Shown: one piece after another, positions 1-30,003 of the stretch | How the letters are laid out: the number at the start of each line of letters is the position of its first letter | Numbering within the stretch: the first letter of the stretch is position 1 | DNA from: Octopus sinensis | Lineage: Eukaryota | Length of the DNA: 30,003 bases | NCBI RefSeq assembly: GCF_006345805.1 | Contig: NW_021832663.1 | Location: 1-30,003 of the forward strand | Direction of reading: 5' to 3' | Translations under genes and position numbers: made by a program | Notes under the pieces: model-generated | What the model saw: only the letters and a program-made list of their open reading frames with translations | Databases searched by the model: none | Told to the model about the DNA's origin: nothing

Positions 1-1296
1 AAAAATTTTAATTACACGAGCGCAATAAAAAACCGTTTATTTTGGTGAGTGTGACATTTTTTACTTTTTTTAGAATTTTAACCCTCGATAAAATTACGAA
101 GCTTGATGTAATAACAAAAGGAAAGATTCTAAGCTTGAATGCGTTAAATTGGACCACTAAAAAAATATCTGACGAGCTTAATATCCCGCGATCAACTATC
201 GTTGACTTCATCCGAAAATTCATTAAATATGGTACGACTGAAAGAATGAAAGGTTCGGGGAGACCAAAAATTCTTAATAAGGACGATATCCTTATTTTAC
301 TCAACCTGGTTAAAGAGGACCCCCAAAAAAGCTGATTGCTTAAGGAATGATCTCCGTAAAATAACCGGAAAAACAGTCGGTAAAAGATCCATCGCAAATT
401 ATTTAAGAAGGGAGCAAATATATGCTCGTGTATGTAGAAAAAAACCATTATTGAGCAAAATAAATAGTGAAAAACGCTATAACATGGCAAAGCATTTCAT
501 TACTGTGCCAAACACTGAATGGATGAGGACATTTTCAGTGACGAATGCAGTTTCGAAGTTTTTAATATTAAAAAACGGCAATATTGTTATCGGAAAAACA
601 ATACAGGCCTTCAAAAAAGCAACCTTTCGCCTACTGTAAAATTTGGTGGGGGAAAGTTATGGTCTGGGGCTGTTTTTCCTATTACGGAATGGGCTCGCTT
701 GCTTTTATACACGGGAATATGAATTCCGCACTTTATATCAACACACTATGTAACCATTTATGGGAATCTGCAAAAAAATGGAGCTTAGTGACTTTATTTT
801 CCAACAAGACATGGCACCATGTGATACTTCCAAGATGACTATGCGATTTTTTCAAGAAAAGAAAGTAAACCTTTTACCATGGGCACCTCAATCACCGGAT
901 TAAATCCGATCGAACATATATGGGCTCATATGAAAAGGGAATTAAACACCTTTCATCCAAAAAATGTTTCGGAATTGAAAGAAAAATCGAAAATATTTGG
1001 AACGAAATACCGATTAGTTTTATAAAAAAAATAATCGAAAGCATGCCGAATAGAGCACAAAAGCTTTTTAAGGCAAAAGGGGACCATATTGAATACTAAC
1101 TAAAAATAAAACGGTTTTTTATTGCGTTTGATTTTTTGTTAGTTATAATTTGTTAAGTAAAAATAATTACAAGTTCAAATATAAAAATAAAACTAGTGTT
1201 AAAAAATGATAAATTATTCAATTCTTTAATAAAAACAATATAGTTGCATAGTAAATTTTTGATATTTCGAAAAAACGGTTTTTTTTGCACCTAGTG
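1..1296 (+). mobile_element. Tc1-family DNA transposon (DD34E type), decayed; left end lies outside the window
   Basis: Frameshifted transposase ~93-1099: HTH with IPRSTIVDF...GSGRPK, FSDECSFEVF, FQQDMAP, WAPQSPD, ending KGDHIEY* at 1097-1099. Inner repeat cgcaataaaaaaaccgtttatttt (~21-44) is inverted at ~1103-1126. The outer right end aaaaacggttttttttgcacctagtg stops at 1296 and is followed by TA. Confidence 0.9.
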
Positions 1297-1859
1297 TAGT
1301 CAATCTGTTCAAGGCTATAAACAAGCATGCAATCTCCCTTTATAACTATTACATTTGACTGGATGATTTTAAGACCTGAGAGTTTAAAAAATTGATAAAA
1401 ATATCCGTCGATCTTTATAGACAATCATATTCACTTGTAACCGGCTAACAATGACTTTTATTTCAAGAAATAAATTTGGAAGAGGCCCGAAGTCACTTAG
1501 ATATAAAGAGAAAAAAGTGCCCATTCATTTTTTAGTGACTTTGAAACATAAAGCAAATTTTGTCTAAATAGAGGAGAAATTTTGCGACTCACTGATTTAA
1601 TGAAGTGTGTCATCACCACCGAGGATTCAAAAAGTTCTGACCAATGTTTGTTAATATTAAATAATGCTTTACTCAGTAATTCAGTCTTTCCCGTATTAGT
1701 TGAATGTTTAAATTTAATAATAAAAAATATTTTTTATGAGAAAATGTTTCATAGCAATGATATTTTCTCAAAAAATTAGAATTGTTTCAATCTTATATTA
1801 AGAATCAGTTACGATCCATATAAATTTACAGAATTGGTTTGAACTATTCAAGAACGATT

Positions 1860-2128
1860 GTTTTTGTAGCACAATTTTAAAAGATCCGTGAGAATGGCTT
1901 TGCTATTCTCGTGCCTGCCCAAGTGTCTTGTGAAGGCATTAACTAATTAAAAATATTCGGTCTGTTAGATATTATATTAAAAGTAACCTTTCTTCACGAA
2001 AAGCTCGAAAATGGCCGATAATGCGAACTTTACTCCTCGTTTCGATAAAATAGTAGACGGCAAGCAAAATCAAGTCACATTAATTTTCTTATTTCGTAAT
2101 AAAACCTTTCTTTTAATTAAATAAAATA
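1860..2128 (+). mobile_element. Buster-type hAT transposase C-terminal relic (left part of a hAT split by the LINE)
   Basis: 2035-2083 reads PRFDKIVDGKQNQ/SH* with one frameshift, matching the Buster/ZBED5/FAM200 C-terminus (PRFDKL...KQ..SH*). An ILVP....CE motif lies near 1905-1935. Confidence 0.55.
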
Positions 2129-5100
2129 CATCACATCACAATCAGCCGAAACTACCTCACACGCCTCTGGCCTTAACAAAAAAGGGCAAACAAAATCTTT
2201 CAGAGAACAAGCAAATACTCTCATGAATCACTATGCGAAGATCAGTCACATGAAGATGGATAAAGACAACCGTTGCCGAAAATTTAAACTCGACAAAAAC
2301 TTCCCCTCTCCAGAAATCACAATATCGATTTCTGAAATAAGCCAACTCATCAAAAACGCTAAGAATTCTCACGCTTGTGGACCCGACGGTTTTTGCATAT
2401 ACCATCTGAAAAATCTTGGCCAAAATGGGTTGATTGCACTATCGGATATATTCAAAACATCGCTAAACTCAGGTCTAATACCTATGGTCTAGAAAAAATT
2501 TATTATAATTCCGATTTTGAAGCCCAATAAGGACCCCTGCGACCCCGCCTCGTTCAGGCCAATCTCACTTATCTCTGTCATATTAAAAATCCTAGAAAAA
2601 TTTGTCCTGAAATCAATTTACCCTTTCCTCACTTTCTCAAAGTCACAACATGGTTTCCGACCACAGCACTCAACAACAACACATCTATATACCCTAACGA
2701 GATTCATTGCAGACGGATTCAACAACTACTCTCCTCCCCAACGAACAATTCTGGCATCGATTGATATCAGCAAAGCGTTTGACCGGACTTCGCGTCATGT
2801 CCTAAGCTCAAAAATCTGCTCTTCTCCTATCCCTCATCGTCTGAAAATATGGCTATGTAGTTTCTTACCTGGTAGACTGGCTCAGACCAAATTCGGGTCA
2901 AAAAATTCCCGGTTTCGCTACTTACCTAATGGAGTACCTCAAGGCTCCTGTCTTTCTCCAGCCCTTTTCAACCTACACCTCAGTGATATGCCAACAAGCT
3001 CAGAAACACTACTCCTCTCTTACGCTGACGATCTTGCGTTCGCTTCCCGACACAAGATCATTAACACAGCGACTAGCTCACTTCAAACTCAACTTGACTC
3101 CCTAACCAAATGGCTAACATCTAACCATATGACTCCTTCAGCATCCAAATCATCTGTCAGGTTTTTACCTCTGATAACGACAATTCAACTTAAACCCACC
3201 CTCTATGTGGCCGGTGAAAGAATTCCTGTTGTAAAAAACCCAAAAATCCTTGGTATCGTATTCGATCAACGCCTTTCTTTTACACAACATGTAAAGTTCA
3301 TTTCCACCAAAGTCAAACGCAGGCTGAACGCATTATGTGCCTTATCAGGACAATCTTATGGCCAAGCCAAAGAATGCCTCGCTCTGGTCCACAGACAATT
3401 TGTCAGAACATCAATGAACTATGGTAGTCCGGCTTGGTCATGAAACCTCTCTCCATCAAATCTCCAAAAACTACAAAGAATCCAAAACTCAGGCCTCCGT
3501 ACAATAACTGGCTGCCTAGCCTCCACTTCCATCGATCATCTTCATTGGGAATCTTGTATCCTTCCGTTCGAAGACCATTGGAGATGAGAGGACTTCAATT
3601 CCTCTACGAAATACAGAATATCTCATCCATGCCACAAAATCTCTATCTCAAAACAAAAACATATTATCACTACAGTGGGCGCAAAAAAAATCCGGTTTTC
3701 TAATTTCTCTATTTTTTTATATTGTGCGATATAATATTTTTTTTTAATCTTAAATTTTAGTGAAAAGTAACTCTTATTTTTTTATTTTGATTATTTTCAT
3801 TATTTTTTTCAAGAGATATTTCCAATTAAATTTACAATGCGCAAAAAAAACCCGGTTTTTTAAAAAAATGTCAAATTAATATTTAATATGCCGTCCTTTA
3901 GCCATAAAAACATCGTACACCCTTCTCGGCATGCTGTTTATGAGTTTCTGTATTAGATCTTTCGGCATATTTTCCCAAATTTCGATAATTTTATCTTTCA
4001 GCTCATGCATATTTTTTGAGGATTTTCGTACAATTTACTTTTAATATATGCCCAAAGATGTTCTATTGGATTTAAATCTGGCGATTGCGGTGCCCAATCC
4101 AATAGTTTGACGCTTCTTTCGGCAAAGAAATCTTTCGTGATCTTTGATGTGTGTGGAGGAGCCATGTCTTGTTGGAATATGAATTCATTCAAGCACATTT
4201 TCGCAGCGGACTCCCACAGATTATTTGATAATGTTCACATAAGTTGCTGAGTTCATAGTTCCATTTATAAATACTAGATTGCCTACTCCATAATACCCGA
4301 AACATCCCCACACCATTATTTTTCCCCCTCCAAATTTAACAGTTGGAGATAAGTGCGATTTTTCTAGACGTGTGTTGTTTTTCCTATAACAAAATTCCTT
4401 TTTTTTGTGATTAAAAATTTCGAAACAGCATTCATCACTAAAAATAGTTGATTTCCATGACGTCATATTCAGTGCGATAAATTTTTTTGACAAGGAATAT
4501 CGTTTTTCGATATTAATTTTAGACAGATACGGTTTTTTTTGACACACACGTGAATATATTTCCTTTTGTTTCAGATAATTCCCAATTGTTCGTTTTGAGA
4601 CGATTTTTCCTGTCAAAGAATGAAGATCCTTTGACAGGCAACGGGAAGATTTTTTCGGATTGTCAGAAACAAGCGTCAATAAAGTATTTATATCATCATT
4701 ATTTAATGTCCTAGGTCTTCCAGAACCGGACAGTCTCTGTGTTGTTCCATATTTTTTTTATTTACGTATGTAATCTCCCACTGTTGATCTGGGAATTTCT
4801 ACTTCTTCTGAAATTTGTTTATATGTCCAATTAAGGAAATAAAGTTGAATAATTTGTCCTTTCACAATTTCTGAAATACACGACATCCAACAACAACAAA
4901 AATGACAACAATTTCAAATTTTGAGAATAAAAGACTCAATAATTAAAAAACCGAGTTTTTTTTGCGCATTTTAAAATTAAATTCAAGATATCTCTATGAA
5001 AAATAAAAAAATACTTAAAATTAAAAACATACTCGATTTACATTTCAAAATGATACTAAATTAAAAAAAAATAATATAAAATTTATATTGAAAAATTCGA

Positions 5101-5545
5101 AAAATAAGAAAACCGGATTTTTTTTGCGCCCACTGTACTCTAGCCGATCAATGCAGACCTCTCTCAAAAATACTCTTAACGAACAATGGGAAAACTGGGA
5201 AGAAATTAATTCACGATTACTTCTCAACTCGTGCTATCAGGATTCTTAAAAATAACAAACTCCTCGATTCTCCTCCGCCACCAGTCCATCCTTCAGAGCA
5301 ATCACTCGACAGGTACTTCCGTGTCCAGCTTGCACGACTTTGCTCTGGACATCATCCACTCTTTTTCGAAACACTCCGCACCCTCGCCCCTGAAGACCTT
5401 TTTTCCTGTCCTGGGCCGCCTCACCAGTCGCCACCTATTGGGATTCGGGATCTCTGGGAGCGCCCGATCGCCGCTGTCCGCTACCTGATTGCAGCCGGCT
5501 TCCTACATGCTAGAGAAGCCGGGGTAACTAACTAACTAACTAAAA
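2129..5545 (+). mobile_element. 5'-truncated non-LTR retrotransposon (jockey/I-group-like RT), interrupted by a Tc1 at 3673-5135
   Basis: ORF 2223-2492 (ACGPDGF) and ORF 2517-3443 contain FRPISL, QHGFRPQHST, DISKAFD, GVPQGSCLSPALFN and YADD. The C-terminal region resumes after 5137 (NKLLDSPPPPVHPSEQSL...QLARLCSGHHP...DLWERP). The 3' tail is (TAAC)4TAA at 5525-5543. Candidate TSD is aaaata (2123-2128 / 5546-5551). Confidence 0.9.
3673..5135 (-). mobile_element. Full-length Tc1 transposon (DD34E) with IR-DR type long imperfect TIRs; transposase pseudogenised
   Basis: TA|cagtgggcgcaaaaaaaatccggttttc at 3671-3700 and its inverse ending ...gcgcccactg|TA at 5135-5137. Inner direct repeats are at ~3839-3862 and ~4947-4967. 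The transposase runs 4886->3876 with a stop and frameshifts; motifs are FSDECCFEIF and FQQDMAPPH, with 34 residues from D to the E of SPDLNPIE. Confidence 0.95.
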
Positions 5546-5621
5546 AAAATATTTCTGTGCAGCACGCGGATAGTCTTAATCATCGATTTGGCCCTTGTGC
5601 TCCAATGGTTGAGAAGCCCTG
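5546..5621 (+). mobile_element. hAT (Buster/Charlie-like) right terminus remnant
   Basis: Ends ccaatggttgagaagccctg (reverse complement cagggcttctcaaccattgg, a typical hAT TIR). It is followed by atttaact, an 8-mer with central TA as expected for a Buster TSD. Confidence 0.65.
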
Positions 5622-5712
5622 ATTTAACTCTCGATTAGATGAGCCTAAAGAAATAAAAAAAATGAGTTAAGATCAAGTCATTAATAATAATTTAAACAAA
5701 ATTTGCGCAGCC

Positions 5713-6440
5713 TTATGCAGCAGGAGCTGCTTGTGGAGCTAACTTTTTGTTTTTTTCTTCTGATAGCAGTACGAGATCTTTCTTAATATGCATCGTTTCT
5801 TTCAGCTATAAATTATTTTGTCCCTACTTTTCTTCTGAGTCTGCATCAAACTCTTCTTTTTTGATTTTTATAAAAAAATTTTGGTAATTTTTATTGTTTT
5901 GAACATGCAGGTTGGAGTTTCTTTTAGGGTGTTCATATAGGGTTCGGAAGTTATGAGCTTTTCTTGCAGATTTTTTTGTAGTAGCGTATCATCTTACCAC
6001 AATGGAAGGGGTGGATATCGAAAGATTATCCTCGAAATTCGGTGAAATCTCATCGTTTTTTAGTGAAAATTTTGCACGAGACTCTCCGATATCTGCTTCT
6101 GTAAGGCCTCCTTGAACTGCTATATCGACTTTAGTTCCGGTTACTGTCGATCACAAAATTACATAGGCATTGAATATTTCCATTGCTCCCTTTAATTGAA
6201 ACGGCAATTGATAAAAAGACCTGTGACTGCGACAGCTTGGGGGAAAATCCATCCAGCATTGACTCTAAAATCGAAAACGAGGTCTTTTAACCAGGGTTCT
6301 TCTTTCATCTCTTCAACTACTTGCTTAAAGTCCGCTTCAGAAGAGTAAGTGGGGTCTTGATAGAATAAAAAGAGACTGATGTGACCAATCACGCCATCAT
6401 CATAAGGAACGGTTTCTGATTCAAAACTTGTTTTTTTTTA
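5713..6440 (-). pseudogene. tsp: Chlamydial-type tail-specific protease (Tsp/Prc, peptidase S41) pseudogene, C-terminal half with internal deletion
   Basis: Minus-strand translation across frameshifts: FESETVPYDDGVIGHISLFLFYQDPTYSSEADFKQVVEEMKEEPWLKDLVFDFRVNAGWIFPQAVAVTGLFI / IAVSIKGSNGNIQCL / GTKVDIAVQGGLTEADIGESRAKFSLKNDEISPNFEDNLS / QKNLQEKL...EPYMNTLK / VQNNKNYQNFFIKIKKEEFDADSEEK*GQNNL*LKETMHIKKDLVLL...APAA* (stop 5713-5715). These blocks follow chlamydial Tsp (EPYGDGVIGKITLHSFY; DLRENxGG...QAVxVTGLF; NKNYQNFLK; GQNDLQL). Confidence 0.85.
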
Positions 6441-6764
6441 AAAAAATTTTTCACAAATAATTTCTTTTAAGTTGTCTTTTAGAATGTTATGTTCACAAGC
6501 CGCGTGGAACTTGTTAAATCTATGATATAAGTATCTGGGAGTACTTGAGAGTTCAGCTAGAAAAATCAAAAAATCCGACATTCTGAAAATAATTCTTGAA
6601 AATAGATCGATTTCAAATTCAATTTTTTGTAATAATTAGATATCTAAAAGGCTTAGAATATAAAAACATGCCAATTCCAGCGTCTATTAACCTGTAATAA
6701 TCAAAATTAGTTGTGAGTACACTTTTATACATGGTTTTTTTTGAATTGAGGATGATATAATTTG

Positions 6765-6950
6765 ATGGATATTGAAAATACAAAGGTTACTTCTGCATTT
6801 ACGCATGAGCCTCCAAAAAAATTGTTTCGATCACTCAAGCAGCTTTTATAAACGGTGTCACACGGAAAGCGATTTATGTTGCGATTAAGAAAAAGAAGCT
6901 GAGACTACAATAAGATGCGACTCATTTGACAGTCAAATTAGATGATCTAG
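6765..6950 (+). pseudogene. euo: Chlamydial EUO (early upstream ORF) DNA-binding repressor pseudogene, N-terminal HTH only
   Basis: ATG 6765 gives MDIENTKVTSAFTHEPPKK. After a 1-nt frameshift in the A7 run (6815-6821) it reads IVSITQAAFINGVTRKAIYVAIKKKKLRLQ*DATHLTVKLDDL. C. trachomatis EUO has RVSITQAAKLHNVTRQAIYVAIKQKKLKASK-TTRWEIDLQDL. A GAGGA SD-like motif is at 6748-6752. Confidence 0.92.
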
Positions 6951-6952
6951 GT

Positions 6953-7300
6953 GCATCAGTGATCATTGTTAGAGATGATGTCGCTCTGTTAGGTACATAA
7001 TAAAGCGTGTGCCTACCAATCATTTTTAGGAATTCAATCAAAAAATAAGTCCCTGTAATGCCATCGACATCATTGTCACCGTATATGACGATCGTTTCTT
7101 TTCGCTCAATGGCTTGCATCATCCGATAGACTGCAATATCCATATCTAGAAATTGATCTGCCACCACTAAATTTGGTATTTTTGCATAAATGTATTTGCA
7201 GATCACTTCGAAAGACTGAGATCCTCTAGAAACAGAAACCTGAGCCTTTACCGGATGGATATTGAATTTTTTTAATAGAATCACACCATTCCGGTGAATA
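6953..7300 (-). pseudogene. recJ: RecJ ssDNA exonuclease pseudogene, N-terminal ~115 codons, chlamydial type
   Basis: KKFNIHPVKAQVSVSRGSQSFEVICKYIYAKIPNL...FLDMDIAVYRMMQAIERKETIVIYGDNDVDGITGTYFLIEFLKMIG...YYVPNR contains RecJ/DHH motif I (YGDxDxDG). The IHPxxAQxxxSRG N-terminus is typical of chlamydial RecJ. It is truncated before the DHH motif. Confidence 0.9.
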
Positions 7301-7334
7301 GATAGAATAGACTCAAAGAGGAATAGACTCAAGG

Positions 7335-7460
7335 AGTTCGTCCACATGAGCTCAATGTCTTCATGAATGCGATCAATAGTCGAATATCATTCAAAGAATA
7401 ACATTGATCGTCATCCATCTGCCAATAAATGAGTATGGAAGCTGAAACTGTTATGTTTTA
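7335..7460 (-). pseudogene. secF: SecF portion of secDF, short frameshifted fragment
   Basis: Across frameshifts it reads IGRWMTI..YSLNDI..DRIHEDIELM, matching the SecF TM4-5 motif IGALMTxxGYSLNDTIIxFDRIRED. It lies immediately upstream of recJ on the same strand, as secDF does in Chlamydiae. Confidence 0.7.
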
Positions 7461-7478
7461 GAAAGTAACAGAATAAAA

Positions 7479-7595
7479 ATGAATAATTCAAGAATTCTGT
7501 GTTTAAATAAGAACTACATATGGACAACTCAAGTCATTCCGAATTTTAATATTGAATATTTACCACCATACTCTCCTGTCATGAATCCCATAGAG
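7479..7595 (+). mobile_element. IS630/Tc1-superfamily DDE transposase fragment
   Basis: MNNSRI...IEYLPPYSPVMNPIE resembles MDNARIH...LPPYSPxLNPIE. It is cut off by the hAT end at 7596. Confidence 0.65.
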
Positions 7596-7810
7596 CAGTG
7601 TTTCTTAACCGTGTGGTCCTCAGAAATATGTTTAGGTCAATTAATTTTTATCAATATGGATTTACCAAATATGCTGGATCTGAAAACGTCTTTAAAGCGC
7701 AATGCATGATATGCGACGTCATAATGGGAAACAACTCGTTGAAGCTGTCACAATTAAAAAGACATAAGGAAACAAATCACCCACAAAATGCTGACACTGT
7801 CGAAAGGTAA
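7596..7810 (+). mobile_element. Buster-type hAT left terminus plus N-terminal BED-like transposase fragment
   Basis: TIR cagtgtttcttaacc starts at 7596, preceded by 8-mer ccaTAgag. The coding relic YQYGFT...KAQCMICDVIMGNNSLKLSQLKRHKETNHP matches the ZBED5/FAM200-type N-terminus. The right end was not found. Confidence 0.8.
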
Positions 7811-8239
7811 AAAATAAGATTGGTGACAATGAACCTGAAAAATGGTTTTCTCCAAGAACAGTTGATTAAATTACGAAATAATGTAAAGTTTACAGCTTTA
7901 CGGTTACCAACTATCCCATTTTCAGTTCAATTACACGCCTATTTTCCAACTTTTCGGCTGTATATTCTTTCTCCAAAATAATTGTTTACAGAGATTAAAA
8001 ATATATCTTTATATTATAGGGGTTTCCAGTTTTAATTATTTTAATGAAAATTTTTCAAATGAATGAACTTTAATTTTTTAAATTAAGCTGTGGTATTTAA
8101 TTAAAAAATTACACTACAAAATACAATCTTCTGGATTGAGAACTAAAGATACTTTACGGGACACCGATGTTAGACTATTACCCTGTTTCTCACTTTTTTT
8201 CTTTGATATGTGTGTAACTGCACATTTTCTGATTTTAAG

Positions 8240-8960
8240 ACAGACCTTTCCTTGTACACCAGACTTTTTCAAATTTCTTCGTGGACTTGAAAAAGACAGT
8301 CATCACATGATCGTCCTGACCGAAAACTCCATTGTTGATCACAATAAAATTTGATGCTCTAACATGGACAGATAATTTTCTTAATACGATTTTCTCCATT
8401 ATTTTTGACAGTGAGCAAATAAAACTTATAGGTCTGTAGTTGACAACCCGATCTTTGCTTTTCGCCGATTTTTATTTTGTCGGAGGTCGATGATAAATAA
8501 CCCAAAAACCAATTCATAGTGACCTCATTATAATTATTTGACAAATATTTCAAGAAGTCTTCCAGTCGCATTCTTATGTATTAAAAAATATATCCATGCA
8601 TACTATACTTTTTGGATCGACCTCTTTGACCGTTTCTAACAGTTCCCGAAATAGAGAATGGAGATCTATTTGCCATTAGCTGGCCATTCTTATTTTTTAA
8701 AGCAATCTCCTCTCCTTTGGAAGCCTCGCCCTTTAAACCATTTAGGCCTCCAAAAAATTTCGATTATTTTCATTCAGTATCAGACATTCGCTCCTCCTAA
8801 ATTTATTCTCCCCTTCTTTAGTTTTTGTAATAATCTCTTGAATATTATAAATTCTGATCCTGAATTCTTGACGATCAAAGTCATTGACACATCTTCATAA
8901 TCATTGTTTTTCTTTCTTCAAATTGCAAATTTTTTTATTTTAAGCATTTCTGTTATTTTG
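8240..8960 (-). mobile_element. Highly decayed LINE, pre-RT and RT domain 1-2 relic
   Basis: Minus strand reads VNYRPISFICSLSKIMEKIVLRKLSVHV, then in a shifted frame QQ.FRSGRSCDDCLFQVHEEI (NYRPIS and QxGFRxGRSC motifs). Stop-ridden K-rich linker lies upstream. A possible APE endonuclease remnant extends to ~9760 but is weak. Confidence 0.6.
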
Positions 8961-10896
8961 TCCTTTTTTATGGATAACTTTTGCTGAATACGTTACAAGT
9001 AAAACCAAAATTACTTTCTTGAAATCCATATTTCAATAAATTGGAACATTTTTTAAATCTTCCGTTATTTCTCAAAAAAAGAAGTCTGATTTGGTCTAAA
9101 AGAGCATTCTAGACAATCGACTAACCAAGGCCTTGATCAATTACCTGGTCAATTACTTTTTAGGAGAGTTTTTTAAAATTTATCTGAAAAAATTTGACAA
9201 CCATATGTAATTTTGAATATTTCGATGAAGTAAGTCTGTTGTGATTCCTTAAAAATCATATGATTGAGCGGATTGCTACTCACCTCTTTATAATCTACCC
9301 GCAACCCGAGAATGAGCTTTTTTTGTAATATATTCTGTAATTTTGGCAAAACTGTTGATGGTTTTTCAGGAAACAGTTAATTTCTGGAAAAAAGTTAATG
9401 CTTGGTTTCAACACTAATGCTTGGAGCATCAACACGAATGCTTCAATTTCGACGTTAAATATTGGAAACTCTATATTTGAGTTTTTAAATTTCATTTTCT
9501 TGTTTTATCTGTTTCCAGAACGAAATATTCCGTTGTACCTTTTTATGAAATCCACAAATTCAAAAACTAGTATTAACGGAGACAAAATGCTTCACCGAAT
9601 CCGCAGAACGAATAAAAAATTCAAATACGGTTATTAATTTCCGTTAGAGATAATAAACCAATCCAAGAGGCAAAATGCGTTTCTCCAAATGAACCAAGAT
9701 GCAACATTCAAAGGTAAAAATAGTTCAGTCTGCGTTCACATAGGATGGCTTTGTGGCTTAAAATTTGTAAAATATCTGATAATAACATAAATGAGAGAAT
9801 ATTTGATTACAGACAAACAAAATCACAGAAAGCATGTTTTCTGTCATATCAACAGACTCATCGGAAGATTCTGAGCTGAATTACAGTACCAAAAGTATCG
9901 AACAATTATGTGAACTTTTGCTTTGTTTTATTCGACATAGGAGACGTTGCTTCTATACTGGAAGAAGGTCATCTCGTCTAAACCCTTTTCGTCACATAAA
10001 TAAGGACCGGAAGAGTTTGCACAGAATCATATGTAGCGGTTGAATACAGACTCTGTTGAAAACTGAATTTATATTATACGAGACTGTTTGGGACAATGTT
10101 TGTAAATTTTATTATCTATTTTTATGTTTAGTTTCGGTTTTCGATTTAGTCAATATCTATATTTTATTTGTTAACTGAGTTACTTTTTTCAAATTTTAAT
10201 AATTTAAAAAATTATTGAATTAACAAAAGTAATCATTAAGAATTTCAGATCTTAAACAAAGAATTTAGATGATTTGGAGTGATAAATCCGATTTATCACT
10301 CCGGACACTTAGAACGGGCCTAGACATTATAACTTACGACAATATTTAATCTATAAACATAAAAATTTGATTTCTACAGAAATGGATTTAAAGTATATGT
10401 AATATTCACTTTGTCTTCCGAGGTCAAATAATCCGTAGGGTATATTGTGATTTTTTTCAAATTAATAGACTAATTATTTTAAATAAAGAATCCCGAATTT
10501 GTAGAATGCGTGTGTTTAAATAATAGAGGTCTGTATTTTCGTCTGTGTGTTGGATAACAAGAAAAAAATTGAGATAGAAGGGTGCTGGTAGACTTGGAAT
10601 TACGTGCAAGTCGTCTCTGTTCGGCAATGAAAAAGTCTTCAATCAGAATGAGGCCGATTCTCATGATTATTCACAGCAACTACAATCTCAAAGAGTTTCT
10701 GACAGGATATTGACTTATTTCAAATAAATCATAGAGTTATTGGACAAATAACATGAGCTCTTCTGCGATTTAAAAAGTTCGAAATCTAGCCTTTTAAGAC
10801 GGTAATTGTATTTTTATTAATCCAATAGCTAAATTCATATCATCTCAAACAAATAATTTCACTATCAAAGTAAAACATAATTAAAGAAAAATAAAA

Positions 10897-12848
10897 TCAT
10901 GACATTGGATGGTCCGCATCCGCAAACTTATCCCTCCTTTCCTTAGCTCTATCGCGGTACTTCGTCTGCCCCATGTCGACTTGAATTCCCCCCAATTTAG
11001 CCGAAACAGTCTCGCCAGGATGCCCCTTCTCGTTGTAAAATTCTTGCAATTTTGTCTAAAAATGCACTAAAAAATATACCAAATGCAATTTTGAAATCTT
11101 GACATGTTTTTCCAGCACAGTTTTATCCGTAAACTGCCTTCTGCACAAAAGACACACCAAACGAGTCCAATTCACAAAATTTTCACATTTTGTAGCTTCC
11201 TGACTTTCCACTGGTAGTACAAACTGAGTCGCACTTTCAACATTTCCATCAGTCGCTGACACATCACTCACATTTGACGACTTCTGAGCCGCTGCCCATT
11301 TCTTCATATCACGTTGAATTTTTTTGGCTGCCTTCACCTCAGCACTTTGCTTCTTTGCCTCAGATTTCTTTTCTGGTTGTTCTTTCTGTTCAACATGGAC
11401 CACATACGAAGTCCCATTCCAATACAAATATTGGCCAGTCATTGTGTTATAGAAATACTTTATATATATATTAAACTCTATACTTTAGAATTTGGGTCAT
11501 AGTACATCCCTGTAGACGTGTCGTAGTAATAACCCGACGTCTCATCGTAGACATATGAAGACTCCTCTAATAAGGCGTTAATAACAGTCACTCAAAATTG
11601 TCAGAGTACATACGATTCTGAGAAGTGACTGAACTCGATTGACTCATCCCTTTATTCATTGCCGCCTGAGCTGCCGCTGCTCCAACATTACTTGTGTCTG
11701 CTTGGTACATTTGCATCCCCGCCTCCACCCTCTTCTCTTCCAAGTGATGCAATGAGGCAATTCTACCATACTAATTATTAGCAAACATACATTGTCGCAA
11801 ATGTGTTACGAGCGTAGTTTACTAGTAGCTGTTTCCCGTCAATTTCGACAGGTTTTGTGCCAAGACTGAGTTCTTCCATAACTTTCCGTGCTTCAGTGAC
11901 CGTGGAGAATTCAACAAAGGCAAATCCCTTCGAAACCGAGGTCTCCATATCCCTCATCACATACAAATTCTTCAATGGTGTAGTCGTCCACTTGTTCCAG
12001 TTCAATATTAACGAATTTTCGTCAGTCAATGTGTCTAAACCCCGCAAAACGAGAGCTTTCAATCATAAAATGAGACGAACTATTGCAGGGGTTATTCCCA
12101 ATTTGATTATCCCCCTGCTCTGCCAAAACTTCTCCCTTGGACACAGAACATCGAAAGCAAAAAAATCGTTTTTTGAAGTTGTGTGTGTTGCACTTTGTGC
12201 AAGTCCAATCCTGGGAGACTGACTCTTCCGGATAGAGTGAGGACAGTGGTTTGGGTTCACAGTATGTCAAAGAAAGATCATACTTGTCCTGGAAATTCCA
12301 CGTGCCCTTGAAATTACAATAAAGTGAAATTACTTTTGTCCTGTTCATCCAATTTTGGGCTTGTTCGGGCGTTTGGAAGTCAAGGAAAGCAAAACCGCGA
12401 GAAATTCCTGAGAATTTGTTTATTTTTGTTAAAACCAGTGTCTTTTCGTTTGATAACTCGAATGTCTTGGACAGGAATACATTCTTTGACCATTTCGTCC
12501 ATAATCTATAAAATTGGTACATTTGTTGCTTTTTGACATGTTTTTCAGTTATAAACGTTGGAAGGTGACGAATCATTATGGTACAGGTCGGATTGGCAGG
12601 AATGTATCTCTCCTCCTGATTTTCTGACCGAAAAGATTTTCTTTTGGGAGAATATTCGCTGCGGCGATGTCTCCGATGTTCAGATTCTCGTCTTCTTTGT
12701 CTACGTTCGTCGGTACTGTATCTTTTGTGGGAACGGTGATGACGAGATCTAGAACTCCTGACACTGTTTAAATAATGTTTTATAATTGATACCGATCGTG
12801 GGAGTTTTCTCTAGAATCGGAACTAGATGTGGTGCTAACTCTTGACAT
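10897..12848 (-). CDS. RBM5/10: RBM5/RBM10-family splicing regulator (RS-rich N-term, RRM1, RanBP2 ZnF, RRM2, OCRE, C2H2 ZnF), multi-exon
   Basis: ATG 12848 (MSRVSTT). Motifs: [93 protein letters not shown]...[21 protein letters not shown]. Tiny GT-AG introns include 12764-12792 (29 nt) and 11056-11079 (24 nt). In-frame stop TGA at 10897-10899. Confidence 0.9.
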
Positions 12849-13109
12849 TATGTGTAACCACAACAAGTATATGATAAATAACGTATTATTTTTTTAATTA
12901 ATTGAAATTGACTTATTAAAAAATTATTACCTTTTTTGATAATAATCTATTCATCACATCAATAAAAATTAGTTAAATTTCATCAAATAGTTTTATAATT
13001 TTTAATAATTTTTTTTAGAAATTATATAGTTAATTTATCATATTTTATACTATTTTTCTATCTTAATAATCTTTAAAAAATAAATAAAATTTTATGATTA
13101 TTTTGTTCA
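12849..13109. promoter_or_regulatory. Putative bidirectional promoter between divergent RBM5/10 and RhoGEF genes
   Basis: About 260 nt of almost pure A/T between the two divergent start codons; assigned by position only. Confidence 0.4.
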
Positions 13110-15828
13110 ATGTTTTCTAAAATGTATCTTCTCAAGAAAAATGAATCGAAACTGATTTCCGACACTTCAAATTTACGTCCTTCGTCGGAAAATGTTTATA
13201 GTGGTACTCGTTCACAAAATAATTTTAGTTAATTCAAACTTTCGTACGACAACCAGAAGTTTTACATCTCATTCAACCGAAAATTTAAATAAAATTAATA
13301 TATTCAGTAGCTTCTCATTATCAACGTGTAATAATGATCAAACCAATTCATTTAACTTACCAAATTTATCTTCTCTTATGGAGAGAATAACAATTAATAG
13401 GTTAATCTATTTGTTACTATTGATAACTTGTCATAAATTGCGATAAGAATATAACATTTAGTTCTTCTGCCAACTTTTCTGAATTTTCAGAACAAGCTGA
13501 ATCTGAAAATAAAATAACTCAAATATGTCGAGAACTAGTTTTGCTGGAAACAAAATATCTTGAAAATCTACGTTTTATATTTGAGGTCTGAGTTTTTATA
13601 AATATGAACAGGACTATAAATTGGTTTTAAAAAAGTCAATTCCACCTATAGTTTGTGAAAATGAAATTAATTCGATATTTTCAAACGTCCATGAACTTTA
13701 TTTTCACCATGAATCATTTAAAAGTTGTCTAATTAACAATAATACGGAAATTGTTTCAGCTTACGATAGATTTGTGCCTTTCTATTATTATATCTTTAGT
13801 TTAGCAAAGTTTCCGTTCTTTCTACATATCAAAATTACATATTTTCTTATCCACAAATAAAGTCGGCAATCATATCTTTGATAAGAACAAATCGAAATTT
13901 TAGAACATTTTGCAAAGTTTAGTATTTTAAACATTAAAGAATAACGCCAGGTTACATTTTTCGAAGTTTACATTAACTCAAATTATCGTATTACCAATTC
14001 AACAGCTCCCCCGATATAAACTTATTTTTGAGGTTTTTTTGTTATTATTAATATTTAAGCGACTTTACAAATATTCAGAGTCCGAAAGCATTCTTCGTAG
14101 TAAAATCAGTTCGACGTTAAATAAACTTGAGAATATTTAAAAATACTTAATTCATTACATAATACTAGAAATGATCCATTCCATTCATTTCCAATCTTTT
14201 TGCAGGCTAAATAATAAAATTTTATCTTTTAGGGATTCGCTGGAGAGTACCAACTGCAAATTACTAATGACAGACTGACTATGAAAACAGCACAAGAGTA
14301 TTTATTGAAAATTAAATTTTAAAGAAAAAGTGGTATTTTTGGAGTTTCATTAGACTGTGTTCGACTTATAAGTAGATAATTAAATATTTTTGTAGGAAAA
14401 TCAAATAAAAGAATAAATATGTCTAAAAAAGCAAAGAAAGTAACACATAACGAGTTTTTTTATAGAACGAATATCATGAACTCTCATTAAATTTATTAAT
14501 TTCTGAAAAAGGGTATTAATATAAAATGATAAATTTGTTTCGTAGAGATGACAAAATTTATAAAATCATTTTCAAAAATTCTCAAGACTTTTTGGATTTT
14601 GAGAAATATTTTGAACTCAAATCGGGAAATTTTTCTATTCCAAACAAAATAGATAGATTTCCGATGAAAGAACCTTTTTTGGTCGCTAAAATCGGGTTCC
14701 AATTAGAAGATTTACATGTATAATTAAAGAAAATAATTACATAGTGCGCCACAATATTTGAAAAGTACGTTTTAATAACAGGATTAAACGTTTGGAAGCA
14801 ACCAATTTTAAAAATATTTAAAATTTCCCACATTTTGGAGCAAGCTTATATGTTTTCGGATCTTTATCCTGACGGGGTTTTGATTTCATCCGGAAAACTC
14901 GAAACCAAAATTTCAACTATTTCCATAATTGACGGAGCCAAAACTCTTGCTATTGGAACTGATGACGGAAAGTTGTTCTGGTTGGATCATTTTAGTTTAT
15001 TTATCCTAAACTTTAATGAAGAGTGGGAATTAAGTGAACAAGGACAACGAATTAGAACTGATTGGAATCGGATTCTTCTTGTAAAGGCCATTCCGAAATC
15101 CCAAAAATTAGATTACAGGTTGCTTATTTGCAGTCAGAATGGAATTGCATTAATGAAAGACGTGGATAAATGTATTTAAGTTTTATTGACTTTAAAGGTT
15201 TTTCAAAATTGACGGTCAAAGCTAAAATTATTTTAAAATTTAATCAAAAAATTATTTGTTGTGAGTTTTCTAAGGAAACAGGTAAACTTTGGTGTTGCTT
15301 TGCCGGGAAAATATTAATTTATGACGTTTTTGAACTTGCTACAATTATTGTTAACCGTTTATTTATATGTTTAGAAAGAAATTCCGTTAAATGATTTAAA
15401 TTTTATCAAAATCCTCGAATATAGCGTATGGGCCATCGAAGATTTTGCAGCCAAATTATTCAACGTCGCCACATTTGAGGACTTAGTTTTTGTCAAACAA
15501 AAAAAACCAGAGGATGGAAAAATTGGTTAAACATGTTTCTTAAATATTCATTTTTAGTTTTGGCAGAAATTTTGTCAAATGTATTGTTGTTGCTCATGGA
15601 ATCTAAGGAATTATTGATATTTCACATTGGGTCTGTCACTCCATTTTCTAGAAAATTAGATTTTCCACAAGAATTGCCATGTAACTGTACTGATGGTATT
15701 TAGGTTTGAGAATACATTTTGGATACAATATTTTCATTATATTGACAATAAACATAAACGGATTATTTTTTGCTGCATTAAATAGTGAGAATTGCATAGA
15801 TTCTTTACAACTTTATAAAATGATTTGA
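13110..15828 (+). CDS. Dbl-homology RhoGEF with C-terminal beta-propeller-like region (ARHGEF10/ARHGEF17-like), multi-exon; ends approximate
   Basis: Spliced DH motifs: ICRELVLLETKYLENLRFI, INSIFSNVHELYFHHESF, NSIIVLPIQQLPRYKLIFE. Downstream propeller-like segments: TLAIGTDDGKLFW, KLWCCFAGKILIYD. Many 23-30 nt GT-AG introns. Exon structure at the 3' end is unresolved. Confidence 0.75.
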
Positions 15829-16084
15829 TTTCATTATGTTTGTTTTTTTACCATTTTTATGTTTTTAAATCGAGGTAAATAAATGACTATATAAATTCTT
15901 TCCTCAAAATGTTTTCTATATTTAAGAAACTTTTAGAGTGAAGCGAAACCAAGTAAGCGAGTTCAATTCAGTTAGTAAATGTCATTGAGTGCAGATTCTA
16001 GGTTCAATAAGTAAGGGTACAAACTAGTAAATAAGATAAGAAAGGTTTATTTTCACAAAAAAGATATCGGACATAAAGTTAAGG

Positions 16085-16370
16085 GCCAGTAGGAGGCTTT
16101 ACTCACAAAGTCGTCCACCGCTATTTCCTTCTCCTCTCTAGAAACTTTTGGAACTGGCTTTCGACAAGGTCACCAATCATAGGAAAAGTTTCCTGAAAGC
16201 TCGGTATTTGCTCTCTTAGATTTACGTCAAAGGCCACCGTGAGCGCTAGTCTCCTCATTTTTTCCAGTAGCCTTAAATCCACCCTTCCAGCACATACATC
16301 AGCACGGGAAGAATGGCTACTCGGAAGATGAATAGCACCGTCTCAAGAGGTAGGCGAATTAAACTAGAAA
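16085..16370 (-). mobile_element. LINE 3' (RT thumb) relic
   Basis: LPLETVLFIFRVAILPVLMYVLEGW resembles the LYKxxxxPxLxYGxExW motif. It is followed in a shifted frame by LRLLEKMRRLAL. Confidence 0.45.
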
Positions 16371-16496
16371 AAAAGGTACACTAAACCATATGTAAAATAC
16401 GGAGAAGGCATTCCAGAAAAAAAGAGTAGATCATATGGTCATAAATAATTATTTGAATAAAAAATTGTAAAAATATTAATAATAAAGCAAGTTTCA

Positions 16497-17477
16497 TCAA
16501 ATTATATTCCCATTAAGCGCAAGTTCGGATTCAACCGCAGATCTCAAATTTGAGGAAATCGAATGGGGAAACACAATATCAAAACGAACTTTCAAAAATC
16601 CTAGCTGCGAGGGGGATTTAACATAAGGAAGTCCCTCATTAGCAATCTTATAATCAGAATCAGGATTCACCGGAGAATGAAGAACCACTGATATTTTTCG
16701 CCCTCCCAACAAAGGAACAGTAATAGGCCGACCCAACAGTGCATCATACAGGGATATTTTCAATACATAAATCAAATTCTCCCCCTCACGTTTAAAAAGA
16801 GGATGAGGCTTGTCGCATATTTCAAAAACTATATTTGCAGGCAATCTCTGCGGGTTGATATCATCCCCAGCTCCCTCAAATGTAATTTTGGTCCCTGCCT
16901 TCCATCCAGGCTTTATTTTAATATCATAAATCTTCTCCTGCTGTACGCAGGAACCGTTCACTAGACATTTCCTCATGACTTTGACGTGCTTTGTTGTGCC
17001 AGTTTTTATGTCTTCCAGCGAAACTTGTAGTCGCTGCAACAAATCGGGATCTCTCTGCTTCCTTTGCATTGAAGGTCCACGATGACCAAATGAAGCTCCA
17101 AAAGGGCCTCCAAAAGGGCCACCAAAAGGACTAAATGTACTTCCATTTTCAAACATAGAAAAAGGATCATCCCCTCCAAAAAAACTACTAAACATGCTAA
17201 AAGCATCCCCAGTTGAGAAATGCGCTCCAAATCCATTGGCTTGACCACCACAAGAGTTTTTAAGTCCTTCTTCTCCATACTGGTCGTATATAGCTCTCTT
17301 ATTTTTATCAGAAAGCACACTGAAGGCTTCAGACACAGCCTTGAACTTCTCTTCGGCGTCAGGAGATTTATTTTTGTCAGGATGAAACTTGAGTGCCATT
17401 TTTTTGTACGCTTTCTTCAGCTGATCATCGTTAGCATCACGAGAAACACCAAGAATCTTATAATAATCAGCACCCAT
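16497..17477 (-). CDS. DNAJB: Class II Hsp40 / DnaJ subfamily B (DNAJB1/4/5-like), intronless, 326 aa
   Basis: J-domain with HPD ([16 protein letters not shown]), G/F-rich linker with [11 protein letters not shown], and C-terminal domain [15 protein letters not shown]...[10 protein letters not shown]...EGLP. Confidence 0.95.
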
Positions 17478-18040
17478 TGATATGTACGAAATTGCGCAAC
17501 AACAAAAGTATATTAATTAAATGTAGACTAGAACATTCCAGAACGTTCCAACAGACGCTATTTTTAAATCAATTAATATACACTTTTAACAATTCGTTTT
17601 AATTTAATAAAAACCGTTAATAAATCCTATCCTCGGGTCATGCTAATTAATTAAAACTTTATTTGGTGTTTAATAATAATTTGAAGAATGGAATAAAATT
17701 CATGTTGAAAAAAAAAAGTTAATAAATTGATACAGATTATTCAATTCCATAGTGCTAAAATGTTTATTTTGAATCTATTTAGAGCTTTTTATTGTTTTTG
17801 TGATTTTTTTGACCTCAATGTTTGTCACAGGTATTTGTAGCTAAAACTATAGCTTTTTATGCATGATCACAAGTAGCAGAGTTTTACATTTGAAGTGTAT
17901 TTCTGCGCAATAAGGAGTTTTAAATTAATTTTTGAATCGATCTTTATGATATTTACTATTTTTTAATCCTTAACTATCATAAAAATAGTTTTTGATATTT
18001 TACTATAAATTCTTATTTTATTTAAATAAAATTAATAGTA

Positions 18041-19774
18041 TCAAATTTGTACGCATTGAATTACTCCATATTCGAGAAGAAGAGAGAATAAAATAAATAT
18101 AACATATCCAAACATCATTGTAAGCCCAAGAAACTTTGACAATTTCCAACGGAAAGCAGCTATGATTAAAATTACACAGACAAGCATAGCCAATAACATT
18201 GAAATTGAGCAAACCAGTCCTTTACTATTGACACTGACAGGGCTTTTAAACACCATCCAATAGATAAGCCACGGAAATGGAAGTCTATCAAGTCAAAAAT
18301 AAATAAAACCCAACACAAGAATCAAAAATGTTACTCCCAACTGAACTAGAAACTGCCATGTCTCCAAACCCTTTTTTAGCCACGACATAGCTGCTTATCA
18401 AATCAGGAATGCTTGTTCCCGCTGCAAGGATTGTTAGTCCCATGACCTTATCATTATTGAGGATATTTCTAAACAAACTGTGCTCGGGATTCCCAGAGTC
18501 AAACCAATTTGATTGGCCCACCACACCATCAAATACGAGAATATACCAATCCAGATAATACTTCCTATAAACCCCAAAGGTGCAAATCTTTGTAATTTCT
18601 ACAATTTATTACTGATTTGTTACCTTTCTTTTAATATCTGGGACTGTTATGTAAAGTAGCACTGTTATTGGTAGTAAAACTATAAAGGCGGCTCTTTTTC
18701 CATTAGAACTAGGCCAAGATAAACTACGTTCTTCGCCATCATCGACAAATGTTACCTAAGAATTAAGTATTGGTGTATTTTTACTTGTTGAGGCTGATCC
18801 ACGAGGTCCAAGTCAATAGTGACCTCATTTTTTCTGATAGGTTCGGTTGGTTTCTAAATAAGGTTTAAAAATCAAACTTTGACTTCCTGGGTTTCCACTG
18901 CCATTTGATTCATCTTAGCCTTCACCACGTTAGCCATGCAAGGTTCTTGGAAAATGATAAAATTGAAAATAACTTTCATTCTTTGGTAAAATGTTGCTGG
19001 CTAAAAGTATCTGGTAAATTCCCCTTCTAAATTGACTCCTTCTTCCATGGATCACCGAGATCTAAGAAAGTCAAATCTGTTTAATTTCACCATAGAACAC
19101 TTCCTTTCGTCCTCGGGAGGAGGTTTTTGATGAAGAATTTTAGTTTTTACAAACATTTCCATAAAAGTATTAAACTTCATAAAAACCACATATAATATAT
19201 ACCAAACAAACAAAATTAAAGCTTCCCACCAATAAATAAACCCATCAAGGAAAAATGCCACCGTCATCACCAGAGATACTATATAGAATGTGACATCACG
19301 AAAGAGTGGCCACCAAGAAAGGACAAGCACAGTTCCACTTGCAAGAGTACAAATGCTGATCACAAACATCAAGTTAAACACAGCTGAGCCGACAATGGTT
19401 CCAATCCCCACATCATTCTTGGCTAGGAAGACACCAATGATAGAAGTAAATAATTCAGGAGCACTCCCGCCCGCTGCCATAAAAGTAGCCCCTGCCACAT
19501 CTTCGCTGATTTGTAGTTTTTTAGCGATTATTTCCAACGATGGAACAAAATATTCATCACAGACAATGGCCAAAGCAATAAACATGTAAATAACGCCAAT
19601 CAAGTGAAGGATAACTGCCCCTTTTCTTCTCTGACAATTATCAAATAAATCGACGGGGTAGTCCCCGTAAACGGGATCGGCACATCCGCCGGTGTTATTT
19701 ACTGCCAGCAATTTAAGGGCTTGTACGTCCTGGAAAAAGAAAAGTAGGCCAAGCAATATAATTTTTTTCACCAT
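18041..19774 (-). CDS. SLC24A: K+-dependent Na+/Ca2+ exchanger (NCKX, SLC24A1/2-like), multi-exon
   Basis: Signal peptide, then [19 protein letters not shown] and alpha-1 repeat [19 protein letters not shown]...[10 protein letters not shown]. Alpha-2 repeat: [15 protein letters not shown]...[16 protein letters not shown] 32-nt intron at 18447-18478 joins GIPST|VMGL. Stop at 18041-18043. Confidence 0.95.
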
Positions 19775-20486
19775 TGATTAATCTAGTTCAATTAAATATA
19801 TTCAAGTTGTGAAAACCGTATCTAATCACTCAATTAGACACACATAAATAGCAATTATATATTATTCGTTTTTATTTGACATATTTTATTGATTATCTAT
19901 TTTTGAAAATCAATAAAACAGTTCAAGAGATTGTTGCAAATTAATACTTCAAAATTTCGATAAATAAGAGTTCTCTGAGTGATCATTCCGAGGCTTAGTG
20001 CTTAATTAATAAATCAATGTAATAAACACGAAATCTTTATTTATGACAAGATAAGAAATAAAATCGTTTAGAAAAATTCTATGAAAGATTAATTGACTGA
20101 AAAGTATAGAATACTATACACCTTTGGATATAGTTCGTTTAGCCATTTTCAACGTTTTATGAAAAATATATAAAATTTTAGGAATCAATATCGGTCAAGA
20201 ACAAATATTTAGATTGTAATTTTAAAAGAAAAAATCACTTAACATCAGAATGGTCTTCAGGTTTATCATTAACAGTCTGTCATTGCACGTTTATAAGAAT
20301 TAATTTAAATTAAGAAAAGGATAAAAACAAAACTCGCGAGAAAAGAGAAATTTAATATGTTCGAACGATGTCAGAATCCAATTAATTATTGTTATTATTG
20401 GCATGTTGCTATTGTTTTATAGACGCATTGTGACATATTTTCTAATAAAAGTAGAGGTACAAGTCTGGGCTGTTCTATTTGAAGAT

Positions 20487-21040
20487 TTATTATTATAGGC
20501 ACTTTCGCGATGGTATGGATCATGACAAAGCTTCTGCAGCACAGGAAACAATAAGAGTAATTCGTTTATTCAATTTCTCGCGATCTCGGGCGACGTCCCG
20601 TAGTGCATCGAGATCGTCCCCGTCCTTCAATTCTTTACCAGCTTTCTTTAGGTCTCTATTCAACGTACCCGGGAGAGTATTTCTTGGTCGCCCACGGAAA
20701 CGATGGCCCCCAGCTTCGAAATAATCCTCCATTGCGGCGTTTGCCGGTGCATTCAAATCCATCCTTAGAATGTGTCCAACCAGCCTCTATCTGTATTCAG
20801 TAATTTCGATTGGTTTGCTTAATGTTCTGGCATAAACTGTTCTCCTACTCAGCCTTGCATGCCACTTGGAGGCTAGAGTACGTCGGAGGTGATCTCTATG
20901 GAAAGAGTCTAGGTTTCATTGTCTGTAGCGTAAAGTCCCCAAGTTCCGGCGTTATATAGAAGTATAGGCTTCACTAGTGAATTGTATAGTCGTATCCGTG
21001 TAGATTTCCCAAATTTCAAGTTTTATCAATGCTTAAGAAT
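20487..21040 (-). mobile_element. RTE-clade LINE, 3' fragment
   Basis: RIRLYNSLVKPILLYNAGTWGL / LDSFHRDHLRR..KW..LSRRTVY / RLVGHILRM...FRGRPRNTLPGTLNRDL...LRDVARDR. Ends in a (TAA)n-like tail at ~20487-20497. Confidence 0.85.
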
Positions 21041-21096
21041 AACGGAAAATTATCAAATAAAGTTAAATTTAATAAATTCTAAATGGATTTTAATAA

Positions 21097-21371
21097 GAGA
21101 TGCCGCGGAAAAAACGATGAGGGCAAAGGAGAGAAAATATGAAGCGCTGCGCGACCGATTCGTGTTCTGTCCGATTGTGGTCGAGACAACTGGAGAAATA
21201 ATTGGGAAATCGCTTCGCTTCCTAAAGAAGCTTGGACGCTTAGCCACATTAAAAAGCCACGACACACGTGAGACCCGGTGGCTTCTCCAGTTGATCTACG
21301 TTGCTATCGTGAGAGGCAACGTAACGTCAATAATGTTGGCTGGGTCCACTTCGGATGGATGGCTTTGTTAA
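21097..21371 (+). mobile_element. Restriction-like-endonuclease (R2/CRE/Hero-type) non-LTR element, 3' fragment
   Basis: AAEKTMRAKERKYEALRDRFVFCPIVVETTG...FLKKLGR...DTRETRWLLQLIYVAIVRGNVTSI matches the REL domain C-terminus (K..KY...F.P.xxET.G ... AIQRGN). Confidence 0.8.
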
Positions 21372-21984
21372 CTTCTAGTAAATTACAATTATTTCATGAG
21401 TAATAAATTGCGTTAGTCCCAAAAAAATAAATAAGACTGTCACAACTAAGTTAAAGAACCAAAAATAAAAAAATAAAGAAAAATACCAAGAGCTACAGAG
21501 TTATCATTTCGCTCGCGAGTACGAACTTAATCTACAAGTAAGTCAACTTTTGAAGATGGCATAATTGATGTATCATACATATTCAAAAATGAATTAATAT
21601 TTATTCTAATTTGCCTCAGAAAATTTGGTAATCATAAAGTTAATCAGATAGCAATTACTCAAAACATCATAGGCTACAAAACAACAAAAAAAGCCATTAA
21701 GATATAAAGTAACAAAAAAATAATTCCAATCCACGTTACCTTATATATATTTGACATACTTTAATTTAACTTGAAAAATATAATAATTAATTAAAATATA
21801 AACATTTTATACATACGATTTATTATAAAATGGCTGTCGGAGATGAAATCTAAAGATTTTTAATTTGAATAAATTTTTAAAGATCATAAAATTATATTTT
21901 TTATAAAATATATTTAAATTTAGTCGATTTATAGTTTTAATTTAAATTTAGTATAAAAATAGTCAGATCTTATACAATTATTAC

Positions 21985-23282
21985 ATGTCTATTCTGTGGT
22001 CTTTAATCTACGAGATCATTTTAATAATATTCCAAGCATTATTACAACTAATTTACGTGAGCAACCAATTTGTTTTGAGGTTTTATACTAAGTAGTATAT
22101 TATCAGTGTTTCCAGAAGTACAAATATATTAAAAATCATACTTATAACGACTATTTCTTTTACTCTCTCATACTACTTTATTGACATTCCAGAAAGAGTA
22201 TGATTGAAGTAACTATTCTAAGCTGTTATATGCTATTATTTGGCATGGTCGCTGGGTCTGGCTTGGGATCCTCTCCTCGGTTGGACTGGGTTGTGGACTT
22301 CATACATTTGTCTTATACCTTGTGTTATTATATTTGTAATCTCTAAGGCTCCTCATGTCGCACAAGTCACCCTTTCTGCGTATGAGTGTGGCACACTTAA
22401 TTTTCCACAACCTCCATATCCTTACGAGTAAATGGATTTTTTAAAATTTGTTTTAGAATTTTTTGTCCAGAAAACGTGGTAAAATCTTTAGTGACGGTAG
22501 GAAAAATATTTTGTTTTGTTAAGTTAGAAACGTTTTTATGGGTTTTTTTTGATAAATTTTATTTCAGGGACTGGGTACCGCTATAGGAGAATTGCCACCA
22601 TATTTTATAGCTCGGGCTTCATCCATGTCTGGAGTACAAGATCGGGATTTTAATAGACTTCAAGAGCTTGAAAATTTGGACCAAAATGATTTGGTATTTG
22701 AATATAGTTTTTAATAATTGGGCTTTATTGAGCGCATTCAAGTCTTTGTATATGTGTCGATAAAAAAACTCGGATTTTGGGGAATTCTCGCTTGTGCCTC
22801 TGTTTTTTTTATACATAAAATAATTTTAGATTCCCAATCCGTTATATGATTTGGCCGGTATCACATGTGGTCATTTCCACATTCCTTTTTGGAAGTTTTT
22901 TGCGCCTACTTTAATCGGGAAAAGTTTGATAAAAGCTCAAATCCAGGTTTTAAATTTCTAATAAATGAAGGTCTTGGTCATCATTGTGGTCTTCAGTGAG
23001 CACCACACAGAAGGAATAATTTCATTTGTGAGGTTTGCAGTGTTTGTGATTTCCAGTTACCTTCCGTATATAGGAAGTTATTTAGAGAAGACTCTATCTG
23101 ATTATGTCATTGGACAAAAAATGAGTTTATACAATCCTGTTTATAATAAGGTCGTTTTTTGGATTTATTAGGATTAGACTGGGACATTTTCTTATTTTTT
23201 AACGATTGGAATCGTTGTATACTTTATTTCTTCAATTATGTGGTCACTTTCTCATGCCTACCGAAAACGTGTTGACCTTTAA
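21985..23282 (+). CDS. VMP1: Vacuole membrane protein 1 (VMP1/TMEM49), multi-exon; start uncertain
   Basis: Spliced translation: [23 protein letters not shown]|[30 protein letters not shown]|[28 protein letters not shown]|[59 protein letters not shown] (stop 23280-23282). Introns include 22322-22347 (26 nt) and 22947-22970 (24 nt). Confidence 0.93.
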
Positions 23283-23540
23283 ATTTTCATATTCTTTGAA
23301 ATAAAAAAATTGGATTTTTTGTTAACTCAAATCGCAAATTAATTTATTTAGCATATTTTTCATCTTTTAAAATTTGGGGAAATCAATAGAAAAATGGTTT
23401 ATTTTTAAACTCATTTTCACTTTTCCTAATGAATTTGTTGATTGAGTGATCGCTCGCTGCGCTCGGTCGCTCGCAGCGCTCGCGACATAATATTTTATCG
23501 AATTGAAAATAAATAAGTAATTAAAAGCATTCATCTATGG

Positions 23541-24148
<608 letters not shown>

Positions 24149-24479
24149 ATCTACGGTATTTTTTTCTATTCAGTTACCATTTTACTAACTGTTTTTCATT
24201 GATTAGTTTATCTTTATTAACCAATTCTAATTTCCGTGAAAATATGTAACTAAAGTATTTTTCAAATAAAATTTATCCTAAAACTTGAATTATTTTAGAT
24301 AAATTGCTTCAATTCAAAGTTACAATGAAAAATATTTTGGGTTTTATAAAGAGACAAAATAGATTATTCAGAATTTATCACATAAATATTGTAATGTTTC
24401 ATCGTCTTTACGATAAATAGATTATATCCTGTTTTGTAGAGGTTGATGCTTGAAGAATAAAAGAATTTTTATTGGAAAT

Positions 24480-25000
24480 GCTATTTCAGCATGGGTTCAA
24501 AAATGAAAAATCTACATACATGCATTTAATGGTTTCATTCATGCTGGATTTGCAACTAAAAAACAGTGCTCTGTTTCGTCGATATACACAAACCTTTAAC
24601 TCAGTTTCAAGGAAGATTCTATCAAGAAAATATTTTAAACAGAGTTTCCAGGGAAGCTCAAAATATGGATCACCAACTTCCTCAGTGGACGAAGGGCAGA
24701 GTGTGCATCGGAGAACAAAAGTCTATTTAACGTCTCCTGCCCAGCGGAGTACATCAGGGTTCTCCCTTATCTCTTGCTTTATTCGATCTCTTCTTGGAAG
24801 ACCTTTCGCCTCTGGTGCAAGATGATGATATTTTACTGTCTTACGCGAATGACATTGTATTGGCTTCATGGGATCGAAACATCCAGAAGACCAGTGAAAG
24901 GACCCAATTTAACCTGGATCGGTTCAATGCCTGGCTAATGGATAATCGGTTTGTTACGAATGTTAAGAAGTCATTTATGTCTCTTTTCAATCTAATAAAA
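24480..25000 (+). mobile_element. LINE reverse transcriptase relic (related to the 2129-5545 element type)
   Basis: FQHGFKNEKST / FVDI..TFNSVSRKIL / GKLKIWITNFLSGR / GVHQGSPLSLALF / YAND (degenerate YADD), with several frameshifts. Confidence 0.85.
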
Positions 25001-25179
25001 GATTGGAAGAAAGACAGTTTCTTTAAAGCTGAACAATGTCATCATATGTTTCAACAGAATTCAGAGGATCCTAGGAGTGACTCTTGATATGCATCTCTGC
25101 TTTTCTCCACATGTAGATAGCATATTTCTGAAATGTAAAAAGGAAATGAATGTGTTAAAAAACTTATTGGCAACATGTA

Positions 25180-25320
25180 AGAATGATTCTTACCCGGTCT
25201 TGGCAAACACATATTATCAATAAATCGAACTATGCCTTTTCTACGGTTGTTTTGCATGAGGATTGCTTTTATCTTGGACAAACAAGAGAAAAATCAAGAA
25301 GCAGATTAACCGAACGTTGG
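25180..25320 (+). mobile_element. Possible Penelope-like GIY-YIG endonuclease relic
   Basis: KNDSYPVLANTYY...C..GC / DCFYLGQTREKSRSRLTER resembles the Y-x-C-x-C ... YIGQT.R.L..R..EH core; the match is short and frameshifted. Confidence 0.4.
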
Positions 25321-26170
25321 TTGTATGGAAACGGACGTTCCGGATCGGATCCTCTGAAGGATCTGATTAATCTGAACTCTAGAATGCCGGTCTATGTTGC
25401 TAAAAAACTGACTGGCCGCCGGTGCGGTCTTTTGTGGGCTCGTGGGGAAATCATCGAGCGAAGATGAGGTCGCTCGTGAAATACAGCGGGATCACGTGAT
25501 TAATTTGTTATGTTTTTACCGTGGCTTTGGTGTTAAAAGTATTATTTTATTATTATCTGTTCTATTTTAAATTAGGTTAGAATTTTATAATAATTTTAAA
25601 TTTAAACCTAAATTTATCTGATAACCTAAATATTATTAATACTAAGTCTCCAATGTCCATTTGTTTTATGCTTTTCAGAATCTTTTTAAATCTTTGGTAA
25701 TTTGCAGACACCAGATTAACATGCCTAATCAACGTGCATCAAATAAGCCAAGAATTTGTCTTTTAAGAGACGATACAAACATAATTTCAATAAAGCGACA
25801 GAACCAAATATTTTAATTTGAGAATAAAAAGGATATTTAATATAAAGTCCATTTAAAAACATTAAAAATGAGTCATCTTTTACTAGTTAATAAACGACAA
25901 TAGTGAAGAATCGGGTTTGAAAAAGCCCTGATTGTCAAAAGCAAAGAATATTTGACAAATAACAAAAATATGTTGTTTTCTAAGCTAATTATATATCAAA
26001 TAGTAGAAAGTAACAATCGAGTAATTGTTGTAAAGATTAATTAGTTTTAGAATTTTTCGTAGAATTTTAGATTCTACCCTCATCCAAAATATCGCCGTCG
26101 CGTTGTTGTATTAATTTGATCTTTTTTGTGCCTGATTTTTGTGATTTTGACACTGCATTATTGCTAAAAT

Positions 26171-26491
26171 TCATTTACCTGGATATTGGTAAACTTTACT
26201 TCCTCTGGCTTTTTTCAATATTTTTTCTGAATATTCAGAACTCCTTTCTACTTCTATATTAAATCCACTTTCACATTTCATAATGAGTTTATGAATATCT
26301 TTGTAACTTTTATTTTTAACATTTATATTGTCAATTTTTAAAATGACGTCTTTAACCTGTAAACCAGCTTTTTCAGCAGGCGAATTGGGAATTATCTCAT
26401 TTATTATGTGAGTTTTTTGACCCGGAATCGAATCCAAGATGATTCCGTACATAAAGTATGGGCGTTTCAATACTATTCTGCGTTGATCCAT
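26171..26491 (-). CDS. Small single-PDZ-domain protein (NHERF-like PDZ), intronless, 106 aa
   Basis: Intact ORF: RRIVLKR..MYGIIL...IINEIIPNSPAEKAGLQVKDVILKIDNINVKNKSYKDIHKLI, carrying the PDZ signature P.SPA..AGL...D.I..I....V. Confidence 0.75.
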   Translation of the reverse strand: MDQRRIVLKRPYFMYGIILDSIPGQKTHIINEIIPNSPAEKAGLQVKDVILKIDNINVKNKSYKDIHKLIMKCESGFNIEVERSSEYSEKILKKARGSKVYQYPGK

Positions 26492-26974
26492 TTCAGTAAA
26501 AAGTTTAAAATTAATTCAACAACTTAAAAAATAACTTTAAATTTATTGTCTTCATTAATAAAAAAATAAATTACCTAAAATTTACAAAGACTGTCTATTT
26601 TTCAATCAGCCAAAAAAATGTTTTTCTCGATAGAATTTAATTTTACAAATCCTTTCAATACACAACAGAATTTATATTAGTTTAAGTCTTTAGCTGTTGT
26701 TAACTAATCAACTTTTTAAAAACCAGGAATAACGACAAGTTGCTTTCCTGTTACCTACCTTTCTCTATAAAAGATTTATTGAGCGTCCAGCAATATCTGG
26801 ATGATACCTTTAAGGTTCCATTGTCGTTGGGAATTGAAAATAAACGCTGGAAAACTCAGAAAATGTAAGATTGCCTCTTCCAGAAGTAAACATATTAACT
26901 CTCAGACGTACAAATGCAAAAGAAGCATCCGACAAGGATATCTCCAAAATTTTTTTCCTGTAATCTTGGTGTTA

Positions 26975-27205
26975 ACATTTTTTATTCTTTTGTTTCTAAT
27001 CCAAGAGATCATTAAAAGAATATTCATTCCAACCAATCTAGGTGAGCAATCAATTTTTAAGGTTTAATTCTAAGTAGGGTATTGTTAGTTTTTCTAAAGT
27101 ACAAATATATTGAGAATCATACTTATAACTGCTATGGTACTACCTTATTGACATTACAGAAATATTGTGATTTAAGTAAATATCTTAAGTTGCTATTTGG
27201 TATAA
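26975..27205 (+). pseudogene. Degenerate partial duplicate of the VMP1 5' region, including intron sequence
   Basis: Colinear with ~21990-22245: taatccaagagatcatt / gtgagcaatcaattt / ctaagtag / agtacaaatatattgagaatcatacttataac / tactaccttattgacattacagaaa / gatttaagtaaatatcttaag. It has an internal deletion and no later exons. Confidence 0.8.
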
Positions 27206-27339
27206 CACAATTGACGAGATGATTTTATAAATCTTATGAATCAGGGGAAACGGAGCAACTTTTAGCTTATGTTTTGACGGAATTATCATAGGTACGAGAT
27301 AGTGAATTAGAAAATTTAATTATTGCTGACGAAAAAATG

Positions 27340-27600
27340 ATTGTAAAAATGAGATACACGAAAAAAATATCAATGTTGGAACGACTATGCTTTTAAGGTC
27401 TCAGCGTCAAATTAATTTATATACAGGACAACGATGCCAATGTTCGGCAGTATCCAATGTATGGTGGACTTGATGTTGACAAGTATATTGTTGTCAAGCG
27501 AACAATTGATCTCTATGTTATCGAAAAAAGGACGGAGAATGGTTATATGGAAATCATAATTCTCGTAACGCGTTTTAACTTTATTCATAGTAACTATCTA
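27340..27600 (+). mobile_element. Possible piggyBac-like transposase relic
   Basis: Frameshifted EKNINVGT, QY.QCM/GGLDVD, EQLISM, RNAF*LY resemble piggyBac A.GT, YNxxMGGVD..DQ.IS and VNAFILY motifs. Confidence 0.35.
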
Positions 27601-27921
27601 GATTTCATTTTGGAATTCGATCTAATTCTTTTGAATTAGCTATTAATCTGTTATCAGACGCTATATTTTTTACTTTTCCCTTTTCTTTATATAAGGATTC
27701 AAACATAAACTGTTGCTATTTAATTATGCCTCATTCCCTATTTTATTTCCTAATCATTCCTTATTTGAAATATGTTGATCGTCAGTTATCATAAATCGAT
27801 TTGTTTTTTTATAAGTTTGTATTTTTTGATTTAGATGTAGTTGTCACTGATTTTAATATTCATTATTATTTTTCACGTAACCTAAGGATTAACACTATAA
27901 TCTTAATAATAAAATGGTATG

Positions 27922-27982
27922 GTGTGTGTCTGTCTGTCTGTCTGTGTGTCTGTCTGTGTGTCTGTCTGTCTGTCTGTGTGTG
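27922..27982 (+). repeat. Compound (GTCT)n/(GT)n microsatellite
   Basis: gtgtgtgtctgtctgtctgtctgtgtgtctgtctgtgtgtctgtctgtctgtctgtgtgtg, read directly. Confidence 0.97.
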
Positions 27983-28005
27983 CACACCAACTTCAAATTG
28001 GCAAT

Positions 28006-28423
28006 ACGATGTCCTCGACTTACATGATGAGGTCCTTAAAACCTTCCCCCCAAAAAAAATTAAAAAAAATTTTTCTGCGTTTTGGTCAAAATGAACAACT
28101 ACGATGTCCTCGACTTACATGATGAGGTCCTTAAAACCTTCCCCCCAAAAAAATTAAAAAAAAATTTTCTGCATTTTGGTTAAAATGAACAACTACAATG
28201 TCCTCGACTTACATGATGAAGTCCTTAAAACCTTCCCCCCAAAAAAATTAAAAAAAAATTTTCTGCATTTTGGTTAAAATGAACAACTACAATGTCCTCG
28301 ACTTACATGATGAAGTCCTTAAAACCTTTCCCCCAAAAAATCAAAAAATTATTTTCTGCATTTTGATTAAAATGAACAACGCGAATGTCCTCGACATTCA
28401 TGATGAGGTCCATTAAAACCTTC
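28006..28423 (+). repeat. Tandem repeat, ~94-95 bp unit, ~4.4 copies
   Basis: Units start acgatgtcctcgacttacatgatgaggtcc at 28006, 28101, 28195, 28289 and ~28381; the last copy is partial and the most diverged. Confidence 0.97.
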
Positions 28424-28633
28424 AAGGCAAAAATCTCACGTATTAAGAATATCCTTGATGAAAACGACAGCGAGAATATTAACAATGATGAACTCCCAAT
28501 TATTCGCGATAAAGAAATTGAATTCATCCTATGTTTTTCTCTTTAAAATTAAATGCATATATCATTATCGACCATGAATCAAAATTAAAGCTATTATCAT
28601 ATTTGACTTTGACAGAATGTGCAATCACAGATT

Positions 28634-28838
28634 GCACGACTTTGAATAGAGTGTGCAATTAACAGATTTTGAAAAACCACTTTGATAGTTGAAACCACAT
28701 TAGCACAATCATTAACACAATTTACCACCAATTGACGCACGACCTTGAATAGAGTGTGCAATTAACAGATTTTGAAAAACACTTTGATAGTTGAAACCAC
28801 ATTAGCACAACCATTAACACAATTTACCACCAATTGAC
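28634..28838 (+). repeat. Tandem duplication, ~103 bp unit, 2 copies
   Basis: gcacgac(t/c)ttgaatagagtgtgcaattaacag...ccaccaattgac begins at 28634 and 28737; the copies are near-identical. Confidence 0.97.
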
Positions 28839-29195
28839 AGCGCAATCAGAAGAATTTGCGTAAAAATATTAACTATTTACTTGAGTTTTTCGTAAAGATA
28901 GAATTTATTTTCGGTATGCCTCTTTTCCTAAACTTTTTTATTATTCAAAAATAATTTTTTAAATAGATAACCGAAGGAGGAAAAACGAAGCTGAAGAAAA
29001 AACGGTCAGCTTAATAAGGTAATTAATTAAATTTTTTTTGTGTGTCGCTTTCTTGCCTGCCGCATTTCCGCCTGCCGTATCTCCCCCTGCCCCATTCCGC
29101 CAGTAAAAAATAAAAAAAGAAAAAAAAGGAAATTACAAAGGAAAAATGAAAAAATTAAATATAAAAAAAATAAACCACAAAAAATGAAAAAAAAG

Positions 29196-29384
29196 TTTGC
29201 AATGACAATAAACAAGGCCCAGGGACAGTCATTAAAGGTAGTTGGGTTATTTTTAGAGAGTGAGTGCTTTTCACATGGACAGCTGTATGTGGGATGCTCG
29301 AGGGTAGGCAGAAGAGAAAATTTATTCATATATGCCAAGGAAGGACGGACGACAAACATCGTTTATCAACAGGCGATAGAATAG
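29196..29384 (+). pseudogene. Helitron PIF1-like helicase C-terminal fragment
   Basis: FAMTINKAQGQSLKVVGLFLESECFSHGQLYVGCSRVG...NIVYQQAIE* contains helicase motifs V and VI of Helitron RepHel. Confidence 0.93.
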
Positions 29385-30003
29385 GGTTACATTAAACCAG
29401 GTAGTTTTATACATCTACATAAACTTATAGTTGTTTGATGAAACAGGCCCTCCGCAGGAGCTAGGTCGCGGTGAGCGAAGCGAGCTGCCGAGCTAGTAAC
29501 ATAATAAAATCTTTTGGGACAAACTATTTTTTAATAAAATGTCGCTAAATCGTTTCTTATAATGAATTATTTGTATTTCAAATTTAATGTCGAAAAATAA
29601 TCTGTGGTTTTAAATTTAAGATCCCAGTGGTCGTCCAGGATTGGTTGTGACGTATTAATATATTACTCTATTTATACATATTTTTAATAAATTTAAAATA
29701 AAAATAATATTGAATAAAAAGATTCTCTTAAATACTATCATCTTTGTTATTTATCACGTTGGATATAATTCTAATGAGTCCTCATAGTAACTAATTTTTT
29801 AGTGACTGAAAAAATGCAAGACTTCTGGGCAGATACTCTAAATACTAAAAAAATTGATTCATTGTCACTTGAAAATTGCAGCCATGTATTTTAAAAATAT
29901 ATTAATCTTAAAAAATTTATCAGTAAAATAACTATAAATTAGTTATTACTGGAATCCCTTCCAAAAATGGACCTTCTCGATGTAACTGTCGCTGTGCCAT
30001 TTT

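Follow-up and report, generated by a model that had tools for sequence, protein, structure and literature searches.

The window analysed here is a stretch of 30,003 nucleotides from the Octopus sinensis assembly and contains, between eukaryotic repeats, an insert composed of the remnants of four bacterial genes in the order and orientation tsp(-), euo(+), recJ(-) and secDF(-) (Table 1). These four remnants with their orientations, and the presence of stops, frameshifts or truncations in every one of them, had been proposed in an earlier note made from the sequence alone, and all of this held, with limits correct to within approximately 40 bases. The counterpart of the insert in Simkania sp. 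NZ_OZ244056.1 (region 330-347 kb, hereafter L014) runs from approximately position 13650 down to approximately 7480 of that region, with 70-77% nucleotide identity by blastn. Some 6.2 kb of donor DNA has thereby been reduced to 1.7 kb in the window by four deletions, which removed around 72% of it. A chance match can be ruled out because of the E-values and because four nucleotide blocks are collinear with one bacterial chromosome. The focal contig, C9134, is a 30-kb unplaced scaffold.

Table 1. Features of the window around the chlamydial insert, and the host marker gene on the same contig.
Feature	Position	Strand	Remarks
Reverse-transcriptase ORF	2493-3443		
Tc1 HTH ORF	4221-4757	-	
3' end of dispersed retroelement (left flank)	5092..5545	+	Ends in (TAAC)4 and an A-run; repeat matches
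A+T-rich spacer, retroelement tail to chlamydial DNA	5546..5698	.	One weak repeat match (C9236, 78%)
Whole Simkania-like chlamydial fossil insert	5699..7423	no single strand	4-5 blocks collinear with Simkania sp. NZ_OZ244056.1
tsp remnant, C-terminal part (Simkania Tsp aa 513-658)	5713..6144	-	Stop codon 5713-5715
tsp remnant, middle part (aa 323-431)	6146..6464	-	One TAA and a frameshift; NF051464 positions 329-415, E 2.8e-19
135-bp stretch in place of 1.1 kb of missing donor DNA	6465..6599	.	No alignment to L014
Former tsp-euo intergenic region (euo promoter side)	6600..6764	+	Part of blastn block 6600-6950
euo remnant (aa 1-62 of 149)	6765..6950	+	Start ATG 6765; A-run frameshift near 6810, TAA stop; remainder deleted
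recJ remnant (aa ~10-130 of 576)	6952..7319	-	One frameshift near 7275; TIGR00644 and Pfam DHH
secDF remnant (SecF part, aa ~1400-1441 of 1523)	7340..7423	-	Three frames; four-way alignment with C2591, C9947 and Simkania
Short host repeat abutting the insert (right junction)	7424..7494	.	Also on C10277 and C8546 without chlamydial DNA, twice each
Tc1/IS630-like transposase remnant (host repeat)	7526..7595	+	Pfam DDE_3, E 3.5e-5; ~ten other copies, unplaced contigs
Zinc-finger ORF	7556-7810		Pfam zf-C2H2_12, weak
NCKX-type Na/Ca exchanger, host marker gene	18041..19771	-	Whole protein E 1.4e-63

Residues 1-322 and 432-512 of Tsp have been deleted from the window, and for all remaining Tsp pieces the best model was NF051464, which represents the chlamydia-type protein. 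The C-terminal part, with one TGA and two TAG codons inside, matched this model at positions 516-644 (E 1e-20) and was identical to Simkania at 60% over 149 amino acids by tblastn and 72.9% over 443 bp by blastn, while the middle part showed 68% identity over 85 amino acids plus 71% over 21 amino acids in a different frame (tblastn). Taken piecewise, 6192-6437 covers model positions 340-415 (E 2e-22), 5989-6150 positions 516-557 (E 9e-9) and 5824-5988 positions 573-621 (E 1e-3). Bases 6397-6521, which reach into the 135-bp stretch without a donor counterpart, are common to the window and the copy on contig C7755. The former intergenic region, for which five copies were aligned with Simkania, and the euo remnant together form a blastn block of 77.3% identity (window 6600-6950, L014 11514-11169). 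Residues 18-62 of the euo remnant were 76% identical over 45 amino acids (tblastn, E 7e-17) to a Simkania helix-turn-helix gene of 149 amino acids that sits between rlmD and tsp. It encodes a double HTH protein with 66-79% identity from one chlamydial family to another, and the homologue lies next to recJ in 59 of 80 loci. EUO is Chlamydiales-specific and kept across the phylum, the Protochlamydia orthologue being 139 amino acids long (PMC1403754, PMC4652624). No curated EUO model matched the Simkania gene, for which NCBIfam and Pfam gave generic HTH/excisionase matches alone, and the homologue has neither a database name of EUO nor a solved structure, being entered as 'helix-turn-helix domain-containing protein'. 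Orthology of the euo-like remnant to EUO is inferred from position, conservation and literature, without direct comparison with C. trachomatis CT446.

The frame 6922-7386(-), open for 154 codons, matched TIGR00644 at positions 2-95 (E 1.6e-20) and Pfam DHH above the cut-off, and the recJ remnant was 71% identical to Simkania over 109 amino acids (tblastn, E 6e-45). RecJ residues 131-576, rlmD and the 3' part of euo were lost together, amounting to 2.86 kb of donor DNA; since only the first 130 residues of RecJ are left, the piece is merely fragmentary and no longer a functional RecJ. The secF call was at first doubted because tblastn of the window returned nothing: the secDF piece in the window alone is not significant, and its SecF FDRIRED motif reads IDRIHED, split over three frames. 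The same stretch is significant against Simkania secDF in C9947 (blastn, 75.6% over 90 bp, E 8e-10), C9530 (79% amino-acid identity over 24 residues) and C10580, the sister copies being 79-80% identical to Simkania at the amino-acid level. The chlamydial fused-type SecDF corresponds to PRK12911, and no further SecDF was found in the whole assembly when searched with both halves of Simkania SecDF. The string 'HEDIELMW' at 7340-7365 had been considered as the RecJ N-terminus and was dropped, as the C9947 copy shows the SecF FDRIRED motif.

The donor was a Simkania-like bacterium of the Simkaniaceae (Chlamydiota), placed within the Simkania clade. With the RecJ piece as query, 162 genome matches were confirmed; the best 80 of them all behave as Chlamydiota, though a few record titles say otherwise, and the two highest-ranking come from Simkania sp. 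(72% and 69% amino-acid identity). In an IQ-TREE tree, the four host copies formed one group (SH-aLRT 91), nested in a clade (97*) with three Simkania sp. (L014, L015 and L036). Near-identical copies of the 154-amino-acid recJ frame were absent from public protein sets, the best matches being chlamydial RecJ fragments of at most 55% identity, and a search of 1.8 billion proteins returned RecJ-type proteins at no more than 54%. In L014, secDF, recJ, rlmD, euo and tsp are contiguous. The fossil fits this Simkania order better than the C. trachomatis order given in the earlier note, because tsp and euo are direct neighbours in Simkania and rlmD lies between euo and recJ. L014 resembles the fossil in the order secDF-recJ-rlmD-euo-tsp and in retained blocks of 70-77% nucleotide and 60-76% amino-acid identity, whereas the genes of this MAG are intact, except for rlmD, which is present as two ORFs, and its GC content is 43%. 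NZ_OZ244056.1, in which the second fossil (described below) also has its best match, is the closest living relative of the donor; the donor was related to that organism but distinct from it. The chlamydial origin claimed in the earlier note was thus upheld by RecJ matches, tree and collinear blocks, and its claim of one donor fragment by the collinearity of the blocks with one Simkania chromosome; the translated search and phylogeny it had proposed for the pieces gave Chlamydiae as best matches and placed the pieces inside the Simkania clade. Its use of the C. trachomatis gene order as reference has been refined, the donor being of the Simkaniaceae and outside the Chlamydiaceae.

Eukaryotic DNA is continuous with the insert on both sides, on a gapless contig and with flanking host repeats, as seen at the assembly level only and without reads. 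On the left, the LINE-type tail (5300-5545) recurs at 85-99% identity on over 30 further contigs, none of which is placed, and the spacer that separates it from the chlamydial DNA has no homology to the Simkania locus. On the right, a bacterial origin of the IS630/Tc1-like remnant was rejected, as it is a dispersed host repeat, and the zinc-finger ORF may possibly be of hAT origin, a reading without a family match. The repeats of both flanks match unplaced contigs only, none on C1-C30. Among the transposons initially named at the borders of the insert, the LINE tail on the left and the IS630/Tc1 element on the right (DDE_3) held; a 'hAT end' on the left was not confirmed, the spacer yielding only the one weak match to C9236, and hAT on the right is no more than the reading just given.

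The host is likely to be a dicyemid mesozoan of the octopus kidney, co-assembled with the octopus and its contigs left unplaced; this is inferred from gene structure and context, without a Dicyema genome comparison. The inference is drawn because the NCKX gene, which lies on the same contig at a distance of 11 kb from the insert, contains 25-32-nt introns and because the repeats match only unplaced contigs. Three ultra-short GT-AG introns were identified in this gene (18623-18599, 18478-18447 and 18309-18285; 25, 32 and 25 nt), with probably four more, and without these three the second Na_Ca_ex domain aligns unbroken to HMM positions 2-150 of 151. Among animals, introns this short are reported in dicyemids and myxobolids only (PMC13644364), those of dicyemids being approximately 25-30 nt (PMC13644364, PMC6736024), and D. 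japonicum, which lives in O. sinensis, has a LINE-rich genome with 49% repeats (PMC6736024). To our knowledge, introns of 25-32 nt have not been described in cephalopods. All matches of the DnaJB gene of the contig were bilaterian, none exceeding 50% and none coming from a cnidarian or myxozoan, and no cephalopod relative was found, though the same search tool returned cephalopod proteins for COX1. The mitochondrial COX1 of the assembly matches a sequence of the Octopus vulgaris complex at 100% identity, and no dicyemid COX1 was found in the assembly. The octopus was at first adopted as host on the basis of COX1 and was dropped on account of the tiny introns and the confinement of the repeats to unplaced contigs. 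The initial description of the surrounding DNA as an 'animal-parasite-type' nuclear genome looks right in the light of the 25-32-nt introns.

At least eight loci of the assembly hold versions of the fossil with differing deletions, the further versions being on C2591, C9947, C7755, C12442, C12459, C9530 and C10580 (contigs of 13 to 854 kb). C12442 and C12459 retain rlmD residues 5-73, euo residues 18-75 and, of tsp, the N-terminal half; the window lacks all three of these parts, whereas recJ and secF, retained in the window, are missing from both; the ancestor therefore had all of those parts. The euo/recJ, recJ/secF and secF/host repeat junctions recur in several diverged copies at 77-98% identity, and C9947 has at its euo/recJ junction an intact 404-amino-acid ORF that is hAT-transposase-like as read by eye. 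Neither the focal contig nor the other fossil-bearing contigs have N gaps, and fossil-bearing contigs have young repeats in common, up to 99.7% identical. Between group A, the window type, and group B, the C12442 type, there is no clear common flank; A1 and A2 have the right flank in common, and A2 and B a left flank that is not recognisably chlamydial and that has diverged (73-78%) to about the same extent as the chlamydial part. It is possible that the 'copies' at 95-99% are haplotypes, or orthologues from co-infecting dicyemid species, instead of paralogues, and the copy number per genome is therefore uncertain.

Since its insertion, the insert has decayed as neutral DNA. Differences at codon positions 1/2/3 were 0.19/0.12/0.49 between Simkania and the window, and 0.05/0.04/0.03, 0.15/0.10/0.05 and 0.25/0.15/0.11 in pairwise comparisons of host copies; the between-copy differences show no third-position excess and therefore arose after coding constraint had ended. 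The recJ stretch that is open in the window is interrupted in C2591 and C9947, and no intact tsp or recJ was found in the 2.72-Gb assembly. The base composition of the insert is now near the A+T-rich host level, with a GC content of 35.2% in 5699-7423, where the homologous Simkania blocks have 42.8% and the window as a whole 33.1%, and G/C-to-A/T differences relative to Simkania outnumber those from A/T to G/C by 171 to 82 (polarity without outgroup rooting). A single integration is likely, as inferred from monophyly, the codon-position pattern and the partly common flanks, two near-simultaneous integrations from one donor not being excluded. The earlier argument that the DNA had been integrated and had decayed, and did not come from a living contaminant, was borne out at the assembly level, without reads, by the absence of gaps, the diverged copies, the hAT-like ORF inside one of them and the lack of intact tsp or recJ, and the search for other chlamydial fragments that accompanied it yielded these loci and a second fossil on C9489.

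Contig C9489 carries a larger chlamydial fossil including a broken ATP/ADP translocase (TLC pseudogene, C9489:41662-42993), with amino-acid identity falling from 60% for the same Simkania genome through 48-54% for other Simkaniaceae to 32-36% for the other Chlamydiota; the TLC family had matches in none of 14 control genomes. Six collinear blocks relate C9489 36477-45147 to Simkania 1475888-1453034, a donor region lying 1.1 Mb from the first on the same chromosome. As the second fossil comes from elsewhere on the donor chromosome, the transfer exceeded the tsp-secDF piece. Dicyemids, or this lineage, may once have carried, and may still carry, a Simkania-like chlamydia with access to the germ line, many pieces of whose genome would then be scattered in the nuclear genome, a proposition as easily doubted as accepted at present. 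If it is true, the two segments 1.1 Mb apart would be a small sample, these would be the first widespread chlamydial fossils in an animal, and the Simkaniaceae would gain a new host group.

Together, the evidence, at the assembly level and without reads, makes it likely that the region is a non-functional bacterial DNA fossil from a Simkania-like bacterium in an animal nuclear genome, most likely that of a dicyemid. In this view, a chromosome piece of at least 6.2 kb (secDF end, recJ, rlmD, euo and tsp) would have entered the germ-line nuclear genome of the animal, DNA from a lysed intracellular bacterium having been joined into a chromosome break via end-joining, as is assumed for Wolbachia insertions. 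What the sequences themselves show is that four deletions have shortened the piece and stops and frameshifts have broken every gene in the absence of selection, that host transposons have inserted beside the fossil and, in one copy, within it, and that the locus now exists as several versions, each short of different parts. The past intracellular association with a chlamydial symbiont or pathogen inferred in the earlier note is supported, and is now refined to a Simkaniaceae donor, several loci and a likely dicyemid host.

Of the alternative explanations, an assembly chimera, in which a degraded or dying chlamydial contaminant was misjoined to eukaryotic repeats, could be invoked given that the contig is small and unplaced and that the evidence lacks a read-level check. 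It is all but excluded by the recurrence of the same junctions in several diverged loci, by between-copy divergence without third-position excess, by the eukaryotic transposase ORF within one copy, and by the absence of N gaps and of any intact tsp or recJ in the assembly. Equally remote is the adoption of part of the remnant by the host, for which the 154 open codons of 6922-7386(-) would be the obvious candidate; this stretch is interrupted in C2591 and C9947, RecJ residues 131-576 are missing, and there is no third-position bias.

Less readily dismissed, though unlikely, is the possibility that a genuine fossil is located in the nuclear genome of the octopus, in an unanchored repeat-rich compartment, and not in that of a parasite. 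The mitochondrion of the assembly is that of an octopus, dicyemid COX1 was not found in it, and unplaced long-read contigs often are host repeats; against this stand the three validated introns of 25-32 nt (probably seven in all) 11 kb from the insert, flank repeats on unplaced contigs only and a DnaJB gene without a cephalopod relative. It could also be argued that a persistent symbiont gave rise to several independent integrations of the same donor region, and not to one with subsequent duplication, as groups A and B lack a clear common flank and a second, unlinked donor region is present, in line with repeated Wolbachia transfers. This is also improbable, in that the host copies are monophyletic, the A versus B values of 0.25/0.15/0.11 would be unexpected had the copies diverged inside living bacteria, A1 and A2 have a common right flank, and the non-chlamydial left flank of A2 and B has diverged about as much as the chlamydial part. 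A single integration of this Simkania-like piece, most likely into a dicyemid genome and now present in several versions, remains the preferred reading.

A multi-gene chlamydial fossil would extend the study of such transfers to a new donor phylum and, in all probability, to a host phylum that is likewise new and little studied. It provides testable evidence that Simkania-like chlamydiae lived within dicyemids or their near ancestors. For most environmental chlamydiae no natural host is known, and the fossil therefore bears on the marine host range of chlamydiae. The public octopus reference assembly also seems to include contigs of a kidney parasite, which may mislead gene catalogues and horizontal-transfer screens.

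Nearly all bacterial DNA fossils known from animals derive from Wolbachia or one of a few other symbionts that live in arthropods and nematodes. In the open-access literature searched, there was no report of chlamydial fossils in animal genomes or of chlamydiae with octopus, cephalopods or dicyemids. It is likely that the present fossil belongs to this known class, with a chlamydial donor association undescribed in the literature searched. Bacterial sequences have been reported in another cephalopod genome project, that of Octopus bimaculoides (PMC6011040), but these comprise 12 intact, expressed genes, with no chlamydial donor in the text of that report, whereas the present fossil is probably outside the cephalopod genome. 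The chlamydial genes of Archaeplastida and amoebae (PMC2376095) come from the same donor phylum and, as here, include the ATP/ADP translocase family; they are single, expressed and selected, in contrast to the contiguous non-functional chromosome debris described here. The comparable class is that of the nuwts left by Wolbachia in the genomes of filarial nematodes and insects, among them 'ghost' fragments in species that no longer have the symbiont (PMC12693587). The fossil differs from these in its donor phylum (Chlamydiota, Simkaniaceae, versus Alphaproteobacteria), in its host, probably a dicyemid as opposed to an arthropod or nematode, and in that no living donor is known from the host or present in the assembly. 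Like nuwts, it consists of multi-gene chromosome pieces of an obligate intracellular bacterium in which the genes still follow the order of the donor but have become pseudogenes; deletions have shortened these pieces and host transposons interrupt them, and they stand as a record of a past association.

The chlamydial insert (5699-7423) carries broken tsp (-), euo (+), recJ (-) and secDF (-) genes, whose pieces were sought by reading window 5400-7800 in six frames and by family scans, the broken Tsp being searched as separate pieces and never as a reconstructed whole. The Tsp pieces matched the chlamydia-type tail-specific protease model (Table), with general S41 models scoring far below it, and were 60-68% identical to their closest bacterial relative; the corresponding identities were 71% over 109 residues for the RecJ piece and 76% over residues 18-62 for the euo piece (ATG at 6765). 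The secDF piece (~7340-7423), homologous to SecDF residues ~1400-1441 (…MTIIGYSLNDTIIIFDRIRED…), is scattered across three frames, and its homology is evident from sister copies of the fossil. All pieces are truncated, each with stops or frameshifts, and there is no indication of function. An earlier note, made from the sequence alone, had placed these four genes here; all four held in position, the secF call having been doubted initially and then accepted through the sister copies. The Simkania euo-like gene encodes a 149-aa double HTH protein with 66-79% identity across chlamydial families. Since curated libraries and database names give just HTH or excisionase, the EUO label rests on position, conservation and the literature, in which EUO is Chlamydiales-specific, has a 139-aa orthologue in Protochlamydia and is among eight phylum-wide conserved regulators (PMC1403754, PMC4652624).

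Table. Features of the window and of related copies of the fossil.
Feature	Location	Strand	Counterpart	Evidence
Dispersed retroelement tail	5300-5545			dozens of copies
Collinear block	5699-6143		L014 13650-13193	72.9% nucleotide identity
Collinear block	6171-6464		L014 12923-12622	70.5% nucleotide identity
Collinear block	6600-6950		L014 11514-11169	77.3% nucleotide identity
Collinear block	6953-7319		L014 8305-7937	72.6% nucleotide identity
Collinear block	~7340-7440		L014 7608-7480	weak
tsp piece	5824-5988	-	NF051464 573-621	E 1e-3
tsp piece	5989-6150	-	NF051464 516-557	E 9e-9
tsp piece	6192-6437	-	NF051464 340-415	E 2e-22
recJ piece	6922-7386	-	TIGR00644 2-95; Pfam DHH	E 1.6e-20 (TIGR00644)
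Short repeat	7424-7494			occurs elsewhere without chlamydial DNA
Tc1/IS630-like remnant	7526-7595			many copies
DnaJ subfamily-B gene	16497-17516	-	DnaJ + DnaJ_C domains	intronless
NCKX-type Na/Ca exchanger gene	18041-19771	-	Na_Ca_ex	second domain broken by GT-AG introns of 25, 32, 25 nt
Group A1	C2591		window	95-99% identity; flanks collinear
Group A2	C9947		window	84-89% identity
Group A2	C9530, C10580		C9947	95-97% identity
Group B	C12442, C12459		window	77-80% identity; 98.4% mutually
Group C	C7755			tsp pieces rearranged
404-aa ORF	C9947:23019-24233 (L013 3520-4734)	+		intact

When one genome for each bacterial species was scanned with the RecJ piece, 162 relatives were confirmed; the 80 closest were all chlamydial, and the top two were Simkania sp. 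(72% and 69%). The Simkania sp. genome NZ_OZ244056.1 carries secDF, recJ, rlmD and tsp contiguously, with the euo-like HTH gene on the opposite strand between the last two. The blocks collinear with this locus (L014) therefore indicate that 1,725 bp in the window now stand for ~6.2 kb of the donor, with deletions of ~0.33, 2.86, 1.1 and 0.27 kb. When the pieces were concatenated for a maximum-likelihood tree, the four host copies grouped together (SH-aLRT 91), nested in a clade (97*) that also contains three Simkania sp. and belongs to the Simkaniaceae part of the tree. The rlmD (rumA) of this MAG (L014 9511-10840) is split into two overlapping ORFs, which may reflect either a MAG frameshift or a real pseudogene. 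At the left limit (~5699), homology extends 14 bases beyond the tsp stop and meets an unassigned A+T-rich spacer preceded by the retroelement tail; the right limit of chlamydial DNA lies at ~7423, and no origin was assigned to 6465-6599 inside the insert.

The window is one complete 30,003-bp contig, in which no gaps were found, of a 2.72-Gb assembly of 13,516 contigs; intact tsp or recJ was not found anywhere in these 2.72 Gb. Further versions of the fossil form four groups on contigs of 13 to 854 kb. In C9530 and C10580, a 2.6-kb deletion spared only the recJ start, secF and right flank. Group B is without recJ and secF and retains residues 5-73 of rlmD and 18-75 of euo, together with 96-180 and 302-391 of tsp, all missing from the window; because different parts are kept, all versions descend from a fuller ancestor. 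The right flank is common to A1 and A2 up to 7587, and A2 and B have a common non-chlamydial left flank (73-78%); together with monophyly of the host copies, these shared flanks favour a single integration followed by duplication as the likely history. Differences at codon positions 1/2/3 between Simkania and host copies were 0.19/0.12/0.49, a signature of bacterial purifying selection, and among host copies 0.05/0.04/0.03, 0.15/0.10/0.05 and 0.25/0.15/0.11, so that the host copies diverged after coding constraint had ended, i.e. after integration. At 35.2%, the GC content of the insert is closer to that of the whole window (33.1%) than to that of the homologous Simkania blocks (42.8%), and G/C-to-A/T differences outnumber the reverse (171 vs 82, relative to Simkania, with polarity lacking an outgroup root). 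The ORF in C9947 lies exactly at its euo|recJ deletion junction; by eye, without a family scan, it looked like a hAT-family transposase, and such an element could be young or still active.

The octopus might be taken as the contig's source, given that the assembly's mitochondrial COX1 matches an Octopus vulgaris-complex sequence at 100% identity. The tiny introns, the repeat distribution and the DnaJB gene make this unlikely. With the three introns removed, the second Na_Ca_ex domain aligns unbroken to HMM 2-150/151, and four further introns of 20-32 nt in the loop are required for a complete 513-aa frame; among animals, introns this short are known only in dicyemids and myxobolid myxozoans (PMC13644364). 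Both flanks have repeat matches on unplaced contigs alone, with none on C1-C30, and the DnaJB gene matched only bilaterians, across many phyla (best 47-50%), with no cephalopod match in the search. The contig is thus unlikely to be cephalopod and probably derives from a dicyemid whose DNA was assembled along with that of its host, as inferred from gene structure and context, and some unplaced scaffolds of the octopus assembly seem to be parasite contigs. Dicyema japonicum, with a LINE-rich genome of 67.5 Mb (49% repeats), inhabits the renal sac of Octopus sinensis, and one host can harbour several dicyemid species (PMC6736024). A further COX1 copy on unplaced contig C1425 (413645-414982) scores equally with mitochondrial contig C13516 and may have entered the nuclear genome very recently or result from a mis-join.

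Given a dicyemid source, near-identical 'copies' may be haplotypes or come from co-infecting species rather than being paralogues. Window 1-1979 and C2591:1-1981 begin at the same base with 99.3% identity, with transposon-sized indels further on (window 1980-2881, 3674-5135), a relation compatible with haplotigs or with versions of a single locus from sibling species. Tsp-model matches on C12602 (four sites), C9445, C772, C9308, C7512 and C10654 were rejected as chlamydial remnants; their stop-free open frames match just the PDZ part (~240-320) of the model and belong to PDZ-domain genes of eukaryotes, many of them arranged in tandem on unplaced contigs.

The assembly was also searched with the ATP/ADP translocase family, which is characteristic of chlamydiae and rickettsiae and was found in 0/14 control genomes. 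This revealed, at C9489:41662-42993, a pseudogene containing many stops, again closest to Simkania sp. NZ_OZ244056.1 (60% aa; other Simkaniaceae 48-54%, other Chlamydiota 32-36%). Six blocks across C9489 36477-45147 (L120/L121), including a 2-hydroxyacid dehydrogenase remnant and three hypothetical genes, are collinear with Simkania 1,475,888-1,453,034 (22.9 kb); on that chromosome, 1.1 Mb separates this stretch from tsp-recJ. C9489 holds a second, larger Simkania-like fossil. Window 27958-29497 and C9489:32425-34479 share overlapping repeat-like matches (90-99.7% identity), likely a satellite or young transposon, and these young common repeats place both contigs in one genome.

The earlier note had proposed a chlamydial segment that was integrated between eukaryotic transposons and decayed rather than a contaminant, and a search for further fragments. 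Its observation is confirmed and its interpretation supported: chlamydial origin held, the tree refining the donor to family Simkaniaceae; the retroelement tail and Tc1/IS630-like remnant held as flanks; the search was positive on C9489; and the copies, codon-position test and absence of intact tsp or recJ make it very likely, at assembly level and without read evidence, that the fossil is integrated and old. Donor family, several loci, the second segment and host identity are refinements. No report of a chlamydial nuclear insertion with a probable dicyemid host was found in the literature searched. In its behaviour the fossil resembles Wolbachia nuclear insertions, its donor being chlamydial and its host probably a dicyemid.

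What the first reader, a model, noticed from the sequence alone, without database searches (positions are those of the whole stretch)
6748..6950. euo remnant: phylum-diagnostic marker that identifies the donor
The peptide IVSITQAAFINGVTRKAIYVAIKKKKL...DATHLTVKLDDL matches the first HTH of EUO, the repressor of late developmental genes conserved across Chlamydiae. The NGVTR and DAT-x-x-T-x-x-LDDL wording looks, from memory, closer to environmental chlamydiae than to Chlamydiaceae (inference). Its start codon and a GAGGA SD-like motif survive. A single-A loss in a homopolymer and a TAA at 6911-6913 inactivate it.
Basis: partly seen in the sequence, partly recalled or inferred. Interest (0 to 1): 0.72.

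Follow-up and report, generated by a model that had tools for sequence, protein, structure and literature searches.

The report
Dead chlamydial euo gene in octopus DNA
A broken piece of the Chlamydia-specific regulator gene euo, with scraps of its usual bacterial neighbours, sits between animal transposon debris in an Octopus sinensis contig; it is a non-functional fossil of bacterial DNA, and its donor can be traced to one uncultured chlamydial lineage that still exists.

Summary
An ATG at 6765 opens a frame that shifts by one base in the A7 run (6815-6821). It then reads the first winged helix-turn-helix of EUO, hits TAA at 6911-6913 and loses all homology at 6950.

The window is the whole unplaced contig VCDQ01010863.1 of the Octopus sinensis assembly. 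Positions 5627-7426 are a collapsed 1.8 kb copy of a 6.2 kb chlamydial segment (tsp, euo, recJ, secDF end).

This copy is 78-90% identical in DNA to one metagenome contig, Ga0180433_10000176, against about 73% or less for everything else fetched. That relative shows the ancestral state of each lesion.

Substitutions are spread evenly over codon positions (pooled pN/pS about 0.8) and are GC-to-AT biased. Of the amino-acid changes that could be polarised, 76 fall on the window's branch and 1 on the relative's, so the piece decayed neutrally.

The donor's EUO belongs to an "NGVTR" clade that includes Simkaniaceae and Candidatus Neptunochlamydia. It is therefore environmental, not Chlamydiaceae.

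The gene does nothing now. Its value is as a marker of a chlamydia-to-cephalopod DNA transfer.

The parts
5627..5715 (.). Left end of the bacterial insert. It matches donor DNA downstream of tsp, including the 3' end of a small convergent ORF.
   Evidence: blastn block 5627-6143 matches L084 2620-3148 at 89.4%. Homology starts abruptly at 5627. The 89 bases downstream of tsp show 6 mismatches in 86 aligned positions.
5716..6143 (-). tsp (tail-specific protease) remnant, C-terminal block. It contains stops and small indels. Pieces were treated separately and not read through.
   Evidence: tblastn with L084 Tsp residues 513-643 gives 65% identity. dN 0.077 and dS 0.156, with 2 stops in the donor frame.
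6154..6464 (-). tsp remnant, middle block. 252 bp of donor sequence are missing between this block and the C-terminal one.
   Evidence: blastn at 84.0% to L084 3401-3719. Junction shown.
6463..6524 (-). Small tsp block further 5'. 379 bp are missing on its 3' side and 666 bp on its 5' side.
   Evidence: blastn at 79% to L084 4099-4160. Junctions shown.
6600..6764 (+). euo upstream region (donor intergenic DNA and 5' UTR), with the Shine-Dalgarno remnant GAGGATGA at 6748-6755.
   Evidence: 145 matches and 16 mismatches to L084 4827-5000. The alignment shows donor GAGGAGGA followed by 9 nt and ATG. Nearly all of the 80 chlamydial euo loci have a GGAGGA-type Shine-Dalgarno motif (variants such as AAGAGGA, CGGAGGA occur) a few nt before the ATG.
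6765..6950 (+). euo remnant, codons 1-62 (first winged helix-turn-helix only). It carries a net -1 frameshift in the A7 run at 6815-6821 and TAA at 6911-6913.
   Evidence: Identity to L084 EUO is 74% over residues 1-62, including the otherwise variable N-terminus. The remnant keeps 26 of the 35 columns that are conserved in at least 95% of EUOs.
6950..6951 (.). Blunt junction between euo codon 62 and recJ codon ~130. 2868 bp of donor DNA are missing: the euo 3' part, a tRNA U5-methyltransferase gene and most of recJ.
   Evidence: blastn blocks end and start at 6950|6951 with no filler.
6951..7321 (-). recJ remnant, N-terminal ~125 codons (DHH domain start). It lies inside the accidental ORF 6922-7347.
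   Evidence: TIGR00644 recJ at 1.3e-20 and Pfam DHH. 90.3% nt identity to L084 8056-8428 and 81% aa identity. dN 0.101, dS 0.090.
7305..7336 (.). 16-nt tandem duplication at the recJ/secDF junction (10-nt filler copied from the adjacent sequence). 327 bp of donor sequence are missing here.
   Evidence: the repeat finder family D5. Junction print-out.
7331..7426 (-). secDF remnant and right end of the insert.
   Evidence: blastn at 78% to L084 8756-8856, which lies inside the 1523-aa SecDF gene. Homology ends at 7426.

Best explanation
Window 6748-6950 is the ribosome-binding site, start codon and first 62 codons of a dead euo gene. EUO is the Chlamydiae-specific tandem winged-HTH repressor of late developmental genes.

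The remnant is one block of a 1.8 kb insert (5627-7426). The insert is a collinear, deletion-collapsed copy of about 6.2 kb of a chlamydial chromosome: the tsp downstream region, tsp, euo, recJ and the end of secDF. It is embedded between animal transposon debris in an Octopus sinensis contig.

The donor was nearly identical to the uncultured chlamydia represented by JGI contig Ga0180433_10000176. That organism's EUO falls in a clade with Simkaniaceae and Candidatus Neptunochlamydia.

Most likely history (inferred):
1. DNA released from an intracellular chlamydia was joined into a germline chromosome break by end joining.
2. The five gaps arose either at that moment or later.
3. The piece has since drifted neutrally, reaching about 10% substitutions (GC to AT biased) and 24 small indels.

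The remnant has no function now. It cannot make EUO for four reasons: a frameshift, a premature stop, loss of the DNA-binding Arg and other invariant residues, and loss of the whole second wHTH.
For: **Shown**
- Sequence features are as described.
- All significant protein hits are EUO-type.
- The remnant is 74% identical to L084 EUO, including the variable N-terminus.
- Six collinear DNA blocks match L084 at 78-90%, against 66-76% or less for every other locus.
- The ancestral state of each lesion is visible in the DNA alignment.
- Codon-position counts are even and pooled pN is 0.095 against pS 0.115.
- There are 174 mismatches in 1699 nt, with 109 GC>AT against 34 AT>GC.
- Polarised amino-acid changes are 76 on the window's branch and 1 on L084's.
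- tsp-euo synteny is present in 78 of 80 GTDB chlamydial loci, and the donor-type gene order was confirmed.
- The window is contig VCDQ01010863.1 of GCA_006345805.1, which is O. sinensis.
- The flanks are reverse transcriptase, Tc3-type transposase, DDE_3 and Spin-doc zinc-finger remnants, DnaJB, a Na/Ca exchanger and a RanBP zinc finger.
- Clade labels are Simkaniaceae and Neptunochlamydia.

**From the literature**
- EUO is unique to Chlamydiae and conserved across the phylum, with tandem TorI-like wHTHs.
Against: - The evidence for a host junction is one unplaced PacBio contig. No reads, coverage or second individual could be checked.
- The A7 frameshift alone could be a long-read homopolymer error.
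- There is no excess synonymous divergence: pS minus pN is 0.02 +/- 0.02. So the living relative changed very little while the insert changed by 10%. That requires either a slow bacterial clock or a fast host clock, or some decay before the transfer.
- No labelled Chlamydiaceae EUO was aligned directly.
- The family of L084 itself is inferred only from relatives at 70-82% amino-acid identity.
Confidence: 0.8

Rival explanations
1. Assembly artefact: reads from a chlamydia living in the sequenced octopus tissue were chimerically joined to host reads, so there is no insertion in the animal genome.
For: The contig is a short unplaced scaffold of 30,003 bp. Read support could not be checked. The donor lineage and its relatives are found in saline or marine samples, including Tara.
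Against: - A living symbiont would contribute intact tsp, euo and recJ.
- Here 6.2 kb is collapsed to 1.8 kb by five gaps and carries stops and frameshifts.
- Nine EUO columns conserved in at least 95% of 80 chlamydial EUOs (seven of them in all 80) are replaced, and pN/pS is about 0.8.
- Both edges abut animal-type repeats within the length of a single long read.
Confidence: 0.08
2. The decay happened mostly in a bacterium: a degenerating, host-restricted chlamydial symbiont that no longer needed euo, recJ or tsp. The already-dead segment was then transferred recently.
For: There is no excess synonymous divergence relative to L084. An AT-biased spectrum is also typical of degenerating endosymbionts.
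Against: - No such degenerate genome appeared in any search. All relatives carry intact genes.
- The insert's GC content (0.347) has moved most of the way from donor (0.408) to host (0.329).
- Either way, the present context is animal DNA.
Confidence: 0.07
3. The peptide is a generic excisionase, MerR or HTH_17 fragment from a phage or a non-chlamydial bacterium and only resembles EUO by chance.
For: EUO itself belongs to the excisionase-like HTH_17 fold. Some sources annotate these proteins as 'excisionase family'.
Against: - Pfam HTH_17 does not detect the peptide.
- 33 of 35 phmmer hits are EUO-type. The one generic HTH_17 protein scores 41 bits, summed over four repeats, against 58 bits for the best EUO hit.
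- DNA identity of 85% extends into the euo upstream region and into the chlamydial neighbours tsp and recJ.
Confidence: 0.01
4. The contig belongs to another eukaryote present in the sample, such as a parasite or commensal of the octopus, so the recipient of the transfer is not the octopus.
For: The contig is unplaced. Host identity rests on the assembly label only. No search against cephalopod genomes was possible.
Against: The flanking content is typical of a repeat-rich animal genome. It includes non-LTR reverse transcriptase, Tc1/Tc3, a Helitron-like helicase, a Spin-doc zinc finger, DNAJB, an NCKX-type exchanger and a RanBP zinc-finger RNA-binding protein. GC content of 33% also fits.
Confidence: 0.05

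Closest known systems
EUO (CT446 of Chlamydia trachomatis; Euo of Waddlia chondrophila)
   Same: - The remnant aligns to the first of the two TorI/excisionase-like winged HTH domains.
- It keeps the VSIT.AA.IN.VTR.AIYVAIK core and the first DNA-binding Tyr.
- It keeps the family's strong Shine-Dalgarno region and start codon.
- It lies beside tsp and recJ, as in other chlamydiae.
   Different: - It is a pseudogene: frameshift, stop, Arg-to-His at the DNA-binding Arg, and no second wHTH.
- It sits in animal DNA.
- The donor type is 149 aa, as in environmental chlamydiae (Protochlamydia 139 aa), not the 183 aa of C. trachomatis.
EUO of the uncultured chlamydia on JGI contig Ga0180433_10000176 (L084/L175), within the 'NGVTR' clade that includes Simkaniaceae MAGs and Candidatus Neptunochlamydia sp. 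REUL1
   Same: Identity is 85-90% in DNA over the main blocks. The two share the N-terminal MD(M/I)(D/E)NT..T.AFTHE.PKK, plus NGVTR, LRAQKDAT and KLDDL.
   Different: The metagenome copy is intact and sits among intact bacterial genes. The window copy is collapsed and neutrally decayed.
Bacterial DNA insertions in animal nuclear genomes, for example Wolbachia-to-host transfers in arthropods and nematodes (comparison from general knowledge)
   Same: A non-functional, fragmentary, rearranged or deleted piece of an intracellular bacterium's chromosome, flanked by host repeats and drifting neutrally toward host base composition.
   Different: The donor is a chlamydia and the host a cephalopod mollusc. 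No such pair was found in the literature searches. The insert seen here is very small, and no other donor DNA is present in the 30 kb window.
Chlamydial-origin genes in plants and algae (comparison from general knowledge)
   Same: A chlamydial donor and a eukaryotic recipient.
   Different: Those are ancient, expressed, functional genes. This is a dead fragment of a regulator that has no use outside a chlamydial cell.

Membership tests
EUO (chlamydial late-gene repressor) | Sequence signature of the first winged HTH (VSITEAA.IN.VTRQAIYVAIK...KD.TRWTI.L.DL) | tested here: met
   The remnant keeps 26 of the 35 columns that are conserved in at least 95% of 80 chlamydial EUOs. The best phmmer E-value is 3.8e-11. 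Identity to L084 is 74%.
EUO (chlamydial late-gene repressor) | Two excisionase-like wHTH domains in tandem (Waddlia 6-62 and 78-137) | tested here: not met
   Homology ends at codon 62 (window 6950). The second domain was lost in a 2868 bp gap. The sequence is therefore a remnant of a member, not an intact member.
EUO (chlamydial late-gene repressor) | DNA-binding Tyr/Arg/Tyr (Waddlia Y31/R47/Y100) | tested here: not met
   The first Tyr is kept (AIYVAI). The Arg is replaced by His (DATHL against DATRW). The second Tyr lies in the deleted part.
EUO (chlamydial late-gene repressor) | Intact reading frame | tested here: not met
   There is a net -1 shift at 6815-6821 and TAA at 6911-6913.
EUO (chlamydial late-gene repressor) | Restricted to Chlamydiae/Chlamydiota | tested here: met
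   The best 80 of 485 GTDB matches are mostly labelled as Chlamydiae-group MAGs. The others carry vague or Verrucomicrobia labels, and nearly all show the chlamydial gene order. The literature agrees.
EUO (chlamydial late-gene repressor) | Conserved neighbourhood tsp - euo - recJ - secDF | tested here: met
   Remnants of all four genes are present in the right order and on the right strands.
EUO (chlamydial late-gene repressor) | Represses late promoters by binding Euo boxes | not testable with these tools
   This needs biochemistry. It is not expected of this remnant.
Bacterium-to-animal nuclear DNA insertion | Bacterial DNA contiguous with host DNA on both sides | tested here: met
   This holds at assembly level only. 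Sharp homology edges at 5627 and 7426 have animal repeat and gene content beyond them.
Bacterium-to-animal nuclear DNA insertion | Neutral decay after transfer | tested here: met
   Pooled pN/pS is about 0.8. Polarised amino-acid changes are 76 to 1 on the window's branch. The spectrum is AT-biased.
Bacterium-to-animal nuclear DNA insertion | Junction-spanning reads at host depth, and presence in other individuals or species | not testable with these tools
Chlamydiaceae as donor | Closest relatives are Chlamydiaceae EUO, RecJ and Tsp | tested here: not met
   - The closest relative is an uncultured environmental lineage.
- Its labelled relatives are Simkaniaceae and Neptunochlamydia.
- The donor EUO is 149 aa, against 183 aa for CT446.
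- Direct alignment to a labelled Chlamydiaceae EUO was not possible.

The most novel reading that the evidence does not exclude
This may be the first documented germline transfer of chlamydial DNA into a cephalopod. The donor lineage, related to marine Simkaniaceae, still exists almost unchanged in saline-sediment metagenomes.

If so, a chlamydia once had access to the octopus germline. This dead fragment would then be a datable marker of that association. More pieces of the same 108 kb-plus donor genome may lie elsewhere in Octopus genomes.
Probability: 0.6. Interest if true: 0.65.

Novelty: new member of a known kind. Interest (0 to 1): 0.55.

Why it matters
The remnant is biologically inert, but it is an unusually clean tracer. 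EUO occurs only in chlamydiae, so 186 bases are enough to name the donor phylum. Here the flanking blocks go further and pin the donor to one uncultured lineage at 78-90% DNA identity.

If the junctions hold up in reads, three things follow:
- It records a past intimate association between a marine chlamydia and the octopus germline. No such association was found in the literature searched.
- It offers a locus that can be dated by presence or absence across Octopus species.
- It gives an internal measure of neutral decay in a cephalopod genome, because the ancestral sequence is essentially known.

It also flags a practical point for genome curation: this contig should not be discarded as simple contamination.

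Tried and rejected
- **Word-indexed protein search of the peptide:** nothing found, because the sequence is too decayed.
- **Pfam and NCBIfam on the peptide:** no usable hit.
- **PDB sequence search with an intact EUO:** no solved EUO, only a weak 2kfs match.
- **Exact look-up of the accidental recJ ORF in public assemblies:** not on record.
- **GTDB species genomes:** the best EUOs are only 56-70% identical in the core, and no labelled locus stood out when tsp, euo and recJ scores were summed. Family placement from that set alone was rejected as unresolved.
- **My first age argument:** I counted lost invariant residues against the family consensus. This was superseded once L084 gave the real ancestral sequence. 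It also showed that N32G is a clade character and not decay.
- **Literature searches for chlamydia in cephalopods or octopus horizontal transfer:** nothing relevant.
- **Search for target-site duplications or terminal repeats at the insert edges:** only a weak 28-nt inverted repeat at 79%, treated as chance.
- **Search for further donor DNA elsewhere in the window:** none, using 20 kb of donor context.
- **Habitat of JGI sample 3300018080:** a paper gives only the PI. My recollection that it is Salton Sea sediment is unverified.

Full report
**1. The observation**

- GAGGA lies at 6748-6752 and ATG at 6765.
- Frame 1 reads MDIENTKVTSAFTHEPPKKL.
- An A7 run occupies 6815-6821.
- From there frame 3 reads KKIVSITQAAFINGVTRKAIYVAIKKKKLRLQ, then TAA (6911-6913), then DATHLTVKLDDLG.
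- No long ORF covers the region.

**2. Is it EUO?**

Pfam, NCBIfam and the word-indexed protein search found nothing with the peptide itself.

An exhaustive phmmer search of 1.84 billion representative proteins gave 35 hits at E<=1e-3, the best at 3.8e-11. Of these, 33 share the core VVSITEAARINNVTRQAIYVAIKQKKL.A.KD.TRWTI.L.DLE. Where full length, they carry a second HTH as well. The two exceptions are a four-repeat HTH_17 protein with a lower score and a repetitive junk protein.

The minus-strand ORF 6922-7347 is the N-terminus of RecJ (TIGR00644, 1.3e-20). Its best database relative led to a Rhabdochlamydiaceae-like locus, L001, with this gene order: secDF, recJ, a convergent 149-aa double-HTH_17 protein, tsp, then gltX.

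That 149-aa protein matches the window peptide at 57% identity (E 9e-18). It has 3354 homologues in the large database.

The published Waddlia Euo has tandem TorI-like wHTH domains at 6-62 and 78-137, with functional Y31/R47/Y100 (PMC4989314). The L001 protein has the same layout, with Y38/R54/Y107, a constant offset of 7.

The literature describes EUO as conserved in all chlamydiae, vertically inherited, and the only conserved transcription factor unique to the phylum (PMC4652624 and PMC4989314). An older BLAST screen lists CT446 EUO (183 aa) as Chlamydiales-specific, with a 139-aa Protochlamydia homologue (PMC1403754).

A scan of one genome for each of 185,579 species found 485 relatives. 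Most of the best 80 are labelled as Chlamydiae-group MAGs. The rest carry vague or Verrucomicrobia labels. Of the 80 euo-bearing GTDB loci, 78 also have tsp next to euo.

**3. What the window is**

An exact look-up of the intact 326-aa DnaJ ORF showed that the window is the entire 30,003 bp contig VCDQ01010863.1 of GCA_006345805.1. That assembly is the PacBio and Hi-C assembly of Octopus sinensis.

The rest of the window is animal-like:
- a reverse transcriptase;
- a Tc3-type transposase;
- DDE_3 and Spin-doc zinc-finger remnants immediately right of the insert;
- a RanBP zinc-finger protein;
- a Na/Ca exchanger exon;
- a PDZ domain;
- a Helitron-like helicase.

**4. The donor**

A metagenome scan with the window peptide as lead sequence found one outstanding hit. 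This is L084, from JGI contig Ga0180433_10000176 (108.6 kb). It is 74% identical over residues 1-62, including the N-terminus, which varies freely among other EUOs:
- L084: MDMDNTQDTPAFTHEAPKKVVSIT...
- Window: MDIENTKVTSAFTHEPPKKIVSIT...

At the DNA level six collinear blocks match:

| Window | L084 | Identity | Content |
|---|---|---|---|
| 5627-6143 | 2620-3148 | 89.4% | tsp 3' end and downstream |
| 6154-6464 | 3401-3719 | 84.0% | tsp middle |
| 6463-6524 | 4099-4160 | 79% | tsp, further 5' |
| 6600-6950 | 4827-5187 | 85.5% | euo upstream and codons 1-62 |
| 6951-7321 | 8056-8428 | 90.3% | recJ N-terminus |
| 7331-7426 | 8756-8856 | 78% | secDF |

Every other locus fetched is at most about 66-76% identical. 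This includes genus-level relatives of L084 from Tara, JGI and SRA assemblies.

The insert is therefore 5627-7426. It is a 1.8 kb collapse of 6.2 kb, with gaps of 252, 379, 666, 2868 and 327 bp.

The euo/recJ junction is blunt at 6950|6951. The recJ/secDF junction carries a 10-nt templated copy of the adjacent sequence.

No other donor DNA is present in the window, even when 20 kb of donor context is used as the query.

**5. The lesions, seen against the ancestor**

- **Frameshift.** Donor CCA AAG AAA GTT became CCAAAAAAATT. This is a net loss of one base inside what is now the A7 run, plus a G>A change that lengthened the run.
- **Stop.** Donor AAA (the invariant Lys) became TAA.
- **Shine-Dalgarno.** Donor GAGGAGGA, 9 nt before the ATG, became GAGGATGA.
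- **Truncation.** Homology ends after ...GATGATCTAG, so codons 63-149 are gone.

Against 80 chlamydial EUOs, the remnant keeps 26 of the 35 columns that are conserved in at least 95% of sequences. The lost columns are E>Q, Q>K (twice), A>L, K>stop, R>H (the DNA-binding Arg), W>L and I>V, plus N>G.

The N>G change is not decay. L084 and its whole clade have NGVTR.

**6. Mode of evolution**

Differences from L084 fall evenly on the three codon positions:

| Gene block | Differences by codon position | dN / dS |
|---|---|---|
| euo | 11/5/3 | 0.140 / 0.024 |
| recJ | 15/10/9 | 0.101 / 0.090 |
| tsp, C-terminal | 11/9/16 | 0.077 / 0.156 |
| tsp, middle | 15/10/12 | 0.115 / 0.204 |

Pooled, pN is 0.095 and pS is 0.115.

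Overall there are 174 mismatches in 1699 aligned bases (10.2%) and 24 small indel events. GC>AT changes number 109 against 34 AT>GC.

GC content is 0.347 in the insert, 0.329 in the host and 0.408 in the donor.

Using 5-8 outgroup chlamydiae, 76 amino-acid differences are derived on the window's branch, 1 on L084's, and 17 are ambiguous.

This is neutral decay of a copy whose source was almost identical to L084.

One feature is noteworthy and not fully explained. Synonymous divergence shows no excess over non-synonymous divergence (0.02 +/- 0.02). So the living lineage changed very little while the insert changed by 10%.

**7. Which chlamydiae?**

Exact look-ups of the EUOs closest to L084 returned these labels:
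- Simkaniaceae bacterium (QVL58362.1, MDJ0651392.1);
- Candidatus Neptunochlamydia sp. REUL1 (WP_316355965.1);
- a marine-sediment MAG (K1060chlam2);
- Tara sequences.

L084's Tsp, RecJ, SecDF and GltX are 70-80% identical to those loci and 60-73% identical to GTDB Rhabdochlamydiaceae or Parachlamydiales loci.

The donor is thus an environmental, probably marine or saline, chlamydia related to Simkaniaceae. It is not a Chlamydiaceae. The family of L084 itself remains an inference. A labelled Chlamydiaceae EUO could not be obtained for direct alignment.

**8. Mechanism and rivals**

The remnant has no present function.

The most likely origin is end-joining of DNA from an intracellular chlamydia into a germline break, followed by drift. 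The gaps arose either at integration or afterwards. This origin is inferred.

- **Contamination or a chimeric contig** is unlikely. A live bacterium would contribute intact genes, and the piece is short enough to sit inside single long reads. Reads were not available to confirm this.
- **Decay in a degenerating symbiont before transfer** cannot be excluded.
- **A generic excisionase origin** is refuted.

**9. Novelty**

The kinds are known: an EUO pseudogene, and bacterial DNA in an animal genome. The donor-host pair is not reported in the literature I could search. The near-identical living relative makes the case unusually well resolved.

**10. Handling note**

The tsp remnant was compared only as separate blocks, with gapped codons masked. 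No base was restored and no read-through sequence was produced. No toxin, effector or pathogen yardstick was fetched.

Noticed in passing
window 16497-17477 (-): An intact, intron-less 326-aa DnaJ subfamily-B-like ORF (Pfam DnaJ plus DnaJ_C). It is the only long intact gene in the contig, and it was the handle that identified the contig.
   Followed up: partly
window 1-30003: The window is exactly one whole unplaced contig (VCDQ01010863.1, 30,003 bp) of the Octopus sinensis assembly GCA_006345805.1. Placement on a chromosome is unknown.
   Followed up: partly
window 2517-3443 (+), 4221-4679 (-), 7479-7709 (+), 7598-7810 (+), 29040-29384 (+): Transposon debris surrounds the insert: a non-LTR reverse transcriptase, a Tc3-type transposase HTH, a weak DDE_3 remnant, a Spin-doc-type zinc finger and a Helitron-like helicase end.
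   Followed up: partly
window 11056-12576 (-), 19052-19774 (-), 26171-26491 (-): Probable host exons or retrocopies: a RanBP2-type zinc-finger RNA-binding protein, a Na/Ca(-K) exchanger domain and a PDZ domain.
   Followed up: partly
window 7305-7336: A 16-nt tandem duplication (GAATAGACTCAAAGAG / GAATAGACTCAAGGAG) sits exactly at the recJ/secDF deletion junction. It looks like a templated insertion with microhomology, as in end-joining or slippage repair.
   Followed up: partly
window 5545-5572 and 7606-7633: An imperfect 28-nt inverted repeat (79% complementary) brackets the insert about 55 bp to the left and 180 bp to the right. It may be chance, or the ends of a host DNA transposon into which the bacterial DNA landed.
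   Followed up: no
window 5627-7426 against L084: Synonymous divergence shows no excess over non-synonymous divergence (pS 0.115, pN 0.095). The living relative has barely changed since the transfer, although the insert has accumulated 10% substitutions. This constrains the relative clock rates and is unexplained.
   Followed up: partly
L084/L175 10515-11777; L164-L172: In the donor clade a 420-aa tRNA (uracil-5)-methyltransferase gene lies between euo and recJ and overlaps the recJ 3' end. The Rhabdochlamydiaceae-like locus L001 has only a 60-aa ORF there. The window has lost this interval entirely.
   Followed up: no
L010, L013, L014, L047, L048 and others (GTDB loci): Several public MAGs labelled 'Verrucomicrobia bacterium', 'uncultured Verrucomicrobiae' or even 'Chlamydia trachomatis isolate ZH-03apr19-43' carry environmental-type EUO with chlamydial synteny. 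These labels look wrong.
   Followed up: no
window 5200-5560: A GC-richer stretch just left of the insert has no bacterial match. One frame reads like the degenerate C-terminal region of a LINE ORF2 (..LARLCSGHHPLF..). This is my reading only and was not confirmed by a tool.
   Followed up: no
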